Shown: positions 1-40,460 of the stretch, piece by piece | Numbering within the stretch: the first letter of the stretch is position 1 | How the letters are laid out: every line of letters begins with the position of its first letter | Origin: a virus | DNA length: 40,460 nucleotides | Direction: 5' to 3' (one strand) | UHGV virus genome: UHGV-1390708 | Made by a program: the position numbers and the translations under genes | Notes under the pieces: generated by a model | Databases searched by the model: none | What the model was told of the DNA's origin: nothing | What the model saw: the letters and a program-made list of their open reading frames with translations, nothing else

Positions 1-423
1 GTGCGATTTTGCTTAGAGTCCGAAGACTGGGGTGCCTTAAGGAATTGTCTATGACTCATCAAGTACCATGGACTTAGGGTTTGATAGGAGGGTTCATTAG
101 GAGGGGAAAAATAACAGGATAGTTGCTTGTCACGGGGTTAAGGACTCTCAAATAGTAGATCAAAACCGTGGTCCTACATCAAATAGGCCGACGTCACCAG
201 TGGCGGGGCAGCAGTATTACGATTCAACATTAGGGCTGCCTATTTGGTGGAATTCAGTTAGCGGCACATGGAAGAGAGCAGATGGTGTAGATGCATAACA
301 GAAAACTGGTGAAAATTCACCCGTGTGTTTAATCCAAGCCTCAATCGATCGATACTTGCGGTAGTTGATGAGAAAAACTCTGGCACACAAAGCTTTGCGC
401 TATTCGAAGGTGGTTAAAGCTGA

Positions 424-1581
424 TCACTCCACCTTTTCATCAAGCCAGTCCGCCCACCACTGCATCATTTCTCTGCGCTTATCGAGATACTGAGCATGGT
501 TGTAAATTCCGCGCACAGATCCGCCGTTGGCATGTGCAAGTTGCACTTCAATAGCATCAGCAGGCCATTCGTGCTCGTTCATAATCGTGCTGAATTCATG
601 CCTGAATCCGTGACCGCTTTCCAGGCCCTCATAGCCGATTCGTTTGATCACAAGTAATACCGCGTTCTCGCAGATTGGCTTCTTCTTATCGTTGCGCCCG
701 GAAAAAACAAACTCTGATACTTGTTTGGTGATTGAGCTTAGCGTAGTGAGAAGTTCAATCACCTGGTCTGACATAGGAACAACATGAATTTTGCGTCCCT
801 TCATCACACTGGCGTCGATGGTGATAATCCTGTTTTCAAAATCGACGTTCTTCCATTGCATGGAGCGAAGCTCTTTCGTTCTTAGGGCTGTGTAGCGTAA
901 AACTTTGGTCGCAATGAGCGATACGATACTTCCTGAAAATGTTGCCAGTGCTTTGTTGAATGCCGGGATCTGGTCGGCAGGTAAAAATGGGAAGTTCTTC
1001 TTGCGGTATCCCTTCATGGCGTCTGCAAGGTCAGGTGCCGGGTTGTATTTAGCCCTTCCGGTGACAATAGCGTAACGGAAAACTTCGCCGCATCTTCTGC
1101 GGGCTTTGTTGGCTCGCTCCATTGCACCGCGATCTTCAAACCTGCGGATTACTTCCAGCAGTTGCATCGGCTCAATATCCTGAATCTCAAGACCGCCGAT
1201 GATGGGTAAAATGTCGTCATCAAACATTTTGGCAAGTTCAGTCGCATAGCCTACTGACCAGACTTGCTTCTTGTGCTCGTACCATTCTTTGTAAATCGCA
1301 CTAAAGGAATTGTTGTTAGACGAAGCCTTTTTCGCCTTTACCGGATCGATGCCAACCGAGATGTCTTTCCTCGCAGTCCATGCCTTATCCCTTGCCTCCT
1401 GCAAAGTCATTAGCGGATATTTTCCTACGGTCAGGACTTTCTCCTTACCGTCAATCTTGTAGCGAAGCTGCCATACCTTTTTCCCGGATACAGGGACATA
1501 AAGGTACAGGCCATTACCATCTAGAAGGCGGTATGGTTTTTCTTTCGGCTTTGCTGCTTCAATCTGCTTAACGGTGAGCAT
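424..1581 (-). CDS. int: Tyrosine integrase (tRNA-targeting, P4-like family)
   Basis: ORF 424..1617; N-terminus 'KQIEAAKP..YRLLDGNGLYLYV..GKKVWQLRYK..GKEK' resembles the arm-binding domain of this family; C-terminus has 'HGFRHEFST' and 'RGIYNHAQY' catalytic-type motifs. Start placed at the internal Met (MLTVKQ) by family pattern; could extend to 1617. Confidence 0.88.
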   Translation of the reverse strand: MLTVKQIEAAKPKEKPYRLLDGNGLYLYVPVSGKKVWQLRYKIDGKEKVLTVGKYPLMTLQEARDKAWTARKDISVGIDPVKAKKASSNNNSFSAIYKEWYEHKKQVWSVGYATELAKMFDDDILPIIGGLEIQDIEPMQLLEVIRRFEDRGAMERANKARRRCGEVFRYAIVTGRAKYNPAPDLADAMKGYRKKNFPFLPADQIPAFNKALATFSGSIVSLIATKVLRYTALRTKELRSMQWKNVDFENRIITIDASVMKGRKIHVVPMSDQVIELLTTLSSITKQVSEFVFSGRNDKKKPICENAVLLVIKRIGYEGLESGHGFRHEFSTIMNEHEWPADAIEVQLAHANGGSVRGIYNHAQYLDKRREMMQWWADWLDEKVE

Positions 1582-1830
1582 GGGTAAAAATCCGGTGGGT
1601 AAAATTATTTTATCCACTTTTTACCCGTCATGGAGTGCGGCTGTCAACGATCTGAAGCGAACCATGACGAACTGTGAATCTACTGAAGGCTTGATATTCA
1701 GGGGATTTTGCGGACTGGTACGGATGGGAGCGAACTGATAAATGGTGTCCCCTGCAGACATCTACTTGAAGCAGCAGGGGATTGATTGGAATGGTGTTTT
1801 TTAGATGTGAGAAATATTTTACCCGCTATT

Positions 1831-2031
1831 TTACCCATTGGCGCGGCTTAAGAGCTTATTTTTGAATTCACAATGGTCACGATATAACCATCTTGCTCGC
1901 CCGTGGATAACTTTGGCTTTTGGCAGGTCGCCGGACTTAATCCGGTCATAGATGAAGGTTTTACCGAAGCCAGTATCGGCCATGATGAATTTCAAATCAA
2001 CCAGTGAATCAGGTTGTAGTTCGTGTTGCAT
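1831..2031 (-). CDS. xis: Excisionase / AlpA-like small DNA-binding protein
   Basis: 66-aa ORF immediately upstream of int on the same strand; GGAGA Shine-Dalgarno 5 nt before the ATG; HTH-like 'FIYDRIKSGDLPKAKVIHGRARW'. Confidence 0.7.
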   Translation of the reverse strand: MQHELQPDSLVDLKFIMADTGFGKTFIYDRIKSGDLPKAKVIHGRARWLYRDHCEFKNKLLSRANG

Positions 2032-2073
2032 GAGTGCTATCTCCGAATAGGGAATCGAACCTGCAAATCAGGC

Positions 2074-2096
2074 AAGAAAAAACCGCCATCAGGCGG
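2074..2096 (-). terminator. Putative intrinsic terminator (minus strand)
   Basis: Hairpin ccgcc-atca-ggcgg followed on the minus strand by TTTTTTCTT; overlaps the stop of the 55-aa ORF. Confidence 0.45.
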
Positions 2097-2256
2097 CTTG
2101 GTGTTCTTTCAGTTCTTCAATTCGAATATTGGTTACGTCTGCATGTGCTATCTGCGCCCATATCATCCAGTGGTCGTAGCAGTCGTTGATGTTCTCCGCT
2201 TCGATAACTCTGTTGAATGGCTCTCCATTCCATTCACCTCTGACTCGGAAGTGCAT
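2089..2256 (-). CDS. Hypothetical small protein (55 aa, below the ORF-track cutoff)
   Basis: Manual translation MHFRVRGEWNGEPFNRVIEAENINDCYDHWMIWAQIAHADVTNIRIEELKEHQAA; GGAGA Shine-Dalgarno upstream; terminator overlaps stop. Confidence 0.35.
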   Translation of the reverse strand: MHFRVRGEWNGEPFNRVIEAENINDCYDHWMIWAQIAHADVTNIRIEELKEHQAA

Positions 2257-2414
2257 TTATCATCTCCATAAAACAAAACTCGCCGTAGCGAGTTCAGATA
2301 AAAGAAATCCCCGCGAGTGCGAGGATTGTTATTGTCTTTTCTTCGTGCATTTGTCGCACTTTCGGCACCATCCAGATAGGCACATCCGTCCGCAATTAAC
2401 ACATATAGGCCACA

Positions 2415-2693
2415 TCATTTTTCCTCTTTTGGTTTATGAATCTGAATGGTCATGCCGCTTTGAGTGGTGACTACAATGACAGAACCAGGCTGAAGGCTGT
2501 TAAGATTGAATGCTTCGTAAAACGAATCCAAGGCCAGCGCTTTTTTATTCTTTCGGTTCCACCAACGCCATCCCTTGCTACAGGCTACACTGACAATCCA
2601 CTGCCCACTCCTGTAAGCCATATAAAACCAGATGAGCAAAACCTGAAGGAATGCTATCCAGTCAATAATCGTATATTTCGCGAAGGAGTCCAT
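2415..2693 (-). CDS. Hypothetical small membrane protein
   Basis: ORF with hydrophobic segment YTIIDWIAFLQVLLIWFYMAY; ATG overlaps the stop of the upstream gene (TGATG), suggesting translational coupling. Confidence 0.5.
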   Translation of the reverse strand: MDSFAKYTIIDWIAFLQVLLIWFYMAYRSGQWIVSVACSKGWRWWNRKNKKALALDSFYEAFNLNSLQPGSVIVVTTQSGMTIQIHKPKEEK

Positions 2694-3550
2694 CACTTCA
2701 CCTCCTGCTGCGGTGCTGCTGGCATTTCACGCCAGTGCGTAACTGAGTGCGGATCCGGATATTCGGTGCCATCATCCCAGCGATTGCCATTCCACATTGC
2801 AGACCACATCTCACCGTCTTCATACATGACCATTACCGGAATTAACTTATCCGGCATTCGCTCACTACAGCTTATCCAACCATCCGGAGTTACCGGAACT
2901 TGCGGAATGGCTGTCTGCTCTCGAACGTCATTAGGCGCTATAGGTTCTGCTGCCAACTGACTGGCATATTTGTTAATGGTAACGATAAGCTCTTGCTCAG
3001 CCTCATCCAGACAATCACCGATACCTCGCCTGTCACCGTCAAAATCATCGAAATCGGCACGAATCTTGGCAACCTTCTGGATTGCGGACAACACCTCACT
3101 AGGAATTACCGGATAGTTGGTTGACGTTTCCGCGATTTCACGAAAATTATTGGTTGACGAATTCTTGTTTTCCCGAAAGTTTCCGGACTGAAACATGGCT
3201 GCGCGATAGGCGTTCCAGCCGACAGCTTTTCCGTGTTCAAACGCGCTGTCAAAGTCATCATCCATTTCCATCGCATCAGGCACAGATACCGTCTCTGGAG
3301 GGGCGGCGTAAAGCGGAGTTACGGTAATTTCGTATTCGTTAATATCTTCATCGCTGATAGATGCATCAAAGCTTAAAAAGCCAGGTCTACCGAGACCACG
3401 GGCCTGTGCGTCCTGGATGATGTACGCCACAGCCTCAGCTTCGAGCGATGCCAGTGCGATACGCGCCAGCTCCCTTTCTTCTGACGCGGTTGGCTCAGGA
3501 CCGTTGCCGAGGAAAATTTCTTGTGCGCGCTTTTTGGTAATTGTGCTCAT
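2693..3550 (-). CDS. DUF551-type early accessory protein
   Basis: 285-aa ORF; the Trp-rich C-terminus (WISCSERMPDKLIPVMV...WNGNRWDDG) resembles the DUF551 domain common in lambdoid early-left regions (from memory). Confidence 0.65.
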   Translation of the reverse strand: MSTITKKRAQEIFLGNGPEPTASEERELARIALASLEAEAVAYIIQDAQARGLGRPGFLSFDASISDEDINEYEITVTPLYAAPPETVSVPDAMEMDDDFDSAFEHGKAVGWNAYRAAMFQSGNFRENKNSSTNNFREIAETSTNYPVIPSEVLSAIQKVAKIRADFDDFDGDRRGIGDCLDEAEQELIVTINKYASQLAAEPIAPNDVREQTAIPQVPVTPDGWISCSERMPDKLIPVMVMYEDGEMWSAMWNGNRWDDGTEYPDPHSVTHWREMPAAPQQEVK

Positions 3551-4314
3551 GATGTCTCTCCTTTACCGGCTGCGGCGCGGTCTATGCGTTCAATTTCGGC
3601 CAGAATAAGTGCGCCAGCTTTCACAAGGTCACGACGCGGCCCAGATTGCTTCCACCAATCAGGAGCCCACGGCCAATGCGCTGGCGTTGAGAGGCCTTGA
3701 TTGTGTGCGTTAATCGCATAGCAAGCTGCAGCATCTGCCAGCTCACTGTTTTGATAGGCGTCGTCATGCTCCGATGTCCAACCCTCAACAGCCCTCTGCC
3801 GCTGACGTTCTGATATCACATCCAGAAGTGCAGGATTGAACGCCAGCACCTCCAGTTCAGCAATCCGCTTCTCTGCGGCTTCCAGCTTCTCGCGCATATC
3901 GTCAACGTACTCGACCAGAGATCCGCCAGCAGGAATTTCGCATTCCTCGACCAGTTGGAAGTAGATATCAGCTGCGGCCCGTGTGTTGCTATGCCTAGCG
4001 TCGCCCATCTCACCTTCACGAAGAGCATCGCGTTCGGCGGTAAGATTGGCTATTTTGCTGTCTTTGCCTTCCAGCTCAACGCGCAGCCTCCCAACCGTAA
4101 GCGCAATATCCTCGTTCTCCTGGTCGCGGCGTTTGATGTATTGCTGGTTTCTTTCACGTTCATCCAGCAATGCCAGCGCGATATCTGGCGAAAAGTGCTT
4201 CATAAAATCGTTAAGCGCATTAATTCGCTGATCGAAAGGCATTACAGGTGCTTCACCAGCAATTTTTGTTTTTTCAGCGATTTCACGAAGCTTTTGATAA
4301 TCAATCTTGCTCAC
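3547..4314 (-). CDS. Hypothetical early-left accessory protein (coiled-coil)
   Basis: 255-aa ORF, start overlaps upstream stop; position equals the ea region of lambdoid phages. Confidence 0.6.
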   Translation of the reverse strand: MSKIDYQKLREIAEKTKIAGEAPVMPFDQRINALNDFMKHFSPDIALALLDERERNQQYIKRRDQENEDIALTVGRLRVELEGKDSKIANLTAERDALREGEMGDARHSNTRAAADIYFQLVEECEIPAGGSLVEYVDDMREKLEAAEKRIAELEVLAFNPALLDVISERQRQRAVEGWTSEHDDAYQNSELADAAACYAINAHNQGLSTPAHWPWAPDWWKQSGPRRDLVKAGALILAEIERIDRAAAGKGETS

Positions 4315-4799
4315 TGGTTGCCTCCTTTGCGAAGCTCTGCAGCGAAATATACAGCTGCGGAAACAATAGCTGCATGTCGGTACTCACCATCAGAAAATAA
4401 AGAATCTCCCTTAAGTGCATTGACGATACTCTGATGATTTTTTGCCAGCATCTCCACGCCCTGCGCCCGTACTTCAGCCAGAAAAGCATCGGTGGCTTGG
4501 GTTTCGATATCGTTAATTTCAGGAAGAATCTCTTCCCATGTAGCGATATCGCCATTCAAATGCCATCCGGCAATTCCACTGGAGTTATCCGCAACACTCC
4601 GAACGGCTTCAATAGTTTCATGCATTGCCGCATTCTCCGCTGCCAGCGCCGCGCACTTGGCCTCCGCTTCAGCAAATTTACGCACCAGATACTCAGCATT
4701 TGTTTCGTTAACCTTTAAATCACTTGGGATGCATTTACCTTTCAGGAATCCATCCATCTCAATTAGTGACATTTGTTTCATTTTTTCCCACTCCTCCAC
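4311..4799 (-). CDS. Hypothetical early-left accessory protein
   Basis: 162-aa ORF in an overlapping-stop chain with its neighbours. Confidence 0.6.
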
Positions 4800-4942
4800 A
4801 TCGCATTCAGATATTTGTTGTCATTAACAGAACCGAAACTATTTCTCTTAAGAAATTCCTCTCTCGATGGCATTGGCTTTACGCGTTGGCGAATAATCAT
4901 TTCTGCCGGAAGAATGCCGGGATTGTATGCAAGTCCTCTCAT
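4778..4942 (-). CDS. Hypothetical small protein (54 aa)
   Basis: Manual translation [54 protein letters not shown]; its ATG overlaps the upstream stop (ATGA) and its 3' end overlaps the start of the next gene. Confidence 0.3.
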
Positions 4943-5229
4943 GATTTACTCTCCACGAACTTGTCAATAGCCATGCTAAGTGACACACCTAAAGTCTCGA
5001 TATGTTGCTGAATATCCTGTAGCGTCTGCGCCTGAGATAACAGGATTTCACGGTTGCATAACTCTTTGACCAGATGCTCAAACTTGCTGTAATAACCGAT
5101 ACGACTTAGTGTTTCTTTCCCTGCATTCTCGCCTTCTTTGATAATTCCTCTTTCGCTAAGAATCAGGTCGTGTTTGGTTCCGGTAATAACGTATTTTCCG
5201 AGGTCGATGTTTAGCTTCATTGTTTTCAT
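4939..5229 (-). CDS. Hypothetical protein (96 aa)
   Basis: ORF 4939..5382 trimmed to the Met preceded by GAGGAA ([13 protein letters not shown]...); this avoids overlap with the upstream 98-aa ORF. Confidence 0.55.
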
Positions 5230-5239
5230 TGTTAATTCC

Positions 5240-5536
5240 TCAGTCATTACTGATAGCGCCATAGCGTGAGCGGTAATTACGCAGGCGTGGGTCGATATAT
5301 TCAGGGAAGTGGGTATATGTGGCTTTGCGGAATGGTCGGATTGATGTCTGGTAAATTCGCTCTCGTTCTTCTTTCTCTGCAAGCCATATACAGTGGCGAA
5401 ATTCCTTTTCCTCTTTCGTTTCCTGCGGTAGCGACATTATCCGATCGTAGTTTTTTCTGAATTTATCCAGCACCTCCGATACGGAATTGCCGGAACAGCG
5501 GCGCGGGTCATCCGCACCATACAGAGGCGCTGGCAT
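5240..5536 (-). CDS. Hypothetical protein (98 aa)
   Basis: ORF MPAPLYGADDPRRCSG...; lies just downstream of the recombination genes. Confidence 0.55.
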   Translation of the reverse strand: MPAPLYGADDPRRCSGNSVSEVLDKFRKNYDRIMSLPQETKEEKEFRHCIWLAEKEERERIYQTSIRPFRKATYTHFPEYIDPRLRNYRSRYGAISND

Positions 5537-5559
5537 AATTAAATCCTTATTTTTCTAAA

Positions 5560-5943
5560 TCAGAATGGGATGGAATCGTCGTATACAGGAGTGTTCTGCT
5601 GGTTACTACTTTGCTGCTGCGGGCCATTTCCTGAAGCTGCAAATCCAATCTTTGCATTCAGTAATTCAAGAGTGATTGATTGACCATTTTGCCCCTGATA
5701 AACATCAACCCTGATGTTTTCTCCGGTAATTTCCACAATGCCACCTTCAACAAGAACACTACGGTAGTAATCCGCTTGCGCTCCCGGCTTGGCAAATACA
5801 ACGGCGCTGTAGTTTGTCCATTCTTTCTTTTTTGTCTGGCGATCGTAATACTGAACGCCAGCACGGATGTTGAATCCGATATTTTCCCCGGCCTGAAACT
5901 CTCTTGCGGGCTTGTTTAGTCTTACAGTAATCGAATGTGCCAT
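5560..5943 (-). CDS. ssb: Single-stranded DNA-binding protein (SSB-like)
   Basis: Acidic C-terminal tail ending DDSIPF, the SSB hallmark; OB-fold-like body; start (MAHSITVRLNK) overlaps the erf stop (TAATG). The ORF track's 5' extension was rejected. Confidence 0.75.
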   Translation of the reverse strand: MAHSITVRLNKPAREFQAGENIGFNIRAGVQYYDRQTKKKEWTNYSAVVFAKPGAQADYYRSVLVEGGIVEITGENIRVDVYQGQNGQSITLELLNAKIGFAASGNGPQQQSSNQQNTPVYDDSIPF

Positions 5944-6548
5944 TAAGCAGCCGCTCCTTCTAATTCGTCTCGTCTGATGTTGTAAACGTCCTGCGCTTTG
6001 TGCTGCTCCGGTGTGCCTTCGAGCAGCTTCCACGCTTTGGCGAACGCCTGTTTAAGCTCTTCTACGGTGTTTTTCTGCATTGCTGCGTCAGTGAATGCTT
6101 TTAGAACCTGTTCAGGTGTAGGTGATGGTTTTGATTGCTTTGCTGCTGCGTTCTGCTGATGTTTATGCTCGTCTGTATCTGCATCTTTCGCATCATCTAT
6201 GCCGAACAAACCATTGAGGCAATACTTGCGTGCATAAGAGCTTGTAGCTCCCGTAACTTGTGCAGAATCCATTCCTTTCTTGCTTTCTTCCTCTCGTGCT
6301 AGTGCGGTTGCCGTATGACTGTTTTCGCCATCGGTAATAGTTGCCGTGGCTTTCACATAATACCGATCACCAATCAACACAACTTCATCGCTGATTGATA
6401 AAAACAGGCCATTCAGTAACGGCTTAACGCCTTCAAGAATGTCTTCGCAGCTTCTGTATTTATATTTTCCGAATGAGTTGTACTGATTCTTTGGCGCGTT
6501 CAGATTCTCCTGAATAGCTGCCAGTCTTGCGTAAAATTCTTTGCTCAT
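5943..6548 (-). CDS. erf: Erf-family single-strand annealing recombinase
   Basis: Motif 'NSFGKYKYRSCEDILEGVKPLL' resembles the ERF family; start set at the ATG (MSKEFYARL) 8 nt after the stop of the upstream small ORF; the track's longer form would begin at a TTG. Confidence 0.7.
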   Translation of the reverse strand: MSKEFYARLAAIQENLNAPKNQYNSFGKYKYRSCEDILEGVKPLLNGLFLSISDEVVLIGDRYYVKATATITDGENSHTATALAREEESKKGMDSAQVTGATSSYARKYCLNGLFGIDDAKDADTDEHKHQQNAAAKQSKPSPTPEQVLKAFTDAAMQKNTVEELKQAFAKAWKLLEGTPEQHKAQDVYNIRRDELEGAAA

Positions 6549-6558
6549 ATGATTGTTC

Positions 6559-6729
6559 TCAGAATGGACATGGCCCAAGGAAATAACGCTGATTTAATAC
6601 TTCAGTCTTTGCCGCATTTAAAAATACGCGAACACCTTCACGATCTCCCTTCTGGCGATACATTAACGCCTGCTGCGTGTACATGCGTCTCTGTAACTTG
6701 CTCTCCTTCACTGTGGTTGCAAGTGACAT
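6559..6729 (-). CDS. Hypothetical small protein (56 aa)
   Basis: Manual translation MSLATTVKESKLQRRMYTQQALMYRQKGDREGVRVFLNAAKTEVLNQRYFLGPCPF; strong AGGAG Shine-Dalgarno 7 nt upstream. Overlaps the 6638..6808 ORF in another frame. Confidence 0.35.
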   Translation of the reverse strand: MSLATTVKESKLQRRMYTQQALMYRQKGDREGVRVFLNAAKTEVLNQRYFLGPCPF

Positions 6730-6808
6730 GAATATCTCCTTCGTTACCGATTAATTCTTTCATCTGACGAATGAATTCTTCGTCTGACCAGTTATCTGTA
6801 AAACTCAT
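6638..6808 (-). CDS. Hypothetical small protein (56 aa)
   Basis: MSFTDNWSDEEFIRQMKELIGNEGDIH...; its ATG overlaps the kil stop (ATGA), suggesting coupling; sits where P22 has arf. Confidence 0.3.
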   Translation of the reverse strand: MSFTDNWSDEEFIRQMKELIGNEGDIHVTCNHSEGEQVTETHVHAAGVNVSPEGRS

Positions 6809-6957
6809 TTCCTGCGATACCACGGAAGGTTGATAGCTGATTTCATCGCTTTATTTGCTTCAATCCACATTTTTGAATCACCAATAAATCTGGCTATTAC
6901 TGCTTTGTTCTGTGCTGCACGAAGCATCTGGTGATTGATGGCTATTTCATTGCGCAT
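6805..6957 (-). CDS. kil: Kil-like host killing / cell-division inhibitor
   Basis: Manual translation MRNEIAINHQMLRAAQNKAVIARFIGDSKMWIEANKAMKSAINLPWYRRK; the 'A.FIGD' motif and position after cIII match lambda Kil as I recall it. Confidence 0.5.
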   Translation of the reverse strand: MRNEIAINHQMLRAAQNKAVIARFIGDSKMWIEANKAMKSAINLPWYRRK

Positions 6958-7073
6958 AATAAGACCTCAACTCTTTTCCATCCGTCACGTAATTTACGGG
7001 TGATTCGTTCAAGTAAAGATTCATTTAGTTGGAAGGCACCCATGCGAGCGCCTCCCGCGATTGCGTAAATCAT
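6942..7073 (-). CDS. cIII: CIII (FtsH inhibitor that stabilises CII)
   Basis: Manual translation MIYAIAGGARMGAFQLNESLLERITRKLRDGWKRVEVLLCAMK; central ESLLERITRKLRDGWKR matches the lambda CIII helix; AAGGAA Shine-Dalgarno upstream. Confidence 0.8.
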   Translation of the reverse strand: MIYAIAGGARMGAFQLNESLLERITRKLRDGWKRVEVLLCAMK

Positions 7074-7097
7074 GGGTGGTTCCTTATGTTGGTTTTA

Positions 7098-8066
7098 TTA
7101 GTAGGTTATTTTTGTTGCGAATACTTCGCCTTTTACGATGGCTGTTATGATATTTTTAGCAACATCTTCTGATGCGCCAACCTTGATAAGGTCAGCAAGT
7201 ATTTTGTTATTTACTTCTTTCCGGTGAGCTTTATCCTTTGCTCTACGCTCTTCTTCGTCCTTGATTCTTTTTTCTTCTGCTATTCTGGCTTGCTCTTTTG
7301 CTTCAGCCTCGCGACGGATTCGTTCAGCCTCCTCCTGTGCTTTTCTGCGTTCTGCTTCAATTGCTGCCTGCTTTTCTCTTTCAGCTCGTTCTGCTGCCTC
7401 TTTTGCTTCGCGCTGTGCTCGTTGCTCGGCTTCAATGCGTTCACGCTCTGCACGTTCCGCTGCGGCCTTAGCTTCTGCTTCTCGCCTTGCTGCTGCTTCA
7501 ATTTCGGCTTTTGCCTTTGCTTCGGCTTCTGCTCTGGCTTTCTCTTCAGCTTCTCTTTTTAAGCGTTCTTCATGCTCTCGCTTTTCCTGCTCCGCTTTGA
7601 GTCTTGCCTCTTCTCTTTGGCGGTCAAATTCGCGATCCATCAAAATCGCTATTTCATGGTCAGACTCAATTTGCTTTGCGAGAGCTTCAGCTGCTGCCTT
7701 AGCTTCTTCTTCGGCTTTAATCCGTGCCTGCTCCTCCTCATAATCAGTAAGAGGCTGGCGCGCCTTGGCTTTCAGTTCATCAAGGCGATCGCGCACTGTC
7801 TTGCGGTTGGCATCAATTAGCTTTGGAATTTCCTTCAGTTCAGCAACAAGGTCTTTGCCAAGACCATCGAGATATGTTTTCGTCTGCGCAACTTTATACG
7901 CCAGAGAAGCGATCTCCTTTCTGCCCTTTGCCGTTGTGATATCAGGCACAAAGGACATAACTTCACGTTCAACCTTTTGAAGGATTTCTTCAATCTGGTC
8001 GGCAGACTGAAATACAGTCATTGCATTTGCTTTTTCAATAACAACTAAATCTGTTACTTCACTCAT
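7098..8066 (-). CDS. Hypothetical coiled-coil protein with a long E/A/K/R-rich repeat region
   Basis: ORF 7098..8120 trimmed to the Met (MSEVTDLVV) preceded by GGAGG; about 170 residues of EAKA/ERAERE-type low-complexity helix. Confidence 0.7.
   Translation of the reverse strand: MSEVTDLVVIEKANAMTVFQSADQIEEILQKVEREVMSFVPDITTAKGRKEIASLAYKVAQTKTYLDGLGKDLVAELKEIPKLIDANRKTVRDRLDELKAKARQPLTDYEEEQARIKAEEEAKAAAEALAKQIESDHEIAILMDREFDRQREEARLKAEQEKREHEERLKREAEEKARAEAEAKAKAEIEAAARREAEAKAAAERAERERIEAEQRAQREAKEAAERAEREKQAAIEAERRKAQEEAERIRREAEAKEQARIAEEKRIKDEEERRAKDKAHRKEVNNKILADLIKVGASEDVAKNIITAIVKGEVFATKITY
7230..7750. repeat. Low-complexity coding repeat (GCT/GAA/AAG-rich) inside the coiled-coil gene
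   Basis: Reiterated gctgaagc / gcagaagc units visible in the sequence; they generate the spurious antisense ORFs listed in the track. Confidence 0.6.
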
Positions 8067-8078
8067 ATATCCTCCGTC

Positions 8079-8105
8079 AAAAAAATTGCCCTCACACTGG
8101 AGGGC
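8079..8105 (-). terminator. Putative intrinsic terminator in the leftward operon (tL-type)
   Basis: Hairpin gccctc-acactgg-agggc followed on the minus strand by AATTTTTTT, about 13 nt upstream of the coiled-coil gene's Shine-Dalgarno. Confidence 0.5.
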
Positions 8106-8241
8106 AAAGAAGATTTCCAATAATCAGAACAAGTCGGCTCCTGTTTAGTTACGAGCGACATTGCTCCGTGTATTCACTCGTTGGAATGAATACACAGCGC
8201 AGTGTTTATTCTGTTGTTTATGCCAAAAATAAAGGCCACCA

Positions 8242-8442
8242 TCAGGCAGCCTTGTTATTCTGTTTACCAAGTTCTCTGGCAATCATTGCCGTCGTTCGTA
8301 TTGCCCATTTATCGACATATTTCCCATCCTCCATTACAGGGAACATTTCTTCAGGCTTAACCATGCATTCCGATTGCAGCTTGCATCCATTGCATCGCTT
8401 GAATTGTCCACACCATTGATTTTTATCAATAGTCGTAGTCAT
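8242..8442 (-). CDS. ral: Ral-like restriction alleviation protein
   Basis: 66-aa ORF MTTTIDKNQWCGQFKRCNGCKLQSECM...; matches my memory of lambda Ral in size, sequence and position downstream of N. Confidence 0.6.
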   Translation of the reverse strand: MTTTIDKNQWCGQFKRCNGCKLQSECMVKPEEMFPVMEDGKYVDKWAIRTTAMIARELGKQNNKAA

Positions 8443-8512
8443 ACGGATAGTCCTGGTATTGTTCCATCACATCCTGCGGATGCTCTTCGAACTCTTCAAA
8501 TTCTTCTTCCAT
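8426..8512 (-). CDS. Hypothetical acidic micro-ORF (28 aa)
   Basis: Manual translation MEEEFEEFEEHPQDVMEQYQDYPYDYDY; GAGGTGA Shine-Dalgarno upstream; 3' end overlaps the ral start. Confidence 0.25.
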   Translation of the reverse strand: MEEEFEEFEEHPQDVMEQYQDYPYDYDY

Positions 8513-8570
8513 ATCTCACCTCAAATAAGTGGTTTGCTGCCTAATTTCATTTTCTGGCGACCAACACAAG

Positions 8571-8843
8571 TCATCTTGCTGTCAGTTGTTTTGATTTCCG
8601 GTAGCCTGCCGCGTAAATGGCTACGTTTGGCAGGCAAATACTTCCACTGCATTCATCTGCCTTCTTGCAGCGAAGGCTTCCGAGTGATGCTGCTTTGTCT
8701 GCTCTGACGCAACTAGAGATCTTTAGCGCAATTTTTCGCGCAAGTCTCTGCTCTTGCATTGCCTGTTCACGTTGAGCCTGCCTGCGTGCTCTGCGGCGAT
8801 TTCTGGCGTTATCGTCAGCCAGATATGTAATGACTACTGTCAT
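8571..8843 (-). CDS. N: N-type transcription antiterminator
   Basis: N-terminal arginine-rich motif NARNRRRARRQAQREQ; GGAGG Shine-Dalgarno 6 nt upstream; nutL lies upstream in the pL transcript. Confidence 0.7.
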   Translation of the reverse strand: MTVVITYLADDNARNRRRARRQAQREQAMQEQRLARKIALKISSCVRADKAASLGSLRCKKADECSGSICLPNVAIYAAGYRKSKQLTAR

Positions 8844-9202
8844 GTTGACCTCCGATGATTGACTTTGGTGGTGACGCGCCGGGTGCTTATCTTCCGGTTG
8901 CCGTCGTGCAGCTGCACTTCACGTCACCCCAAAGCCAACTACTCTTTGACTCACACTCTCGCAGTGAGCGCGCTCATGCCCTTGAGTCTCTGTCGCTTAT
9001 TAGCCGCTGATAACCGGTGCGCGTCTGGCATTCGCGCTGCCTTTCCGGAGCATGTTCCCTTATTTACCCTCACATCGGTCTGCTAAACCTGCTCGCCATT
9101 ACGCGACTCGGGGCAGCATCATTACTGCTGCATTGCCTTTCGGCTGCGGTCTAACCGCGTTAGTGCACCATTACGGCACCTCCTGTTTGGTTAAACTCAG
9201 TT

Positions 9203-9242
9203 CCCGCATTTCGGCGGGACAATCCCATCAATGTTAAAGAGC
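9203..9242 (-). promoter_or_regulatory. nutL (boxA GCTCTTTAA plus boxB hairpin)
   Basis: On the minus strand: GCTCTTTAA, 14-nt spacer, CCCGCCGAAATGCGGG; the boxB is identical to the nutR boxB. Confidence 0.6.
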
Positions 9243-9291
9243 CTGCCAATCTGTTCCGTTTGGCTACCAGCGTCCTGCTGATGGCTTAAAG

Positions 9292-9374
9292 ATAACTTAG
9301 GTTATAGGTGTGGTCAATAACCTAATTTATATTTTGTGGTAAATAAGTTATAAGTGATGGATAACAAAGGTATT
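9292..9374. promoter_or_regulatory. OL operator cluster and pL region
   Basis: Repeated 14-bp dyads of the form ATAAC-N4-GTTAT (ATAACTTAGGTTAT, ATAACCTAATTTAT, ATAACAAAGGTATT), matching the OR sites. Confidence 0.5.
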
Positions 9375-9504
9375 TTATTTTTGTAAATGTTGCTGATTGA
9401 TTGGTGTTTGAGGGCTTGCGTGCGGGGTGAAGGTGTTACCTTTGGCTTGATGCTTGTCTATGATGATGATGGGTGATTGGGTGGTGAACGGCAGGAAAAG
9501 AAAA

Positions 9505-9529
9505 CCCGGCGCTGAGGCCGGGTGTTTTT
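9505..9529. terminator. Bidirectional intrinsic terminator
   Basis: Hairpin cccggc-gctgag-gccggg with T-runs on both strands; ends the cI operon on the minus strand. Confidence 0.6.
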
Positions 9530-9824
9530 AGTCTTTTCTTTTGCTTAGCATTTCGTCGATTTCTAAGTCAATACGATATTGATCTATTGCTTTTCTCTCG
9601 TTTGGGGTTGGTATTTTATACTGTTCAATTAGATCTGTTGTGTATTTTATTTCATCTAATGTGATTTTTATATCAGAGAGAATCTCTTTTATATCAATTA
9701 GATGCTCTTCTTCTTTTGCGCGATTAGAGCTATGTTCAATCACTTGAGATAGCTTTTTACTAATGCTTAGCAAAACAAAAAGAATGATGACCAAAACAAC
9801 AACAAAAACTATCAGAAATTCCAT
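9528..9824 (-). CDS. Small membrane plus coiled-coil protein (moron in the rex position)
   Basis: 98-aa ORF; N-terminal transmembrane helix EFLIVFVVVLVIILFVLLSI then a charged helical region; GGAGGG Shine-Dalgarno; markedly AT-rich; immediately downstream of cI and followed by a terminator. Confidence 0.7.
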   Translation of the reverse strand: MEFLIVFVVVLVIILFVLLSISKKLSQVIEHSSNRAKEEEHLIDIKEILSDIKITLDEIKYTTDLIEQYKIPTPNERKAIDQYRIDLEIDEMLSKRKD

Positions 9825-9864
9825 TATCCCTCCGCACTTCCGTAAGTCTTCTTCTGATTATCGG

Positions 9865-10572
9865 TTACCAACTATGAGACGACCAGAATACTCTGCCAAT
9901 AATCCTTACGGTTTCATGAAATTCATCTCTATCCATTACTTCATCCGGGTACTCTTCGCGATTTATTGATCTGATTATCACCGATGTAGGGGTGGCGATT
10001 AATGTTTTTACTCGTAACAAATCAGACTGGCAAATAGCGTAGGTTTTACCATCTCTGATGGTGGTATCTTGCGTGTTAACACCAACAACATCGCCATCGT
10101 GAAGCGTTGGTTCCATGCTTTGCCCTACAACCCTAACTAGCTTGGCTGATCTTTCAGATACTCCCATCTTTTTCAGATAGTGCTTTCTGAAAACCAAAGA
10201 GAACTCCGATGATTCCTCTAGCTCGCAGCTACCGCTTCCAGCTGAAAGCGAAACGTTAAGAAGAGGCAACGCAACAAACTCGTCATCGTTTCTTTTAATG
10301 TCTTCCCATACCACAGCTTTTAAAGATGACTCACGGACATTGGATGGTTCTTCATGTGCACCATCCCTCATTTCACCAATACCAGAACTAAGCCATTCAG
10401 GGCGCACTTTTAAAGCATTGGCTAATTCAACCATCTTGCGAGATCCGTTTGTTTTACCGGACGACATCTTCTGTATGGCTGGCTGAGATATTCCAACCAT
10501 GTCAGCAAGCTGTGATTGTGATACCCCTGCTGAGCTCATGGCTGCATTTAGTCTTTCTGCGAATGTTTTCAT
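9865..10572 (-). CDS. cI: CI-type repressor (HTH plus LexA-like S24 peptidase domain)
   Basis: HTH 'SQSQLADMVGISQPAIQKM'; C-terminal 'VVGQSMEPTLHDGDVV' S24 motif. Start set at MKTFAERL because the longer form would run into OR. Confidence 0.85.
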   Translation of the reverse strand: MKTFAERLNAAMSSAGVSQSQLADMVGISQPAIQKMSSGKTNGSRKMVELANALKVRPEWLSSGIGEMRDGAHEEPSNVRESSLKAVVWEDIKRNDDEFVALPLLNVSLSAGSGSCELEESSEFSLVFRKHYLKKMGVSERSAKLVRVVGQSMEPTLHDGDVVGVNTQDTTIRDGKTYAICQSDLLRVKTLIATPTSVIIRSINREEYPDEVMDRDEFHETVRIIGRVFWSSHSW

Positions 10573-10584
10573 ACCCACAAATCT

Positions 10585-10647
10585 ATAACTACGGTTATCC
10601 AAAGTAAAATAACAAAGGTTATTGCTATTTTTTATAACTTGAGTTAT
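10585..10647. promoter_or_regulatory. OR operator cluster with divergent pRM/pR region
   Basis: Three dyads ATAACTACGGTTAT, ATAACAAAGGTTAT, ATAACTTGAGTTAT at about 24-bp spacing between cI and cro. Confidence 0.6.
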
Positions 10648-10683
10648 CTTTGGTTATAAGTAATGACCACAAGAGGTATGCTC

Positions 10684-10908
10684 ATGAATTTAGTAATTCA
10701 ACGAGCCTTGAAAATTGTCGGTAGCCAAAAGCGCCTTGCCGACAAGTGTGGTGTAACGCAGCCAGCAGTACACAAATGGCTGAAAGGCGGGTTGGTCTCT
10801 CCAGAGAAAGTTACCGCCATCGTTAACGCCACTGGAGGGCAGATCAAGGCTTACGAAATTCGCCCCGATTTGCCACACCTGTTTCCAAAACCGAATCAGG
10901 CAGCATAA
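10684..10908 (+). CDS. cro: Cro-like HTH regulator
   Basis: 74-aa form starting MNLVIQRAL, preceded by AGAGG; HTH 'QKRLADKCGVTQPAVHKW'; first rightward gene after OR. Confidence 0.75.
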   Translation: MNLVIQRALKIVGSQKRLADKCGVTQPAVHKWLKGGLVSPEKVTAIVNATGGQIKAYEIRPDLPHLFPKPNQAA

Positions 10909-10915
10909 GTAACAC

Positions 10916-10958
10916 CGCTCTTTAACAGTCATGGTCCTCATTCCCGCCGAAATGCGGG
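10916..10958 (+). promoter_or_regulatory. nutR (boxA CGCTCTTTA plus boxB hairpin)
   Basis: CGCTCTTTAACAG followed by CCCGCCGAAATGCGGG between cro and cII. Confidence 0.65.
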
Positions 10959-10966
10959 AATACAAC

Positions 10967-10995
10967 GCGCATAAGTTGATGCGCATAACTTCTTA
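10967..10995 (+). terminator. tR1-like hairpin
   Basis: gcgcat-aagttg-atgcgc stem-loop then a T-rich tract, between nutR and cII. Confidence 0.3.
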
Positions 10996-11017
10996 TTTGC
11001 TAAGGAAATACTTACAT

Positions 11018-11311
11018 ATGGTTCGTGCAAACAAACGCAACGAGGCTCTAAGAATCGAGAGTGCGTTGCTTAACAAAATCGCAATGCTTGGAACTGAGAA
11101 AACAGCGGAAGCTGTGGGAGTTGATAAGTCGCAGATCAGCAGGTGGAAGAGGGACTGGATTCCAAAGTTCTCAATGCTGCTTGCTGTTCTTGAATGGGGT
11201 GTCGTTGACGACGACATGGCCCGATTGGCACGACAAGTTGCTTCGATTCTCACCAATAAAAAACGCCCGGCGGCAACCGAGCGTTCTGATCAAATACAAA
11301 TGGAATTTTAA
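11018..11311 (+). CDS. cII: CII transcriptional activator
   Basis: MVRANKRNEALRIESALLNKIAMLGTEKTAEAVGVDKSQISRWKRDWIPKF... matches lambda CII as I recall it; AAGGAA Shine-Dalgarno. The track's 5' extension was rejected. Confidence 0.9.
   Translation: MVRANKRNEALRIESALLNKIAMLGTEKTAEAVGVDKSQISRWKRDWIPKFSMLLAVLEWGVVDDDMARLARQVASILTNKKRPAATERSDQIQMEF
11027..11040 (-). promoter_or_regulatory. pRE CII-binding repeat (TTGC-N6-TTGC)
   Basis: Minus strand reads TTGCGTTTGTTTGC, overlapping the cII 5' end as in lambda. Confidence 0.5.
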
Positions 11312-11335
11312 CAACATCCAGCGAGGTAATTATAT
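11257..11335 (-). ncRNA. oop: oop-like antisense RNA with tO terminator
   Basis: Minus strand GGTTGCCGCCGGGCGTTTTTTATTGGTGAG lies antisense to the cII 3' end, as I remember for lambda oop; the 5' end is inferred from the usual ~77-nt length. Confidence 0.4.
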
Positions 11336-11606
11336 GCGAAACAAAGGCTTTAATCCACCTGATACACACAAAGAAGCTAAGCGTTTGCGCTTCCTTCGTT
11401 CCATTGATGAAAGAACTCAAATATCTTTTGTGAAAGTTGCCAGAACTGAGCTTCTGAAGGCTGAGGCGAGGGCGTTGCTCCCGTCTCTACCAAAAGAGGA
11501 GGGGTATACGTTCATTCCAAACGCATTTCTGGAAAAGCTGCTCAAAGAAGACATATCCGTAAGTCAGTTTAACGATGTTCTTAAGGTCTTTCGTCAAGGC
11601 AGGTAG
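11334..11606 (+). CDS. Hypothetical protein (90 aa) between cII and the replication initiator
   Basis: MRNKGFNPPDTHKEAKRLRF...; GAGGTAA Shine-Dalgarno. The track's frame-overlapping extension was rejected. Confidence 0.55.
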   Translation: MRNKGFNPPDTHKEAKRLRFLRSIDERTQISFVKVARTELLKAEARALLPSLPKEEGYTFIPNAFLEKLLKEDISVSQFNDVLKVFRQGR

Positions 11607-11608
11607 TT

Positions 11609-12556
11609 ATGAGCAATACAGCAAAAATCTACGATTTCAGCGCCGCACACGAGCGCAGGAGCAACAGGATGGAGAACCAGAAAACTGGTTACATTCCGTT
11701 GTACCGGAGCATTCTGAAACAGTCATGGGCGAAAGATGTTTATCTTCGCACCCTGTGGGAAAACCTTCTCCTGAATGCCGCCAGAAAGCCATACAAAGCG
11801 AATTTCAAAGGTCATGAATGGCATCTGCAACCCGGTCAACTGGTTGTGACAGCAGCTGATTTAGGTCTTCAGTTATGCGACAGGCATGGCAAGCCAGCAA
11901 GCCGCGATCAGGTTGAGCGGATGCTTCAGGTTTTTGTGAAAGAGGGGATGATCTCCATTGATGGAGAGAAGCAAAAAGGTCGTGTGATCACCATCACAAA
12001 TTACCATGAATATGCTCAAAAAATGGACAATTCACCCGCACATGAAGCCGCACAAACAACCGCACATGACGCCGCACATGACGAAGCCAGTAATGGCGCG
12101 GCTTTCAGCGTACATGCCGCACATGAAAGCGCACATGAAGCCGCACAAACAACCGCACATCATGAACAAGAAGGTATTAACAAGAATATAAATAATACCC
12201 CCCTACCCCCCAATGGGGGAGGCGATGGGCAGGTTAAACCTGAACGTCGCAAGGCAGAACGAATCGACTACGAATCCTTCCTGAACGCCTACAACACCGA
12301 AGTCGGTGACAGACTGCCACACGCTGTTGCGGTCAACGAGAAACGCAAACGCCGCCTGAAGAAAATCATCCCGCAACTGAAAACGCCAAATGTGGACGGT
12401 TTCAGAGCGTATGTCAGGGCGTTTGTGCATCAGGCCAAGCCGTTTTACTTCGGAGACAACGACACGGGCTGGACGGCTGATTTTGATTACCTGCTGAGGG
12501 AAGACTCGTTAACGGGAGTTCGGGAAGGGAAGTTTGCAGACAGGGGGATTGCATGA
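11609..12556 (+). CDS. Replication initiator (O-like / P22 gene 18 analogue)
   Basis: Position between cII and the helicase; the central His/Ala-rich linker is encoded by direct repeats, an ori-in-gene arrangement like lambda O. Confidence 0.65.
12036..12170. repeat. Iteron-like direct repeats (CGCACATGA units; two ~30-bp copies)
   Basis: GCACATGAAGCCGCACAAACAACCGCACAT occurs twice (about 12036 and 12137) with shorter CGCACATGA units between. Confidence 0.6.
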
Positions 12557-13929
12557 GACAGGATATCGAAGCGAGCGTTATCGGTGGCCTGCTGATTGGT
12601 GGATTAACTCCAACCGCCAGTGACGTTCTGGCAACGCTTGAGCCGGAAGCGTTTTCAATTCCGCTCTACCGGAAAGCCTTCGAGGTTATCCGCAAGCAGG
12701 CGCGAAACAGAAACCTAATCGACGCGCTGATGGTTGCCGAGGCGTGCGGAGAGGAGCATTTCACGTCAATCCTGATGACCAGCAAAAACTGCCCGAGTGC
12801 CGCAAACCTGAAGGGATATGCCGGAATGGTCGCGGATAACTATCACCGCCGTCTGGTGCTGGACATCATGGATGAAATGCGTGAACCAATTCAGAGCGGA
12901 ACCATCGACGCATCGAGTCAGGCGATGGATGAACTTGTAAAGCGTCTTTCAGCCATCAGAAAGCCCCGTGACGAGGTTAAACCTGTACGGTTAGGGGAAA
13001 TCATCACTGACTACACTGACACGCTTGACAGGCGTCTGAGGAACGGAGAAGAGTCAGATACCCTGAAGACCGGAATCGAAGAACTTGACGCTATCACCGG
13101 AGGGATGAACGCTGAAGACCTGGTGATTATCGCCGCTCGTCCTGGTATGGGGAAAACCGAACTGGCGCTAAAGATTGCCGAAGGTGTTGCAAGCCGCGTT
13201 ATTCCTGGTTCTGACGTCCGGCGCGGAGTATTGATTTTCTCGATGGAAATGAGCGCATTGCAGATTGCAGAGCGGAGCATTGCCAACGCCGGGAGGATGT
13301 CGGTTAGCGTACTGCGAAATCCTGCATCGATGGATGACGAGGGCTGGGCACGTGTTGCTAACGGCATGAGTCAGCTTGCAGATTTGGATGTATGGGTAGT
13401 CGATGCCTCGCGGTTATCGGTCGAAGAAATACGCTCAATCGCAGAACGGCACAAACAGGAAAATCCAAACCTGTCACTCATCATGGCGGATTATCTTGGC
13501 CTGATTGAGAAGCCGAAAGCAGATCGCAACGACCTTGCAATTGCTCACATCTCCGGAAGCCTGAAGGCGATGGCGAAAGACCTGAAAACACCGGTTATCT
13601 CCCTGAGTCAGCTTTCGCGCGATGTTGAGAAGCGACCAAACAAACGCCCGACAAACGCAGATTTGCGTGATTCAGGAAGCATTGAGCAGGACGCAGACTC
13701 AATCATCATGCTCTATCGGGAAGCGGTATATGACGAGAACAGTAGCGCCGCGCCATTTGCTGAAATCATCGTGACGAAAAACCGTTTTGGTTCACTTGGT
13801 ACGGTTTACCAGCGGTTCTGCAACGGACACTTTGTTGCATGTGACCAGGATGAAGCCAGACAGATTTGCACAACATCAAATGCACCCGCTGCACGTGGCA
13901 GACGATATGCACAAGGGGCTGACGTATGA
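12553..13929 (+). CDS. Replicative DNA helicase (DnaB family)
   Basis: Walker A '[11 protein letters not shown]'; DnaB-type N and C domains; follows the initiator gene with overlapping stop and start. Confidence 0.9.
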
Positions 13930-13955
13930 CCATCTACATCACTGAGCTAATAACA

Positions 13956-13984
13956 GGGGCTATTTACACAGTAGCCCTTTTTTA
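13956..13984 (+). terminator. Intrinsic terminator after the replication genes
   Basis: gggcta-N9-tagccc hairpin followed by TTTTTTAT. Confidence 0.55.
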
Positions 13985-14010
13985 TTGGATTAAGAACGAG
14001 GGGAATCCTG

Positions 14011-14223
14011 ATGGACACCGTTAACGGAATGTGTTCAGACGCACCGCGTGCCAAGAAATGTAAATGCGGAAAATCACCGACAATATTCGACATGGATAAC
14101 GGGTGCCAAATCTACTGCGCTAACCACGCTGCTGTGGCGGCCGCGAATTATCGCAGTGCGGTAACGGAGTGGAATAACCTGAAATCTGTTAGAGAGGGAA
14201 GTCATGAAAAAACTAACCTTTGA
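14011..14223 (+). CDS. Hypothetical Cys-rich small protein
   Basis: 70-aa ORF with CKCGK...CQIYCANH; GGGGAA Shine-Dalgarno. Confidence 0.5.
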   Translation: MDTVNGMCSDAPRAKKCKCGKSPTIFDMDNGCQIYCANHAAVAAANYRSAVTEWNNLKSVREGSHEKTNL

Positions 14224-14644
14224 AATTCGATCCCCAGCACATCAGCAAAACGCTATTCACGCGGTACAGCAAATTCTTCCAGACCCAACCAAACCAATCG
14301 TAGTAACCATTCAGGAACGCAACCGCAGCTTAGACCAGAATCGAAAGCTTTGGGCTTGCCTTGGTGACGTCTCTCGTCAGGTTGAATGGCATGGGCGCTG
14401 GCTGGATGCAGAAAGCTGGAAGTGTGTGTTTACCGCAGCATTAAAGCAGCAGGACGTTGTTCCTAACCTTGCCGGGAATGGCTTTGTGGTAATAGGCCAG
14501 TCAACCAGCAGGATGCGTGTAAGCGAATTTGCGGAGTTATTAGAGCTTATACAGGCATTCGGTACAGAGCGTGGCGTTAAGTGGTCAGACGAAGCGCGAC
14601 TGGCTCTCGAATGGAAAGCGCGATGGGGAGATCGGGCAGCATGA
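14204..14644 (+). CDS. ninB: NinB recombination protein
   Basis: 146-aa ORF MKKLTFEIRSPAHQQNAIHAVQQILPDPTKP... matches lambda NinB as I recall it. Confidence 0.9.
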   Translation: MKKLTFEIRSPAHQQNAIHAVQQILPDPTKPIVVTIQERNRSLDQNRKLWACLGDVSRQVEWHGRWLDAESWKCVFTAALKQQDVVPNLAGNGFVVIGQSTSRMRVSEFAELLELIQAFGTERGVKWSDEARLALEWKARWGDRAA

Positions 14645-15168
14645 CTATCAAATCAAATACGCCAGCACACGACAAGGACTGCTGGAGAACGCCGCTTTGG
14701 CTTTTTGATGCACTGGATATTGAGTTTGGATTCTGGCTGGATTCGGCAGCGAGCGACAAAAATGCTCTGTGTGCTCACTGGCTAACTGAGGCCGACGACG
14801 CGCTCAATTCTGAGTGGGTAAGCCACGGTGCAATCTGGAATAACCCACCGTACAGCAATATCAGGCCGTGGGTGGAAAAAGCCGCTGAGCAGTGCATACA
14901 ACAGCGACAGACGGTAGTGATGCTTGTGCCAGAGGATATGTCTGTCGGATGGTTCAGCAAGGCTCTGGAGAGTGTTGACGAAGTTCGCATTATCACTGAT
15001 GGACGGATTAATTTTATCGAACCATCGACAGGGATAGAGAAGAAGGGAAACAGCAAAGGTTCCATGCTGCTGATTTGGCGACCGTTCATCAGTCCTCGAC
15101 GGATGTTTACTACCGTATCCAAAGCGGCATTGATGGCGATCGGGCATGGCGTCAGGAGGGCAGCATGA
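14641..15168 (+). CDS. DNA N6-adenine methyltransferase (phage Dam-type)
   Basis: 'NNPPYS' catalytic motif; ATG overlaps the ninB stop (ATGA). The track's 5' extension was rejected. Confidence 0.8.
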
Positions 15169-15341
15169 GACGACAGCGACGAAGTTTCACCGACATAATC
15201 TGCGAAAACTGCAAATACCTTCCAACGAAACGCTCCAGAAATAAACGCAAGCCAATACCAAAAGAATCTGACGTAAAAACCTTCAACTACACGGCTCACC
15301 TGTGGGATATCCGGTTGCTAAGACATCGTGCGAGGAAATGA
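15165..15341 (+). CDS. ninE: NinE
   Basis: [49 protein letters not shown]... matches lambda NinE from memory; AGGAGG Shine-Dalgarno. Confidence 0.8.
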
Positions 15342-15703
15342 CTATGGATTATTCACAGTTAAGTGATTTTGAAATTAACGTGGCGGTATTCGAAGCCATT
15401 CATAACGGATCACCGGATTACAAAGAAGGTGAGAATGGCGATATGGTGTTTGTCTCATTTGAGGGAGACATTGTAAACGGAGACGCAGTTGAAGTAGAAG
15501 TTGAGCGCGGATCCTTTAACCCATGCGCAAACCCAGCAGACTCATGGCCGATTATTGAAAAATACAGGATTAGCATTATCAATCTCGATGAAGACGAGTG
15601 GGGTGCACGCGGTGTGGCCTACTGTAAATCTAAGCGAGCTATACATGAAAATCCCCTCCGCGCCGCCATGATTGTCTTTCTCATGATGCAGAGAATCCAA
15701 TAA
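15338..15703 (+). CDS. Hypothetical nin-region protein (121 aa)
   Basis: ATG overlaps the ninE stop; acidic protein. Confidence 0.55.
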
Positions 15704-15879
15704 TGCTTAGCCCATCCCAATCAATTCAATACCAGAAAGAAAGCGTCGAGCGGGCTTTAACGTGCGCTAACTGCGGTCAGAAGCTGCATGTGCTGGAAGT
15801 TCACGTGTGCTCCGATTGCTGCGCAGAACTGATGAGCGATCCGAATAGCTCAATGTACGAGGAAGAAGACGATGAATGA
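15703..15879 (+). CDS. ninF: NinF
   Basis: Manual translation [58 protein letters not shown] (below the track cutoff); matches lambda NinF from memory. Confidence 0.7.
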   Translation: MLSPSQSIQYQKESVERALTCANCGQKLHVLEVHVCSDCCAELMSDPNSSMYEEEDDE

Positions 15880-16594
15880 GTTAATAAATGGCAATGCCAT
15901 CAAAATGACAAGCATTGAAATCGCTGAGTTGGTTGGTAAGCGTCATGACAATGTGAAACGTACCATCGAAACGCTGGCTAAAAATGGTGTTATCCGGCTT
16001 CCTCAAATTGAGTATTGTGGAAGAATCAATGGGTTAGGCTTAAATCAAAGTTTTTGTGTGTATGTATTCGAAGGCGAACAAGGAAAGCGAGACAGTATTG
16101 TCGTTGTAGCCCAGTTGTCGCCGGAATTCACGGCTCGCCTTGTTGACCGTTGGCGAGAGCTTGAAGAAGATGCGGTTAATATCCCAAAAACGCTACCAGA
16201 AGCGTTGCGCCTTGCTGCTGACCTTGCTGAGCAGAAAATGCAACTGGAAAACCAGCTCGCAATTGCCGCACCTAAAGTTGAGTTTGCCGATCGAGTTGGC
16301 GAAGCCAGCGGAATTTTGATTGGAAACTTTGCAAAGGTTGTCGGTATTGGTCCAAACAAACTGTTTGCGTGGATGCGCGATCACAAAATCCTTATTGCTT
16401 CAGGTTCCCGGCGCAATGTGCCAATGCAGGAATATATGGATCGCGGCTATTTCACAGTGAAAGAAACAGCGGTCAACACAAATCACGGAATACAGATATC
16501 GTTCACCACAAAAATCACCGGGCGTGGTCAACAGTGGCTGACCAGAAAGCTGCTCGATAACGGAATGCTGAAAGTAACAGGGGAGGCTGCTTAA
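15872..16594 (+). CDS. Roi-like / antirepressor-type protein (Rha-like N-terminus, KilA-C-like C-terminus)
   Basis: N-terminus 'IKMTSIEIAELVGKRHDNVKRTIETL' and C-terminal domain typical of phage antirepressor/KilAC proteins; nin-region position like HK022 roi (from memory). Confidence 0.65.
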   Translation: MNELINGNAIKMTSIEIAELVGKRHDNVKRTIETLAKNGVIRLPQIEYCGRINGLGLNQSFCVYVFEGEQGKRDSIVVVAQLSPEFTARLVDRWRELEEDAVNIPKTLPEALRLAADLAEQKMQLENQLAIAAPKVEFADRVGEASGILIGNFAKVVGIGPNKLFAWMRDHKILIASGSRRNVPMQEYMDRGYFTVKETAVNTNHGIQISFTTKITGRGQQWLTRKLLDNGMLKVTGEAA

Positions 16595-16884
16595 TGGCTA
16601 ACCTACGCAAAGAAGCGCGCGGCAGAGAATGCCAGGTACGTATTTACGGCGTATGCAATGGCAACCCTGAAACTACAGTTCTGGCACATTACCGGATGGC
16701 TGGAATTTGCGGAACGGGAATGAAGCCTGACGACCTGATCGGCGCATGGGCTTGTAGCGCGTGTCACGATGAAATCGACCGACGCACCCATAATCTCGAC
16801 AACAAAGACGCCAGACTTTACCACCTCGAAGGCGTGATCAGGACGCAGGCGATACTACTGAAGGAGGGGAAGATTAAGCCATGA
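16594..16884 (+). CDS. DUF1364 / YbcO-like protein
   Basis: MANLRKEARGRECQVRIYGVCNGNPETTVLAHYR... resembles E. coli DLP12 YbcO as I recall it; conserved cysteines. Confidence 0.6.
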   Translation: MANLRKEARGRECQVRIYGVCNGNPETTVLAHYRMAGICGTGMKPDDLIGAWACSACHDEIDRRTHNLDNKDARLYHLEGVIRTQAILLKEGKIKP

Positions 16885-17243
16885 ACGAATATCAGTTTGT
16901 GCTTCCATACCCGCCGTCGGTGAATACCTACTGGCGAAGACGGGGAAGCCAATACTACATCAGCAATAAAGGCCAGAAATACCGAAAAGACGTTCAGCAA
17001 ATCATCCGCCAACTCAAGTTAGACATTTTCACCAAATCACGACTCCGCATCAAAGTCATCGCAGACGTTCCAGACTCCCGCCGCCGCGACCTCGATAACA
17101 TCCTGAAGGGTTTACTCGACTCCCTTATCCACGCCGGATTTGCGGAAGACGACGAGCAATTCGATGACATTCGCGTAATTCGTGGCGTGAAAGTACCAGG
17201 CGGAAGGCTTGGAATAAAAATCACCGAACTGGAGAACGTATGA
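16881..17243 (+). CDS. rusA: RusA Holliday-junction resolvase
   Basis: 'PPS.N.YWR...RRRDLDNILKGLLDSL' RusA-family motifs; 120 aa. Confidence 0.85.
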   Translation: MNEYQFVLPYPPSVNTYWRRRGSQYYISNKGQKYRKDVQQIIRQLKLDIFTKSRLRIKVIADVPDSRRRDLDNILKGLLDSLIHAGFAEDDEQFDDIRVIRGVKVPGGRLGIKITELENV

Positions 17244-17428
17244 ACGCCACAATTCAAACGATACCAGAGCTTCTTATCCAGACACGAGGCAATCAGACCG
17301 AAGTGGCGAGGATGCTTTCCTGCGCAAGAGGAACGGTGCTCAAGTACAACCGAGACAGCAAAGGCGAACGCCACGTAATAGTTAACGGCGTCCTGATGGT
17401 CAAGCAGGGCAAGAGAGGAAGACGATGA
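17240..17428 (+). CDS. ninH: NinH-like protein
   Basis: 'TIPELLIQTRGNQTEVARMLSCARGTVLKY' resembles lambda NinH. Confidence 0.7.
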   Translation: MNATIQTIPELLIQTRGNQTEVARMLSCARGTVLKYNRDSKGERHVIVNGVLMVKQGKRGRR

Positions 17429-18048
17429 GACTCGAAAGCGTAGCTAAATTTCATTCGCCAAAAAGCCCGATGATGAGCGACTCACCACGGGCCACGGCTT
17501 CTGACTCTCTTTCCGGTACCGATGTGATGGCTGCTATGGGGATGGCGCAATCACAGGCCGGATTCGGAATGGCTGCATTCTGTGGTAAGCACGAACTCAG
17601 CCAGAATGACAAACAAAAGACTATCAACTATCTGATGCAATTTGCACACAAGGTATCGGGGAAATACCGTGGCGTGGCAAAGCTTGAAGGAAATACTAAG
17701 GCAAAGGTACTGCAAGTGCTCGCAACATTCGCTTATGCGGATTATTGCCGTAGTGCCGCGACGCCGGGCGCAAGATGCAGAGATTGCCACGGTACAGGTC
17801 GGGCAGTTGATATAGCAAAAACAGAGCAGTGGGGGAGAGTTGTTGAGAAAGAGTGCGGAAGATGCAAAGGTGTCGGCTATTCAAGAATGCCAGCAAGCGC
17901 CGCATATCGCGCTGTAACGATGCTAATCCCAAACCTTACTCAACCCACCTGGTCACGCACTGTTAAGCCGCTGTATGACGCTCTGGTGGTGCAATGCCAC
18001 AAAGAAGAGTCAATCGCAGACAACATTTTGAATGCGGTCACACGTTAG
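17425..18048 (+). CDS. Q: Late-gene antiterminator Q
   Basis: 207-aa ORF MRLESVAKFHSPKSPMMSDSPRATASDSL... matches lambda Q as I recall it. Confidence 0.9.
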   Translation: MRLESVAKFHSPKSPMMSDSPRATASDSLSGTDVMAAMGMAQSQAGFGMAAFCGKHELSQNDKQKTINYLMQFAHKVSGKYRGVAKLEGNTKAKVLQVLATFAYADYCRSAATPGARCRDCHGTGRAVDIAKTEQWGRVVEKECGRCKGVGYSRMPASAAYRAVTMLIPNLTQPTWSRTVKPLYDALVVQCHKEESIADNILNAVTR

Positions 18049-18090
18049 CAGCATGATTGCCACGGATGGCAACATATTAACGGCATGATA

Positions 18091-18119
18091 TTGACTTTTT
18101 GAATAAAGTTGGGTAAATT
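18091..18119 (+). promoter_or_regulatory. Late promoter pR' (-35 TTGACT, 17-bp spacer, -10 TAAATT) with the qut region downstream
   Basis: TTGACTttttgaataaagttgggTAAATT directly after Q. Confidence 0.6.
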
Positions 18120-18261
18120 TGACCCAACGATGGGTTAATTCGCTCGTTGTGGTAGTGAGATGAAAAGAGGCGGCGCTTACTACCGATTCCGCCTAGTTGG
18201 TCACTTCGACGTATCGTCTGGAACTCCAACCATCGCAGGCTGAGAGGTCTGCAAAATGCAA

Positions 18262-18318
18262 TCCCGAAACAGTTCGCAGGTAATAGTTAGAGCCTGCATA
18301 ACGGTTTCGGGATTTTTT
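18262..18318 (+). terminator. tR' terminator (3' end of the 6S-type late leader RNA)
   Basis: Stem tcccgaaac...gtttcggga followed by TTTTTT, about 195 nt downstream of the pR' start. Confidence 0.55.
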
Positions 18319-18716
18319 ATATCTGTGCAACAGGTAAGAGCATTCTCCTTTATGGGGCTTGGTTTAAATGCATTGAGTGCTCTTTCCGTTGTGCTGAATT
18401 AAGCGAATACCGGAAGCAGAACCGGATCACCAAATGCGTACAGGCGTCATCGCCGCCCAGCAATAGCACAACCCAAACTGAGCCGTAGCCACTGGCTATC
18501 CTGAATTCATCAGTGATAGTTACGCTGCGGCCTTCTACACATGATCTTCGTGAAAGCGGGTGACAGGAGGTCGCGCTAACAACCTCCTGCCGTTTTGCCC
18601 GTGCATATCGGTCACGAACAAATCTGATTACTAAACACAGTAGCCTGGATTTGTTCTATCAGTAATCGACCTTATTCCTAATTAAATAGAGCAAATCCCC
18701 TTATTGGGGGTAAGAC

Positions 18717-19040
18717 ATGAAGATGCCAGAAAAACATGACCTGTTAGCCGCCATTCTCGCGGCAAAGGAACAAGGCATCGGGGCAATCCTTGCGTTTGCA
18801 ATGGCGTACCTTCGCGGCAGATATAATGGCGGTGCGTTTACAAAAACAGTAATCGACGCAACGATGTGCGCCATTATCGCCTGGTTCATTCGTGACCTTC
18901 TCGACTTCGCCGGACTAAGTAGCAATCTCGCTTATATAACGAGCGTGTTCATCGGCTACATCGGTACTGACTCGATTGGTTCGCTTATCAAACGCTTCGC
19001 TGCTAAAAAAGCCGGAGTAGAAGATGGTGGAAATCAATAA
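18717..19040 (+). CDS. S: Holin S (dual-start, S107/S105 type)
   Basis: [39 protein letters not shown]... with Met1-Lys2-Met3 dual start; three transmembrane segments. Confidence 0.9.
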
Positions 19041-19500
19041 TCAACGTAAGGCGTTCCTCGATATGCTGGCGTGGTCAGAGGGAACTGATAACGGACGACA
19101 GAAAACCAGAAATCATGGTTATGACGTCATTGTTGGCGGAGAGCTATTCACTGATTACTCTGATCACCCTCGCAAACTTGTCACGCTAAACCCAAAACTC
19201 AAATCAACAGCCGCCGGGCGTTACCAGCTTCTTTCCCGTTGGTGGGATGCCTATCGTAAGCAGCTTGGCCTGAAAGACTTCTCTCCGAAAAGCCAGGACG
19301 CTGTGGCACTGCAACAGATTAAAGAGCGTGGCGCTTTACCGATGATTGATCGCGGTGATATTCGTCAGGCAATCGACCGTTGCAGTAATATCTGGGCTTC
19401 ACTTCCGGGCGCTGGTTATGGTCAGTTCGAGCATAAGGCTGACAGCCTGATTGCAAAATTCAAAGAAGCAGGCGGAACGGTCAGAGAGATTGAGGTATGA
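19024..19500 (+). CDS. R: Endolysin R (lytic transglycosylase type)
   Basis: [39 protein letters not shown]... matches lambda R as I recall it. Confidence 0.9.
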
Positions 19501-19964
19501 GCAGAGTAACCGCGATTATCTCCGCTCTGGTTATCTGCATCATCGTCTGCCTGTCGTGGGGGGTCAATCATTACCGTGATAACGCCATCGCCTACAAAGA
19601 ACAGCGTGATAAAAAAGTCAGTGAGCTGAAGCAGGCGACTGCCACCATTACTGACATGCAGCAGCGCCAGCGTACTGCTGATGCACTAGATGCTAAATAC
19701 ACGAAGGAGTTAGCTGATGCGAAAGCTGAAAATGATGCTCTTCGGCGCAAGCTTGATAATGGTGGCAGGGTGCTCGTCAAAGGAAAATGCCCTGTGCCAG
19801 CCTCAACCGAAACCTCCCGCGCCTCCGGCATGGGCAATGATGCCACCGTCGAACTCTCTCCAGTTGCTGGACGAAACGTTCTCGGTGTCCGGGACGGAAT
19901 CATCCGCGACCAGACAGCACTGAGAACGCTTCAGGAATACATCAGGACGCAATGCCTTCGATGA
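19497..19964 (+). CDS. Rz: i-spanin Rz
   Basis: N-terminal transmembrane helix ([16 protein letters not shown]) plus coiled coil; lambda-like N-terminus with a divergent C-terminus. Confidence 0.85.
19717..19923 (+). CDS. Rz1: o-spanin Rz1 (embedded in Rz, +1 frame)
   Basis: Lipobox 'LIMVAGCSS' and a proline-rich stretch; entirely nested inside Rz. Confidence 0.7.
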
Positions 19965-20118
19965 TAGCGATAATTTTACTCATCATCCTTCACATCTGGC
20001 TCTGTAGACAGGGTGGTGATCACTTCTGGAGTAAATCCAGATTAAACATCTCATTGCTGATGCTTGATATTGAGCATCTGGCGCGCGGTAAGGGGCTGCG
20101 TTGAGATAAGAGCCAGTT

Positions 20119-20162
20119 CATTACAAATACCAGGATTTAGCCTCGCATTCGCGGGGTTTTTT
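20119..20162 (+). repeat. Junction motif copy 1 (ATTACAAA plus hairpin and T-run)
   Basis: cATTACAAAtaccagg...cctcgcattcgcggggTTTTTT upstream of the DUF2829 gene. Confidence 0.5.
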
Positions 20163-20186
20163 ATTCCCAACTCCATAGGTAATTTT

Positions 20187-20666
20187 ATGACCCAGCATAT
20201 TGGCGTAAAACTGATTAACGCCTTTCCGATGACGAGACAGGCATATAACGATTTTCGTGGCTGGCAGCTTCCTGCCGGAGAAAACGGCGAGGACGAAGGC
20301 TATCTGGTTGAATATCTGGATGGCGGAAAACCTAACACCGATCGCTTTGATGGCTACGTTAGCTGGAGTCCAAAAGAAGTATTCGAAAGGGCTTATCGTC
20401 CGGTATCAGGACTAAGTTTCGGCCTTGCCATGGAAGCGTTAAAACAGGGCAAAAGTTTGCAGCGGGCAGGATGGAATGGGAAAGACCAGTTTGTTTATCT
20501 CGTGAAAGGGGAAAAATTAGCGTCTGCGTTGGGTTATGGCTTTGGCGAATATGTTGGCGAGCCAACTTTCAATGACACGCTTGTATTGAAAAACTCACAG
20601 AACCGCCTTGCTACATGGGTTCCATCCATTGGCGACCTGATGGCTGAAGACTGGCAAATCATTTAA
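20187..20666 (+). CDS. DUF2829 (Tad2-like) domain protein with a unique N-terminal extension
   Basis: C-terminal ~85 aa 'AMEALKQGKSLQRAGWNGKDQFVYLV...ATWVPSIGDLMAEDWQII' fits my recollection of the DUF2829 signature (GWNGKG ... LAEDWE). The track's 20064 start was rejected. Confidence 0.6.
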   Translation: MTQHIGVKLINAFPMTRQAYNDFRGWQLPAGENGEDEGYLVEYLDGGKPNTDRFDGYVSWSPKEVFERAYRPVSGLSFGLAMEALKQGKSLQRAGWNGKDQFVYLVKGEKLASALGYGFGEYVGEPTFNDTLVLKNSQNRLATWVPSIGDLMAEDWQII

Positions 20667-20676
20667 CCATGTAGTC

Positions 20677-20710
20677 ATTACAAAGCCCATCAACGGGTGG
20701 GCTTGATAAT
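20677..20710 (+). repeat. Junction motif copy 2 (ATTACAAA-GCCCA-loop-TGGGCTT-GATAATG)
   Basis: Directly after the DUF2829 gene stop. Confidence 0.5.
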
Positions 20711-20899
20711 GAAACCGGAATTTATTCTAGGCAACCAGTTACGGCAGTACCGCGAAACAACCCAAGCCAGTAAGTGGGGAAATAACACTGGCAGCCACTG
20801 AAAGATGAACCTCCAGCCTTATGGCAAAAAAGATTCTTTGTGGTGGCGGACTGATGGAAAGACATCCTAATCAAGCAACCACTCTACAGGGTCATAATT

Positions 20900-21271
20900 A
20901 TGAACGACCAGCAAATCGAAAAAGAAATTGTTGAGAAAGGCAAAACGGCACCGCGCGTTACGCCAGACCATATCGAAGGAATTATTGCTCAGGAGGCATA
21001 TTTCACAGCAGAGGATGGTGCCTTTGGCAAAGCCATAAAAGCGAAACATACTGGCGGAGAGGTAAACTACCAGCCGCACGAATCACTTTCTCTGCTGACG
21101 TTCTGCGTCCTGGTGCTGCGCAACGGCTTCACCGTCACCGGAGAGAGTTCCTGTGCAAGTCCGGAAAATTTTGATGCAGAAATTGGTCGGAAGATTGCCC
21201 GGCAGAATGCTGTAAACAAAATCTGGATGCTCGAAGGTTACTTGCTGAAGCAGAAGCTAAGCGAACAGTAG
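20900..21271 (+). CDS. Hypothetical cargo protein (123 aa)
   Basis: ORF between the lysis and packaging modules; flanked by the ATTACAAA junction motif. Confidence 0.6.
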   Translation: MNDQQIEKEIVEKGKTAPRVTPDHIEGIIAQEAYFTAEDGAFGKAIKAKHTGGEVNYQPHESLSLLTFCVLVLRNGFTVTGESSCASPENFDAEIGRKIARQNAVNKIWMLEGYLLKQKLSEQ

Positions 21272-21273
21272 TT

Positions 21274-21315
21274 ATTACAAAAGCCATTCCCTACAGAGTG
21301 GCTTTGATAATGGCT
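21274..21315 (+). repeat. Junction motif copy 3 (ATTACAAAA-GCCA-loop-TGGCTTT-GATAATG)
   Basis: Directly after the 123-aa gene stop. Confidence 0.5.
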
Positions 21316-21374
21316 TATACCCTACACGGGATAACTTAACTGATATCCCTTTTAACGGATAAACGGAGCCAACA

Positions 21375-21617
21375 ATGGCAGAGATTATTCCCATGACTGA
21401 AGAACAGAAATTCCAGTTAGAGATTTACAAGCTGGTCATGAACCAGAACGCAGCCGCAGAAGAAGCATTTCAATTCATCGGCACTGACGAGCTGAAGCTT
21501 GAGCTATTCAAAATTCACTTCCAGTCAGGCGGCGCTAATTCAGATATCACGACCCGTACTATCGAAGCGGTGCGTAAATCGAAGGAAGCGTTAGACCTGT
21601 TCACCACCGGAACATAA
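21375..21617 (+). CDS. Hypothetical protein (80 aa)
   Basis: ORF with GGAG Shine-Dalgarno, immediately upstream of the small terminase. Confidence 0.55.
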   Translation: MAEIIPMTEEQKFQLEIYKLVMNQNAAAEEAFQFIGTDELKLELFKIHFQSGGANSDITTRTIEAVRKSKEALDLFTTGT

Positions 21618-21619
21618 AC

Positions 21620-22060
21620 ATGGCGCGCCCAACGAAGTATCAAGAGGCGTATGCCGAACAGGCACGCAAACTGTGCTTGCTGGGCTATACAGACGCCGAA
21701 CTCGCTGACTTCTTTGAAGTTAGCGAGGCAACAATCAACAATTGGAAATTGGAATATCCGGAGTTTTTAGAGTCCATAAAAAAGGGTAAGGCCGTCGCTG
21801 ATGCAGAAGTTAGTGATCGTCTTTATCAACGCGCTATGGGCTTCGTGGCTCCAGACATCGATATTCGTGTTATTGAAAACAGAATTGTCGAAACTCCGCT
21901 TGAGAAGTATTACCCGCCAGATACAACAGCTGCCATCTTCTGGCTTAAGAACCGACAGAAGGATAAATGGCGCGACAAGGTTGATCACGAGCTAACAGGC
22001 AAAGACGGCGGCGCAATCCAGATTGAAACATCACCGATGAGCACTCTATTCGGAAAATGA
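21620..22060 (+). CDS. Terminase small subunit (putative)
   Basis: 146-aa ORF directly upstream of the large terminase; HTH-like 'ATINNWKLEYPEF'. Confidence 0.6.
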   Translation: MARPTKYQEAYAEQARKLCLLGYTDAELADFFEVSEATINNWKLEYPEFLESIKKGKAVADAEVSDRLYQRAMGFVAPDIDIRVIENRIVETPLEKYYPPDTTAAIFWLKNRQKDKWRDKVDHELTGKDGGAIQIETSPMSTLFGK

Positions 22061-23472
22061 CCTCGATTAATCCTATCTTTGAACCGTTCATTGAGGCGCA
22101 TCGCTACAAAGTCGCCAAAGGCGGTCGAGGTAGCGGTAAATCATGGGCAATTGCTAGGCTGCTTGTTGAAGCGGCGCGTCGGCAGCCAGTGCGTATTCTT
22201 TGCGCTCGTGAACTGCAAAACAGTATCAGCGATTCGGTAATCCGGTTGCTTGAAGACACCATAGAGCGGGAAGGGTATTCGGCTGAGTTTGAAATTCAGC
22301 GTTCAATGATTCGTCATCTCGGAACGAATGCTGAATTCATGTTCTACGGCATAAAAAACAACCCGACGAAGATTAAATCGCTCGAAGGCATTGATATCTG
22401 CTGGGTGGAAGAAGCGGAAGCGGTAACGAAGGAATCGTGGGATATCCTGATTCCAACCATCCGCAAGCCGTTTTCCGAAATATGGGTGAGCTTTAACCCG
22501 AAAAATATCCTCGACGATACCTATCAGCGATTCGTTGTAAATCCTCCCGATGATATTTGTCTGCTGACGGTGAACTACACCGACAACCCGCACTTTCCTG
22601 AAGTTCTCCGTCTGGAGATGGAAGAGTGTAAACGCAGAAATCCGACACTGTATCGTCACATCTGGCTTGGTGAGCCAGTGAGCGCAAGTGATATGGCAAT
22701 CATCAAACGAGAATGGCTTGAAGCCGCAACCGATGCGCACAAGAAACTCGGATGGAAGGCGAAAGGCGCTGTTGTCTCTGCACATGACCCGTCAGATACA
22801 GGGCCAGATGCTAAAGGTTACGCATCGCGCCACGGTTCGGTAGTTAAGCGCATTGCCGAAGGTCTGCTGATGGACATCAACGATGGTGCTGACTGGGCTA
22901 CTTCGCTGGCGATTGAAGACGGCGCTGACCACTACTTGTGGGATGGTGATGGTGTTGGTGCCGGGCTACGCAGACAGACAACGGAAGCGTTCTCCGGCAA
23001 GAAAATCACCGCCACGATGTTCAAGGGCAGCGAATCGCCATTCGATGAAGATGCACCGTATCAGGCCGGAGCATGGGCTGATGAAGTCGTACAGGGTGAC
23101 AACGTTCGCACTATTGGCGATGTGTTCCGCAATAAGCGAGCGCAATTCTATTACGCACTGGCTGACAGGCTGTATCTGACATATCGGGCGGTTGTCTACG
23201 GTGAGTATGCAGACCCCGACGACATGCTGAGTTTCGACAAAGAAGCGATAGGCGAGAAGATGCTGGAGAAGCTGTTTGCAGAACTGACGCAGATTCAGCG
23301 CAAATTCAATAACAACGGGAAGCTGGAGCTTATGACTAAGGTCGAAATGAAGCAGAAGCTCGGTATTCCATCTCCTAACCTGGCTGATGCGCTGATGATG
23401 TGTATGCATTGCCCGGAGTCGGCTGCGCAACCCGACTATTCCAGTTACTCAATTCCTTGTGGTGTAGGTTGA
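22057..23472 (+). CDS. Terminase large subunit
   Basis: Walker A 'KVAKGGRGSGKSWA'; C-terminal nuclease-type region; 471 aa. Confidence 0.9.
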   Translation: MTSINPIFEPFIEAHRYKVAKGGRGSGKSWAIARLLVEAARRQPVRILCARELQNSISDSVIRLLEDTIEREGYSAEFEIQRSMIRHLGTNAEFMFYGIKNNPTKIKSLEGIDICWVEEAEAVTKESWDILIPTIRKPFSEIWVSFNPKNILDDTYQRFVVNPPDDICLLTVNYTDNPHFPEVLRLEMEECKRRNPTLYRHIWLGEPVSASDMAIIKREWLEAATDAHKKLGWKAKGAVVSAHDPSDTGPDAKGYASRHGSVVKRIAEGLLMDINDGADWATSLAIEDGADHYLWDGDGVGAGLRRQTTEAFSGKKITATMFKGSESPFDEDAPYQAGAWADEVVQGDNVRTIGDVFRNKRAQFYYALADRLYLTYRAVVYGEYADPDDMLSFDKEAIGEKMLEKLFAELTQIQRKFNNNGKLELMTKVEMKQKLGIPSPNLADALMMCMHCPESAAQPDYSSYSIPCGVG

Positions 23473-23473
23473 T

Positions 23474-25672
23474 ATGGCAGAAAAAAAGATGACTGACTGG
23501 CATCGCAAGGTGCTGTGCAACTTTGATAATGCCTGGTCAGCAACGCAGGATATGCGTGAGCAGATTATTGAGGCTCAACGTTTCGTCCGGGTGTCCGGCG
23601 CACAGTGGGAAGGCAGCACAAACGCTGGTTACTCATTTGATGAAGGCAGGTTTGAGCATTACCCGCGCTTTGAACTGAATAAGATTGCCCGTGAATGTGA
23701 TCGCATCATTGGCGAGTATCGACAGAATCGCATCAGCGTTAAATTCAGGCCGAAGGATGACAAGGCATCGGAAGCGTTAGCCGAAAAAATGAACGGCAAA
23801 TTCCGCGCTGACTATCAGGAAACATCCGGTGGCGAAGCGTGTGATAACGCATTTGATGATGCCGTAACGGGCGGATTCGGTTGTTTCCGCATGTGTGCCG
23901 ATTACGAAGATGAAATGGATCCGAGTAACGAGCAACGCCGTATAAGCCTTCTCCCTGTTTACGACCCAGCGACATGCGTCTTCTTTGATCAGGACAGCAA
24001 GCAATATGACCGCTCTGATGCTATGTGGGCTATGGAAATGTTCTCCATGACGCCCAAAGCGTTCGAGGCTGAATACCCTGATTCCATCGCGGCAAGCCTT
24101 TCTCGTGATGACACTGGTACTCAGTATGACTGGTCAACGCCTGACGCCATCTATGTTGGACGTTACTACGAAGTCCGCATAGAGAAGGTGAAGCTCACAG
24201 CATGGCGTAACCCTGTCAGCGGAGAAACGGCAATCTATGATGAAGAGCAAATCAAAGATATTGTCGACGAGCTGACCGATGGTGCATTCGAACTGATTGG
24301 TGAGCGGACAGTGAAGAAACGCCGAGTTTATTGCGGTCTTCTGTCTGGCGCTGAATGGCTGGAAGAACCGAAGCGTATTCCGGGCGAACATATTCCTCTC
24401 ATCCCGGTATATGGGCGTCGCTCATTTGTTGATAATCAGGAGCGAATCGAAGGCCACGCAGCAAAAGCGATGGATGCACAGCGTCTTGAGAACCTGATGG
24501 TTTCCATGATTGCAGATAACGCTACTCAGGCTGGCGGTGATGGCATTCCTGTAGTTGATGTTGACATGATTCCTGGTCCTCTCGCCAATCATTGGGCGGA
24601 GCGCAACAAAAAGCGCCCGGCGTTCCTGCCGATGGTCAGTCTGAAAAACAAAAACGGAGATATTACTGCGCAGGCTCAGGTCAGCAGTTATACGCCTCCG
24701 ACACAAATGCCTCCAGCTCTTGCCGGGCTATTGCAGTACACCGGAACGGCTATTCAGCAAATTACAGGTGCGTCGCAGCTTGAGAACATGCCGAGCAACG
24801 TCGCCACCGATACCGTTGATAGCATCTTTAACCGGATGGATACGCAGTCCTATATCTACATGGACAACATGGCTAAATCCATGCGTCGCGCTGGCGTTGT
24901 GTGGCTTTCTATGGCTCGTGAAGTCTATGGCAGCGATACGCCAATGCGCATCGTTAATGAGGACGGCAGCGATGACGTGGCGCTGATGACTGGTGAAGTG
25001 GTTGACCGTCAGACAGGGCAGGTTATCGCGCTTAACGACCTTTCGCAGGGTAACTATGAAGTGACTGTCGATGTCGGTCAGTCGTTCGCTACTCGCCGTG
25101 ATGCAACGGTTAAGTCGTTACTTTCCATGCTGGCACTTATCCCACCAGGAACGCCGAAGCACGACCTTGTATCGTCGATGATTCTCGACAATATGGACGG
25201 CGAAGGGATGGACGACCTGAAAGAATACAACCGCAATCAGTTGCTTCTGTCTGGCGTTATCAAGCCGAGAACGCCTGAAGAACAGCAGATGGTTGAACAG
25301 GCGAAACAACAACAGGCCAGTCAGCCAGATCCGGCTATGGTTGCAGCGCAAGGTCAGCTTCTTGCTGGTCAGGCTGAATTACAGAAAGCGCAGAACGAAC
25401 AGGCAGCCATTCAGGTTAAAGCATTCCAGGCACAGACTGATGCTCAGGTTGCTGCGGCAAATGTTGTGAAAATCCTCGCATCTGCCGATAGCCAGCAGAA
25501 ATCTGATATCCGCGAGGCTCTGAAACTGCTCGGACAGTTCCAGCAACAGCAAGGAGATAATGCCCGTGCTGATGCAGAGCTTGTCCTGAAAAGTCAGGCA
25601 CAGGGCCATGCACAACGAATGGACATCAGCAGCATCCTGCAAAAATCAACCCAGCAACAACCACAGCAGTAA
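23474..25672 (+). CDS. Portal protein (P22 gp1-like)
   Basis: 732 aa; collinear with P22 portal as I recall it ('KRRVY...GEHIPLIPVYG'; C-terminal Q/A-rich barrel 'DPAMVAAQGQLLAGQAELQKAQN'). Confidence 0.9.
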   Translation: MAEKKMTDWHRKVLCNFDNAWSATQDMREQIIEAQRFVRVSGAQWEGSTNAGYSFDEGRFEHYPRFELNKIARECDRIIGEYRQNRISVKFRPKDDKASEALAEKMNGKFRADYQETSGGEACDNAFDDAVTGGFGCFRMCADYEDEMDPSNEQRRISLLPVYDPATCVFFDQDSKQYDRSDAMWAMEMFSMTPKAFEAEYPDSIAASLSRDDTGTQYDWSTPDAIYVGRYYEVRIEKVKLTAWRNPVSGETAIYDEEQIKDIVDELTDGAFELIGERTVKKRRVYCGLLSGAEWLEEPKRIPGEHIPLIPVYGRRSFVDNQERIEGHAAKAMDAQRLENLMVSMIADNATQAGGDGIPVVDVDMIPGPLANHWAERNKKRPAFLPMVSLKNKNGDITAQAQVSSYTPPTQMPPALAGLLQYTGTAIQQITGASQLENMPSNVATDTVDSIFNRMDTQSYIYMDNMAKSMRRAGVVWLSMAREVYGSDTPMRIVNEDGSDDVALMTGEVVDRQTGQVIALNDLSQGNYEVTVDVGQSFATRRDATVKSLLSMLALIPPGTPKHDLVSSMILDNMDGEGMDDLKEYNRNQLLLSGVIKPRTPEEQQMVEQAKQQQASQPDPAMVAAQGQLLAGQAELQKAQNEQAAIQVKAFQAQTDAQVAAANVVKILASADSQQKSDIREALKLLGQFQQQQGDNARADAELVLKSQAQGHAQRMDISSILQKSTQQQPQQ

Positions 25673-25762
25673 TTAACCCATAACGTGCAATGGCTGTCTT
25701 TATGAGGCCTGGCACCCTATTGCCTTCCGATGGGCTGAACATCGAGTAAACAGGGGTAACAA

Positions 25763-26656
25763 ATGGACCAGATGGCAGAAAACACACCAGAAGTTGAAAT
25801 CGAAACCGACGCGTCAGAGCAGATTCCTGATGATGTCGAACTGGCTGAAGAAGTCGAAAAAGCAGATGGCAGTGAGTCCTCAGGAAATGATGCAGAGGAA
25901 GCTACTGACACTGATGACGACGAATCAGAACAGGAATTCTACTTTGGTGACGAAAAGCTGGATTCGCCAACCAGCGAAGATAGCGCAGAGCATGGACTGG
26001 TAAAACACCTGCGCAAGACGATTAAAGAGAAAGACCGCGAGCTGAAAGAGCTGATGCGTCAGTCTCAGAAACCCGTCGAGCAGCAGCCGGTAATCACTCA
26101 ACCACCGCGAATGCCAAAACTGGATGATGAGGACATCGGTTTCGATGAAGAAATCTACCAGCAACGCATGGCTAAGTGGGCGGAGGACAACGGCAAATAC
26201 CAGCAACAGGAGATGGCTCGCAAGCAGAAGGAGCAGGAGCTTCAGGCTGCCTATCAAGAGCGATTATCCAAATATCAGCAACGTGTTAAGGCTCTCAAGG
26301 TTCCTGGCTATCAGGAAGCTGAACAGGCCGTACTCGAGGAAATCCCCATAGAGACACAAAACGCGATCCTGTTTGAGTCAGAGAAGCCGGAAATCGTTGT
26401 TCTGGCGCTCGGTCGCAACGCTGAACTGCGCAAGCAACTGGCAGAAGCTACCAACCCCGTAGCAATTGGTCGTCTGCTGGAACGTATCGAATCGAAGGCA
26501 AGAATCATGCCAAAAGCAAAAACCACGGCAGCCACAACCCCGACAGTTAAGGGGAGCAACGGCGCAGTAATCAATAACCTCGACAAACTGAAAGCCAAGG
26601 CGCTGGAAACTGGTGACTGGACGCCGTATTTCGCCGCTAAAAAGGCAAAAAAATAA
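25763..26656 (+). CDS. Scaffolding protein (P22 gp8-like)
   Basis: Acidic N-terminus, helical Q/E/K-rich body, basic C-terminus; between portal and coat. Confidence 0.75.
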   Translation: MDQMAENTPEVEIETDASEQIPDDVELAEEVEKADGSESSGNDAEEATDTDDDESEQEFYFGDEKLDSPTSEDSAEHGLVKHLRKTIKEKDRELKELMRQSQKPVEQQPVITQPPRMPKLDDEDIGFDEEIYQQRMAKWAEDNGKYQQQEMARKQKEQELQAAYQERLSKYQQRVKALKVPGYQEAEQAVLEEIPIETQNAILFESEKPEIVVLALGRNAELRKQLAEATNPVAIGRLLERIESKARIMPKAKTTAATTPTVKGSNGAVINNLDKLKAKALETGDWTPYFAAKKAKK

Positions 26657-26674
26657 CCTATCGGAGCATTAAGC

Positions 26675-27928
26675 ATGGCTAACCAATTAGCAAAAGACCT
26701 TGAAATCATGTTCGAAAACTACGTTGAAGGCTTTGAGGCCGCCTGCGTAGTTTCCCGTAACGCTAAAAAATTCCGTCCCGGTGATACAGCAATGCAGCGA
26801 GCAGGTGATGTTCTGTATCGTCCGCAGCATTACCACATGAACATTGAGGAAGGCCTCGACCTCAGCGGAAAAACGCCTACAGCACTGGTTCAGCGCCTTG
26901 TTCCTTCTGTATTCAAGGAGCCGAAAAACATTCTGTACACTCTGGATGCGCGTGAAATGCGTGACCCCGAGCATAAAACTGAAGCTGGTCGCGCCGCAGG
27001 TATGCGCCTTGCTGCACAGATTGACTCTGACCTGATTTCCATGGTTACGCAGCGTGCTACTAACGTGATAACAATGGCTGACTCAACCACTGGTTCACAG
27101 GGCCGTGATTTGTGGAACTGTGCGGCAGGTATTGATGCCACCATGACGGCGATTGGTGTACCGCAGGGTATCAACCGTCGCTCTTTCTGGAACCCCTTCA
27201 ACTACAAAGACCTTGCTGGCGAGCTTGGTCACCGTGCCTACGCTCAGGGCGCAACCCTGACAGCATACGAAAAAGCGCAGATCCCTCCGGTTGCTTCCTT
27301 TGATAGCTACAAGACCGATATTTCTGGTCGATTACCGAAAGGAAGCGCTGAATCCTTGACAGTATCAGGCCAACCTGAACACAAGGTTGAAGCGAAAGAT
27401 TCAAATGGTATGCCAGTTGATAACCGACAGGGGACTATTACGGTATCTGCATCTGGCTTGCAGGTTGGTGATGCGTTCACCATTGCCGGTGTGAATTCCG
27501 TACACCAGATCACAAAAGATACCACCGGGCAACCGCAGGTATTCCGTGTTCTGGCTGTTAGCGGAACTACCGTAACAATCTCTCCAAAGATTCTCCCTGT
27601 TGAAAATACCGATGTTGCGAGTCGTCCATATGCAAACGTCGATGCCAAACCGGCAGAATCAGCAGCAATCACCATTCTCAACAAGAACGCAGCACCGGCT
27701 AACCTGTTCTGGGCTGATGGTTCTGTTGAACTGATGTACGGCAAACTGGCATTCCCGACTGGTCAGGGTCCACAGGTAATGACAGCAACCACCGAGCAGG
27801 GCGCTACGCTGATCATGTCTTACGCCTTCGACCACATCAAAGGCGTAACCACTGCTCGTTTCACCACTCTGTACGGTTGCTCTGTACTTGTTCCTGAATA
27901 TACGGGCATCGTTATTGCCGGGCAGTAA
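26675..27928 (+). CDS. Major coat protein (P22 gp5-like)
   Basis: 417 aa; position and overall pattern (for example 'NLFWADGS') consistent with P22-like coat; strong terminator follows. Confidence 0.85.
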   Translation: MANQLAKDLEIMFENYVEGFEAACVVSRNAKKFRPGDTAMQRAGDVLYRPQHYHMNIEEGLDLSGKTPTALVQRLVPSVFKEPKNILYTLDAREMRDPEHKTEAGRAAGMRLAAQIDSDLISMVTQRATNVITMADSTTGSQGRDLWNCAAGIDATMTAIGVPQGINRRSFWNPFNYKDLAGELGHRAYAQGATLTAYEKAQIPPVASFDSYKTDISGRLPKGSAESLTVSGQPEHKVEAKDSNGMPVDNRQGTITVSASGLQVGDAFTIAGVNSVHQITKDTTGQPQVFRVLAVSGTTVTISPKILPVENTDVASRPYANVDAKPAESAAITILNKNAAPANLFWADGSVELMYGKLAFPTGQGPQVMTATTEQGATLIMSYAFDHIKGVTTARFTTLYGCSVLVPEYTGIVIAGQ

Positions 27929-27935
27929 TTTTGGT

Positions 27936-27956
27936 GGGGCTTCGGCCCCATTTTTA
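27936..27956 (+). terminator. Intrinsic terminator after the coat gene
   Basis: ggggc-ttcg-gcccc hairpin followed by ATTTTTATT. Confidence 0.7.
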
Positions 27957-27969
27957 TTGGGAGAAGACA

Positions 27970-28158
27970 ATGGCACGAACAATGCTCTATAAGCCTGGCA
28001 ACATGATCACCTGTGGTCAGTTTGCTGTCGATTACATCATTGTTGATGACGAAGAAGTTAAATCTCACCTGAAAAAAGGTTGGGTAAAAACCCCTGAAGA
28101 AACCGCAACGAAGCAAAAAGTGGCTAAGGCGGAAGAAGATGGCGAAAACGAAGGGTGA
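27970..28158 (+). CDS. Hypothetical small protein (62 aa)
   Basis: MARTMLYKPGNMITCGQ...; GGGAGA Shine-Dalgarno. The track's 27931 start overlaps the terminator and was rejected. Confidence 0.5.
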   Translation: MARTMLYKPGNMITCGQFAVDYIIVDDEEVKSHLKKGWVKTPEETATKQKVAKAEEDGENEG

Positions 28159-28600
28159 TCTCGTTCTTAAGGCTTTACGAAAAGCCGGGCTGTATTCCAA
28201 TGCCACGTTGACAGATGCTGACCCTCAGGCAATTGAAGATGCCATTAATGACCTCGAAGACATGATGGCAGCATGGCAGGCGAAAGGTATCGAGCTTGGG
28301 TATCAGTTTGCTGATACAGAAAACGGCATCATGCCGTTACCTGACGATGATTCAGGTATCCCTGCATGGGCAAATGATGGTGTCGCTTTGAAACTCGCTG
28401 TGCAAGTGTGCATGGATAACGTCATTCAGCCGTCAGACGCTCTCCTTACCGCTGCTGACAGTGCATATCAAACAATCTGTATCGCTTTAACCAAAATACC
28501 ACCACTTGAGCGGCGAAATGACATGCCTCGCGGTAGTGGTAACAAAAGCGCGTTTACGTGGAATCGGTTTTACATCGAGAAAGATGATTCGAGTACGTGA
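28139..28600 (+). CDS. Head-completion / tail-adaptor protein (P22 gp4-like)
   Basis: 'KTKGDLVLKALRKAGL..ATLTDADPQ...DLEDMMAAW' resembles P22 gp4 from memory. Confidence 0.7.
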   Translation: MAKTKGDLVLKALRKAGLYSNATLTDADPQAIEDAINDLEDMMAAWQAKGIELGYQFADTENGIMPLPDDDSGIPAWANDGVALKLAVQVCMDNVIQPSDALLTAADSAYQTICIALTKIPPLERRNDMPRGSGNKSAFTWNRFYIEKDDSST

Positions 28601-28609
28601 GGTGAATAA

Positions 28610-30028
28610 ATGCCGATTCAGCAACTTCCGCTTATGAAAGGTGTCGGCAAAGACTTTCGAAACGCCGACTATATCGACTATCTGCCAGTGAATATGTTGG
28701 CTACACCCAAAGAAATCCTCAACAGCAGCGGATATCTTCGCTCATTCCCTGGCATTGCCAAACGTTCTGATGTGAACGGTATATCGCGCGGCGTCGAGTA
28801 CAACATGGCGCAGAGTGCTGTATATCGCGTGTGTGGGGGCAAGCTGTATAAGGGCGAAAGCGAAGTCGGTGACGTCGCTGGAAGTGGTCGCGTATCAATG
28901 GCGCATGGTCGGACATCTCAGGCTGTAGGCGTTAATGGTCAACTGGTCGAGTATCGCTATGATGGCACGGTTAAAACCGTCTCAAACTGGCCTACAGACA
29001 GCGGATTCACACAGTATGAGTTAGGCTCAGTCCGCGACATTACACGCTTACGTGGGCGTTATGCGTGGTCAAAAGACGGAACTGATTCATGGTTTATCAC
29101 TGACCTTGAAGACGAATCGCATCCTGACCGTTATAGCGCACAATATCGCGCAGAATCGCAGCCTGACGGCATCATCGGCATCGGAACATGGCGAGACTTC
29201 ATCGTATGCTTTGGTTCATCAACGATTGAATATTTCTCCCTGACTGGTGCAACCACCGTTGGTGCCGCTTTGTATGTCGCACAGCCATCGCTGATGGTGC
29301 AGAAAGGTATTGCCGGGACTTACTGCAAAACGCCATTCGCTGATTCTTATGCGTTCATCAGCAATCCGGCAACAGGTGCGCCGTCTGTGTACATCATCGG
29401 TTCCGGTCAGGTATCACCAATCGCCAGCGCGAGCATTGAGAAAATCCTCCGCTCCTACACTGCTGATGAACTGGCTGATGGTGTGATGGAATCGCTGCGA
29501 TTTGATGCTCATGAGTTGCTGATTATCCACCTTCCGCGCCATGTTCTCGTGTACGACGCATCTTCAAGCGCCAATGGTCCGCAATGGTGTGTACTGAAAA
29601 CAGGCCTGTATGACGATGTGTACCGCGCTATCGACTTCATTTACGAAGGCAATCAGATAACGTGCGGCGATAAGCTGGAGTCCGTGACCGGGAAATTGCA
29701 GTTCGATATCAGCAGCCAGTACGACAAGCAACAGGAACACCTGCTGTTTACTCCGTTGTTCAAAGCAGATAACGCCAGAGTTTTCGACCTTGAAGTTGAA
29801 TCTTCAACTGGCGTTGCGCAGTACGCTGACCGCCTGTTCCTCTCTGCAACCACTGACGGCATCAATTACGGTCGTGAGCAGATGATTGAGCAGAATGAAC
29901 CGTTCGTTTACGACAAACGCGTTTTGTGGAAGCGGGTCGGACGCATCAGGAAAAATGTCGGCTTCAAATTGCGTGTTATCACGAAGTCACCTGTCACTCT
30001 GTCAGGTTGCCAGATAAGGATTGAGTAA
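28610..30028 (+). CDS. Tail hub protein (P22 gp10-like)
   Basis: 472 aa, the same length and position as P22 gp10. Confidence 0.7.
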
Positions 30029-30729
30029 TGGCTGATTCGAATCTCAATGTGCCGGTAATCACCCAAGCTACGCGGCTTGATGCTTCAATTTTGCCACGCA
30101 ATATATTCAGCCAGTCTTACCTACTATATGTCATAAATCAGGGAGCTGATGTCGGTGCAATTGCCGGGAAGGCAAATCAGGCCGGTCAGGGCGCTTACGA
30201 TTCCCAGGTAAAAAACGATGAACAGGATGTCGAACTGGCTGATCACGACGCAAGAATCACCGCAAACACAAAAGCGATAAATCTCCTTGAGGTCAGGTTA
30301 ACAACCGCCGAAGGGAAGATAGTCGTACTGCGTAGCGATGTTGATTACTTGCTGGATGAGGTTATCGATATTCAGGCGCATCTGGTCACTGTTGACCAAA
30401 GACTGGATGGCGTAGAAAGCGATGTATCTGACATTAAGAGTGATTACGTATCGAAAACCGTAACCGAATCGCAGTCTCTTGCGTCACCGATGGATGTAAA
30501 AACATCATATTCAGTTGATGGAATTCAGGTCGTTGGAGCAAGGCAGACCGGATGGACTGCAGCCACAGGTACGCCACTTCTTGGCTCATTCAACGCAAAC
30601 CAGTCATACACTGTCGGCACTACGTACACGCAATCCGAAGTCGCAGCTCTCGCTACAGGTTTGCAGCAGGCGCGGCAGCGTATTCTGGCGCTTGAAACGG
30701 CACTTAGATTACATGGGCTGATTGACTGA
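30028..30729 (+). CDS. Tail needle protein (P22 gp26-like)
   Basis: 233 aa; N-terminus '[40 protein letters not shown]' and C-terminal '...LHGLID' match P22 gp26 as I recall it. Confidence 0.85.
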
Positions 30730-31184
30730 TGATTACATTCAAACCAACGCGAAACATCGACCTGATCGAAGCAGTAGGAAATCACCCTGACATTATCTCC
30801 GGGAGCAACAACGGTGATGGATACGACTACAAACCTGAATGCCGTTACTTTGAGGTGAACGTGCACGGGCAGTTCGGCGGCATTGTTTACTATCAGGAAA
30901 TTCAGCCTCTTACATTCGATTGCCACGCCATGTACCTGCCAGAGATTCGCGGCTTCAGCAAGGAAATCGGTCTGGCGTTCTGGCGATACATTCTGACTAA
31001 CACCACCGTTCAGTGCGTCACATCGTTCGCTGCGCGCAAATTCCGCCACGGTCAGATGTACTGCGCAATGATTGGCCTTAAGCGTGTAGGAACCATCAAG
31101 AAATACTTCAAAGGCGTGGATGACGTGACGTTTTACAGCGCCACACGCGAAGAACTAATCGACTTCCTGAATCACGGGAGATAG
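30729..31184 (+). CDS. Hypothetical virion protein in the gp14 position
   Basis: 151-aa ORF between the needle and ejection genes; assignment by position only. Confidence 0.5.
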   Translation: MITFKPTRNIDLIEAVGNHPDIISGSNNGDGYDYKPECRYFEVNVHGQFGGIVYYQEIQPLTFDCHAMYLPEIRGFSKEIGLAFWRYILTNTTVQCVTSFAARKFRHGQMYCAMIGLKRVGTIKKYFKGVDDVTFYSATREELIDFLNHGR

Positions 31185-31186
31185 CC

Positions 31187-31879
31187 ATGTTATATGCATT
31201 TAAGCTGGGCAGAAAACTGCGCGGCGAGGAACCTTGGTGCCCTGAAAAAGGCGGGAAAGGTGGTAGCTCTGATAAAAGCGCAAAGTATGCAGCAGAAGCT
31301 CAGAAGTATGCCGCAGACCTGCAAAATCAGCAGTTCAACACCATCATGAACAACCTGAAGCCGTTTACTCCTCTGGCTGAGAAGTATGTCGGCAGCCTCG
31401 AGAACTTATCGTCTCTGGAGGGGCAAGGTCAGGCACTTAACCAGTATTACAACTCTCAGCAGTACAAAGACCTTGCAGGTCAGGCTCGCTATCAGAGTCT
31501 GGCGGCAGCGGAAGCAACAGGTGGATTGGGTTCCACTGCAACCAGTAATCAGTTAGCAACAATCGCACCAACGCTTGGTCAGCAATGGCTATCTGGACAA
31601 ATGAACAATTACAACAACCTGGCAAATATCGGTCTTGGCGCTCTTCAGGGGCAGGCAAACGCCGGGCAAACATATGCCAACAACATGAGTCAGATTTCAC
31701 AGCAAAGCGCGGCGCTGGCTGCGGCAAACGCCAACCGACCGTCAGCATTGCAGCAGGGGGTTAGTGGTGCTGCATCCGGTGCGCTTTTGGGTGGTGGCAT
31801 AGCCAGTGCTCTCGAGCTATCAACTCCGTGGGGTGCTGGTATCGGTGCTGGTCTTGGTCTGCTTGGCTCGTTGTTTTAA
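31187..31879 (+). CDS. Ejection protein (P22 gp7-like)
   Basis: 'MLYAFKLGRKLRGEEP..PEKGGKGGSS' N-terminus and Q/N/A/G-rich body resemble P22 gp7. Confidence 0.8.
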   Translation: MLYAFKLGRKLRGEEPWCPEKGGKGGSSDKSAKYAAEAQKYAADLQNQQFNTIMNNLKPFTPLAEKYVGSLENLSSLEGQGQALNQYYNSQQYKDLAGQARYQSLAAAEATGGLGSTATSNQLATIAPTLGQQWLSGQMNNYNNLANIGLGALQGQANAGQTYANNMSQISQQSAALAAANANRPSALQQGVSGAASGALLGGGIASALELSTPWGAGIGAGLGLLGSLF

Positions 31880-31889
31880 GGGGTAATCA

Positions 31890-33305
31890 ATGGCTACGTG
31901 GCAACAGGGTATTAATTCTGGTGGTTTTCTGGCTGGCATCGGTACGCAAAATGAGAATGCGCCAAAGGCAAGCGACATTAACGCAACGCTTGGTCTGATC
32001 CGCGAAAACAATGAACTGGCTCGCTCAGGTGCAAATAACGTTGGTCTGACCGCGTTACGTGGTCTGGCTGGAGTTGCTGATATTTATAAGCAGGAACAGC
32101 AACAGAAAGCGATTAATGCGTTCAATAAGGTTCATGCTGATGCATGGGCTTCTGGTGATCCATCGGGACTATTTAAGTTTGCCAAGGAAAATCCAGCGTT
32201 TGTTGCGCAGGCACAACAGGCGTTTTCCGGTCTTAATGAGCAGCAACGCAACGATATGGGCGATTTAGCCATGAGGGCTAACGTCGCTCTTTCTCAGGGA
32301 CCGGAAGCCTACAGTAAATTCATTACTGACAACAAGGACAGGTTAAATCGCGTTGGTGTTAATGCTGACTGGATGATTCAGACAGGTATCCAGAATCCAG
32401 AGCAGCTATCACACATGCTGACTACTATGTCTCTCGGTGCGCTTGGACCAGAAAAGGCGTTTGCTGTTCAGGACAAGATGGCTGGTCGTGAGATTGATCG
32501 CGGAAAACTTGCAGAGACAATCCGCAGCAATCAGGCTGGTGAAGCACTTCAGGCGAGAGGGCAAAACCTTTCCTATCAGTCAGCAATGACTGGGCACAAT
32601 ATCGCAGCACAACGCTTGGCTCTGGATCAGCAAGAGTTCGGGTTTAAGATGCAGCAAGCGCAGGAAAAGGCTCAGCAGTTGATTAGCGAAGCACCTAAGC
32701 TGTCAGTAAACATGGAAAAAGGCATCGAGACGGCTGTAAACAATGCTACAGCATCATCAAACTCAGCCAATTCTATGAGTGCGCTTGCTCAACAGTTCAG
32801 AGCAGAAAAACCAACGACAGGTTTGTTCGGTAACGCACAGAACATGTTCGCAAAACTTACCGGAAGCGATACAACATTGCGTGATTTGCGCATTCGCCAA
32901 AATGCCCTTGTTAACAGTCAGGTTCTTAAATTCCTACCTCCCGGCCCAGCAACGGATAAAGACGTTGAGATCGTTCGACAGGGTGCGCCAACTGACATGG
33001 ATAACCCTGAGACGGTCGCAAGATGGCTTGATGCAATGGCAAACCTTGAGCGACGAAACGCGCAGTTTAATGAGTTTAAAGCCGAGTGGATGAGCGCGAA
33101 TGGCAACCCTGGACAATCGCGTAATGGCGGTCAGATATTGGGGTTGGATGTTAAAAAAGGTGAATCATTGGGGAGTGCCGTTAAGCGGTATATGTCAATG
33201 AATACTGACGCAGCACCAGCGCAAGATTCGACACCTTCAGGAGAAACACCGAATCAGGTTGGATCATATACCTCAAAATCAGGCATTCAATTTACGGTGG
33301 AATGA
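31890..33305 (+). CDS. Ejection protein (P22 gp20-like)
   Basis: 471 aa, the same length and position as P22 gp20. Confidence 0.7.
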
Positions 33306-35428
33306 TGAAAGTAACTGCAAACGGTAAGACATTTACCTTCCCTGATGGTACGAGCACGGAAGATATTGGCACCGCCATTGATGAGTATTTTGCTGGTCAG
33401 GCTGTTCAGCAACAAACAGTTAATCAGGACAATAATGCACCAACACGGGAAGAACCATCATTGATGCAACAAGCTGGCGATTGGCTCACTGGTGGTCAAA
33501 GTGCAGGGCAAATTGCAGAACAGGCTGGTCGTGGTCTGGTAAACATACCATTTGACGTATTGCAGGGTGGCGCAAGTCTGATTAATGCAATCAGCCAGGG
33601 GCTTGGTGGCCCCAAGGTTTTGGATGATGTTTATCGCCCTGTCGATCGACCGACAGACCCTTGGGCGCAAGCCGGTGAAACAATTGGTGGGTATCTCCTG
33701 CCAATTGGCACAGCGGCAAAAGTTGCTGGAGCGCCAGCAAAGCTCGCAGGAGACATCGGTTCCGCAGGAAACATGATTGCAGGTTCTCTTGCTGATGCTG
33801 CAAATCAGGAGGGTGATTTTGCACAAAATGCTGCCATTAACGGTGGTATCAATATTGGTGCTCAAGGCGTTCTTTCAGGTGTCGGGCGCGTTATTGCGCC
33901 AAGGGTTTCACAGGCTCTTGGTGGTGCAGCACTGAATTCTGCTAATGATGTTTCTAGGATGGCAAAGTCAGGTGCTGGGCGTCAGTCAATTGCCAGTCAG
34001 GCCGCTAATGTGTCCGAAGATGTAGCAAAAGCGGCTGAGTCTGCTGGAATTGATATAAACGCATTAACACCAGGAATGCGATCTGGAAGTCGTGGAATTG
34101 CACAAGCCGAAGGCGCATTGGCATCAACACCTGGAATTGTTCAGGACGCCCATCAGGCAGCATTTAACGAAATATCATCAAAGTTAAGTCGAAACCTTGA
34201 TGAATTTGGGGCCACATCTGGAACGGCATCAGAAAAAAGTGCGGCTATAAAACAAAGGATTCTTCAAAATCTTGATCAGATGAAGGATGCCGAGCGCGCG
34301 GCATGGGATGACGTGCGGTCAACAATGCCAAATCAAAAAGCAAGAATGCTAAATGGTAATGCCGTTATTCAGGCAGAGCGATCTGCTGGCATACCGCTTA
34401 CTCCTGAAATGAAACAGTTTGTTCAGGCAAACAATCAAGGTGGAGTAACATTTGATGGCATGAAAGCATGGAGAGCGAAATTTGCTGATGCGGAGCAAAA
34501 ATATAAGCGTAGCGGAGAGGCAAATGCGGCAAGGAGAGCAGGGGAAATACGCCGGGCAATTACTGATGATATGCGCACAATGGCGGAAAACGGCGGATTT
34601 CTTGATGACTGGCAGAAAGCTAATGATCTGTCTAAAGCGAGGTTATCAGCACAAGAGAGTGCAGAGTCTGTTTTCGGGCGTGATTTGGCAACAGATGCAC
34701 TGATTACGAATGGAGTAAAATCCCTTCAATCATCGTCAGCTAAAGGTCTTAATGGTCCTGCTGGATTCCATTCTATGATCCGCGCGCTGCCAGAATCAGA
34801 GCGTGTTCCTGCTATTTCATCAATGTTGCAAGATGCTATCTCGCATGGTGTACGTGGTGGCAAAGCTGATGCAGCAGGAATTAACCATATCGCAGAGATA
34901 CTGACTCCACAAAATGTAAAAGCCATTAGCCGATATTCCTCAGAGCTTGGAAGAATTGCTGATGCATATGGCACTCTTGCAAGAGCAGCAGTGAAACCTC
35001 AGCAGTATATTGAAAGAACAGGTAGAACTGCCAATGTACTACGCGATCTGGATGCTGGTTTATCCAACGTCACATCAACAGTGTTAAATGCAATTGCCAA
35101 TTCAACATCAGGTGCCATTGTTGGTGGCGCTGGAGGAGGCATTGCAGGCGCTGCCGCAGGTGCTTTAGTTGGCGCTGGGTTAAAAGGCGCTGTATCTAAA
35201 ATTGCCACCACACGTAGTGGTCGGTATGCGATAGAGAAAGCAGTTCAGGAAGCAACTAAAGCAGTAAGAGCAGGCGGAAGCAAAGAAGCATTAGCGGCGG
35301 CGGAACGCAGATTTATGGCAAATAAGGCCGCCGTAAAAGCAATACGCGAGGCACTAGGAAACGAAGAGTTCCAGCGTTTAGCAAGGGCTGGAATTGTGGC
35401 ATCGCTTAGCGGAATGGCACAGGAGTAA
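33302..35428 (+). CDS. Ejection protein (P22 gp16-like)
   Basis: 708-aa Ala/Gly-rich protein, last gene of the ejection block. Confidence 0.7.
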
Positions 35429-35758
35429 TTAGTCATCCATGGATGGATTGAGCTTATCTCGTGTTGATGTGGCAATTTTACCAACATTTTTCAACCAAGA
35501 TTTTAAGAAGGATATGTCGTCCTTAATATCATGAATATCCTCATTCTTTATACGATCAACCTTATCCTCTAGGCTCTCTATAGAACGCTCAATGCTAGAC
35601 AGAGAGATTTTTAAGTCTCCTTGCTCACGTTCCAGTGAGGATTTGAGAGCACAATATTCGTTTTCTAGAATTCCTATTTTTTTTGTTAGAGAGTGCATTC
35701 GATACTCATACACCAAACTAGAAACGACTAATGCAGCCAACAGAAACCATTCAAGCAC
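35429..35758 (-). CDS. Small membrane plus coiled-coil protein (GTG start)
   Basis: ORF 35429..35974 trimmed to a GTG preceded by AGGAGG; this removes the overlap with the divergent gene. Transmembrane helix LEWFLLAALVVSSLVY then coiled coil; AT-rich. Confidence 0.5.
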   Translation of the reverse strand: MLEWFLLAALVVSSLVYEYRMHSLTKKIGILENEYCALKSSLEREQGDLKISLSSIERSIESLEDKVDRIKNEDIHDIKDDISFLKSWLKNVGKIATSTRDKLNPSMDD

Positions 35759-35788
35759 ACCAACCTCCTTAGTTTTGCGCAGGATACC

Positions 35789-36154
35789 ATGAAAAAAGTT
35801 AACATTGGAAACGTACCAAAAATGCTCGTTCCGCTCTTTGAGAGCGGTACAATTGTGTTTTGTAGAGACTTTCCAGAATGGCAACGCCTGCATCAAAAAC
35901 TTGGTGTGGACGTGCAGGACTCGGATGCCAACGGAGCGTCTCATACAATGAGCAGCGAGAATGGTGTTTTGCATGTGATAGGCGTGTTCAATGGCAAACT
36001 ATCTACTATTGCCCATGAGTGCGCTCACATGGCATTCGATATCTGCTCAAGGGTCGGTGTTGATGTTGAACCAGGAAGAGCCAACGAGACTTACTGCTAC
36101 TTAATGAGCAGGCTTGTTGAGTTCTGCGAGCGACATATCAAAAAGCCGGAGTGA
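35789..36154 (+). CDS. Putative small zinc metallopeptidase-like protein (HExxH)
   Basis: 121-aa ORF with 'IAHECAHMAFD' (HExxH) and a downstream Glu; no recognisable signal peptide. Confidence 0.55.
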   Translation: MKKVNIGNVPKMLVPLFESGTIVFCRDFPEWQRLHQKLGVDVQDSDANGASHTMSSENGVLHVIGVFNGKLSTIAHECAHMAFDICSRVGVDVEPGRANETYCYLMSRLVEFCERHIKKPE

Positions 36155-36170
36155 CCCGGCTTGATTATTA
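36136..36170. terminator. Bidirectional terminator between convergent genes
   Basis: Hairpin agccgg-agtgac-ccggct with T-rich tracts on both strands. Confidence 0.5.
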
Positions 36171-36347
36171 CTTTTTGCTGTCTGGAGTTCGCTTATCTAA
36201 TACCCAGCCATGACCTGGCTTTGTTGTTGGTGGAAGCCTTTCGTTGTCCTTGACGGTGGCAAAATTGTCTTTCTTACCGCCGCGCGGGCCAACTTCTTGG
36301 TATATTCCGCCGTTTTTTCCTGTGTTTTCACCTGGTTTTTTCGCCAT
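36168..36347 (-). CDS. Small basic Gly/Lys-rich protein (59 aa)
   Basis: MAKKPGENTGKNGGIYQEVGPRGGKKDNFATV...; GAGGT Shine-Dalgarno. The track's longer start was rejected. Confidence 0.5.
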   Translation of the reverse strand: MAKKPGENTGKNGGIYQEVGPRGGKKDNFATVKDNERLPPTTKPGHGWVLDKRTPDSKK

Positions 36348-36436
36348 GATATACCTCAACATGCACTCGTTATTGGGCGATTAAATATTGATCTCATTTT
36401 ATGAGTAGTCAATATGGTCCAAAAAAGGCAAAAATT

Positions 36437-36464
36437 AACCCACCTTCAGGTGGGTTTTTTGTTT
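36437..36464. terminator. Bidirectional terminator overlapping the 3' end of the Mnt-like gene
   Basis: aacccacc-ttca-ggtgggtt hairpin with T-runs on both strands. Confidence 0.5.
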
Positions 36465-36766
36465 AGCAGTTCTCTCAACTTTTCGTTCTGCTCTCTGAAC
36501 TTTTCCTGTATTTCTTTTTGCATGGCGATAACCTGGGCTTGAAGTTGAACTAGCGCATCAACATTTAGCGGAACCGAGACGCTGTTGATTTTATCTGCTA
36601 TTTCCCCGAGTGTATTTTCTGCATTCAAGGCATCTTCCAGTATCTGAACAATCTCTGAGTTCATTGATCTGCCGTTACGTTTGGCTCGTTCAGCTATAGC
36701 ATCCCGCATTCCTGCAGGAAGCCTGATATTGAACCTATCCATTTCATGACTAGGGAACTTGCTCAT
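36446..36766 (-). CDS. Mnt-like ribbon-helix-helix repressor (copy 1)
   Basis: 'FNIRLPAGMRDAIAERAKRNGRSMNSEIVQILEDAL' is an Arc/Mnt-type RHH motif; diverges from the Arc-like gene across an operator region. Confidence 0.7.
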   Translation of the reverse strand: MSKFPSHEMDRFNIRLPAGMRDAIAERAKRNGRSMNSEIVQILEDALNAENTLGEIADKINSVSVPLNVDALVQLQAQVIAMQKEIQEKFREQNEKLRELLNKKPT

Positions 36767-36801
36767 ATGACCTCAACGTAAAGATGTTCGCTAAACAATA
36801 G

Positions 36802-36857
36802 CACCAACTTGACATCAAAATAAATGGTGTTAAATTGGTTCTAGAACCAAGTTGGTA
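36802..36857. promoter_or_regulatory. RHH-repressor operator: 12-bp perfect palindrome inside a larger inverted repeat, with a TTGACA -35-like hexamer
   Basis: GGTTCTAGAACC (36837-36848) flanked by CACCAACTTG ... CAAGTTGGT; TTGACA at 36809-36814. Confidence 0.55.
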
Positions 36858-36877
36858 TCATTATAGGAGGATTACTT

Positions 36878-37051
36878 ATGAAAGATGTGCTTTACACAGG
36901 TCGTAAAAGTCAAAGTTTTCAGCTTCGTTTGCCAGCGCGAATGAAGGAGGAGATTAGACGTGTTGCTGAAATGGATGGAATTTCTATCAACTCTGCGATT
37001 GTGCAGCGACTGGCTAAAAGCCTGAGAGAGGAAAGAGCTAATGCCCAGTAA
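36878..37051 (+). CDS. Arc-like ribbon-helix-helix repressor
   Basis: Manual translation MKDVLYTGRKSQSFQLRLPARMKEEIRRVAEMDGISINSAIVQRLAKSLREERANAQ; GGAGG Shine-Dalgarno. Confidence 0.6.
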   Translation: MKDVLYTGRKSQSFQLRLPARMKEEIRRVAEMDGISINSAIVQRLAKSLREERANAQ

Positions 37052-37751
37052 AAATAGTGAAGCCCAGCAGTGCGCGAACACAAACTGGGCCTCTATGTCA
37101 GTAACCGTATGCAAGGAAACTAACATGAATATTGTAGCAAAATCAGATTACAACTTCCACGGAGTTGAGTTGGTGCCCACCCGTGATATGCATGGTGTTT
37201 GGTTTACATCATCTAATATTGCATCTGCACTTAAATACGCAAATAGTCGTGCAGTAACAATGATTTATAACAAGTATAGCGATGAGTTTAGCGCCGGAAT
37301 GACTCAGGTACTCGAAGTGAGTACCTCAGGAAATTATCGCAAAAAAGTGCGAGTTTTCTCACTACGCGGTGCCCACCTAATCGCGATGTTTGCTCGCACT
37401 CCGGTAGCCAAAGAGTTCCGCCGCTGGGTGCTGGATATTTTGGATCGGCAGGCAGAATGCTCACCGATTGCAAAACAGTTTACTGACGAAGAACTGGTTA
37501 ATCTCTGCTACTTACAATTGTGGATGGAGAAGAGTCAACAAATGTGCAAACACATCTACCCAGGAATGAAGCAAATTGGTTCTGAGCTTTCAGGAAGGAT
37601 TTACGATATTGCATATGAGACTCGCTACATGTCAGAAGAAACCAAGAAATCACTTCTTCGTGAAATGAAGAATCTTGATACCAACAATTTTGTCGTAAAG
37701 AACGCTCAGCCAATACTGGCAAAACTGCGCGGCGAGGAATGGATTCATTGA
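37041..37751 (+). CDS. ant: Antirepressor Ant (Bro-N-type)
   Basis: 236-aa ORF downstream of the Arc-like gene; Bro-N-like 'FHGVELVPTRDMHGVWFTSSNIASAL'. An alternative start at 37127 (MNIVAKS, AAGGAA Shine-Dalgarno) is possible. Confidence 0.7.
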   Translation: MPSKNSEAQQCANTNWASMSVTVCKETNMNIVAKSDYNFHGVELVPTRDMHGVWFTSSNIASALKYANSRAVTMIYNKYSDEFSAGMTQVLEVSTSGNYRKKVRVFSLRGAHLIAMFARTPVAKEFRRWVLDILDRQAECSPIAKQFTDEELVNLCYLQLWMEKSQQMCKHIYPGMKQIGSELSGRIYDIAYETRYMSEETKKSLLREMKNLDTNNFVVKNAQPILAKLRGEEWIH

Positions 37752-37770
37752 TTGGTGCGCCGGACGGCGC

Positions 37771-37801
37771 AAAAAGAAAACCGCCAGTGTGCTGCTGGCG
37801 G
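37771..37801 (-). terminator. Putative minus-strand terminator
   Basis: ccgccag-N7-ctggcgg hairpin followed on the minus strand by TTTTCTTTTT. Confidence 0.3.
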
Positions 37802-37839
37802 CCTATGTCACACCCTTACTACCACATAAGGAATGCCTA

Positions 37840-38565
37840 ATGACTTTTAAGAATGTAGCAAACATCGGATCCGTTGTCACGGATAAAACCATTGACAGCC
37901 AAAGTCTTCTGATGATGGTTAATGAAGCTCGCAAGTTATGTGGAGAGCCATCAGTACGTAACAACAAATTCATCGAGAAAATTGAGGATGAATTGGAGGG
38001 CGAGACCTACACAAAAAGTGTAGGTCGGAAAAACGGGGCTGACATTGATGTTATCTCCATGACTATCAAGCAGGCGCTTCGTGTTGCTGCTCGCGAATCT
38101 AAAGCAGTTCGCCGAACACTTGTAGACAAACTTGAAAGTATGCAGGAAGCACACATTAAAAGCGGTAAATCAGCGAGTGGACTTGTTGAGTATCGTCAAG
38201 CGCGAACATTGAAAATGACGGTTGAAGCTGTTACCAATCTGTTCGATCTGATGCCAAATCTTGCGCCTGAGGCAAAGCAGACTGCGGCAGCAAGCATAAT
38301 CAACCCGATCGTTGGTTTTAATGCAATACCTCTTCCAGCAATAGAAGAGCATTACTACTCAGCAGGGGAGGTTGCAGAGCAGCTTGGAGTAACGGCCAAC
38401 AAGATTGGTCGCATTGCTAACGCAAACAACCTCAAAACTGAGCAGTACGGCAAGTTCTTCCTAGATAAATCTGCGCATTCCAGCAAACAGGTAGAGGCGT
38501 TCCGCTACAATGCGGAAGGTGTTAAAGCACTACAACACCTGATTCATGGGAGTAATGTTGCATAA
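37840..38565 (+). CDS. Antirepressor-like protein (KilA-C-like C-terminus)
   Basis: ORF 37789..38565 trimmed to MTFKNVANIG (AAGGAA Shine-Dalgarno); the C-terminus 'YYSAGEVAEQLGVTANKIGRIANANNLKT' resembles KilA-C-type domains. Confidence 0.55.
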   Translation: MTFKNVANIGSVVTDKTIDSQSLLMMVNEARKLCGEPSVRNNKFIEKIEDELEGETYTKSVGRKNGADIDVISMTIKQALRVAARESKAVRRTLVDKLESMQEAHIKSGKSASGLVEYRQARTLKMTVEAVTNLFDLMPNLAPEAKQTAAASIINPIVGFNAIPLPAIEEHYYSAGEVAEQLGVTANKIGRIANANNLKTEQYGKFFLDKSAHSSKQVEAFRYNAEGVKALQHLIHGSNVA

Positions 38566-38786
38566 TGGCAAAGAAAAAATATGGCATTATGCCGCCAAGA
38601 ATCAAAGGAAGAGCCAGGGTAAAAGGCGATGCTGGAAGGTATCACATTCTTGGAGTTCTGTGGCATGAGAGAGCTTTAATTTTAAGTAGACCTCATGGGT
38701 ACATTGAAAAGGTATCTATAGATAGAGTAGAGATTCTTCCCCTTACACCTGAAGAAGAAGAAACGTACGGACTTTTTGATAACTAA
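38565..38786 (+). CDS. Hypothetical protein (73 aa)
   Basis: ATG overlaps the upstream stop (TAATG); AT-rich; followed by a terminator. Confidence 0.5.
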   Translation: MAKKKYGIMPPRIKGRARVKGDAGRYHILGVLWHERALILSRPHGYIEKVSIDRVEILPLTPEEEETYGLFDN

Positions 38787-38794
38787 CCAACTAA

Positions 38795-38817
38795 ACCCGC
38801 TTAATCGCGGGTTTTTT
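38795..38817 (+). terminator. Intrinsic terminator
   Basis: acccgc-ttaatc-gcgggt hairpin followed by TTTTTT. Confidence 0.65.
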
Positions 38818-39058
38818 CTTTTCTAAGGATATCAGCCACAACTTCTTTTACTCGTTCCGAGATTAATGAGGCCAGCCTCTCTTCTTCATCACGATACCCG
38901 CTTACAGGTGATGGTTTGGAGAGTGATTCTTCCATCGTAGCCACAATTTCGGAATTGATAGACCTGTTATTCATTTTTGCACGTTGCTTAATCTTAGCGT
39001 GCAACTCGTGCGTAAGCCTCAAGTGGAACTGCGCCTCATCGTATTTGCTGTACATCAT
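38801..39058 (-). CDS. mnt: Mnt repressor (copy 2)
   Basis: 'NNRSINSEIVATMEESLSKPSPVSGYRDEEERLA' resembles P22 Mnt ('NGRSMNSE...SKPSPVTGYRNDAERLA'); start at the Met preceded by GAGG. Confidence 0.75.
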   Translation of the reverse strand: MMYSKYDEAQFHLRLTHELHAKIKQRAKMNNRSINSEIVATMEESLSKPSPVSGYRDEEERLASLISERVKEVVADILRKEKTRD

Positions 39059-39190
39059 CAATGCCTCACCAAATGGGTGGAATGGCATCGTAAAACCTAC
39101 TGTACAAATCAACAATCGTACCATTTCGGTATGCAACAAACACCAACCGTAGCCATGCTGCGGCGATTCCTTGTATCTGGAGCAAATTAA

Positions 39191-40460
39191 ATGACAGATT
39201 CAATAAATGCCAATGTTGTAGTAAGCATGCCTTCGCAACTCTTCACTATGGCGCGTTCTTTTAAAGCGGTTGCCAATGGCAAAATTTATATCGGAAAAAT
39301 TGACACTGACCCGGTAAATCCTGAAAACCAGATTCAGGTTTATGTAGAGAACGAAGACGGTTCTCACGTTCCTGTTTCGCAACCAATCATCATTAACGCT
39401 GCTGGTTACCCAGTATATAACGGACAGATTGCCAAATTCGTAACTGTGCAAGGTCATTCGATGGCTGTTTATGATACGTACGGTGCGCAGCAGTTCTATT
39501 TTCCTAATGTGCTGAAGTATGACCCTGACCAGTTCCGGCAGGAGCTAGAGAGAGAGTTTGCAAGCGGGGCATTCCCTGAAACAGTAAAGTATAAGTATGG
39601 ATTACCATCTGTTGTTGATGGTGCCGTATACAGAACTGTTCAGGATAAGCTTGATGATTTTGTGTTCCTTGAGGATTTCGGAGGAAAAGACGACGGAGGT
39701 ATTACTGATAACTCTTTAGCATTTAAGAAGGCGTTTGCATCAGGTGCTAAGAAAATTTATCTCAGAGGATCTGGTGTTTATGCCATGGCTACTCGTGATA
39801 TTGAGTTGCCTGCCAGGTATGAAATTATAGGTAATGCAAAAAATCCAGAGATTAAATATCTAGGTTCTGATTCAACCTTCACTATGTTTACCCTTACAGG
39901 GTCTGGCCCGGCTGCTAGTCAGTGGAAACAGGGTGGCATCTTTAGGGATGTGATCATTTCATCTGATACAGTAATTAACTGGATGGTTTGCCGACATGTC
40001 CAGAACTTAGATTTCGACAGAGTGTACTTTTACAACTCAAGAACTTTAATGAACAACTATCACTATGTTAACTTCTTTAGATGTGAACGTTGGTCGAGCG
40101 GATTTGAAGGCAGATCAGACCTTAACACAGTAAATTTCATTAGCGAGTCTCCAAAATTTTTGATGTGCTTTAGCTCAAACTCACCTATAGATGTTTGGGA
40201 TACAGCAGACCTTAGTATCACTTTCTGCACCTTTTTTGCGGGAGATTATGCAGTACAGACTAAAGTTACTCTGGTATCGCCAACAGCGCTGGACCAATTT
40301 GCTGGATACCAGGTATTTATATCCAACTCTGTTTTTGATGCAGTTTCTGGTAGCGCATGGTTACTTAACGGCATTGCGTACGGATCTATCATTGGTAACT
40401 TTGTGTCATCTGGGCGTGATGCGACAGCTTCCGGTGCTGTTGTTGATGGTGTCCGTTCAA
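39191..40460 (+). CDS. Tailspike protein (3' end truncated by the window)
   Basis: N-terminus 'ANVVVS...[35 protein letters not shown]...VLKYDPDQ' matches the P22 tailspike head-binding domain from memory; the downstream domain differs from P22; no stop before the window end. Confidence 0.85.

Follow-up and report, generated by a model that had tools for sequence, protein, structure and literature searches.

The leader between nutL and the antiterminator gene N of this phage is made up of two RNA elements, each with its own line of inheritance. The larger of these, part A, is a structured RNA module that was inserted next to boxB and that belongs to a family apparently undescribed both in the literature and in Rfam. 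The smaller one, part B, judged by its sequence, is a homologue of the base stem of the lambda N leader, an ordinary and known feature. Comparison of the contexts in which part A occurs indicates that it is not primarily a regulator of N.

A composite leader between nutL and N

The window (the whole stretch of DNA that was analysed, 40,460 nt) contains a lambdoid immunity region (Table 1) that shares its gene order with HK620, where OL, pL, nutL and N are annotated. The position of the pL-like promoter agrees with the annotated pL/OL of HK620, and N is annotated as such in both HK620 and mEp213. About 360 nt separate boxB from the start codon of N (8843), and the G+C content of this leader is 55.5% compared to 47.8% for the window, which corresponds to the 98.7th percentile among 346-nt windows. 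A previous reading of the window (hereafter, the sequence-only reading) had drawn attention to a long, G+C-rich leader delimited by boxB, and both are readily seen in the sequence; it had also noted the GGAGG site of N, which is indeed there, albeit at 8849-8853 and not at 8843. No intrinsic terminator was found on the N strand within the leader. Because the folding energy of the whole leader is only modestly better than that of shuffled sequences (z −2.15), the case for structure rests on comparative evidence and not on energy.

The composite anatomy is apparent from the comparison with HK620. The gap between nutL and N is only about 107 nt in HK620; the window has 251 nt extra, with sharp ends, and this insert sits between boxB and CAAAGAGUAGUUGG. 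Outside the insert, identity between the window and HK620 amounts to 92-98% over nutL, the final 92 nt of the leader, and N itself. The nutL-N unit without part A is found in HK620 as well as in many relatives. Accordingly, the notion of one N-specific leader does not hold: three quarters of that stretch (8949-9199) represent a separately inherited module that is missing in HK620.

Part B ends 5 nt upstream of the GGAGG of N. Its folding energy is −43.5 kcal/mol, with a z-score of −3.7, measured on the last 115 nt of the leader (the 3' hairpin alone), and none of 200 shuffled sequences folded as well. It is 98% identical to the counterpart in HK620 and 83% identical to that in lambda over 81 nt, and the lambda leader, when folded alone, closes with the same arms (GGCUUUGGGGUG / CACC-A-CCAAAG), including the same bulged A. 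The inverted repeat GGTGACG...CGTCACC, which had been singled out before, is present here as a portion of a longer inverted repeat with arms at 8859-8876 and 8922-8938. In lambda, the N-leader stem is sensitive to RNase III and N autorepression is exerted from nutL. The 20-bp duplex of part B is compatible with RNase III cleavage, and a role of part B in such cleavage and in N translation appears reasonable by homology with lambda. Most likely, part B would serve as it does in lambda, namely as an RNase III-sensitive stem that tunes N translation and autorepression from nutL. According to a published account, lambda N acts from nutL, ~200 nt upstream, to repress translation of its own message, and a highly structured leader lies in between (PMC5725501); the same article cites work on the modulation of N autorepression by RNase III.

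Part A is a member of a large family. The family sequences were collected through exact-match seeds, starting with a core 20-mer (GCCAGACGCGCACCGGTTAT, 9010-9029). The exact 20-mer is present in at least 119 IMG/VR viral contigs, and a second type of core, detected with a type-specific pattern, in 34 further viral contigs; altogether, the family is represented in more than 150 viral contigs and in about ten Enterobacterales genera. The 20-mer also occurs in 19 species-representative genomes, 17 of them from Enterobacterales (Kluyvera, Citrobacter, Pseudocitrobacter, Klebsiella, Leclercia, Hafnia, Ewingella and others); two odd records look like contamination. BLAST matches to the element were obtained in 113 of 5426 complete E. 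coli genomes, and none of these copies bears an RNA annotation. Only about ten phages in GenBank carry it, among them mEp213, two Stx2c phages, Hafnia phage yong1, EcoS-733R5/716R3, Klebsiella phages RothC/D, and Providencia phage PSTCR7lys, and Edwardsiella phage EPP-1 is a further family member. The short BLAST matches in mEp237 and phiKO2 are full-length, diverged members in which the P8 stem is different and a different module lies between P7 and P10; they represent the second type of core. There is no second copy of part A within the window.

The membership of the window in this family was assessed with a covariance model of the 3' domain (P7-P11), built from the alignment of 3' domains described below, with the window excluded. 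The only match of this model in the window scores 98.9 bits (E 8e-18) and covers minus-strand positions 8950-9050, whereas the HK620 and lambda loci gave none. In the alignment of 54 copies described below, the row of the window carries the Shine-Dalgarno (SD) sequence and mini-ORF next to P1, the GUNNUGA loop of P3, and the CCY:RGG pseudoknot. A scan for Rfam families, proposed earlier as a check on the leader, yielded no match: Rfam 15 gave nothing over the element in window positions 8300-9700 or in six loci with diverged copies, at E-values up to 10. Neither the core sequence nor a description of such a motif was found in the literature searched.

Table 1. Features of the immunity region and of the nutL-N leader in the window.
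Feature	Position	Strand	Details
Immunity region		−	Lambdoid, HK620/P22-like; read on the minus strand
cro	10663-10908	+	
cI	9865-10602	−	
98-aa ORF	9528-9824		
Terminator	9504-9523		Next after the 98-aa ORF
pL-like promoter	9289-9317	−	TTGACC, 17-nt spacer, TATCTT; consensus scan
nutL boxA-like	9233-9242	−	GCUCUUUAAC; by reading; aligned to the annotated nutL of HK620
nutL boxB hairpin	9203-9218	−	CCCGC-CGAAAU-GCGGG; same as the HK620 nutL stretch
Part A	8949-9199	−	251-nt inserted structured RNA module
Mini-ORF SD	9179-9184	−	AGGAGG; 7 nt before the ATG in the window
Mini-ORF	9160-9171	−	ATG GTG CAC TAA; stop 1 nt before P1
P1	9146-9158	−	GCGG/CCGC; 85.5% paired
P2	9135-9144	−	GCC-GAAA-GGC, GNRA loop; 90.8% paired; CG to GC and UA swaps
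P3	9113-9131	−	GCAGCA/UGCUGC, conserved loop GUNNUGA; 96.9% paired
Pseudoknot domain	9067-9112	−	CCC 9110-9112 with GGG 9067-9069; encloses P4 and P5
P4	9093-9106	−	UCGC/GCGA, UCUC/GAGA, UCACC/GGUGA, UCCC/GGGA, UAGCC/GGCUA by inspection
P5	9077-9089	−	CCUG/CGGG vs CCAG/CUGG, by alignment inspection
P6 (putative)	9090-9092 with 9050-9052	−	5' strand 9090-9092; weakest helix
P7	9045-9048 with 9014-9017	−	CCGG/CCGG; 93.6% paired, G-U variants; encloses P8
P8	9033-9037 with 9019-9023	−	GCGCG/CGCGC, loop AAUGCCAGA; 100% paired
P9	9005-9007 with 8970-8972	−	GCG/CGC; RNAalifold; GC/GU alternation only
P10	8973-8986	−	CUCA-AGGGCA-UGAG; RNAalifold; 98.6% paired; UA to CG swaps
P11	8950-8968	−	CUCAC/GUGAG, GAGA (GNRA) tetraloop; 3' end of the module
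Part B	about 8858-8939	−	Hairpin, 20-bp stem
SD of N	8849-8853	−	GGAGG; by reading
N	8571-8843	−	Antiterminator, 90 aa, arginine-rich N terminus; ORF list

Secondary structure and mini-ORF of part A

Compensatory changes back a predicted fold of part A that consists of roughly eleven helices, including a pseudoknot (Table 1). The alignments were constructed with MAFFT, and the variable middle region was aligned without structure awareness; in the first of them, which were analysed with RNAalifold and raw mutual information, lineage effects and misalignment of the middle region were dominant. Because of these artefacts, the helices were defined by hand and counted against controls. In an alignment of 54 copies with less than 92% mutual identity, 95.7% of the cells of the hand-built structure are paired, compared to 22-40% when the 3' partners were slid by 1-3 columns, a control that is flattered in that these sequences had in part served to derive the structure. 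Covariation in this alignment was 0.123 against 0.079 ± 0.003 in shuffled alignments, none of 500 shuffles, which ignore phylogeny, reaching the observed value. P7 and P8 are invariant among these copies because the search was seeded with an exact match to their 3' strands. We therefore prepared another alignment, of 44 3' domains with the second core type included, and the support for P7 and P8 comes only from this alignment, in which covariation amounted to 0.300 compared to 0.151 after shuffling (again 0 of 500, with phylogeny ignored).

At the level of individual helices, both sides change at all six base pairs of P3 and, among the 44 sequences, at all five base pairs of P8, one position of which is AU in 18 sequences, CG in 17, GC in 5 and UG in 4. 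The CCY:RGG pairing of the pseudoknot covaries as well (CG 36, UA 13), and the closing pair of P11 is GC, AU, CG or GU, combined with GAGA, GUGA, GUAA or GAAA loops. P9 encloses a 2-bp hairpin along with P10. The support for P1, P6 and P9 is weak or one-sided. Many G-U pairs are found among the compensatory changes, on the N-sense strand only. Sub-modules recombine between copies, namely the type of the middle region, the P9 module and the type of the P11 loop, and conservation ends abruptly past P11. Two additional pairings were rejected: a long-range GAG:CUC helix closing the core, suggested by RNAalifold, in view of the covariation of the CUC with the UGAG of P10, and a pairing of GUCGC in P4 with GCGAC in the core, for which there is no covariation where P4 varies.

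Three unpaired stretches form a near-invariant core, namely GCCA in the loop of P8, AAGGGCA in that of P10, and GGUUA in the strand that follows P7, and a kissing contact of three pairs (GCC:GGC) between the P8 and P10 loops is possible. An invariant core in a covarying scaffold usually represents a binding or catalytic site.

With regard to the sequence-only reading, its suggestion that the leader could hold an RNA structure is borne out by strong conservation and covariation; no conserved protein ORF was found that would contradict it. Two of the three motifs on which that reading had relied lie within part A. The first, the hairpin cited as GCGGTCTAACCGC, is the complement of GCGGUUAGACCGC at 9146-9158 and coincides with P1. 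The second, a perfect 12-bp palindrome, does exist (TGAGCGCGCTCA at 8965-8976, one base from the position given originally) but is incidental: it is not conserved, most relatives read GAGCGUGGCCAC, and in the variant of the window it is a by-product of three neighbouring helix strands. A protein-binding site at the palindrome was ruled out on account of this lack of conservation among relatives.

Part A does not encode a protein of appreciable size. Each of the six frames contains stops in most of the 106 distinct copies, the middle region ranges between 60 and 84 nt in lengths that are not multiples of three, so that every frame is broken, and the variable columns show no 3-nt (codon) periodicity. 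Protein coding was rejected for either strand on these three grounds. ARAGORN identified no tRNA or tmRNA gene in the window.

There is, nevertheless, a very short ORF at the 5' border of the module that the sequence-only reading overlooked: its statement that the leader lacks a convincing minus-strand ORF is accurate for protein-coding frames but misses a conserved mini-ORF of three codons. Of 54 diverged family members, 49 have an SD-like motif, and its commonest distance from the start codon is about 8 nt. The start falls in a single alignment column, with ATG in 42 of the 54 and TTG in 7 (i.e. ATG or TTG in 49 of 54), a near-cognate codon in 3, and no start codon in 2. The number of sense codons is three in 36 members, two in 7 and one (start-stop) in 8, that is, between 1 and 3 in 51 of 54, and the stop is located 0-1 nt before P1 in 35. 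The codons themselves vary (AUG AAG CAC, AUG GUG CAC, AUG CAC CAG, AUG CAG AUC, UUG AAA CAG, and others). Given that position and length are maintained whereas the codons vary, these comparisons point to selection that acts on the loading of a ribosome and its prompt termination at the base of the fold, and not on the encoded peptide.

The mini-ORF of the window has the layout of a minigene, with an SD, a start codon, few sense codons and a stop. Minigenes of similar size are known from lambda (bar), and we know of no described RNA class in which a conserved translated mini-ORF is fused to such a fold. Minigenes in leaders can open structure and raise the expression of the downstream gene (PMC8708949, PMC3262186).

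Genomic contexts and possible function

In every case, the element is co-oriented with its neighbours. It is found between cI/pL/nutL and N, as in the window; right after Q with its promoter and a tR'-like terminator, where tRNAs, holins or morons follow (RothD, mEp237); and past the lysis genes, ahead of HNH or terminase genes (EcoS-733R5). The steady placement after nutL or tR' could just as well reflect an action in cis, either on the transcription complex or on the message downstream. The downstream genes fall into 49 different clusters, including holins, terminase, HNH, tRNAs and secreted proteins, and are separated from the element by gaps of 7-450 nt. Among 136 distinct copies, 26 (19%) are followed by an intrinsic terminator 12-18 nt after P11, such as the annotated terminator of phiKO2, and 28 are immediately preceded by a terminator-like hairpin. 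No protein family is common to most of the 173 loci, and no conserved protein partner was detected within 6 kb on either side of the element; the largest 'family' in these flanks is a spurious antisense ORF over the element itself. Because the module occurs in front of unrelated genes, the regulation of N is not its primary role.

The variety of its neighbours, its sharp borders, the terminators that occasionally flank it and its invariant core together suggest that part A is a self-contained RNA that takes advantage of strongly transcribed leaders under antitermination and does not regulate N, a reading that we favour but to which we would assign no better than an even chance. Under this scenario, the RNA of part A, which is inserted between boxB and the ancestral N-leader hairpin shared with HK620 and lambda, would be produced early from pL in the window and late, after Q-dependent read-through, elsewhere; in the copies that follow a tR'-like terminator, it should be made only after Q action. 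The SD and the ORF of ~3 codons would recruit a ribosome, which would terminate at the base of P1 and, in so doing, cover this helix. The ribosome would shield the 5' portion of the RNA and/or open P1 for a short time, such that the pseudoknotted core folds properly. The folded RNA would then act, independently of N, through the invariant unpaired core described above, in which GGUUA is a joining strand. A more specific version of this proposal, which we offer only tentatively, is that part A represents a new class of ribosome-primed structured RNA that is made as the polymerase turns termination-resistant and acts in trans on a host machine (e.g. the ribosome, an RNase or anti-phage defence), with translation of the 3-codon ORF obligatory for folding or delivery.

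The main rival of a self-contained RNA, in our view a lesser but serious possibility, is a cis-acting stabiliser or insulator of the message, in which a ribosome held on the mini-ORF and the compactness of the fold would together keep RNase E from scanning in its 5'-end-dependent manner or set a processed 5' end, and would prolong the life of the downstream operon message. The consistent sense orientation of part A, in untranslated leaders that open long operons just after boxB or a terminator, agrees with such a function, and so does a strong SD combined with a very short ORF, considering the effects of leader minigenes on structure and downstream expression (PMC8708949; PMC3262186). However, an element of ~235 nt that includes a pseudoknot and an invariant core far exceeds what this task would require, and a stabiliser is difficult to reconcile with a spacing to the next gene that ranges from 7 to 450 nt and with the terminator that follows 19% of the copies.

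Four other explanations, set out in turn below, are progressively less likely. It is improbable that the whole 340 nt form a dedicated cis-regulatory leader of N that, with an RNase III site included, sets N translation. Such a leader could account for the lambda-type stem of part B that adjoins the N ribosome-binding site and for the location of the module 91 nt before the N gene in 15 clustered loci, and a longer distance from nutL to the SD could alter N autorepression (PMC5725501). Nevertheless, part A is absent from the nutL-N unit of HK620 and of many relatives; elsewhere it precedes other genes, after Q or lysis genes, and some of its copies run straight into a terminator.

We give somewhat less credence still to part A being a riboswitch-like sensor of a ligand or factor, or an RNA that confers processive antitermination or counteracts Rho on the polymerase, similarly to put of HK022. 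An invariant unpaired core within a covarying scaffold is compatible with either function, as is the location of part A where the polymerase has been freshly modified, after nutL or Q-dependent read-through. However, the element stands in no fixed relation to one gene, there is no expression platform at a fixed distance from a regulated gene, no Rfam riboswitch matches it, and these phages already encode N or Q; put is smaller and belongs to a phage without N.

In its size, its pseudoknot and GNRA loops, its invariant core and its sharp borders, part A is reminiscent of ribozymes; it is also mobile among phages, and homing endonuclease genes lie nearby in two of them. Still, processing of the operon transcript by part A as a self-cleaving or self-splicing ribozyme appears quite unlikely, given that no group I or group II intron or self-cleaving class in Rfam matched at E-values up to 10 and that a conserved 5' mini-ORF is foreign to the known classes. 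Finally, we see next to no prospect that the conservation stems from a small protein on the opposite strand or from a DNA site (a recombination boundary or protein-binding site): one antisense frame has a median open length of 62 codons and is stop-free in 24 of the 106 copies, RothC/D annotate two hypothetical proteins there, and the annotation of CUS-3 includes a 'boundary sequence' close to N, but that frame is interrupted by stops in most copies and by the 60-84 nt middle region and lacks codon periodicity, and compensatory changes with G-U pairs on one strand only indicate RNA.

If part A is what it appears to be, temperate phages of E. coli, Klebsiella, Citrobacter, Hafnia and their relatives share a large folded RNA that has been missed by annotation. 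This RNA would be located in the best-studied lambdoid regions, pL-nutL-N and the Q-dependent late leaders, including those of some Shiga-toxin 2c phages. The opposite-strand 'hypothetical proteins' annotated over the element are probably spurious, and models of N autoregulation that use the distance from nutL to N must allow for an optional insert of 251 nt. Because the family is compact, abundant and present in tractable phages (e.g. mEp213 on E. coli K-12), its function is directly testable.

Comparison with known RNAs

The closest known relative of the leader is that of lambda N, which shares with part B the position just 5' of the N ribosome-binding site, the stem arms and a long duplex, although the interiors of the hairpins differ. 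Neither lambda nor HK620 has a counterpart of part A, which makes up the bulk of the stretch that had been flagged originally.

The mini-ORF resembles lambda bar and the leader minigenes, which combine an SD with an ORF of 2-4 codons, in the strong SD, the start codon, the 1-3 sense codons and the mostly UAA stop, as well as in transcription from a phage early or late promoter. In contrast to the bar minigenes, it is fused to a large conserved fold, with the stop adjoining P1, and its codons are unlike the toxic AUA type of bar.

Among RNAs that act on phage transcription, put of HK022 is about 70 nt long, consists of two stem-loops and replaces the N-nut system in a phage that lacks N. Both put and part A are structured RNAs just past an early promoter, where nut sites lie. 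However, part A, which we set apart from put by size and layout, is ~235 nt long with roughly 11 helices, coexists in the window with N and nutL, and is also found far from promoters. The short pR'-proximal RNAs, lambda 6S and StxS, occupy the late leader just after Q, as part A does in many phages; unlike them, part A lies downstream of the tR'-like terminator, is unrelated in sequence and also occurs in pL leaders.

Finally, although the large phage-associated structured RNAs GOLLD and ROOL show no sequence or model match to part A, which is much smaller (~235 nt), resides in Enterobacterales hosts and includes a mini-ORF, all these RNAs have no protein partner encoded nearby and adopt ornate, multi-helix folds that are carried by prophages and are sometimes located next to tRNA genes, as in RothD.

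Natural variants and distribution of the element

The 251-nt structured RNA module between the nutL boxB and N occurs in natural variants that differ at the 5' end. In two loci outside the window (L010 and L117), the copies are without the Shine-Dalgarno sequence, the mini-ORF and helices P1-P2, with an unrelated segment occupying the 5' end instead, and the remaining fold is retained. Such variants could reveal the purpose of the mini-ORF.

On the pL side of phage mEp213 (L002), two distinct N genes, of HK244-like and HK620-like type, lie in tandem (94-426 and 1579-1851). The second of these genes is preceded by its own boxB-like hairpin and by the RNA module.

The enterobacterial element, including the exact 20-mer from its core, was also found in two assemblies labelled as Firmicutes, namely, a Vagococcus sp. 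(L140) and a Bacillales MAG (L144). These occurrences most likely reflect contamination or mis-binning rather than a genuine host range.

Reading frames around the N leader

Additional features flank the leader in the window (see the table). The 98-aa ORF, which has a hydrophobic N terminus, occupies the rexAB/moron position, and its protein recurs in another locus, where the gene precedes the element. The middle portion of the 340-aa ORF is long, highly charged and repeat-like, being rich in E, K, A and R; in other loci a homologue of this ORF follows the element.

Features flanking the N leader in the window
Feature	Position	Strand	Context
98-aa ORF	9528-9824	-	between cI and pL
Bidirectional terminator	9504-9523		after the 98-aa ORF
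340-aa ORF	7098-8120	-	downstream of N

Annotations opposite the element and neighbouring tRNA genes

In phages RothC and RothD, two 'hypothetical proteins' are annotated antisense to the RNA element (Klebsiella phage RothD, L004, 2416-2752, opposite strand). Because the relatives show stops and frame breaks, these are probably spurious calls. A terminator-like call on the plus strand of the window (9113-9131) was rejected as a scan artefact: it is simply helix P3 read on the complementary strand, with a T-rich run after it.

In some phages, tRNA genes are located near the element (L004, 2789-2948; L034, 529-1177). RothD has genes for tRNA-Ile and tRNA-Arg some 70 nt downstream of the element, an arrangement reminiscent of the tRNA cluster that is located after Q in Stx phages.

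Follow-up and report, generated by a model that had tools for sequence, protein, structure and literature searches.

A cI-linked membrane-protein gene as cargo of the cI–N slot in a P22-like lambdoid prophage

The Rex system of phage lambda consists of two genes, one for a cytoplasmic sensor (RexA) and one for a four-helix, channel-like protein (RexB). The rexA-rexB pair lies between cI and oL on the cI strand, is followed by a terminator before oL and has one inner-membrane product. It is the classic case of the accessory ('moron') genes found in the cI–N interval, a known hotspot of mosaicism (PMC7067206, PMC8585504). In the P22-like Salmonella phage BTP1, cI and bstA are transcribed as one operon from a single start, with reads that span the 88 bp separating the two genes; BstA is co-transcribed with cI, and its linkage to the repressor is kept across genera (PMC8585504, PMC7067206). 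SieA of P22, an inner-membrane protein expressed from the prophage, binds the ejection proteins gp16 and gp20 and so prevents DNA delivery; its conserved motif, FxRYPxEAxxFNK, is predicted to lie on the cytoplasmic side, and its gene lies between genes 16 and 9 (PMC10883804). PdpSau of S. aureus is a membrane-anchored prophage abortive-infection protein with a cytoplasmic C-terminus, and acts after DNA entry (PMC10127798).

The DNA analysed here ('the window'; UHGV virus genome UHGV-1390708, 40,460 nucleotides) is that of a P22-like phage with gp20 and gp16 homologues. Directly behind its cI gene lies a 98-codon open reading frame, ORF98, which is a prophage accessory gene and one allele of the known cI–N cargo slot. 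A repressor-linked accessory gene in this lambdoid hotspot is familiar; the ORF98 protein family itself is uncharacterised and has no model in Pfam, NCBIfam or PADLOC.

Gene layout between cI and oL

ORF98 (9528..9824, minus strand) starts with ATG and encodes a bitopic membrane protein, deposited as WP_000394871.1 ('hypothetical protein') and assigned to PHROG 18389. Its start lies 40 bp beyond the stop codon of a cI-type repressor gene (9865..10572, minus strand; 235 aa in the RefSeq copies, which start at 10572), the upstream gene of the presumed operon, whose product contains HTH_3 (E = 8e-7) and Peptidase_S24 (E = 1e-17) domains in a Pfam scan. A Shine-Dalgarno sequence, GGAGGG (9828..9833, minus strand), can be read 3 nt before the ATG. 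Four bases past the stop codon begins the hairpin terminator that closes the cI-ORF98 unit (9504..9523), the 7-bp stem of which has six G-C pairs; it folds at -13.7 kcal/mol and scores as an intrinsic terminator on both strands. Neither a terminator scan nor folding detected a hairpin or terminator in the 40-bp gap between cI and ORF98. The G+C content of ORF98 is 30.3%, compared with 43.6% for cI and 47.8% for the window. An earlier sequence-only reading of the window had described the 98-aa ORF 40 bp downstream of cI on the same strand, together with a strong ribosome-binding site, a clean bidirectional terminator and pronounced AT-richness, all of which were borne out.

The window contains seven operator-like ATAACNNNNGTTAT palindromes where 0.9 would be expected, and five of the seven fall in two clusters. 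Three lie between cI and cro, in the pRM/pR region (oR, 10585..10647), and two, one of them with a mismatch, lie upstream of N (oL, 9292..9330) and adjoin a pL-like promoter match (9317-9289, minus strand). The clusters bracket the cI-ORF98 pair and lie where oL and oR should be; the Cro-like gene is at 10663-10908 and the N gene at 8571-8843. ORF98 is thus situated between cI and oL/pL, on the cI strand and within the immunity region, and therefore occupies the position of lambda rexAB, as the sequence-only reading had proposed. The pL operon also encodes, at 7098-8120 (minus strand), a 340-aa protein whose middle is a long, highly charged Ala/Glu/Lys/Arg-rich stretch (AEEKARAEAEAKAKAEIEAAARREAEAK...); it matches PHROGs 1376 and 21365, neither with an assigned function, and no Pfam family.

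The last codons of cI contain a promoter-like match (9899-9871, minus strand; TTGGCA, 17 nt, CATAGT; 9 of 12 positions) about 45 nt upstream of ORF98. The match is weak, such matches being no commoner in the region than in shuffled sequence, and it could represent a pLIT-like internal promoter for independent expression of ORF98. Between oL and the terminator there is a non-coding, G-rich spacer of 173 bp (9331-9503). It occurs in 105 complete E. coli genomes and is not confined to ORF98, as at least one other type of cargo (L050) has it too. A small RNA in this spacer was considered and rejected: the plus-strand fold (z-score -2.5) is mainly that of the terminator, and there is no plus-strand promoter match. 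No Rfam RNA family was detected in 8800-10800.

Expression from the repressor promoters predicts the layout that was observed, i.e., no terminator between cI and ORF98, one weak promoter match at chance level, and gaps of 1-40 bp across the family, those in relatives measuring 1-20 bp. This layout, together with the BstA and Rex precedents, suggests that ORF98 is expressed in the lysogen, most likely by co-transcription with cI from the repressor promoters. A gene of 30% G+C could be silenced by H-NS.

ORF98 resembles lambda rexA-rexB in its place between cI and oL, its strand, the terminator before oL, an inner-membrane product and, presumably, expression in the lysogen from a repressor promoter. 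Unlike Rex, it is a single gene whose product has one non-polar anchor, and there is no sequence similarity; no Rex model in PADLOC matched ORF98, the sole match being to ZorB (E = 0.01, 13 bits). Like bstA, it is a single gene immediately downstream of cI with a terminator of its own. BstA, however, is a soluble DNA-binding protein of ~300 aa with a self-immunity DNA element (aba), whereas ORF98 is a 98-aa membrane protein, and ORF98 did not match the BstA profile (PADLOC PDLC02356).

Exchange of cargo and linkage to the repressor

The exchange of genes behind cI was followed by fetching 80 viral contigs that encode relatives of the window cI and listing the gene after the repressor. The same-cI set comprised the 48 contigs that have enough downstream sequence and share at least 95% cI identity with the window. 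ORF98 is the cargo in 29 of the 48. In 14 its place is taken by a 113-aa ORF of the DUF3024 type, separated from cI by 37 bp (a further contig has a truncated copy of 84 aa), in three by a DUF6932 protein of 159 or 192 aa, and in one by a 145-aa protein of PHROG 5893. The alternative cargo includes two PADLOC defence candidates (PDC-S43 and PDC-M63A) and one gene without known function. BstA is encoded behind cI alleles that are 82% and 72% identical to that of the window (L096 and L116; PADLOC PDLC02356, E = 1e-124 and 5e-104). Behind more distant cI relatives the cargo includes unknown proteins of 349 and 146 aa and a small membrane zinc-ribbon protein, and an O-antigen-type rhamnosyl transferase occupies the slot in L122 and L123. 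The slot is empty in 16 contigs whose cI is 85% identical to that of the window.

The boundaries of the exchanged segment were located by DNA alignment. The homology with the other cargo types breaks off at 9863, two bases beyond the cI stop codon. Past the cargo it is regained at 9524 in L050, so that the terminator and the spacer up to oL are shared with that allele, and at 9392-9414 in L080 and L086. The exchangeable segment (9525..9862, minus strand) is therefore 338 bp long and consists of the ribosome-binding site and ORF98. ORF98 has the marks of moron-slot cargo: it is placed after the cI stop codon and before oL/pL, shares the strand of cI, is replaced behind the same repressor and deviates in G+C content. 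That ORF98 is a real, cI-linked occupant of the slot is concluded with high confidence.

The linkage to a repressor extends well beyond the window cI. In all 40 loci first gathered, the ORF98 homologue is preceded at a distance of 1-40 bp by a same-strand ORF of repressor size (at least 230 aa), and those upstream ORFs that were sampled have HTH_3 and Peptidase_S24 domains by Pfam. Two additional loci, L125 and L127, have the same repressor-adjacent arrangement. Along with the viral contigs L037, L038 and L039, they encode relatives 34-52% identical to ORF98, and in all five an N-like gene lies further downstream. Every enterobacterial-phage relative with a readable neighbourhood (34-100% identity) directly follows a cI-type repressor on its own strand, and at least seven repressor alleles, counting that of L125, have a family member in this position.

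Between most lineages the repressors are 21-41% identical, compared with 34-77% for the ORF98 relatives. The window cI is 22-26% identical to the L002, L004, L038 and L039 types and 41% identical to the L037 type; against L002, ORF98 is 77% identical and cI 25%. As the junction is kept across such dissimilar repressors, it appears that ORF98 moved repeatedly between immunity types, or that repressors were exchanged beside it, with the junction preserved each time. The hairpin terminator follows the stop codon immediately in seven of the eight loci checked, the ribosome-binding site is conserved among the homologues examined, and the homologues have a G+C content of 30-36% compared with 43-48% for their cI.

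In the Citrobacter-type loci, a gene of 68-74 aa on the minus strand converges on the terminator from the oL side (6324-6530 in L002; 6324-6548 in L004 and L006). The L002 copy belongs to PHROG 3975, to which no function is assigned, and has no Pfam or PADLOC match. A model in which this gene is the partner of ORF98 was rejected, as the gene is absent from the window.

The ORF98 family and its predicted architecture

ORF98 matches PHROG 18389 over the whole profile (positions 1-98 of 98; E = 1.8e-61, 205 bits). The PHROG is unannotated, and membership therefore gives no function. A search of 5.8 billion proteins returned 11 unnamed clusters, every one from E. coli or Citrobacter, and an exhaustive profile search of 1.84 billion cluster representatives returned 14 proteins at E <= 0.001. 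The family comprises ~14 clusters at 50% identity, with a length of 94-126 aa. Two members were called shorter: P0043 (73 aa) is a truncated gene call, in which reading upstream in frame restores the N-terminal hydrophobic helix, and P0042 (78 aa), from a 536-bp contig, lacks the anchor and looks incomplete. Searches of Pfam, NCBIfam and PADLOC with ORF98 gave only sub-threshold membrane-helix and coiled-coil noise (DUF5385, MscL, ZorB at 13 bits), and a scan of genome contigs, at one genome per species, gave no confirmed relative. No paper in the full-text literature searched, the scope of which does not extend to the prophage defence screen of Brenes & Laub (2025), names WP_000394871 or phrog_18389.

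The identical protein is found on 603 contigs, and the locus in 98 of 5,426 complete E. coli genomes (~2%), where it is always chromosomal and where O26 Shiga-toxin strains are among its carriers. A tblastn search of 50,697 deposited phage genomes recovered one record with ORF98, the unannotated Stx1a phage LC744178.1. In E. coli ExPEC XM (NZ_CP025328.1) the window region is matched at 100% identity at 814080-815480; the record contains two matching places, and a second full or partial cI-ORF98 copy may be present.

Comparison with the Citrobacter-type genes (76% protein identity) gave dS of 0.8-0.9 and dN of 0.13-0.14, i.e., a dN/dS ratio of 0.15-0.17. ORF98 is a real gene under purifying selection. 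In the family alignment the C-terminal half is nearly invariant and contains the motif IKYTTDxIExYKLPxxxERxxIDxxRIDxEI, while the linker is variable; Tyr69, Pro72, Asp81 and Glu88 are invariant in 17 sequences that reach down to 26% identity.

Members beyond the enterobacterial phages are not found beside repressors. One is on a Pelagicoccus contig, another has a sigma-54 activator as neighbour and another a PIN-domain gene; their non-phage settings indicate that the domain is also used outside lysogeny. The most distant member, on the metagenome contigs L046 (4855-5222) and L047, was called as a soluble protein of 73 aa; starting instead from the in-frame ATG 146 nt further upstream gives ~122 aa, including an N-terminal membrane helix. 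On both contigs a gene for a 193-aa PIN-domain protein (Pfam E = 4e-7) follows after 19 bp, and the surroundings, which include OsmC and transporter genes, are chromosomal. The two genes could form a module.

The N-terminal membrane helix that the sequence-only reading attributed to ORF98 is present in the predicted structure, and the tail, read there as a charged coiled coil, is charged and helical. Residues 3-21 (FLIVFVVVLVIILFVLLSI; 9762..9818, minus strand) form a wholly hydrophobic stretch of 19 residues with a mean Kyte-Doolittle value of 3.67 and no polar or charged residue. Codons 44-94 (9543..9695, minus strand) encode the conserved acidic helical domain, in which two helices are separated by a Pro-x-Pro turn. 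An AlphaFold2 model based on the family alignment (mean pLDDT 82) has helices at residues 2-38, 45-68 and 74-97, and its low-scoring linker, residues 31-40 with a block mean pLDDT of 53, maps to the region where the alignment varies. Net charge in the tail is -4 for ORF98 and ranges from -2 to -9 across 18 family members.

The positive-inside rule predicts membrane topology from the placement of Lys and Arg residues. All 18 members have no Lys or Arg before the anchor and one to three within the 12 residues after it, and this distribution predicts an N-out/C-in topology, with the conserved acidic domain in the cytoplasm. As the anchor has no polar residue, ORF98 is not itself expected to form a channel, and the anchor looks like a tether rather than a channel element. 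ORF98 also differs from holins and type I toxins: besides its non-polar anchor and its 98-aa length, it has a conserved soluble domain, and there is no Rfam RNA in the 8800-10800 region. A profile search of the PDB returned designed coiled coils and MotB anchors, and fold searches gave no informative match.

Candidate functions of ORF98

The best explanation of these observations is that ORF98 is a moron gene in the variable cI-oL/N slot of a P22-like lambdoid prophage, which would be transcribed with cI from the repressor promoters as far as the shared slot terminator and made continuously in the lysogen. The product would be a single-pass inner-membrane protein, oriented N-out/C-in, that holds its conserved acidic two-helix domain of ~55 residues in the cytoplasm on a variable linker. 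Its function would be that of a one-gene exclusion or abortive-infection factor directed against other phages. How it might act is speculative, but it could bind a partner, from the phage or from the host, where the inner membrane faces the cytoplasm, e.g., the DNA-delivery machinery or an early phage protein. The full explanation, that of a membrane exclusion factor co-expressed with the repressor, is considered about evenly balanced between right and wrong.

A defence function is plausible, its one basis being the position of the gene. Circumstantial evidence for exclusion comes from the exchange of the segment for two PADLOC defence candidates behind the same cI, and from related cI alleles that are followed by BstA, whose abortive-infection activity is proven. 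The case is weakened because some of the slot cargo is not classical defence (the rhamnosyl transferase) or is absent altogether, because ORF98 has no similarity to any known defence protein, and because its distant homologues are found in non-phage settings, one of them upstream of a PIN-domain gene in two metagenomes.

Comparison with membrane-bound exclusion proteins gave a similarly partial likeness. SieA has a multi-span predicted topology. ORF98 is also a small inner-membrane protein, and in both proteins the conserved part is predicted to be cytoplasmic; unlike ORF98, SieA is ~19 kDa, and the ORF98 gene lies behind cI instead of between genes 16 and 9. The SieA motif FxRYPxEAxxFNK is absent from the ORF98 sequence. 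PdpSau is likewise a prophage-encoded single gene whose product is anchored by a membrane helix at its N-terminus and has its C-terminal part in the cytoplasm (a prediction in the case of ORF98). It differs in its Gram-positive host, in its positively charged C-terminus where that of ORF98 is acidic, and in its linkage to lysis genes, and there is no homology.

A bolder version of the exclusion reading can be offered tentatively: ORF98 may represent a new class of minimal anti-phage protein, in which the acidic two-helix domain (YKLP...ER..ID) traps a component of the incoming phage at the membrane. An early phage protein could be the target, or else the DNA-delivery conduit at its cytoplasmic end. 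Such a trap would need no enzymatic or pore-forming partner, and its domain could have been reused outside phages, e.g., beside the PIN nuclease gene.

An unlikely alternative to exclusion is a role independent of other phages, in lysogenic conversion or host physiology, in which the tethered domain adjusts a host membrane process (e.g., envelope stress signalling, a transporter or division) to the benefit of lysogen fitness. Host regulators such as PspB have an N-out single anchor and cytoplasmic helices, and the architecture of ORF98 is generic in just this respect. The chromosomal, non-phage contexts of the distant homologues and the O-antigen-type rhamnosyl transferase that some phages keep in the slot are also consistent with a role in host physiology. 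However, the enterobacterial subfamily occurs only behind phage repressors, in a slot where it alternates with a proven abortive-infection protein (behind related cI alleles) and two defence candidates, and ORF98 has no Pfam match to PspB or any other host family at E <= 1.

FtsH and HflKC act at the membrane. The placement of a small helical membrane protein at their site of action, and its tight, conserved linkage to cI, would fit a regulator of the phage's own lysis-lysogeny circuit, either a tethered, cIII-like modulator of FtsH/HflKC or a modulator of induction. This is improbable: ORF98 is missing from 19 of the 48 same-cI phages, and no cargo at all is found with the 85%-identical cI, so the switch evidently works without it. 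The low identity of the linked repressors (21-41%) argues against specific binding to cI, and the phage already encodes cIII at 6942-7073.

The sequence-only reading had further suggested that ORF98 resembles the product of a second gene in the window (35429-35758, minus strand) and that the two hint at one family of small exclusion effectors. The second product is a protein of 109 aa, best read from GTG at 35758 behind AAGGAGG, and matches PHROG 5962, which likewise carries no functional assignment. Its gene is tail to tail with that of a gp16-type DNA transfer protein (33302-35428, PHROG 770), which comes after the gp20 Inj_translocase gene, and precedes Arc-like and antirepressor genes; P22-like phages keep sieA at that place (PMC10883804). 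The product has no SieA motif, and the gene is a candidate for a different exclusion gene in the sieA slot.

The resemblance between the two proteins held in outline, since each begins with a hydrophobic helix and continues into a charged, helical tail, but not in build: ORF98 has an anchor, a linker and two helices, whereas the other protein is predicted to be one continuous helix from residue 2 to 103. The proposed kinship was not supported. The proteins belong to different PHROGs (18389 and 5962) with no cross-hits, BLASTP aligned them at E = 8.5, hhalign of the two family alignments gave a probability of 9% over 27 columns comprising only the membrane helices, neither motif was found in the other protein, and the predicted shapes differ. 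At the level of sequence the one-family reading is effectively refuted, and it is rated as highly improbable overall. Both genes do occupy known exclusion slots, one that of rex and the other that of sieA between the gp16-like and the Arc/antirepressor genes (PMC10883804), and the intuition behind the suggestion was therefore positional, not familial.

Beyond this gene lies an immI-like region (36446-39139), in which Arc-like ribbon-helix-helix genes (36446-36766 and 38801-39139, minus strand) flank two antirepressor genes (37041-37751, with Bro-N and P22_AR_C domains, and 37789-38565, PHROG 1726). A second, P22-style immunity circuit is therefore present in the phage besides cI and cro.

That ORF98 is a spurious or decaying reading frame in AT-rich spacer DNA, short and annotated only as hypothetical as it is, has negligible likelihood given its dN/dS of 0.15-0.17, the length (94-126 aa), architecture and four residues kept down to 26% identity, the conserved ribosome-binding site and terminator, and the identical protein on 603 contigs.

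Lysogen-protecting genes such as rexAB and bstA are well known from the cI–N interval; most of the cargo of this slot is still unnamed. One cargo family is now defined: its boundaries and motif are fixed, its topology is predicted, and it is strictly linked to seven or more heteroimmune repressors. Should ORF98 prove to exclude phages, it would rank with the smallest defence proteins that are self-contained, and would matter for the host range of both therapeutic and Stx-converting phages. A role other than exclusion would still make it a clean test case for the other genes that prophages express alongside their repressor.

What the first reader, a model, noticed from the sequence alone, without database searches (positions are those of the whole stretch)
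12036..12170. Iteron array embedded in the replication-initiator gene
Two ~30-bp direct repeats and at least six CGCACATGA units lie within the O-like ORF, where they encode a His/Ala-rich linker ([10 protein letters not shown]...). The ori-in-gene arrangement is known from lambda O, but this repeat unit differs from what I remember of lambda iterons and may define the specificity of this replicon.
Basis: partly seen in the sequence, partly recalled or inferred. Interest (0 to 1): 0.4.

Follow-up and report, generated by a model that had tools for sequence, protein, structure and literature searches.

The report
Phage replication origin inside initiator gene
The repeats are very probably the replication origin of a CUS-3/P22-like prophage, sitting inside its own initiator gene as in phage lambda; this is an expected arrangement, though the array surrounds a 25-bp GC-rich box that also occurs in origins run by unrelated initiators.

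Summary
The repeats are real. Eight 12-bp units with core CGCACA form two blocks of four (12036-12083, 12117-12164) around a 33-bp spacer, inside a 315-aa O-like initiator gene (11609-12556). An 18%-GC stretch (12165-12197) and a C/G inverted repeat follow. Only five units are exact CGCACATGA, not six.

In 190 units from 30 related genes, silent third-codon positions inside the core are fixed, while the neighbouring codon encodes seven different amino acids. Gene relatives that keep the N-terminal domain keep the unit, whichever C-terminal domain or helicase partner they carry. Unit position 5 (A or G) tracks residue 100 (Asp or His) at the start of the predicted recognition helix in about 69 distinct loci. 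The array lies at the position annotated as rep_origin in P22.

This is a new specificity within a known kind (lambda, P22, phage L), not a new mechanism. No binding or replication assay exists for it.

Two features were unexpected. Blocks are always equal (3+3 or 4+4). The spacer holds a 25-bp GC box that recurs almost unchanged, often in non-coding DNA, in P1/P7 oriR, a PICI-like satellite and small plasmids. Its function is unknown.

The parts
11609..12556 (+). O-like replication initiator gene (315 aa), CUS-3 / Stx2a-phage type
   Evidence: ORF. Pfam Phage_rep_O at aa 20-132, E=3.4e-15, 56.8 bits against a cut-off of 28.7. 98.5-98.9% DNA identity to genes annotated as replication protein O in CUS-3, JEP4 and Stx2a phages.
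11738..11995 (+). Predicted winged-helix DNA-binding core of the N-terminal domain (aa 44-129). The predicted recognition helix is aa 99-111 (11903-11941).
   Evidence: AlphaFold2 model with mean pLDDT 71.8, elements H44-59, three strands, H82-88, H99-111 and wing strands 115-129. Foldseek matches are all winged-helix regulators (CRP, MarR, CodY, RosR) but weak, E 0.007-0.06.
11906..11908 (+). Codon for Asp100, second residue of the predicted recognition helix. It co-varies with position 5 of the repeat unit. Ala82 (11852-11854) behaves similarly.
   Evidence: D100 accompanies CGCACAT units and H100 accompanies CGCGCAT units in 30 genome loci and in 39 further distinct IMG/VR arrays, with no exception.
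12036..12083 (+). Iteron block 1: four 12-bp units (CCGCACATGAAG, CCGCACAAACAA, CCGCACATGACG, CCGCACATGACG)
   Evidence: Core conservation at silent positions across 190 units.
12084..12116 (+). 33-bp central spacer. It contains the GC box GCCAGTAATGGCGCGGCTTTCAGCG (12086-12110) and a degenerate unit remnant CGTACATG (12109-12116).
   Evidence: The spacer is exactly 33 bp in 30/30 related loci, and all three codon positions are about equally conserved. The same box, with at most 6 mismatches, lies next to unrelated initiators, often in non-coding DNA.
12117..12164 (+). Iteron block 2: four 12-bp units (CCGCACATGAAA, GCGCACATGAAG, CCGCACAAACAA, CCGCACATCATG)
12165..12197 (+). AT-rich, A-rich stretch (AACAAGAAGGTATTAACAAGAATATAAATAATA), the putative DNA-unwinding element
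   Evidence: 18% GC, 20 A and 7 T. 0 of 33 sites are polymorphic among 66 unique near-identical genes, against 9% of sites in the N-terminal and 16% in the C-terminal coding parts. Conserved in relatives with other C-terminal modules.
12198..12222 (+). CCCCCCTACCCCCCAATGGGGGAGG: C-run/G-run inverted repeat at the start of the C-terminal module
   Evidence: The same element follows the AT-rich region in P22 and HK97. Lambda and the lambda-P-type relatives carry a different palindrome (TCGTC.GAGAATTCTG.CGA) at this place. The small hairpin is not significant by energy, z -1.55.
12198..12553 (+). C-terminal domain of the initiator, P22 gp18 / HK97 gp54 type, the presumed helicase-recruiting module
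   Evidence: tblastn: aa 190-315 are 97.6% identical to HK97 O and 60.5% to P22 gp18, while the N-termini are unrelated (alignment). This C-terminal type co-occurs with a DnaB-type next gene.
12553..13929 (+). Phage-encoded DnaB-type replicative helicase (P22 gene 12 analogue), overlapping the initiator stop
   Evidence: Pfam DnaB_C E=9.6e-78 and DnaB E=4.5e-13.

Best explanation
The array is the replication origin of this P22-like (CUS-3-type) lambdoid prophage, embedded in the linker-coding part of its own initiator gene.

Inferred sequence of events:
1. The N-terminal winged-helix domain of the O-like protein recognises the 8-bp core CCGCACAT. The core is repeated every 12 bp in two blocks of four on either side of a 33-bp spacer.
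2. The multi-protein complex strains the adjacent 33-bp AT-rich stretch, which opens.
3. The C-terminal domain (P22 gp18/HK97 type) brings in the phage's own DnaB-type helicase, encoded immediately downstream.
4. Host primase and polymerase then take over.

The His/Ala-rich peptide is largely a by-product of the DNA repeats.

Shown here: the anatomy, DNA-level selection on the core, co-inheritance of unit and N-terminal domain, co-variation of one base with one residue of the predicted recognition helix, and positional equivalence to the annotated lambda and P22 origins.

Inferred only: binding itself, the stoichiometry (monomer per unit, or dimers bridging the two blocks), unwinding and helicase recruitment.
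For: (1) Family and position. Phage_rep_O domain with a DnaB helicase gene downstream. The array lies at the N/C module junction, at the place annotated as iterons in lambda J02459 and as rep_origin in P22virB-3 OQ031658.

(2) More than chance.

(3) DNA-level selection. In 190 register-defined units from 30 loci, unit position 2 is C in 190/190. That position is the wobble base of a codon encoding P, A, S, T, G, N or Y. Wobble position 5 is only A or G, wobble position 8 is T in 168/190, and wobble position 11 is free at 0.10 bit. Among 66 near-identical alleles, variation falls at unit positions 9-12 and the core is almost invariant.

(4) Module linkage. Klebsiella phage Mulock and Yersinia phage 210.17 share the N-terminal domain (74-80% identity) and the CCGCACA units, but carry a lambda-like C-terminus and a lambda-P loader. 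HK97 and P22 share the C-terminus and helicase but carry other iterons. Relatives at about 50% N-terminal identity carry other 12-bp units in the same layout.

(5) Co-variation. CGCACAT goes with D100 and A/P82; CGCGCAT goes with H100 and S/T82, in 30 + 39 distinct loci. The G type is not monophyletic in a neighbour-joining tree, and other residues between 100 and 143 do not track the unit. Residues 82 and 100 open the two helices of the predicted helix-turn-helix.

(6) The AT-rich stretch is adjacent, invariant (0/33 polymorphic sites) and conserved at all codon positions.

(7) The literature treats such in-gene repeats as the origin in lambda, P22 and phage L (PMC8022706), and the O N-terminal domain as the origin-binding, specificity-defining part (PMC2629481).
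Against: No experiment exists for this O type.

None of 61 phage records that carry the array annotates it as an origin, and no paper in the held library prints the unit.

The units lack the dyad symmetry of lambda, P22 and HK97 iterons, and the 12-bp period is off the helical repeat, so the binding geometry cannot simply be copied from lambda.

The structural model is only moderately confident (pLDDT 71.8) and its fold matches are weak.

Co-variation could partly reflect linkage, because residue 100 lies only about 130 bp from the array.

Single-block variants with three units exist (L050, L187), and whether they are functional is unknown.
Confidence: 0.85

Rival explanations
1. The repeats matter only at the protein level. 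They encode a flexible, repetitive His/Ala-rich linker that arose by slippage, and the DNA repeats have no function of their own.
For: The array is in frame, with a 12-bp unit of four codons, and lies between two folded domains. The region is the most polymorphic part of the gene among close relatives, with 21-43% of sites polymorphic against 9-16% elsewhere, as expected for an unconstrained linker.
Against: Silent positions inside the core are fixed while the encoded amino acids vary. Position 2 is C in 190/190 units across seven encoded amino acids, and the Ala-position codon is only GCA or GCG (GAG in some G-type units), never GCC or GCT, although all four Ala codons are used in the N-terminal domain. 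The unit co-varies with a residue of the DNA-binding domain. The flanking AT-rich stretch is invariant.
Confidence: 0.04
2. The units are initiator-binding sites, but they serve control (titration, autoregulation of O/helicase expression, or pairing of copies) rather than origin firing. The origin proper lies elsewhere.
For: Iterons of plasmids such as P1 serve both initiation and copy control (general knowledge; the P7 record labels its iterons as the incC incompatibility determinant). The two equal blocks could pair.
Against: An invariant AT-rich stretch lies directly next to the array. The position matches the lambda and P22 origins. No other repeat array or cluster of the core exists in the 40-kb window. 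No promoter-like site lies in or near the array.
Confidence: 0.07
3. The array is mainly a recombination or module-boundary sequence, or the binding site of a host factor rather than of the phage initiator.
For: The array lies exactly at the mosaic junction between exchangeable N- and C-terminal modules. Blocks homogenise with each other, and deletions occur between the 34-bp repeats (L050). The central GC box is shared with unrelated replicons and so is not initiator-specific.
Against: The unit sequence changes with the N-terminal domain and with residue 100, which a host factor or a generic recombination signal would not require. The mosaic junction lies after the AT-rich stretch, not within the units. 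There is no DnaA box with at most one mismatch in 11400-12685.
Confidence: 0.03

Closest known systems
Phage lambda ori / O protein (four iterons ITN1-4 inside gene O)
   Same: The initiator belongs to the same Pfam family, Phage_rep_O. Its N-terminus [10 protein letters not shown] resembles lambda's MTNTAKILNF. In both, the repeats lie in the middle of the initiator gene and are followed by an A-rich AT stretch and then a palindrome. The N-terminal domain is taken as the origin-binding, specificity-defining part (PMC2629481).
   Different: Lambda has four contiguous 18-bp dyad-symmetric iterons spaced 20-24 bp apart. Here there are eight 12-bp direct units without dyad symmetry, in two blocks around a conserved 33-bp spacer. 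Lambda has no GC box. Lambda O pairs with the P loader and host DnaB, whereas this gene pairs with a phage DnaB-type helicase. Overall protein similarity to lambda O is marginal (BLASTP E=0.004 over 65 aa).
Phage P22 gene 18 / gene 12 replicon (and HK97 O/P)
   Same: The C-terminal domain matches (60.5% identity to P22 gp18, 97.6% to HK97 O). The next gene is a DnaB-type helicase. The same AT-rich stretch plus CCCCC..GGGGG palindrome follows the array. A rep_origin is annotated at the equivalent place in a P22 record.
   Different: The N-terminal domain is unrelated in sequence. P22 and HK97 iterons are about 18-bp lambda-like dyad-symmetric sites, four in number, with no central spacer or GC box.
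[quoted passage not shown]
   Same: Short direct units lie in two equal blocks (3+3) around the same central box (CCAGTAATGACGCGGCT), inside a distantly homologous initiator (22% identity, E=4e-10), followed by an AT-rich stretch and a DnaB-type helicase gene.
   Different: The unit is TGTCCAACGGA with an 11-bp period, so a different specificity. The paper describes six repeats but mentions neither the bipartite layout nor the shared central box.
P1/P7 plasmid-prophage origin oriR (RepA iterons, G+C-rich stretch, GATC 7-mers, DnaA boxes)
   Same: A homologous GC box (GCCAGACGTGGCGCGGCCTGCAACG in P7, GCCAGTAATGACGCGGCTTACAGCG in P1-like variants) lies between the iterons and the AT-rich region inside the annotated oriR.
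   Different: The initiator is unrelated (Rep3 WH1/WH2). The origin is non-coding, has 19-bp iterons on one side of the box only, and has Dam sites and DnaA boxes that are absent here.

Membership tests
Lambdoid 'origin inside the O gene' system | Initiator with a Phage_rep_O N-terminal domain | tested here: met
   Pfam PF04492, 56.8 bits against a cut-off of 28.7, aa 20-132.
Lambdoid 'origin inside the O gene' system | Array of direct repeats in the middle of the initiator gene, at the junction of the N- and C-terminal modules | tested here: met
   The array spans aa 143-186. tblastn breakpoints fall at aa 143 and aa 190; alignment.
Lambdoid 'origin inside the O gene' system | AT-rich stretch directly downstream of the repeats | tested here: met
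   12165-12197 is 18% GC and invariant among close relatives.
Lambdoid 'origin inside the O gene' system | Repeat sequence follows the N-terminal domain (specificity module) | tested here: met
   base-residue co-variation.
Lambdoid 'origin inside the O gene' system | Iterons of about 18-20 bp with internal dyad symmetry (lambda, P22, HK97) | tested here: not met
   Units are 12 bp, direct and without an inverted half-site. Lambda, P22 and HK97 for comparison.
Lambdoid 'origin inside the O gene' system | Initiator binds the repeats, and the fragment supports initiator-dependent replication | not testable with these tools
   Needs EMSA or footprinting and a plasmid origin assay. Only comparative inference is available.
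Lambda-type O/P replicon | Partner gene is a lambda-P helicase loader | tested here: not met
   The next gene is a DnaB-type helicase. Relatives with the same iterons do have lambda P (Pfam Phage_lambda_P, E=2.3e-60).
P22 gene 18/12-type replicon | gp18-type C-terminal domain plus a phage DnaB-type helicase | tested here: met
   60.5% identity to the P22 gp18 C-terminus; helicase; co-occurrence.
P22 gene 18/12-type replicon | P22-type N-terminal domain and P22 iterons (TCGGTAAAA...TTTACCGA) | tested here: not met
   The N-termini do not align beyond the first residues, and the iterons differ.
Phage L/ST64T-type short-unit bipartite origin | Short (11-12 bp) direct units in two equal blocks around the CCAGTAATG.CGCGGCT box, within a homologous initiator gene | tested here: met
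   ST64T sequence; protein homology E=4e-10; n+n layout in 30/30 relatives.
Iteron plasmids of the Rep3/P1 RepA type | Rep3 (WH1-WH2) initiator, non-coding origin with DnaA boxes | tested here: not met
   The initiator is Phage_rep_O. There is no DnaA box in the origin region. Only the GC box is shared.

The most novel reading that the evidence does not exclude
The origin is not just 'lambda with other iterons'. It is a bipartite design in which two always-equal blocks of initiator sites flank a 25-bp GC box (GCCAGTAATGGCGCGGCTTTCAGCG).

The box is a portable, initiator-independent origin element. It recurs almost base for base in origins served by at least six unrelated initiator families:
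- O-like winged-helix initiators
- an HTH_36-type initiator
- P1/P7 RepA
- the primase-helicase of a PICI-like satellite
- a Replicase/PriCT_1 family (Pfam PF03090 + PF08708) initiator
- a Rep_1 rolling-circle protein

It would then be read by the host, for example as a built-in DnaG start signal. Its two conserved CAG triplets and its resemblance to the primer-start motifs of the phage G4 complementary-strand origin point that way, but only weakly.
Probability: 0.3. Interest if true: 0.7.

Novelty: new member of a known kind. Interest (0 to 1): 0.4.

Why it matters
This initiator type is common. The array occurs in 281 of 5,426 complete E. coli genomes and in the Stx2a-converting phages of O157:H7. 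Its predicted origin is not annotated in any of the 61 phage records that carry it.

Knowing the origin and its specificity code predicts which co-resident prophages can cross-activate or compete for initiators. It also gives a handle on the replication, and hence toxin-gene amplification, of Stx phages of this type.

The Asp/His100 and A/G-position-5 pairing is a clean, directly testable case of how a replicon changes origin specificity by one residue and one base.

If the GC box proves to be a host-read module shared by phage, satellite and plasmid origins, it would be a general element of enterobacterial origins that has gone unannotated.

Tried and rejected
- RNA or DNA structure: single-strand folding of the array (z -0.74) and of the AT-rich/palindrome part (z -1.55) is not better than shuffles. 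There is no Rfam match in 10500-13000.
- Promoter inside the array: none found. A terminator-like hit at 12146-12129 on the minus strand is a by-product of the repeats.
- DnaA boxes: none with at most one mismatch within the origin; the nearest is at 12686.
- Solved structures: no PDB sequence match for the initiator. Foldseek gave only weak winged-helix matches.
- Literature: searches for the unit and for the GC box as printed sequences found only unrelated primers. The VT2-Sa (1999) and P1 oriR core (1991) papers are not held.
- The first IMG/VR scan with the N-terminal domain returned only 98-100% identical copies. These were useful for polymorphism but not for divergence.
- Alternative-frame ORFs over the array (12006-12191 +, 12032-12169 -) were rejected as repeat artefacts.
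- GC box versus phage G4 oric: the gapped score (11) is not above the best score in shuffled G4 genomes. Only the location of the top hits is suggestive, so the primase-signal idea stays a lead.
- Some exact hits to the 17-nt box motif (L209, L260, L268, L269) lie in long structural-gene ORFs and were set aside as probable chance hits. L311 and L324 lie in intergenic DNA next to a terminase-like gene and lack the CAGCG extension, so they were also set aside.

Full report
**What is there.** Window 11609-12556 (+) is a 315-aa ORF with a Pfam Phage_rep_O domain (aa 20-132, E=3.4e-15). A DnaB-type helicase gene follows at 12553-13929, overlapping the initiator stop. A cI-like repressor, cro and a cII homologue lie upstream. 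The DNA is 98.5-98.9% identical to genes annotated 'replication protein O' in phage CUS-3, JEP4, HF4s and about 50 Stx2a-converting phages. The window as a whole is a CUS-3-like P22-type (Lederbergvirus) genome.

- Block 1: four 12-bp units at 12036-12083.
- A 33-bp spacer at 12084-12116.
- Block 2: four more units at 12117-12164.
- A 33-bp stretch of 18% GC at 12165-12197.
- The inverted repeat CCCCCCTACCCCCCAATGGGGGAGG at 12198-12222.

Exact CGCACATGA occurs five times, not six. All five are in the array, against 0.55 expected. The shared core is CGCACA, present eight times. Pairs of cores 12 bp apart occur six times, against none in 100 shuffles. The two '~30-bp' repeats are 34 bp long and 32/34 identical.

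**Is it DNA or protein that is selected?** I collected 36 relatives of the N-terminal domain from one-genome-per-species bacterial contigs, including Xenorhabdus, Yersinia, Enterobacter, Brenneria, Sodalis and Pantoea. I laid out 190 units from 30 loci by register.

| Unit position | Codon position | Result in 190 units |
|---|---|---|
| 2 | wobble, in a codon encoding P, A, S, T, G, N or Y | C in 190/190 |
| 5 | wobble | A or G only |
| 8 | wobble | T in 168/190 |
| 11 | wobble | free (0.10 bit) |

The Ala codons of the N-terminal domain use all four synonyms. Among 66 unique alleles of 98-100% identical genes from IMG/VR, the linker region is the most polymorphic part of the gene. The changes fall at unit positions 9-12. 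The core is nearly invariant, and the AT-rich stretch has 0 of 33 polymorphic sites. The constraint is therefore on the nucleotide core CCGC(A/G)CAT and on the AT-rich stretch, not on the peptide.

**Does the unit belong to the initiator's DNA-binding module?** tblastn shows that the gene is a mosaic.
- Residues 3-143 are shared at 74-80% identity with Klebsiella phage Mulock and Yersinia phage 210.17. Their C-termini are lambda-like (50% identity to lambda O) and their next gene is a lambda-P loader.
- Residues 190-315 are shared with HK97 (97.6%) and P22 gp18 (60.5%), whose N-termini are unrelated.

Mulock and the Yersinia phage carry the same CCGCACA units, in 4+4 and 3+3 layouts. HK97 and P22 carry lambda-like dyad-symmetric iterons of other sequence. 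Relatives at about 50% N-terminal identity keep the layout but have other 12-bp units: CCCGATGAAC, GAGGTAACAAAG, CCCGATACAC and GTCGAA/GTGACGA. Across 40 loci, the CGCRCAT module is joined mostly to the lambda-type C-terminus and P loader (27-28 loci). It is joined only occasionally to the P22-type C-terminus and DnaB helicase, as in this window and in L098.

**A base-residue pairing.** The 65-87% relatives fall into two unit types, CGCACAT and CGCGCAT (the latter with some CGAGCAT). Every unit of an array has the same type. Two protein columns separate the types without exception:
- Residue 100 is Asp with A and His with G.
- Residue 82 is Ala or Pro with A, and Ser (once Thr) with G.

This holds in 30 genome loci and in 39 further distinct IMG/VR arrays. 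The G type is not monophyletic in a neighbour-joining tree, and residues between 100 and 143, which lie closer to the array, do not track it. That argues for function over mere linkage, although linkage cannot be excluded. An AlphaFold2 model (pLDDT 71.8) gives a winged-helix fold in which residue 82 opens helix 82-88 and residue 100 is the second residue of helix 99-111, the recognition-helix position. Foldseek finds only winged-helix regulators, and only weakly. No solved relative exists by sequence.

**Position relative to known origins.** The lambda record annotates four 18-bp iterons at the equivalent place in gene O, followed by an A-rich stretch and a palindrome. A P22 record annotates a rep_origin over its iterons, AT-rich stretch and CCCCC..GGGGG palindrome in gene 18. 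The phage L genome paper states the paradigm and infers L's origin from six 11-bp repeats in gene 18 (PMC8022706). The epsilon34 paper treats the O N-terminal domain as the specificity module (PMC2629481). The palindrome travels with the C-terminal module. P22, HK97 and this window share one palindrome; lambda and the P-loader relatives share another.

**Mechanism proposed.** The initiator's winged-helix domain binds the CCGCACAT cores. The assembly opens the adjacent AT-rich stretch. The C-terminal domain recruits the phage DnaB-type helicase. Binding, stoichiometry, opening and recruitment are all inferred. The 12-bp period, off the helical repeat, and the lack of dyad symmetry mean the geometry differs from the lambda O-some. 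I give the origin/iteron reading 0.85.

The rivals fit the silent-site, co-variation and anatomy data poorly:
- Protein-only linker: 0.04.
- Control sites rather than the origin: 0.07.
- Host-factor or recombination signal: 0.03.

**What is unusual.**

(a) Blocks are always equal. The layout is 3+3 in 24 of the 30 genome loci and 4+4 in 6, with a spacer of exactly 33 bp in all 30. The further IMG/VR arrays are also symmetrical, apart from rare single-block deletion variants (L050, L187). The 4+4 layout appears on at least four separate branches of the tree. Blocks often resemble each other unit by unit.

(b) The spacer is conserved at all three codon positions, and it recurs in ST64T/L gene 18, a protein only 22% identical to this one. 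An exact scan of IMG/VR for CCAGTAATGNCGCGGCT, with follow-up, showed that a 25-bp box, GCCAGTAATGGCGCGGCTT(T/A)CAGCG, occurs with 0-6 mismatches next to unrelated initiators. Random 5-kb sequences give 8-11 mismatches at best.
- A D5_N/DUF5906 primase-helicase of a capsid-bearing, PICI-like island. Here the box is non-coding and has 0 mismatches. It is present in E. coli CFT073.
- P1-family RepA oriR variants. In the annotated P7 oriR the box lies between iteron 14 and the first Dam site.
- An HTH_36-type in-gene initiator.
- Small plasmids with Replicase/PriCT_1 or Rep_1 proteins.
- Several uncharacterised phages.

The box is found in 1,132 of 5,426 complete E. coli genomes. It is absent from the lambda, P22 and HK97 origins.

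The function of the box is unknown. Its two conserved CAG triplets and a resemblance to the two primer-region motifs of the phage G4 complementary-strand origin suggest a DnaG start signal. The alignment score is not above that of shuffled controls, and only the placement of the top hits is suggestive. From memory, a 'G+C-rich stretch' of the P1 oriR core was described in 1991 as a length-critical spacer. I could not read that paper.

**Verdict.** It is a new specificity member of a well-known kind of origin, not a new mechanism. The equal-block layout and the shared GC box are worth a specialist's follow-up and raise the interest somewhat above that of an ordinary annotation.

Noticed in passing
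window 12086-12110; also L213 10022-10046 (-), L210 4670-4694 (-), L338 403-427, L127 3888-3912, L339 1503-1527, L340 1500-1524, L341 1806-1830, L342 about 4000: The 25-bp GC box GCCAGTAATGGCGCGGCTT(T/A)CAGCG at the centre of the array recurs with 0-6 mismatches in origins or rep-gene flanks of unrelated replicons, frequently in non-coding DNA. These include P1/P7 oriR, a PICI-like island of CFT073, small Replicase/PriCT_1 and Rep_1 plasmids, and other phages. It is present in 1,132 of 5,426 complete E. coli genomes. Function unknown; a DnaG or host-factor site is a guess.
   Followed up: partly
window 12036-12164 and loci L089-L116, L128-L185: The two iteron blocks always have equal numbers of units (3+3 or 4+4, never 3+4) and a spacer of exactly 33 bp. 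The 4+4 layout appears on several separate branches, and blocks are often homogenised unit by unit. No explanation has been tested; dimers bridging the blocks, or gene conversion plus selection, are possible.
   Followed up: partly
L050 (IMG/VR), L187 (IMG/VR), L122 (Symbiopectobacterium MAG): Natural variants with a single block of three units. L050 has a 93-bp deletion between the two 34-bp repeats. In L122 the ORF breaks at 78 aa in the frame I read, so the gene appears disrupted. It is unknown whether the L050 and L187 single-block origins work.
   Followed up: no
window 12198-12222; L005 2026-2050; L088 2026-2050; L125 about 560-590; L003 about 3095-3125: The palindrome to the right of the AT-rich stretch goes with the C-terminal/helicase-partner module, not with the iterons. 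CCCCC..GGGGG goes with the gp18-type C-terminus and a DnaB helicase. TCGTC.GAGAATTCTG.CGA goes with the lambda-type C-terminus and the P loader.
   Followed up: partly
window 11260-11287 (-): A strong terminator-like hairpin (12-bp stem plus T run) lies on the minus strand over the 3' end of the cII homologue, at the position of the oop terminator annotated in the P22 record. There is no Rfam match.
   Followed up: no
window 11609-11640: The initiator's N-terminus [10 protein letters not shown] closely matches lambda O's MTNTAKILNF, although the rest of the N-terminal domain is barely alignable. From memory, that lambda O segment is its ClpX recognition signal. This also supports the 11609 start over the internal start annotated in JEP4.
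   Followed up: no
window 11643-11649: One extra CCGCACA core lies near the 5' end of the initiator gene, outside the array. The only other copy in the 40-kb window is at 27119 (-). Its conservation in relatives was not checked, and it may be chance.
   Followed up: no
window 12006-12191 (+) and 12032-12169 (-): Two alternative-frame ORFs of 61 and 45 aa run through the array. They are open only because the repeat unit lacks stops in those frames, and I treat them as artefacts.
   Followed up: yes
L006 (GenBank OR850084.1): A 2.7-kb record labelled 'UNVERIFIED_ORG: Staphylococcus phage SA 1298 Kay' carries an enterobacterial-type O gene that is 62% identical to this one, with the same spacer, AT-rich stretch and palindrome. 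The organism label is probably wrong, or the record is a contaminant contig.
   Followed up: no
window 11334-11606 (+): A roughly 90-aa ORF lies between cII and the initiator gene. JEP4 annotates it as a hypothetical protein, and it occupies the position of P22 orf48 / HK97 gene 53. It was not examined.
   Followed up: no

Follow-up and report, generated by a model that had tools for sequence, protein, structure and literature searches.

The window, i.e., the whole stretch of 40,460 nucleotides that we analyzed, stems by its sequence from an E. coli prophage that is lambdoid and P22-like. The top overall relatives are CUS-3, HF4s, Kapi1, and HK620, with ~96–97% identity in mosaic blocks, and the backbone is of the P22-like (CUS-3/HK620-like) type. 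The genes relevant to this analysis are the following:

424–1617: integrase, near the left end of the window
8242–8442, minus strand: ral, restriction alleviation protein (PF11058, E 1.6e-48, profile positions 1–66 of 66; PHROG 1055)
8571–8843, minus strand: N antiterminator (PF25694, E 2.7e-17), closely followed by ral in the leftward operon
11609–13929: replication genes O/P, upstream of dam
14204–14644, plus strand: ninB, Orf-family recombination mediator (PF05772, E 1.1e-54), upstream neighbor of dam
14641–15168, plus strand: dam, predicted orphan phage N6-adenine DNA methyltransferase of the HP1/T1/VT2 Dam family (PF05869, TIGR01712, identity to the VT2-Sakai protein)
15165–15341, plus strand: ninE (PF05322, E 1.4e-41), downstream neighbor of dam
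17425–18048, plus strand: Q antiterminator (PF03589, E 6e-57), closing the nin region that holds dam

Downstream of dam, the gene order is ninE, ninX, ninF, a Roi/antirepressor-like gene (roi/ant), ybcO, rusA, ninH, and Q. The window covers the prophage from the integrase into the probable tailspike gene, and the part from the tailspike C-terminus to attR lies outside. At the right end, a 423-aa open ORF (39190–40460) runs past the last nucleotide and, given its location after an immI-like region, probably represents the tailspike gene. This P22 immI-like region (36446–36766, minus strand; 37041–37751, plus; 37789–38565, plus; 38801–39139, minus) contains two small Arc/Mnt-like repressors, together with two genes of the antirepressor type (Bro-N/P22_AR_C; PHROG 1726 anti-repressor). 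Between ral and the recombination genes, positions 7098–8120 (minus strand) encode a 340-aa protein with a long, charged, repetitive middle part rich in Glu, Ala, Lys, and Arg. PHROGs lists it as a protein of unknown function, and it had no match in Pfam or PADLOC. No tRNA genes were found within the window.

The dam ORF is intact and extends on the plus strand from an ATG at 14641 to a TGA ending at 15168, corresponding to 528 nt and 175 aa. The program-made ORF list begins this ORF at an upstream GTG (14581). We adopted the ATG at 14641, which yields a gene of the same length as the annotated dam gene of phage VT2-Sakai. Both ends of the gene overlap with its neighbors, as the dam ATG shares an ATGA (14641–14644) with the ninB stop codon, and the dam stop codon shares another ATGA (15165–15168) with the ninE start codon. 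Such tight stop/start coupling has been described as typical of nin regions in a paper on phage L (PMC8022706). The following features lie within or next to the gene:

14627–14630, plus strand: GGAG within the 3′ end of ninB, which may serve dam as a Shine-Dalgarno sequence (10 nt before the ATG)
14634–14644, plus strand: left copy of GGGCAGCATGA, an 11-bp direct repeat, spanning the ATGA of the ninB stop and the dam start
14731–14754, plus strand: FWLDSAAS (residues 31–38), candidate degenerate AdoMet-binding motif I, assigned by inspection
14842–14853, plus strand: NPPY (N68-P69-P70-Y71), catalytic motif IV, read from the sequence and invariant in 27 homologues
15158–15168, plus strand: right copy of GGGCAGCATGA, spanning the ATGA of the dam stop and the ninE start

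The dam product matched the Pfam profile PF05869, 'DNA N-6-adenine-methyltransferase (Dam)', over positions 1–167 of 169 (E 2.2e-64; 216.7 bits, with the cut-off at 28.1). It also matched the NCBIfam equivalog TIGR01712 (phage_N6A_met, 'phage N-6-adenine-methyltransferase') over its full length, positions 1–165 of 165, with 266.3 bits (cut-off, 97.05 bits). PHROG 111, 'DNA methyltransferase', gave an E value of 2e-87, and the highest-ranked PADLOC models were those for an 'orphan methyltransferase'. By these profile matches, the protein is a member of the phage N-6-adenine methyltransferase family PF05869/TIGR01712. The original prediction, which was made from the DNA letters and placed an NPPY-motif methyltransferase between ninB and ninE, was thus correct regarding the gene, its two neighbors as identified by PF05772 and PF05322, and the motif at residues 68–71. 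As a side observation, the database entries P0002, P0005, P0011, P0015, and P0022 contain a Dam domain fused to NinE, CII-like, RusA, or NinB domains. These entries are probably frameshift or read-through calls at the ATGA overlaps, or mosaic recombinants.

In an alignment of 27 homologues, the most distant of which had 58% identity, residues F31, L33, D34, and A36 of the FWLDSAAS stretch were invariant. On inspection of the alignment, NPPY comes after a TP...LD.AA block, and a recognition domain inserted into the protein was not seen. The TP...LD.AA block presumably corresponds to motif I, which would give the order X/I, then IV. An AF2 model of the protein was of moderate quality (pLDDT 75.7, pTM 0.78). 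Residues 30–50 had pLDDT values near 50, and the stretch from the N-terminal motif to NPPY was poorly defined. A Foldseek search of the PDB with this model yielded weak matches (best E 5e-3, TM ≤ 0.53), the leading ones of which were all amino- or N6-adenine methyltransferases, namely TrmM, PCIF1, CamA, E. coli Dam, and CcrM. These matches agree with a minimal Rossmann-type methyltransferase but are too weak to assign a class or to model DNA recognition. A sequence search of the PDB with the dam protein returned no related solved structure (best E ≥ 0.24, irrelevant matches).

The closest known relative is M.EcoVT2Dam, the dam product of phage VT2-Sakai (BAA94133). The two proteins share 98.3% amino-acid identity across all 175 residues, and both 528-nt genes lie in the order ninB-dam-ninE with overlapping stop and start codons. 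They differ by three conservative substitutions, R16Q, I129L, and H169Q, all of which fall outside the invariant columns of the 27-sequence alignment. VT2-Sakai is an Stx-converting phage, whereas the backbone analyzed here is P22-like. The Dam protein of phage Phi24B is 100% identical to that of VT2-Sakai, and the 933W homologue (L0094) is 97.7% identical to the protein studied here and encoded in the same ninB-dam-ninE order. The VT2-Sakai record carries the annotation 'dam: DNA N-6-adenine-methyltransferase; similar to 933W L0094, HP1 Orf13 and T1 M.T1'. Both of the more distant enzymes named there, i.e., the Dam proteins of Haemophilus phage HP1 (orf13; 38% identity, E 1e-32) and coliphage T1 (M.EcoT1Dam; 33% identity, E 3e-26), belong to the same family and are orphan phage enzymes. 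The TP...LD.AA, NPPYS, and C-terminal GR..F...NSKGS blocks are common to all of them. T1 Dam is longer (237 aa), being extended at its N-terminus and carrying an insertion. The genomic contexts differ as well, since HP1 Dam is encoded in an early operon and T1 Dam in the early region.

The VT2 enzyme was cloned by Radlinska and Bujnicki (2001), with reference to whom M.EcoVT2Dam 'is known to target 5'-GATC-3'' in later methylome papers (PMC6602927). M.EcoVT2Dam is also listed among the phage Dam-like enzymes in PMC7556043. Because the protein studied here is nearly identical to M.EcoVT2Dam, we infer from this identity and the cited statements that it methylates the N6 position of adenine in GATC. 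The predicted product, m6A in GATC, is shared, as is the orphan status, with the host Dam of E. coli (alpha class, PF02086) and to the T4 and P1 Dam enzymes. A PDB sequence search, however, detected no similarity to E. coli Dam, and the Foldseek match was weak (E 0.07–0.18, TM ~0.3). The motif order also differs from that of host Dam, as the phage protein has its putative motif I before NPPY and lacks an inserted recognition domain. The phage and host enzymes therefore look like a case of convergence on the same specificity rather than members of a common family.

The gene had also been described as lacking an adjacent restriction gene, and this held true. The genes adjoining dam are ninB and ninE, neither the nin genes nor the rest of the window yielded a restriction endonuclease, and ten uncharacterized ORFs of the window had no restriction or defense match in PHROGs or PADLOC. 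The only nearby nucleases are RusA and YbcO, which are ordinary nin-region genes that also occur in CUS-3 and other lambdoid phages. Within the window, which ends before the stretch from the tailspike C-terminus to attR, dam is an orphan methyltransferase. A type II restriction-modification pairing was not observed, as the window holds no endonuclease partner and the cassette is solitary in unrelated backbones. Because it occurs in so many of these, a linked endonuclease is very unlikely.

The second gene named in the original prediction, described there as Ral-like, is ral itself. Its product is identical to lambda Ral (NP_040622) in 66 of 66 residues, with nothing to distinguish the two at the protein level, and in both phages the gene closely follows N in the leftward (pL) operon. 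It is encoded on the minus strand only; the plus-strand translation of 8242–8442 had no Pfam match. As cited in PMC8022706, lambda Ral counteracts type I (EcoKI/EcoBI) restriction in that it stimulates methylation of unmodified DNA, and the identical protein encoded here would be expected to relieve type I restriction in the same way. The two genes together had been taken to suggest two anti-restriction strategies. Both are present, and a narrow, GATC-related protection by dam is plausible, but nothing links it to ral. The ral gene lies in the leftward operon beside N, while dam is part of the rightward nin region, and the closest relative, CUS-3, carries ral and no dam. The two genes appear to be mosaic modules that are independent of each other, and not a paired strategy. 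The joint occurrence of a methylase and Ral in lambdoid phages of E. coli has already been reported on the basis of automated anti-defense annotation (PMC12502783).

The direct repeat at the borders of dam is rare. Where 0.04 copies of GGGCAGCATGA would be expected in the window, there are exactly two, and these delimit a cassette of 524 bp. In CUS-3, ninB is joined straight to ninE, and a single copy of GGGCGGCATGA, which differs from GGGCAGCATGA by one mismatch, is located at the junction (11562–11572) and followed by the same ninE sequence. The 3′ end of lambda ninB reads GGGCTGCATGA. An exact match to the 'empty-site' 19-mer was not found in the viral contigs searched. The arrangement suggests that the 524-bp dam cassette was gained or lost through recombination at a short conserved boundary sequence, and it looks like an example of the known lambdoid mosaicism.

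The cassette is widespread. At a nucleotide identity of at least 95%, dam was present in 1566 of 5426 complete E. coli genomes (~29%), with up to five copies per genome, which are annotated as 'phage N-6-adenine-methyltransferase' and have NinB and NinE at their sides. A tblastn search of phage records yielded 244 records with 95–99% identity, including VT2-Sakai, 933W, HK97, SfI, Sf101, and many Stx1 and Stx2 phages. The ninB-dam-ninE order was kept in all tblastn matches examined, and the protein database contains thousands of members of the family. The lambdoid backgrounds are highly varied and comprise HK97, SfI, Stx phages, and P22-like phages. This diversity, together with the number of E. 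coli genomes carrying the gene, argues that the dam cassette travels alone.

GATC is the site that is already methylated by the Dam enzyme of the E. coli host. The role of the phage enzyme is therefore likely to be narrow, and a broad evasion of restriction is unlikely. Given the reported specificity, self-methylation can only shield the phage from nucleases whose targets are GATC-containing sites in the un- or hemi-methylated state. The earlier proposal of self-methylation against restriction is thus plausible for GATC-type nucleases and fails as a means of general restriction evasion. The role of phage Dam enzymes has been described as not well understood (PMC7556043).

We consider it likely that dam encodes an orphan GATC methylase of the HP1/T1/VT2 type, which acts as a lytic, delayed-early function, tops up the GATC methylation of the phage DNA, and may thereby protect it from nucleases. 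The timing is deduced from the rightward orientation of dam, its position between O/P and Q, and its ATGA coupling to ninB and ninE. The protein would accordingly be made as a delayed-early product during lytic replication, with the gene largely silent in the repressed prophage. During the lytic cycle, host Dam is outpaced by phage replication, leaving GATC sites on the phage DNA under-methylated, and the phage enzyme would complement the methylation of replicating and packaged DNA. Virion DNA of P22 and lambda is indeed under-methylated by Dam (PMC8022706). Nanopore sequencing of lambda DNA revealed methylation of 46% of GATC, which rose to 77% when Dam was over-produced (bioRxiv 10.1101/2025.08.29.673000). 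The likeliest benefit would be that phage DNA is guarded from nucleases of un- or hemi-methylated GATC. Candidates are restriction enzymes of the MboI/DpnII type, which are possible in a Dam+ host, and MutH. The MutH branch is weakened by the same nanopore study, in which the raised GATC methylation left the outcome of mismatch repair in lambda unchanged (bioRxiv 10.1101/2025.08.29.673000). Whatever the benefit, dam is dispensable, because the closest relative, CUS-3, does without it. In the literature, we found no report of a fitness or plating defect in a lambdoid phage devoid of dam.

The window itself contains 87 GATC sites, evenly spread along its length, against 169 ± 12 expected from dinucleotide-preserving shuffles, corresponding to an approximately twofold under-representation. 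Among the sixteen 4-base palindromes, GATC is the most depleted one, with an observed/expected ratio of 0.42, followed by GGCC (0.51) and CTAG (0.53). The known avoidance of GATC in enterophages thus persists in a phage with its own GATC methylase. In PMC5014478, MutH is mentioned as a proposed cause of counter-selection against GATC in enterophages (citing Deschavanne & Radman, 1991), and the avoidance is described as a Dam/MutH-related counter-selection (citing the same authors and McClelland, 1984).

Alternatively, although this is unlikely, the phage enzyme might be mainly regulatory. It would then add to the activity of host Dam in lysogens or when the phage switches between lysis and lysogeny, and would stabilize lysogeny or tune phage promoters via GATC methylation. 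Phi24B Dam was detected when lysogen cultures were immunoscreened, and in the authors' view it may supplement host Dam (PMC3342100). The same paper refers to Murphy et al. (2008) for the requirement of host Dam for stable 933W lysogeny. The Phi24B protein detected in lysogen cultures could result from spontaneous induction or from genuine lysogenic expression. The location of dam downstream of pR and the N-dependent terminators, however, predicts that the gene is repressed in the lysogen, and expression of Phi24B dam changed significantly upon induction (PMC3342100). Furthermore, the dam cassette is missing from close relatives that still lysogenize, such as CUS-3.

Less probable still is a dedicated role of the cassette in counter-defense against a so-far unrecognized class of host nucleases or sensors of under-methylated GATC in replicating phage DNA, in which case its frequent gain and loss at the 11-bp repeat would track the distribution of these systems in E. 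coli. In a weaker variant of this idea, the three substitutions relative to M.EcoVT2Dam could alter the specificity of the enzyme.

We regard it as very improbable that the enzyme has a relaxed or non-GATC specificity and confers wide protection from many restriction systems. Phage and prophage adenine methylases that act almost independently of sequence do exist, as exemplified by Hia5-type enzymes (PMC3299994) and the enzyme of the Serratia prophage OS31 (PMC7556043), and the 175-aa dam protein has no obvious separate target-recognition domain. However, M.EcoVT2Dam, with its 98.3% identity, is reported to be GATC-specific, and the relatives named in the VT2-Sakai record, HP1 orf13 and T1 M.T1, are both termed Dam enzymes in the literature. 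Hia5-type enzymes are moreover set apart by their description, which includes a DPPY motif, an FxGxG motif, and a region of ~90 residues at the target-recognition position. The promiscuous methylases M.EcoGIX and Hia5 were also considered as possible members of PF05869 and rejected on their literature descriptions, M.EcoGIX being described as plasmid-borne and single-strand-specific and Hia5 (PMC3299994) as having DPPY, FxGxG, and the long region at the target-recognition position.

Finally, dam could belong to a restriction-modification system and have its partner endonuclease beyond the right end of the window, where the stretch from the tailspike C-terminus to attR is unseen, but this is scarcely credible. 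Hundreds of phages and 1566 E. coli genomes, whose late regions vary, have the cassette directly between ninB and ninE. No restriction endonuclease was found in the window, the top PADLOC matches are orphan-methylase models, and a GATC-cutting, methylation-sensitive enzyme would be neutralized by host Dam anyway.

Databases and literature have covered dam since about 1999–2001, including the family to which it belongs, its likely specificity, and where it lies in the nin region, and annotation pipelines name the gene automatically. As a discovery, dam matters little here, since it is an ordinary gene that already has a name. On what a phage might gain from a methylase with the specificity of its host's Dam, the only help from the window is the comparison with CUS-3. 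Apart from dam, the nin regions of the two phages have the same gene order and ~97% DNA identity, and the phage described here, which carries dam, and CUS-3, which does not, form a natural with/without pair.

Follow-up and report, generated by a model that had tools for sequence, protein, structure and literature searches.

A stem-loop family at accessory-gene boundaries of temperate enterobacterial phages

We analyzed a 40,460-nt stretch of DNA (the window) from a P22/Sf6/HK620-like phage and found that two of its hairpins, E2 and E3, are members of a widespread and apparently undescribed stem-loop family in temperate enterobacterial phages. Comparison across phages demonstrated that the hairpin structure is under selection, is read on the gene strand and is placed at cassette boundaries. 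As for biochemical function, we infer that the element probably serves as a post-transcriptional 3' punctuation hairpin rather than a canonical terminator, possibly as an RNase III-type site, and that it also offers portable homology for cassette exchange. Accessory genes of lambdoid phages have a major landing pad in the lysis-terminase interval. The relevant features of the window were as follows.

20120-20127, 20677-20684 and 21274-21281, plus strand: ATTACAAA 8-mer (sequence search)
20120..20127, plus strand: ATTACAAA box of copy 1, unpaired in the fold, 15 nt past the stop of an Sf6-gp65-like ORF
20139..20164, plus strand: intrinsic terminator T1 (terminator scan and fold)
20187..20666, plus strand: cargo slot 1 gene with a Tad2-like (PF11195) domain (Pfam E 6.4e-22), between T1 and E2
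20675..20712, plus strand: element E2, copy 2 (fold and covariance-model match)
20900..21271, plus strand: cargo slot 2 gene, Phage_gp49_66 (PF13876; Pfam E 4.6e-34), with E3 next
21270..21315, plus strand: element E3, copy 3 (fold and covariance-model match)
21375..21617, plus strand: DUF2560 gene (hkbM / Sf6 gp67 / P22 orf80; Pfam E 1.1e-43)

E2 and E3 had a common architecture of a 6-8 bp outer stem, a 2x2 internal loop (5'CA/5'GA), a 9-10 bp inner stem and a small terminal loop. The outer stem of E2 paired 20675-20680 with 20707-20712 and its inner stem 20683-20691 with 20696-20704 around the loop AACG, with C20681 and A20682 facing G20705 and A20706 in the internal loop. In E3 the outer stem was formed by 21270-21277 with 21308-21315 and the inner stem by 21280-21289 with 21296-21305 around CCTACA, and C21278 and A21279 faced G21306 and A21307. 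The folds had energies of -19.6 kcal/mol (z -3.4) for E2 and -20.6 kcal/mol (z -4.2) for E3. E2 started 10 nt past the stop of the Tad2-like ORF, while ATTACAAA of E3 started 2 nt past the Gp49-family stop. The outer stem read (T)CATTA/TAATG(A), its arms being ATTACAAA and GATAATG, and the internal loop separated it from the GC-rich inner stem. The preliminary description had taken these two arms for separate words around a hairpin; the hairpin was confirmed for copies 2 and 3, but the words are not separate, since both are arms of one outer stem. A covariance-model search of the whole window returned only two matches, one of 64 bits at 20671-20716 (E2) and one of 54 bits at 21268-21317 (E3), both sequences being part of the model's own 20-sequence seed alignment. 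A scan of 19800-21800 against Rfam 15 (E up to 10) gave three matches with E of 1-10, all far below gathering scores and none on E2 or E3. One of them, Proteo-phage-1, lay in the spacer 20713-20899 (187 nt) and was insignificant; the spacer itself, tested as a structured RNA, had a z of -0.28.

The ATTACAAA 8-mer was present at the three junctions (20120, 20677 and 21274) reported in the preliminary description. A fourth occurrence, at 15417, lay inside a coding sequence, had neither a hairpin nor a covariance-model match and was unrelated to the junction copies. The 8-mer alone was not enriched in the window (4 occurrences versus 1.67 expected; at least 4 in 8 of 100 shuffles). The composite ATTACAAA-N14-40-TTGATAATG occurred twice (20677-20711 and 21274-21312) and in none of 100 shuffles. 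Copy 1 had been counted as the same element as copies 2 and 3, a claim that failed: it shares only an 8-10-mer with them and its ATTACAAA is unpaired. Copy 1 consists of a ATTACAAA box with a true intrinsic terminator behind it, and together they bound cargo slot 1 on the left. The terminator, T1, lies 11 nt downstream of the box and consists of an 8-bp stem (AGCCTCGC/GCGGGGTT), the loop ATTC and a T-run at 20159-20164. Scanning and folding detected a GC-rich hairpin at all three copies; a U-tract right after the stem (~5 or more U in the 8 nt directly after it) was found in T1 only, in agreement with the T-run that had been noted at copy 1 alone. The GenBank entries of epsilon34 and mEpX1 likewise list Rho-independent terminators after Rz, in or close to the position equivalent to T1. 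Downstream of a different Rz, ATTACAAA or ATCACAAA also occurred ahead of a terminator of a second type. Similarity to related loci ended exactly after base 20127, the last base of the copy 1 ATTACAAA, in 14 loci, and broke at 20162-20169, immediately past the T-run of T1, in 25 loci. In Sf6, the copy 1 ATTACAAA box with its left flank is fused straight onto the copy-2 hairpin.

We compared E2 and E3 with elements from other phages. The family had an A/U-rich outer stem (ATTA/TAAT or ATTG/CAAT), the CA/GA 2x2 loop, an inner stem of 9 bp (8-10) and a terminal loop that was usually a tetraloop, often UNCG. In 20 distinct elements, pairing reached 97.3% with 7 pairs changed on both sides, which was matched by 0 of 500 shuffles, and pairing collapsed in slid controls. 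Among 126 matches from loci not chosen by the motif, 96.3% of the cells paired and 8 pairs had changed on both sides, among them the two closing pairs of the internal loop (A-U to G-C); the CA/GA loop letters were the same in all gene-strand rows but one. P22 carried a compensated variant, ATTGCAGAGGCC...GGCCTCGATAAT. At 80 loci fetched by their major tail protein (72-100% amino acid identity), ATTACAAAG...CTTGATAAT was exact in all complete sequences and the inner stem covaried. An essential tail gene began 13-17 nt downstream of this tail-gene element, and in the more distant hosts the coding DNA flanking the element was only ~60% identical. The variants with ATCACAAA and ATTCCAAA broke the outer stem without compensation, suggesting that the outer stem may be dispensable or that those copies are decaying.

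The fold of the sense strand was better than that of the antisense strand by a mean of 3.4 kcal/mol and was more stable in 88% of 73 unique elements; for E2 itself the two were equally stable. G.U pairs accounted for 99 of 663 inner-stem pairs, versus 7 A.C mismatches, and UNCG tetraloops occurred in 24 of the 73 elements, where ~1.6% would be expected. Folding of the sense-strand RNA is favored because of these G.U pairs and UNCG loops. The inner stem was 9 bp long in 51 of the 73 elements. All but one of the 126 model matches were on the gene strand (125/126), and the sole minus-strand match overlapped a plus-strand match. A same-strand ORF ended within 70 nt of 79 of the 83 motif-selected elements, most commonly with a gap of 2 nt, and these ORFs belonged to 35 unrelated families. 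Prophages with the element ranged from Escherichia to Xenorhabdus, including Morganella, Budvicia and Serratia, usually with 1-3 copies per genome. One subtype was present in 757 of 5426 complete E. coli genomes and was annotated in none, and a full-text literature search with the arm sequences found no relevant paper. Tolerance of G.T pairs and the strand bias would also be compatible with a folded single strand of DNA.

The gene contents on either side of the hairpins differed widely among phages. Slot 1, occupied by the Tad2-like gene in the window, elsewhere contained a Rha-like gene, KilA-N plus hkbL or a GIY-YIG-type gene, or was empty, and the content of slot 2 also varied among loci. 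The DUF2560 gene, upstream of the small terminase gene, stayed constant and anchored the cassette region on the right. When 80 loci were fetched via this gene without selection for the motif, a matching element ended ~57 nt upstream of it in nearly all of them. The Rz-DUF2560 interval had ~50 gene arrangements among 85 loci chosen solely for the DUF2560 gene, with the hairpin after many different genes. Of 230 left-hand similarity breakpoints among related loci, which are not independent events, 101 lay at the left edge of copy 2 or copy 3, inside a 7-nt window in either case; similarity started at 20670-20676 (the E2 edge) in 48 loci and at 21271-21274 (the E3 edge) in 53. Chimeric elements with crossovers in the arms were seen, in the right arm. 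Flanks fell into 53 left and 48 right classes, and in 12 pairs of left classes both members occurred with two or more right flanks in common. No hairpin marked the left end of the Gp49 cassette (~20868), indicating that not every cassette junction lies at one. The proposals that the junctions are module boundaries or recombination linkers and that they mark cassette-like insertion sites were supported by the many arrangements, the breakpoints at element edges, the Sf6 fusion and the chimeric crossovers. Since the element is often the sole conserved ~40 bp between unrelated genes, it would also serve as portable homology, and phage or host recombination may swap, delete or insert accessory cassettes at it.

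In the reading that we favor, the family consists of sense-strand RNA stem-loops set directly 3' of ORFs in late operons of temperate Enterobacterales phages. They would work post-transcriptionally, punctuating the message between cistrons as protective 3' hairpins or as targets of an endonuclease. The most specific candidate would be a T7 R1.1-type RNase III site, cleaved at the internal loop. RNase III needs a helix of at least 11 bp from the tetraloop to the cut and has a proximal box of GC, AU/UA, AU and AU/UA, and internal loops confine its cleavage to one strand, leaving a protective 3' hairpin (PMC1540722). In the element, 9 bp are followed by 2 non-canonical pairs, and the base of the inner stem reads G-C, A-U and A-U; in the main class, the series G-C, A-U, A-U, A.G and C.A lies 9-11 positions from the loop. 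On the other hand, the P22 class has G-C at two proximal-box positions where the RNase III rules prefer A-U. The stacked positions numbered 20-21 in E3 and the P22 variant, 18 in the tail-gene type and 17 in E2, below the usual two helical turns.

It is also conceivable, although we hold this only tentatively, that the element is an undescribed cis-acting RNA motif and a universal 3' tag of accessory genes, in which a factor, be it RNase III or a different protein of host or phage, reads the CA/GA loop and the 9-bp stem. If so, a ~40-nt unit would both set transcript fate and make a gene portable, and the tagged genes would include some with anti-defence-type domains. Such a tag would be an RNA-level counterpart of the integron attC site, working via homologous and not site-specific recombination.

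We consider it unlikely that the element is a non-canonical transcription terminator or insulator. It could stop unmodified polymerase in the sense direction, for example in a prophage, and be read through by Q-modified polymerase, or it could block antisense transcription, its complement being a hairpin plus UUUGUAAU. The strong GC-rich hairpins directly past stop codons fit this explanation, as does the presence of a true terminator, T1, in an equivalent position with a layout (GCCTCGC-ATTC-GCGGGGC-TTTTTTAT) resembling that of the element (GCCCATC-TACG-GGTGGGC-TTGATAAT). The antisense tail has 5 U in 8, and intra-operon stem-loops or terminators in P22-like phages have been noted, with a role described as unknown (PMC8022706). 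However, the sense-strand tail after the stem is TTGATAAT in E2 and E3 and CTCGACAATGG in the P22-class variant; for the family it was UUGAUAAU, with CUCGACAAUGG in the P22 class, which is essentially without U. Because the U-tract is absent, and the element can also stand just ahead of an essential tail gene, it would not work as a terminator. Furthermore, the scan called E2 and E3 on neither strand, the sense G.U pairs turn into A.C mismatches on the antisense strand, and neither an invariant CA/GA internal loop nor an inner stem fixed at 9 bp is something that a terminator requires. The earlier suggestion of a shared RNA processing or terminator element was supported as to an RNA element, by covariation, G.U asymmetry and UNCG loops, but not as to copies 2 and 3 being terminators.

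Still less probable is an element that works as DNA, i.e. a folded strand or cruciform read by a recombinase or structure-specific nuclease for site-specific cassette movement; candidates would be attC-like or IS200/IS605-like sites or a homing-endonuclease target. Like integron attC, the element is an imperfect palindrome 3' of each cassette whose outer arms are conserved and whose paired center varies; it folds strand-specifically and occurs in combinatorial arrays; the junctions fall exactly at the arms, and HNH and GIY-YIG endonuclease genes occupy the same slots. Unlike attC, the element, with arms CATTACAAAG / CTTGATAATG and a symmetric 2x2 internal loop, has neither the R/L core consensus (GTTRRRY / RYYYAAC) nor extrahelical bases, and UNCG enrichment is a stability signature specific to RNA. 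We saw no dedicated recombinase alongside it; the integrase of P22-like phages is of the lambda type and is encoded in another part of the genome. The element is also present outside cassette sites, between the major tail gene and the essential tail gene that comes next, and general or phage-encoded homologous recombination explains crossovers in a short conserved sequence. Finally, near-identity across phages among elements at the same genomic position, indicating that much of the similarity is due to common descent, would suit neutral relics of an ancestral intergenic segment that was duplicated and carried with neighboring genes, but this is very improbable and already largely refuted by the compensatory changes in both helices, with the invariant arms beside diverged coding flanks, the spread of the family over bacterial genera and the constrained inner stem also against it.

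Several known signals were considered and set aside. GATAAT as a -10 box had, as read from the sequence, no -35 partner at 16-18 bp, TTGATA as a -35 box had no properly spaced partner hexamer, and the scan was negative for both. The ATG of GATAATG is not a conserved start, as the tail-gene class has A in place of its G and the ORFs that follow are remnants of 9-30 codons. TATCAA, as part of an IHF site, had no TTR at the right spacing. A nut site (boxA CGCTCTT(T)A plus boxB, a 5-bp hairpin with a GNRA-like pentaloop, in early operons) was rejected since GCTCTTC was present in only some left flanks and the element has a 9-bp stem with a tetraloop and a late-operon location. Insertion of the IS200/IS605 type 3' of TTAC was formally compatible with the indel between Sf6 and the window, but T1 stayed constant while the cassettes changed, the cassette contained no right-end hairpin and there was no TnpA. 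The stem sequence varies freely, unlike that of a CRISPR-repeat mimic (RNA anti-CRISPR).

A searchable punctuation element would be a marker for cassette slots and new cargo genes in prophages. It also provides a concrete, testable substrate for an old idea on modular phage evolution, that of the 'linker sequence', and is a candidate new structured RNA in well-studied phages (P22, Sf6, HK620 and HK97-like).

Among known systems, the boundary sequences (bsq) of lambdoid phages, reportedly described for HK620 by Clark et al. in 2001, are likewise short conserved module junctions proposed as recombination foci. They are defined by sequence only, whereas the element is a covarying hairpin. None of bsq2-bsq7 in the Sf6 record AF547987 coincided with the two Sf6 elements (positions 1671 and 2335 of the Sf6 locus L004), and the HK620 stretch examined had no annotated bsq feature. 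Moron-flanking terminators and the stem-loops after lambdoid coat genes are also GC-rich hairpins right after a late-operon gene, and T1 is exactly such a terminator; E2 and E3 differ from them by the missing U-tract, the conserved outer stem and the internal loop. REP/BIME sequences resemble the element as imperfect palindromes of ~35-40 nt 3' of genes, and REPs stabilize the upstream mRNA and are recombination substrates. The element differs in sequence, is phage-borne, is single rather than clustered and has no association with a RAYT transposase; it is not a REP, as the GTAG head occurred in some copies only, where it overlapped the stop codon. The PeSL of T4-type phages is a short repeated intergenic stem-loop motif concentrated where non-essential genes abound, and recombination between its copies inserts, deletes or replaces the genes in between (Arbiol et al. 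2010, PMC2839356). As with PeSL, the element is a repeated stem-loop beside non-essential genes, and indels and replacements have their breakpoints at its copies. PeSL joins a strong sigma-70 promoter to an effective terminator (PMC2839356), whereas the element has no U-tract and a promoter scan at and beside E2 and E3 found no promoter-like site; it also differs in its internal loop, its low copy number and its location in late operons of temperate enterobacterial phages. T7 R1.1 (Pertzev and Nicholson 2006, PMC1540722) belongs to different phages and has a different sequence, and the 17 stacked pairs of E2 and the proximal-box G-C of one class set the element apart from it. Like the element, R1.1 is an intercistronic hairpin with an internal loop, in which sequence is kept near that loop and the upper stem is conserved in structure only. 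Both have ~11 positions from tetraloop to internal loop, with A/U-rich pairs beside the loop in the main class of the element, and putative cleavage of the element would, as in R1.1, leave a protective 3' hairpin.

The window belongs to a P22/Sf6/HK620-like (Lederbergvirus-type) phage and the region studied here is its late operon, with the following features:

17425-18048, Q-like gene
18717-19040, holin
19024-19500, endolysin
19497-19964, Rz, with Rz1 embedded
19952-20104, hydrophobic 50-aa Sf6-gp65-like ORF (Sf6 gene 65 family, phrog_11822), overlapping the Rz end
20139-20164, T1, a standard intrinsic terminator: 8-bp hairpin and T-run
20187-20666, Tad2-like-domain protein (Thoeris anti-defence 2-like, PF11195)
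20675-20712, element E2: TCATTA/TAATGA outer stem, 2x2 internal loop with CA opposite GA, 9-bp GC-rich stem, tetraloop
20900-21271, Phage_gp49_66 family protein
21270-21315, element E3: 8-bp outer stem, CA/GA loop as in E2, 10-bp inner stem, hexaloop
21375-21617, DUF2560, followed by small terminase, large terminase and portal genes

The gp65-like ORF was found in about half of the related loci, always directly upstream of the first ATTACAAA box. The Tad2-like and Gp49-family genes are candidate anti-defence cargo within the late operon; homologues of both proteins in phage Huey carry the label "anti-CRISPR protein" from that record's annotators.

We located the 8-mer ATTACAAA at 20120, 20677 and 21274 (copies 1 to 3). 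The 8-mer was by itself not unusual (4 copies observed against 1.67 expected), while the composite ATTACAAA-N14-40-TTGATAATG occurred twice in the window and in none of 100 shuffles. Repeat finding and folding indicated that both flanking words are the paired arms of one extended hairpin, which confirms and extends the preliminary description of ATTACAAA, a hairpin and GATAATG at copies 2 and 3. The fold energies were -19.6 kcal/mol (z -3.4) for E2 and -20.6 kcal/mol (z -4.2) for E3. Three copies of a single motif had been proposed; ATTACAAA is indeed present at all three sites, but at copy 1 it is unpaired, unlike copies 2 and 3, and is followed after 11 nt by the separate terminator T1. Rho-independent terminators are annotated after Rz, at or near the position matching T1, in the epsilon34 and mEpX1 records. 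When the whole window was searched with a covariance model of 20 distinct elements, to which E2 and E3 themselves belonged, these two were the only matches.

A scan of viral contigs for both arms with any 14-40 nt in between recovered ~54 strong hairpins, whose folding energies set them well apart from chance matches. The inner stems varied with complementarity kept (GCCCATC/GGTGGGC, GGGCGGT/ACTGCCC, GCGTCC/GGGCGC, GGGTATC/GATGCCC and AGCCACTC/GAGTGGCT). Across the 20 distinct elements 97.3% of cells were paired and 7 pairs were changed on both sides, a level reached by 0 of 500 shuffles; when the partner columns were slid, pairing fell to 29-46%. Because this first set had been picked by exact arms, we fetched two samples not selected by the motif. 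The first, 80 loci with DUF2560, gave 126 model matches, of which 125 were on the gene strand and the remaining one overlapped a plus-strand match; nearly every locus had a match ending ~57 nt upstream of DUF2560. Here the arms themselves covaried, with a common class, ATTA-CA-AAGCCC...GGGCTT-GA-TAAT, and a large P22-type class, ATTG-CA-GAGGCC...GGTCTC-GA-CAAT, found in the P22 genome at 40306-40352. Between these classes the pairs closing the internal loop switched from A-U to G-C on both sides, and the loop letters CA/GA were constant in all gene-strand rows except one. In this sample 96.3% of cells were paired and 8 pairs were double-changed, with the score again reached by 0 of 500 shuffles. 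The second sample consisted of 80 loci fetched via the major tail protein of a siphovirus (72-100% amino-acid identity). Every complete sequence carried ATTACAAAG-stem-CTTGATAAT between the tail gene and its downstream neighbour; the arms did not vary and the inner stem covaried. In Xenorhabdus, Morganella, Pantoea, Siccibacter and other prophages the arms were unchanged and the flanking coding DNA was ~60% identical.

Of 5426 complete E. coli genomes, 757 carried one subtype, each at 1-3 sites, and in none of them did an annotated feature cover it. Rfam 15 had no family matching the element and full-text literature searches by arm sequence returned no relevant paper; the element is apparently undescribed as an RNA family. 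In Siccibacter colletis (locus L284, near 5565) its right half is in tandem duplicate (…CTTGATAATGTTGTTACGGTCGCCCTTGATAATG…), which suggests slippage or unequal exchange inside the element. Elements in Bacillota (L265, L279, L229), Nanosynbacter (L227) and Collinsella (L272) MAGs were identical to those of E. coli P22-like phages, as were their immediate flanks (~60 nt compared), and most likely reflect binning contamination.

The preliminary description had read the motif as a module boundary or recombination linker, and a search of related phages supported this. Among 85 DUF2560 loci, where the motif was present at module boundaries, the interval from Rz to DUF2560 had ~50 different arrangements; the genes preceding a hairpin included gp65, Tad2, Gp49, hkbL and several unnamed ORFs, and "empty" forms were gp65-ATTACAAA-T1-E3-DUF2560 (149 nt) and gp65-E-DUF2560. 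We mapped breakpoints by BLAST of 19400-22000 of the window against the DUF2560 loci. Of 230 internal left breakpoints, 48 fell at 20670-20676, the left edge of E2, and 53 at 21271-21274, the left edge of E3; right breakpoints clustered at 20127, the final base of copy 1 ATTACAAA (14 loci), at 20162-20169, the end of the T1 T-run (25), and at 20724 (21). Since the loci are related, these counts are not independent events. In Sf6 the left flank of copy 1 was fused straight to the E2 hairpin; with TCATTACAAA common to both copies, T1 and Tad2 form a block that is cleanly present or absent between direct repeats. Several loci had an E2-type hairpin followed by the E3 right flank, implying a crossover within the shared right arm. 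Over all data we distinguished 53 left and 48 right flank classes, and 12 pairs of left classes each had two or more right flanks in common, a signature of reassortment across the element. The HK97/HK022-like siphovirus mEpX1 carried the E2-Gp49-E3-DUF2560 block after its lysis genes, as in the window. Cassette junctions do not all coincide with hairpins: there is none near 20868, where the Gp49 cassette has its left edge. Taken as a structured cis element at cassette boundaries, the assignment is very probably correct. A role in recombination would require no special enzyme: phage single-strand-annealing recombinases and host recombination could plausibly act on the conserved 35-45 bp between unrelated genes.

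The spacer that separates E2 from the Gp49 gene (20713-20899) contained a decayed ORF (20709-20801) starting from the element ATG and longer in some loci, a ~120-nt block conserved in P22 directly upstream of the P22 element, and mosaic breakpoints at 20724, 20731-20741 and ~20860-20869; RNA structure in this spacer was not significant (z -0.28). Free-standing HNH or GIY-YIG endonuclease genes occupied the same cassette slots or lay just downstream of the element (phage matches H7, H8, H13, H30 and H32; loci L119, L087 and L287), and homing-type double-strand breaks could add to the region's high recombination rate. In P22, 40403-40990, just downstream of the element, has a strong hairpin between an A-run and a T-containing sequence (AAAAAAGCCGCTTACTTAGCGGCTT) and, on the minus strand, an ORF of ~90-100 codons that is not annotated; the arrangement suggests a moron in reverse orientation at the same slot.

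The preliminary description had also raised a shared RNA element, and the covarying helices, the excess of G.U over A.C and the UNCG loops agreed with it. Among 73 unique elements the inner stem had 9 bp in 51 (range 8-10), and 50 had a tetraloop. The UNCG tetraloop, extra stable specifically as RNA, was present in 24 of the 73 against ~1.6% expected, and G.U accounted for 99 of 663 inner-stem pairs with only 7 A.C mismatches. The sense fold was more stable than the antisense fold in 88% of these elements, by a mean of 3.4 kcal/mol. In a sample of 83 elements not picked by genomic context, 79 had a same-strand ORF end at most 70 nt upstream, most frequently with 2 nt between stop codon and ATTACAAA (32 cases). 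The upstream proteins fell into 35 unrelated clusters, including Tad2-like, Gp49-family, hkbL, Rha/KilA-N-type, spanin, major tail and decoration-like proteins; downstream genes included DUF2560, small terminases, HNH endonucleases and a gene at the tail-assembly-chaperone position. The strand, loop and G.U biases, together with the placement 3' of ORFs, point to function in the sense transcript. The element may instead work in a folded single DNA strand, but action in the sense RNA after transcription is the probable reading.

As to what that action is, the ATG within GATAATG is not conserved and was rejected as a start codon, and a promoter scan found no promoter-like site at the elements. 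The proposal of a plain terminator holds for copy 1, where T1 has its T-run, and fails for E2 and E3, which lack a U-tract: the tail after the stem is UUGAUAAU (CUCGACAAUGG in the P22 class), and a terminator scan of both strands called neither. Where the element follows a tail gene, the next gene, an essential one, starts 13-17 nt further on. Another terminator unit, ATCACAAA + 12 nt + AGCCTCGCGATGCGGGGCTTTTT, was seen upstream of DUF2560 behind a different type of Rz (L125-L204, e.g. L136 and L138), so that the ATYACAAA box stands before a true terminator in two left contexts unrelated to each other. According to the phage L genome paper, it is not known what intra-operon terminator-like hairpins do in P22-like phages (PMC8022706).

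By mechanism, the conservation pattern resembles that of T7 RNase III sites: a lower part fixed in sequence with a non-Watson-Crick loop, an upper stem conserved only in structure and fixed in length, and A/U-rich pairs adjoining the loop. The minimal R1.1 substrate needs a helix of at least 11 bp from tetraloop to scissile bond, its proximal box reads GC, AU/UA, AU, AU/UA, and with R1.1-type internal loops only one strand is cut, so that the 3' hairpin left behind protects the RNA upstream of it (PMC1540722). The element has 9 bp plus two non-canonical pairs from loop to outer stem, and G-C, A-U, A-U and then A.G at the base of the inner stem. E3 has 20 stacked positions; against the likeness, E2 has no more than 17, and G-C pairs occupy proximal-box positions in the P22 class. 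By this analogy an RNase III site is possible, though less likely than not.

Of the known systems compared, the PeSL cassette of T4-type phages is closest in function: there, recombination among repeated promoter-plus-stem-loop units shuffles non-essential genes (PMC2839356). Our element has neither the promoter nor the terminator part, and its conserved loop is its own. It also fits the idea of lambdoid "boundary sequences", but in Sf6, which carries two copies of the element, neither copy lies at an annotated bsq feature. Integron attC sites share the architecture and the cassette position, whereas the attC core sequences and enzyme are absent. The element is best filed as a repeated regulatory stem-loop, of putative biochemical role, that doubles as a recombination linker.

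Follow-up and report, generated by a model that had tools for sequence, protein, structure and literature searches.

The open reading frame at positions 20187 to 20666 (plus strand) of the viral DNA analyzed here (UHGV virus genome UHGV-1390708, a stretch of 40,460 nucleotides that we refer to as the window) encodes a Tad2-family protein of two domains, in which a conserved domain of 74 residues (the NTD) stands in front of a C-terminal Tad2-like (DUF2829) domain. The reading that we favor, and regard as probable, is that the protein is a sponge for gcADPR-type signals of Thoeris, equipped with a dimerizing accessory NTD and encoded within a two-gene anti-signaling island. In essence, residues 75-159, which have the predicted fold of the Tad2 protein of phage SPO1, would assemble as a tetramer, the inter-protomer pockets of which (W96/N97 together with W144/S147/D150) would bind and sequester ADP-ribose-derived alarm molecules made by TIR proteins, most likely the 1''-3' gcADPR of type I Thoeris. 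With the signal sequestered, the Thoeris effector would stay inactive and the phage could finish its late cycle. The NTD, judged by its homology to the N-domain of RyR-Tad, most likely dimerizes by strand swapping and so links sponge protomers to one another, and is probably not itself a binder of gcADPR. The adjacent gene, which belongs to the Acb4 family, would cover cyclic-dinucleotide signals of the CBASS type, and the two genes would together form a small island in the late operon against nucleotide-signaling defenses (Thoeris and CBASS).

The reading frame is complete, running from an ATG through 159 codons to a stop, and the same start methionine is found in homologues from many genomes. 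A longer frame initiated at a TTG (position 20064, 200 residues) was rejected: its extra codons would read through a terminator-like hairpin, and the ATG is where homologues begin. The full-length protein falls within the PHROG family phrog_872 (E = 3.7e-69) and is 99% identical to a protein (P0001) that bears the name "DUF2829 domain-containing protein [E. coli]"; its AF2 model has a pLDDT of 91.9. Among 5426 complete genomes of E. coli, 32 encode the two-domain protein, for which RefSeq uses the same domain label. One such example, WP_000191869.1 of strain 55989, has a "Gp49 family protein" as its neighbor. The gene is therefore already annotated by domain, and the NTD-Tad2 architecture is common and not new: 2993 relatives turned up among 5.8 billion proteins searched, with full-length relatives forming more than 100 clusters of 154-173 residues that extend from the Enterobacterales to a Pseudomonas phage. 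Counting one genome per species, the hosts of prophages with this architecture include Gamma-, Beta-, and Alphaproteobacteria, Campylobacter, Bacteroidota, Clostridia, Planctomycetota, and Lentisphaeria. What is new here is the census, in which the NTD emerges as a dedicated partner of Tad2, Acb4, Sequestin, and RyR-Tad sponge domains. Within the literature on DUF2829, the N-terminal domain of Tad2, and Acb4, we found no experimental characterization of the architecture, and no description of the NTD apart from a preprint on RyR-Tad that is considered below.

The identity of the C-terminal domain (residues 75-159, positions 20409 to 20663, plus strand) is clear. The earlier note had assigned the last 85 or so residues to DUF2829 and Tad2 by eye, and this assignment is borne out at each level of comparison. 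Residues 77-159 match the Pfam family PF11195, "Tad2-like," with an E-value of 6.4e-22 and a score of 78.3 bits, well above the curated threshold of 25 bits. In a sequence search of the PDB, residues 75-159 align without gaps to SPO1 Tad2 (Gp34.65, PDB 8SME/8WJE; E = 3e-26), with weaker matches to ModTad2, SptTad2, and HgmTad2/AcrIIA7. The structure model superposes on Tad2 crystal structures, and identity to SPO1 Tad2 is 49-53%, the lower value being that of the Foldseek alignment. Compared with this founding DUF2829 sponge (PDB 8SME/8SMF/8WJE), the window protein agrees in its predicted fold, its core pocket residues, and the short form of its β2-β3 region; the main difference is that SPO1 Tad2 is a single domain of 89 residues, whereas the window protein adds its 74-residue NTD in front.

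The residues of SPO1 Tad2 that hold 1''-3' gcADPR are W25, N26, I63, T65, D67, H71, W73, S76, T78, and D79 (Yirmiya et al.), and that protein, along with four of five tested homologues, blocks Thoeris through sequestration of gcADPR. The core contacts W25, N26, W73, S76, and D79 correspond here to W96, N97, W144, S147, and D150. In an alignment of 50 family members, W96, W144, and D150 never vary, while N97 and S147 are each conserved in 49. The same W-N...W..S..D pocket, on the same DUF2829 fold, is found in ModTad2, HgmTad2 (AcrIIA7), and SptTad2, of which ModTad2 binds His-ADPR and not gcADPR; overall, SPO1 Tad2 is a closer relative of the window protein than any of these three is. HgmTad2 and SptTad2 differ from it in carrying a long insertion of 35-41 residues between β2 and β5 that constitutes their cyclic-dinucleotide pocket. 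This insertion is absent from the window protein, and the sequence matches to HgmTad2 and SptTad2 span residues 76-113 only. Because the β2-β3 region is of the short SPO1 type, a cyclic-dinucleotide pocket is not expected.

The periphery of the pocket, which in SPO1 Tad2 is made up of residues in contact with adenine and water, differs. By the gapless alignment, I63, T65, D67, H71, and T78 of SPO1 Tad2 become L134, N136, Q138, A142, and G149, and the stacking residue F44 becomes L115. At three of these positions, on the adenine side, most homologues have T/D/T, and the N/Q/G of the window protein (N136, Q138, and G149, codons 20592-20594, 20598-20600, and 20631-20633) marks a minority subclade. 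The same combination occurs in P0004 and in a protein of Pseudomonas phage Skulduggery (P0033), and P0070 shares the first two residues (N/Q) and has T as the third. These co-varying positions may act as a specificity switch. T78 of SPO1 Tad2 makes the sole hydrogen bond to adenine (Yirmiya et al.), and the replacement of T65/D67/H71/T78 by N136/Q138/A142/G149 means that the preferred ligand could differ from gcADPR. There is precedent for such a difference in one Tad2 clade, which binds His-ADPR but fails to bind gcADPR.

The genomic setting of the gene is that of a complete P22-like (Lederbergvirus-like) prophage. The window encodes an integrase, a CI-like repressor, O/DnaB replication proteins, Rha-ANT, RusA, NinH, Q, holin, endolysin, and Rz/Rz1; after Rz/Rz1 come the sponge island, the small terminase, the large terminase, and the portal. 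The NTD-Tad2 gene thus lies between Rz/Rz1, with a gene-65-like reading frame of 50 residues (positions 19952 to 20104, plus strand), and the terminase genes. Relative to phage Sf6, positions 20128 to 20674 are an insertion of 547 bp that holds the gene together with a hairpin, and its edges are marked by a 10-bp direct repeat, TCATTACAAA, at 20118 to 20127 on the left and 20675 to 20684 on the right. The 10-mer occurs only at these two places in the window, and the corresponding junction of Sf6 has it once; this flanking repeat suggests that the cassette arrived by insertion at a microhomology. In Sf6 the slot is empty, and in other relatives KilA-N/Rha or HNH genes are annotated in the region. 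The description in the earlier note of a "cargo slot" between Rz and the terminase therefore fits what is found, namely variable content among relatives, an insertion of defined length, and a direct repeat at its ends. The GC content across the cassette is unremarkable and gives no compositional sign of recent acquisition, and tRNA genes such as those near the lysis cassette of Sf6 were not found near that of the window. The hairpin, which is G+C-rich, terminator-like, and followed by a run of T (20139 to 20168, plus strand, with the hairpin itself at 20139 to 20158), was located by a consensus scan inside the cassette, 19 nucleotides upstream of the ATG. It is of descriptive value only, as promoter and terminator scans gave counts in the region no higher than expected from shuffled sequence. 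Expression of the gene would be late and under Q antitermination, as judged by its position in the late operon; this is unusual for an anti-defense gene and counts against our main reading.

A second sponge-family gene, which the earlier note passed over, follows at 20900 to 21271 (plus strand). Its product matches PF13876 (E = 4.6e-34), the family of the cyclic-dinucleotide sponge Acb4 (Chang et al.), resembles Sf6 gp66, and shares 44% identity with N4 gp48, the Acb4 of that phage, which binds c-di-AMP; it also matches the Acb4 structure PDB 9E4W (E = 2e-3). The slot, read from the sequence, is one in which two putative sponge genes stand side by side, as they do in phage N4. There, gp49 (YP_950527, 160 residues, "DUF2829 domain-containing protein") has the same NTD and Tad2 domains as the window protein, with 44% identity over the full length, and directly follows gp48. 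The same adjacent pair is therefore present in both phages, but the order is reversed, with Acb4 preceding NTD-Tad2 in N4. The settings also differ: N4 is a virulent member of the Schitoviridae and carries the pair in an anti-signaling hotspot beside the virion RNA polymerase, whereas the window phage is temperate and P22-like and carries it between lysis and terminase genes. In N4-like phages more generally, Tad2, Acb4, and Sequestin are found in this hotspot. While N4 Acb4 has been studied in the literature, we found no description of gp49 there. The association of the two genes extends beyond these phages: of 60 diverged viral loci that encode NTD-Tad2, 25 also have an Acb4 gene no more than 4 kb away, and in about 20 of these 25 it is directly adjacent, on the same strand, and on either side. 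The island of the window is bracketed by two genes that are conserved in P22-like phages, namely the gene-65-like reading frame and a DUF2560 gene at 21375 to 21617 (plus strand; PF10834, E = 1.1e-43; Sf6 gp67/HK620 hkbM-like), which is the last before the small terminase. In a GenBank record of 2025 for phage Huey (L001), the homologues of both sponge genes (NTD-Tad2 at 1758-2258, Acb4 at 2493-2873) are annotated "anti-CRISPR protein," labels that are probably a misleading legacy of the AcrIIA7 report.

The NTD (residues 1-74, positions 20187 to 20408, plus strand) is recognizable by the hallmarks K8, PMT (14-16), GYLVEY (38-43), and SWSP (59-62). The earlier note took it to be unique to this protein, a view that the searches do not sustain: it is a widespread, conserved module. 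When 1.84 billion representatives were searched exhaustively with phmmer, 1548 clusters (at 50% identity) had a match at E ≤ 1e-3, and 833 had one at E ≤ 1e-10; tblastn with the 74 residues matched 137 phage records, coliphage N4 and crAssphage among them. Residues 1-74 have no Pfam match, even at E ≤ 1. They do match the N-terminal part of phrog_9467 (E = 4e-16), the C-terminal part of which matches PF13876, the family of the neighboring gene. The NTD may stand at the N terminus, in the middle, or at the C terminus of proteins of 72-370 residues.

The partners of the NTD were assessed by a Pfam scan of the best 150 of the 1548 clusters. In this set, the NTD is accompanied by Tad2-like (PF11195) in 53, Sequestin (PF21825) in 36, and Acb4 (PF13876) in 24, with WDGH, DUF7307, AP2, and HNH_3 found once each. 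By architecture, the best 150 include 48 of NTD-Tad2, 15 of Acb4-NTD, 10 of NTD-Acb4, and one each of Tad2-NTD and NTD-RyR. A further 14 are apparent triple fusions (P0126, P0166, P0172, P0190, P0198, P0207, P0233, P0234, P0239, P0247, P0250, P0252, P0253, and P0265) in which the NTD lies between or beside two sponge domains, as in Acb4-NTD-Sequestin-like and NTD-Tad2-Sequestin-like, where the Sequestin-like calls come from jackhmmer and not from Pfam protein by protein. Only six of the best 150 appear to be stand-alone NTDs. An NTD was also sought in the Acb4-Sequestin fusion gp59 of Ab09 and rejected, as the reading frame of only 147 residues leaves no room for one.

In sequence, the NTD varies less than the sponge domain that it accompanies, with a mean top-residue frequency of 0.77 compared with 0.69 for the Tad2 domain in the NTD-Tad2 family. 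Across all fusion contexts, conservation reaches 90% or more at 27 of its 74 positions, many of them polar, charged, or aromatic; many of the highly conserved polar and charged positions are in loops. Among the conserved residues are K8, R17, Y20, N21, R24, W26, E32, D36, E42, Y43, D45, N50, Y57, S59, W60, and S61, and the motifs that are shared throughout can be written K..A.PMT, GY.V.Y, and Y.SWSP..F. Identity between NTDs is about 0.60 both inside and across partner classes, which indicates an autonomous, shuffled unit that has not co-evolved with its partners. The domain is acidic, with a net charge of about -3 as counted on the translation, and in the full-length model its predicted topology is β-β-α-β-β-α. 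Strand β1 is formed in that model and unformed in a model of the NTD alone, which we take as an indirect hint of strand swapping.

No solved structure in the PDB is significantly similar to the NTD. The top match, which is weak, is to DUF1653, and this family and the SH3/Tudor-like small barrels were rejected as the NTD fold for want of significant structural or profile similarity, a sequence relationship to DUF1653 not being detectable. Known small anti-defense families were also set aside. The NTD is not a Sequestin, as it has no match to PF21825 and is β-rich, whereas Sequestins are helical domains of 60-80 residues, and it is not Acb4, to which it has no Pfam match and the fold of which is dsRBD-like. 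Sequestin and Acb4 are nevertheless akin to it as small phage domains that recur with Tad2 and with the NTD. TadIV-1, which is helical, and Tad3-8 likewise gave no Pfam match; the latter, which are binders of TIR proteins or effectors, were distinguished by description only, and the authors of the RyR-Tad work, to whom these families are familiar, call the fold one of unknown function.

The comparison with RyR-Tad (gp68 of Pectobacterium phage CB1) gives an indication of what the NTD may do. The N-domain of RyR-Tad is homologous to the window NTD (BLASTP, 34% identity over 67 residues, E = 7e-6; profile-to-sequence HHalign, 95.7% probability, E = 9e-9), and a further protein, P0137, bridges the two by carrying an NTD of the window type on a RyR-Tad-like C-domain. 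The logic of the two proteins is the same, an NTD followed by a sponge domain, with the binding of gcADPR being established for RyR-Tad, but the C-domain of RyR-Tad has an all-helical RyR-repeat fold, unlike the Tad2 domain of the window protein. In the crystal, the N-domain of RyR-Tad is a β1-swapped dimer, and on its own gp68_N failed to counter type I Thoeris (Fedorova et al., bioRxiv 10.64898/2026.06.04.730250). It is because of this homology that we read the window NTD as a dimerizer. A further relative, the crAssphage protein KP06_gp41, combines an NTD with PF13876 and aligns to the window NTD with an HHalign probability of 98.1%. Two loops that NTDs of the window type conserve, RGW..P..ENG.DE and DGGKPN, are absent from both CB1 gp68 and crAssphage gp41. 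In the crAssphage locus (L005), a DUF1653 protein, gp36 (326-553), is encoded a few genes upstream of the NTD-Acb4 fusion gp41 (2001-2450).

A dimerizing role does not by itself account for the conservation of the NTD, with its many fixed polar and charged loop residues, nor does it explain why sponge families that assemble on their own should need such a domain. The main rival reading is that the NTD is an anti-defense module not recognized hitherto, which either soaks up another immune signal or binds a conserved part of the defense machinery, and that the protein is a bifunctional inhibitor that blocks two pathways at once. We hold this to be a serious but somewhat unlikely alternative. Blocking of two pathways has been demonstrated with an Acb4-Tad2 fusion, and the same has been inferred of fusions with Sequestin; fusion to known sponges was the criterion by which Sequestin (found through its fusion to Tad2 and Acb4) was discovered and validated. 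The fusion partners of the NTD include Tad2, Sequestin, Acb4, and RyR-Tad; it takes part in triple fusions, stands on either side of Acb4, and does not co-vary in sequence with its partner. Its conservation is extreme, exceeding that of the Tad2 domain and involving many polar, charged, and aromatic residues, and its spread across distant host phyla implies a universal target. Against this, gp68_N is inactive against type I Thoeris, and the ligands of RyR-Tad, isomers of gcADPR and cADPR, lie in the C-domain pocket of the crystal. The negative result may not transfer to the window NTD, since the N-domain of RyR-Tad is a divergent, short-loop form. Other observations also count against this alternative: the NTD is acidic, whereas the pockets of known sponges are positively charged, it is rarely found on its own, and a similar ligand-binding fold was not found in the PDB.

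The sponge reading of the Tad2 domain faces two challenges of its own. One is that the protein is not an antagonist of immunity and instead binds housekeeping nucleotides (c-di-GMP, ADPR, or NAD-derived metabolites) to reprogram host physiology, or acts as a regulator. This is very improbable, notwithstanding that some Tad2 proteins bind c-di-GMP with picomolar affinity and that the sequence weakly resembles phrog_643, "transcriptional regulator" (E = 4e-5). Binding of cyclic dinucleotides depends on the 35-41-residue insertion, in place of which the window protein has a short region that is gapless against SPO1 Tad2, itself a protein that binds no cyclic dinucleotides; the linkage to Acb4 and the immune sponges among the fusion partners point instead to evasion of defense. 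The other, which we rate lowest of all, is an anti-CRISPR function like that of AcrIIA7, a DUF2829 protein reported as an inhibitor of Cas9. The shared DUF2829 domain and the annotation of the Huey homologue would be in keeping with it. The CRISPR systems of E. coli are of type I and not type II, however, and the window protein is nearer to SPO1 Tad2 (E = 3e-26) than to AcrIIA7 (E = 4e-6). Furthermore, inhibition of Cas9 by HgmTad2 and other Tad2 homologues was not reproduced, and action as a sponge was shown in its stead (Li et al.). The probable reading remains that of a Thoeris sponge with a dimerizing NTD.

On that reading, the Tad2 part of the protein is routine, being one more putative prophage sponge for Thoeris, paired with Acb4, in P22-like phages of E. 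coli. The useful lead is the NTD, a domain with no Pfam model and no significantly similar solved structure that is recurrently fused to four unrelated sponge families. It was invisible to the guilt-by-fusion search that yielded Sequestin because this used Pfam families only. Whether it is a scaffold or a new inhibitor bears on how multi-domain sponges are built, and its role could also point to an immune signal or a target that is new. Were it an anti-defense module in its own right, phages would be building multi-target inhibitors by joining it to Tad2, Acb4, Sequestin, and RyR-Tad, and its remaining partners could include further sponge families. These partners amount to a ready list of candidates for new sponges: in about 50 of the best 150 NTD proteins, the partner segment matches none of Tad2, Acb4, Sequestin, and RyR-Tad, some of these segments being fragments or frameshifted Tad2. 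Those of P0135, P0142, P0151, P0213, P0214, P0243, P0256, P0259, and others could be sponge-like domains not recognized so far.

Follow-up and report, generated by a model that had tools for sequence, protein, structure and literature searches.

In P22, sieA lies between genes 16 and 9, is read leftward behind the PsieA upstream region, and encodes a protein of 164 aa with several predicted transmembrane segments. A copy of sieA with only the 85 bp upstream of it sufficed for exclusion (PMC10883804, in which hkcB is not mentioned). SieA escape mutations lie in the C-terminal parts of gp16 and gp20, and the mechanism of SieA, interference with the gp16/gp20 conduit, was worked out only in 2024.

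The genes that concern us here are also already known. They were named in 2001 in phage HK620, the variable 'ant moron' was described in 2008, and the genes named within this moron include hkcC and 59a of P22 as well as the homologue of hkcB that epsilon34 carries (PMC2629481); as a sequence feature, the locus holds nothing new. For hkcC, a further point of reference is the zincin-like MPTase core described in polyvalent proteins, together with the proposal that such MPTases can act on host proteins (PMC5512222).

The locus and its relatives

The window, by which we mean the whole 40,460-nt stretch of virus genome UHGV-1390708, contains at positions 35429-36347 a block of three ORFs: hkcB on the minus strand, hkcC on the plus strand, and orf59a on the minus strand (Table 1). 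A reading of the sequence alone, made earlier, had placed three ORFs at the same positions and had seen in them an AT-rich, acquired three-gene exclusion or defence module, of unassigned family, standing in place of sieA. The ORFs are indeed there; how the rest of that proposal fared is taken up below.

Over 1163 nt the block is 97.3% identical in nucleotide sequence to the hkcB/hkcC/'hkcD' region of HK620 (AF335538). Gene order and orientation are the same in the two phages, with gene 16 to the left and immI/antirepressor to the right, and the HK620 HkcC and HkcB proteins are 100% and 97-98% identical to those of the window. There are also differences: the HK620 counterpart of orf59a ('hkcD') has a nonsense codon at E18 where that of the window is intact, the mnt/arc/ant region is full in the window and reduced to remnants in HK620, and the gp16 of the window is epsilon34/CUS-3-like rather than HK620-like. 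Two Pfam Arc matches (E 1.6e-20 and 8e-12) lie within the immI-type region. A stretch from 35756 to 36462 is ~98% identical to P22. An Rfam search over 35000-39000 detected no known RNA and no sar RNA, its only sub-threshold matches being to sroH on the terminator hairpin.

In identity and architecture alike, the region almost certainly belongs to the 'ant moron', at its left end, in an E. coli prophage of the P22 family that is CUS-3/HK620-like. The explanation that we prefer overall, in which this architecture is blended with the functions discussed below, we hold with slightly better than even confidence; its architecture is near-certain, and the functions are the weaker part.

Table 1. Features in and around the hkcB/hkcC/orf59a block, in window coordinates.
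Feature	Position	Strand	Remarks
Gene 16 homologue, ejection/DNA-transfer protein, 708 aa	33302..35428	+	left neighbour of hkcB
hkcB, 109 aa	35429..35758	-	GTG start, sieA slot
hkcB upstream region, shared with P22 sieA	35759..35843	-	RBS and putative PsieA promoter
hkcC, 121 aa	35789..36154	+	HExxH, zincin-like
hkcC codon H76	36014-36016	+	HExxH
hkcC codon E77	36017-36019	+	HExxH
hkcC codon H80	36026-36028	+	HExxH
hkcC codon E100	36086-36088	+	Glu
GC-rich hairpin AAGCCGG-AGTGAC-CCGGCTT	36143..36162	.	terminator scan; spans hkcC stop codon
orf59a (HK620 'hkcD'), 59 aa	36168..36347	-	basic, Gly-rich, YjzC-like
Promoter-like TTGACT-17-AATATT, 5' of orf59a	36384..36412	-	consensus scan, 9/12 matches, weak
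Second hairpin terminator, just 3' of mnt-like gene	36437..36456	.	scan; HK620 equivalent annotated tMNT
immI-type region	36446..37751	.	mnt-like, arc-like and antirepressor genes
mnt-like Arc-family repressor	36446-36766	-	immI-type region
arc-like gene	36878-37051	+	immI-type region
Antirepressor	37041-37751	+	Bro-N plus P22_AR_C

hkcB and the sieA slot

Reading of hkcB begins at the GTG at 35758, five nucleotides downstream of an AGGAGG RBS (35764-35769), and the stop codon of gene 16 directly abuts its own. The description of a leftward small membrane/coiled-coil protein with this start and RBS holds: the ~18 residues at the N-terminus are hydrophobic (mean Kyte-Doolittle 1.98), and the remainder is coiled-coil-like. 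The protein, assigned to phrog_5962, is 98% identical to HkcB of HK620 and 50% identical to the CUS-3 and epsilon34 alleles. Down to this 50% its alignment contains no indels, and the conserved C-terminal ~45 aa include an invariant block; in P0057 and P0058 the conserved 3' end is also seen joined to an N-terminus that is unrelated. All homologues are convergent with gene 16 and touch its stop. A 181-aa ORF with an ATG start (35429-35974) was rejected as an open antisense frame across hkcC, since every hkcB homologue begins at the GTG/RBS; P22, too, has this frame open, ahead of the point where its records place the sieA start.

Searches of Pfam, NCBIfam, PHROGs and PADLOC gave no informative family for hkcB or hkcC. 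Matches of hkcB to BicD, FlaC, XhlA, SMC-like and Rad50 models were set aside as generic coiled-coil noise, and a PADLOC match to DpdH (E 4.5e-4, 18 bits) as weak and probably compositional. A profile of the protein run against the PDB returned only GCN4-type or generic coiled coils.

The slot itself is that of sieA. The gene is read leftward from between genes 16 and 9, and 83 of the 85 nt upstream of it are identical to those upstream of P22 sieA, with the same RBS and GTG start. Past this shared GTG the coding sequences are unrelated (27/60 identical), such that homology to P22 breaks precisely at the leftward gene's start codon. The upstream region overlaps the first 55 nt of hkcC, and a P22 record annotates PsieA in its equivalent; a consensus scan there found no strong sigma-70 match, and in the window PsieA is putative only. 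Both SieA and HkcB thus share position by the 3' end of gene 16, orientation, and upstream region, and a membrane location is predicted for each. As proteins they differ: HkcB is shorter, with a single anchor (one hydrophobic segment, ~1-18, in a Kyte-Doolittle scan, and hence not a multi-pass topology) followed by a coiled coil, and an exclusion function has been demonstrated only for SieA. By BLASTP the two gave no alignment at E <= 100, and the homology to sieA that would have spoken against the earlier proposal was thus not found. The motif FxRYPxEAxxFNK of SieA proteins, which comprise types A, B and C, is absent from the HkcB sequence.

The neighbouring gp16 is of a restricted type. It is 98% identical to epsilon34 gp13, 96% to CUS-3 gp16, and 74% to HK620 gp16, and resembles P22 gp16 only over the N-terminal ~200 aa. 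Its type of C-terminus occurs in just 15 phage records, among which are all eight that carry hkcB. This association could come from nothing more than physical linkage, or from a common recombination boundary. The HK620/CUS-3/epsilon34 type of gp16 is also, in the case of HK620, the lineage that SieA handles least well.

hkcB is thus an AT-rich cassette placed exactly where sieA lies in P22, read against the late operon from the same upstream promoter/RBS region, and always joined to one type of gp16. We suggest that like sieA it would be expressed from the prophage, and that its product may act at the inner membrane to hinder incoming P22-like phages in delivering their DNA. That hkcB is an exclusion factor, working by a protein unrelated to SieA, we rate at well short of an even chance. 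More tentatively, HkcB could represent a second, structurally unrelated class of superinfection exclusion, in which a single-anchor coiled-coil protein, swapped into the sieA slot under the same promoter, targets the DNA-delivery conduit built by gp16 of the HK620/CUS-3/epsilon34 type.

The strongest competitor accepts expression from the prophage but not a block to entry, and would make HkcB some other kind of membrane protein, for instance an abortive-infection or membrane-perturbing factor, a lysogenic-conversion factor, or one that modulates ejection or lysis of the phage itself. It fits well with the outcome of our searches, which detected no similarity of HkcB to SieA or any known exclusion protein, and with its below-threshold resemblances to XhlA-, Rz1- and AmaP-type membrane-associated coiled-coil proteins. 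The positively charged residues after the anchor (R20, K26, and K27), which by the positive-inside rule suggest a cytoplasmic coiled coil, point the same way. It accounts less readily for the slot, orientation, promoter/RBS region, and gp16 adjacency that hkcB has in common with sieA, or for the strict linkage to one type of gp16, and we regard it as doubtful but a serious contender.

The convergent genes hkcC and orf59a

A divergent 121-aa protein with an HExxH motif, 30 bp from the leftward gene, had been described from the sequence, and this is what is found: hkcC starts exactly 30 bp from the hkcB start on the other strand, and carries H76-E77-C-A-H80. Its product is 100% identical to those of HK620 hkcC and of a P22 ORF. 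That P22 ORF is intact but unannotated in several P22 records.

Facing it is orf59a, whose 59 residues include 9 Gly and 13 Lys plus Arg versus 7 Asp plus Glu, in agreement with the convergent Gly/Lys-rich basic protein first described. It is 98% identical to P22 orf59a and belongs to phrog_3202. Against the Pfam YjzC model (PF14168) it scores 19.4 bits versus a cutoff of 25 (E 1.3e-3), whereas 24 of its 54 homologues match the model, the best at 4.1e-10, and UniRef names close homologues 'YjzC family protein'. Like orf59a, members of the YjzC-like family are ~60 aa long, with the core PG...G.Y.E.GPRGG...LPPT conserved in both; the invariant positions of orf59a are G6, G14, E18, G20-P-R-G23, and P39. 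On these sequence grounds orf59a is probably a divergent YjzC-like protein. An AF2 model (pLDDT 84) has a small three-stranded beta fold for which there was no significant structural neighbour in the PDB, and a literature search on hkcB, orf59a and YjzC found no functional study.

Between the two genes lies the first hairpin of Table 1, which overlaps the last codons of hkcC; its stem encodes the conserved ...KKPE tail of that protein. An equivalent hairpin is present at the hkcC stop in all nine paired loci examined. It had been taken for a shared bidirectional terminator, and the HK620 and P22 records do annotate a terminator at this junction, in HK620 a bidirectional one, but its T-run (CCGGCTTTTTGA) is on the minus strand only. 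We therefore read the hairpin, from its sequence, as mainly an intrinsic terminator for the leftward orf59a transcript. Judging from orientation alone, orf59a would be made in the lysogen from its own or the mnt promoter.

The arrangement recurs. In at least nine loci hkcC is followed by a convergent YjzC-like gene with 5-16 nt between the stops, and the pair is found in prophages of Klebsiella, Rosenbergiella, Xenorhabdus, Proteus, Pasteurellaceae, and Morganella, at positions that vary (between tail genes, after lysis genes, in the early region, or in ant morons) and at hkcC identities down to 43%. The two genes form a convergent cassette that moves between unrelated phage types and is also present in P22. 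That they form a functional pair, with Orf59a as partner, inhibitor or substrate and with convergent transcription giving reciprocal expression in the lysogen and the lytic cycle, would suit this recurrence in several genomic positions and at least seven genera, as well as the embedding of one gene's terminator in the coding end of the other. However, the interlocked terminator alone could explain co-inheritance, HK620 is viable despite its nonsense codon at the invariant E18 of orf59a, and the orf129 clade of hkcC, like several YjzC-like genes, lacks the partner; we consider a functional pair rather unlikely. The fuller version, a zincin-partner system switched between lysis and lysogeny, is a long shot, less likely than HkcB as a second exclusion class.

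The hkcC family numbers 551 representatives at E<1e-3. Pfam detected no match in hkcC itself, and among 97 relatives SprT-like (PF10263) was found in one (E 1e-4) and Peptidase_M78 (PF06114) in none; PADLOC-DB 2.0 held no matching defence-protein model for hkcC or orf59a. Lantibiotic models also matched hkcC (E 0.14 and 0.025), but these matches were rejected as noise on a short Cys/His stretch. An AF2 model (pLDDT 83) places a beta-sheet before the HExxH helix and a helix with the Glu after it. This predicted topology matches the MPTase core of PMC5512222. As modelled, hkcC would share with the polyvalent-protein MPTase/SprT-like domains a core in which a beta-sheet is joined by the HExxH helix and by another helix that bears the Zn-ligand Glu, although hkcC stands alone at ~120 aa and the polyvalent MPTases are domains of large proteins. 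Structural neighbours in BFVD include SprT-like and PolyVal metallopeptidase proteins, with IrrE neighbours at a probability below 0.5.

In every context seen, hkcC points the same way as the lytic operon around it, and virulent N4-like phages carry relatives; together these observations argue against a role in prophage defence. One reading of these data makes hkcC a counter-defence or host-takeover protease, analogous to ArdC and to the zincin-like MPTases of phage polyvalent proteins. In addition to the BFVD neighbours, the orientation, and the host-protein targets proposed for such MPTases, it can draw on family members in other lytic phages and on hkcC paralogues in the post-lysis accessory slot, where the window has a Tad2-like anti-Thoeris gene. 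This support is purely one of context, however; P22 carries hkcC with no reported phenotype for it, and the polyvalent MPTases, from which the stand-alone hkcC differs, are mostly proposed to be autoproteolytic. We would give a counter-defence role only a minor share of the likelihood.

The motif itself is better supported. An alignment of 97 sequences with 23-43% identity has no invariant columns other than H76, E77, H80, and, 20 residues on, E100, and the PDB profile matches, while weak, are exclusively zincins aligned on the motif; it is very unlikely, given these two results, that the HExxH is incidental or the protein a non-catalytic zincin-fold relic. An HExxH followed by a downstream Glu, the candidate third Zn ligand, is the gluzincin pattern, and minimal gluzincins (the thermolysin-type HExxH...E spacing, the minigluzincins, and the 3e11 'zincin-like' protein) are among the closest known systems. 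In SprT/Wss1-type enzymes the third ligand is His, whereas the invariant third ligand predicted for hkcC is Glu. The HExxH of hkcC is, by its conservation, a genuine zincin signature, and the protein is probably an active metallopeptidase. It would work in the cytoplasm as a Zn-dependent peptidase and be produced by read-through from the late operon, late expression being suggested by orientation alone.

Two independent units

The comparison with P22 also determines how the locus divides. In P22 itself hkcC and orf59a adjoin sieA, at ~98% nucleotide identity to the window, so that only hkcB substitutes for sieA; the claim that all three genes replace it does not survive. By their sequences and distribution the locus is two independent units, hkcB on the one hand and hkcC with orf59a on the other. 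CUS-3, epsilon34, and two prophages (L003 and L005) have hkcB but no hkcC, the hkcC/orf59a pair is found with no hkcB in siphophage-type prophages, and among 5426 E. coli genomes full-length hkcB is present in 82 and hkcC in 128. Base composition follows the same division. The whole block has 43.5% GC (9.5th percentile), but the AT-richness ascribed to all of it is that of hkcB, whose 37.3% GC falls at the 0.7th percentile among windows of its length; at 46.4% and 47.2%, hkcC and orf59a do not stand out from the window's 47.8%.

A single horizontally acquired three-gene exclusion or defence module in place of sieA would agree with the contiguity of three genes without assigned function and with the intact triplet in HK620, phage 611R6, and a number of E. 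coli prophages, but is made highly improbable by the P22 arrangement with its homology break at the leftward start codon, the separate distribution of the two units, the AT-richness confined to hkcB, and the hkcC relatives in virulent N4-like phages. What stands of the acquired module is that these are accessory 'moron' genes between gene 16 and immI, and that they lack a Pfam family; an exclusion or defence role is plausible for hkcB alone among the three.

The sieA slot is a cassette site at which unrelated membrane proteins, predicted as such in the case of hkcB, are exchanged under one conserved promoter/RBS. hkcC defines a large family for which there is no Pfam model, comprising stand-alone, predicted minimal zincins of both temperate and virulent phages (551 cluster representatives), and the interlocked convergent hkcC/orf59a cassette is present, partly unannotated, even in the reference phage P22. 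The comparison makes testable questions of three hypothetical proteins. With the mechanism of SieA worked out so recently, it is natural to turn next to an alternative cassette that comes with a single type of gp16, and if HkcB were a second exclusion class, it would help to explain why two thirds of P22-like phages are without sieA.

Gene content and the exchange of hkcB for sieA

Three small ORFs fill the span 35429-36347 exactly, as the sequence-only reading had described: a leftward gene whose stop codon directly adjoins that of gene 16, a second gene starting 30 bp away on the opposite strand, and a third convergent with it (see table). The genes are not new and already bear names. Over 1163 nt the block is 97.3% identical to coliphage HK620, whose annotation lists hkcB, hkcC, 'may encode HkcD; similar to P22' (here orf59a) and 'bidirectional terminator tORF59A'; as a whole, the window is an E. 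coli prophage of the P22 family and resembles CUS-3, and the stretch between genes 16 and 9, which varies among P22-like phages, has been described as the 'ant moron' (Villafane et al., 2008; PMC2629481). A literature search found no report of function for hkcB, hkcC or orf59a. The AT-richness attributed to all three genes holds for hkcB (37.3% GC, at the 0.7th percentile among windows of equal length) but not for hkcC (46.4%) or orf59a (47.2%), which are ordinary relative to the window's 47.8%.

Features of the hkcB-hkcC-orf59a region (window coordinates)
Feature	Position	Strand	Description
hkcB	GTG start 35758, stop 35429-35431	minus (leftward)	109 aa
hkcB RBS	35764-35769		AGGAGG, precedes GTG 35758
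hkcC	35789-36154	plus (rightward)	121 aa, HExxH present as H76-E-C-A-H80
GC-rich hairpin	36143-36162		between convergent hkcC and orf59a
orf59a	36168-36347	minus, convergent	59 aa, basic, Gly-rich

Window positions 35756-36462 are ~98% identical to P22, which itself carries orf59a together with an hkcC ORF that is intact and encodes a protein 100% identical to the window's (2534-2899 in P22-pbi; also in NC_002371, BK000583 and AB362338), although several P22 records lack an hkcC annotation and mark only 'PsieA' and 't mnt' at that site. In a three-way alignment, the P22 homology passes leftward through the common RBS and breaks off precisely where the leftward gene begins, at its GTG. Upstream of this codon, hkcB and the P22 superinfection exclusion gene sieA agree at 83 of 85 nt, whereas only 27 of the first 60 coding nucleotides match. 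These alignments indicate that hkcB alone substitutes for sieA, by an exact swap of cassettes behind a shared promoter/RBS region. The earlier observations were largely correct, but the proposal of a single acquired three-gene exclusion module in place of sieA does not hold, since only hkcB swaps with sieA.

A 181-aa ATG-started ORF (35429-35974, minus) was rejected as hkcB. Mechanical ORF calling stretches hkcB into an open antisense frame opposite the 5' half of hkcC; the same open frame in P22-pbi (2009-2719, minus) stretches sieA to 236 aa, making it a trap for automatic annotation of both genes.

HkcC as a predicted minimal zincin

Pfam, NCBIfam and PADLOC models gave no match to HkcC, which belongs to the function-unknown PHROG phrog_1365. 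At E < 1e-3, an exhaustive profile search recovered 551 cluster representatives, of which almost all are stand-alone proteins of ~110-140 aa; when 97 of these relatives (23-43% identical to the query) were aligned, the only invariant columns were H76, E77, H80 and E100. The AlphaFold model (pLDDT 83, with only two of five models confident) contains a beta-sheet, the HExxH helix (74-88) and a further helix that begins at E100, which is the core given for zincin-like metallopeptidases, where two His and a Glu on the next helix are the Zn ligands, with the motif Glu serving as general base (Iyer et al., 2017; PMC5512222). Against the PDB, the family profile retrieved zincins only, weakly (myroilysin, astacin-type BMP1 and an aspzincin; E 0.02-1), and a Foldseek search of viral models returned 17 matches at E <= 1e-3, mostly uncharacterised phage proteins, the few named ones being 'SprT-like' or 'PolyVal metallopeptidase'. 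The conserved columns and predicted structure point to a minimal gluzincin-type metallopeptidase fold for the stand-alone HkcC, which is probably an active enzyme.

The suggestion that hkcC forms part of a defence module fares less well: its orientation is always that of the surrounding lytic operon and relatives occur in virulent N4-like phages, which argues against a role in prophage defence and fits an accessory function in lytic growth, whether late or early.

The convergent hkcC/orf59a pair

Orf59a scores 19.4 bits against Pfam YjzC, below the 25-bit threshold, but 24 of 54 homologues match that model (best 4e-10), and its close homologues carry the UniRef name YjzC family. With its conserved core PG...GG.Y.E.GPRGG...LPPT, Orf59a appears from these profiles to be a divergent YjzC-like protein; it is modelled as a small three-stranded beta structure for which no significant PDB neighbour was found. 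The gene is intact in the window and P22; in HK620 (L002 3869-4048) a TAA nonsense codon replaces the family-invariant Glu18.

In prophages of Klebsiella oxytoca, Rosenbergiella, Xenorhabdus, Proteus, a Pasteurellaceae bacterium and Morganella, hkcC homologues with 43-63% identity have a YjzC-like gene of 59-66 aa just behind them, convergent and only 5-16 nt away. The pair sits in different places: between tail-tube and tape-measure genes, behind an endolysin gene, behind replication genes or inside other ant morons. Every paired locus has an AAGCCGG...CCGGCTT-type hairpin on the hkcC stop codon. The hairpin had been read as a shared bidirectional terminator; it does lie between the genes, but the T-run falls on the strand of orf59a and so marks it as mainly an orf59a terminator. 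The conserved ...KKPE tail of HkcC is itself encoded by the stem, so the two genes are physically interlocked. The pairing is clade-specific: an hkcC paralogue clade at 38-42%, represented by orf129 behind the lysis genes of ST64T and L, is unpaired, as are some YjzC-like genes.

Several neighbouring observations may be recorded here. On metagenomic contigs L033-L035, a DUF3892 gene precedes a YjzC-like gene that is 69% identical to orf59a, lies near a Fic gene and diverges from an HTH plus Peptidase_M78 (ImmR/ImmA-like) pair; here, in an unrelated context, a YjzC-like gene adjoins a zincin again. Just after the window's lysis genes, the slot occupied by hkcC paralogues in phages L/ST64T and mEp554 holds a 200-aa ORF (20064-20666, plus) with a Pfam Tad2-like (Thoeris anti-defence 2-like) domain (E 1.2e-21), and the next ORF (20900-21271, plus) is of the Phage_gp49_66 family (E 4.6e-34). 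Downstream of the antirepressor, a 258-aa ORF (37789-38565, plus) had no Pfam match and is 70% identical over 143 aa to the equivalently placed gene of a Proteus penneri prophage.

HkcB, gp16 and a possible role in exclusion

Residues 1 to ~18 of HkcB are hydrophobic (mean Kyte-Doolittle 1.98) and are followed by basic residues; the remainder is hydrophilic with heptad character, and a PDB search with the homologue profile found generic coiled coils only. Alleles with only 50% overall identity still agree almost completely over the C-terminal ~45 aa. HkcB homologues sharing ~50% identity come from CUS-3, epsilon34, SEN22 and two prophages; their genes are always convergent with gene 16 and touch its stop codon, with other neighbours and without hkcC. 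Full-length hkcB occurs in 82 and hkcC in 128 of 5426 complete E. coli genomes, and hkcB is distributed independently of hkcC and orf59a.

The C-terminus type of the window's ejection protein gp16 (gene at 33302-35428), unrelated to that of P22, was found in 15 of 50,697 records, among which fall all eight hkcB phage records. Since the window combines an epsilon34-like gp16 (98%) with an HK620-like hkcB (98%), epsilon34's own hkcB being only 50% identical, the link between hkcB and gp16 type survives recombination. The gp16 proteins of CUS-3 and HK620 are 77% identical over ~720 aa by BLASTP; the 26% given in PMC10883804 may reflect different sequences or alignment methods.

HkcB resembles SieA in slot, orientation, GTG start, RBS and the upstream 85 bp, and sieA with only those 85 bp, in single copy, is enough for exclusion (Leavitt et al., 2024; PMC10883804). 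We therefore raise, tentatively and as the less probable case, that hkcB would be expressed from the prophage and that HkcB at the inner membrane would interfere with DNA delivery by P22-like phages, SieA-like without being SieA. Against this, HkcB has no likeness to SieA in sequence or topology; the promoter is putative only, and a scan of the hkcB upstream region did not find it. The gp16 link could also reflect nothing more than physical proximity, or mark a boundary of recombination, and chimeras re-using the hkcB 3' end occur: two metagenomic proteins (P0057 and P0058) carry the conserved C-terminal ~45 aa on an unrelated N-terminus without the hydrophobic anchor, which suggests that the 3' end is a recombination junction.

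As hypotheses from comparison, the sieA slot would be a cassette site, hkcC and orf59a would form an interlocked cassette present also in P22, and a large phage protein family without a Pfam model may be assigned to the zincins.
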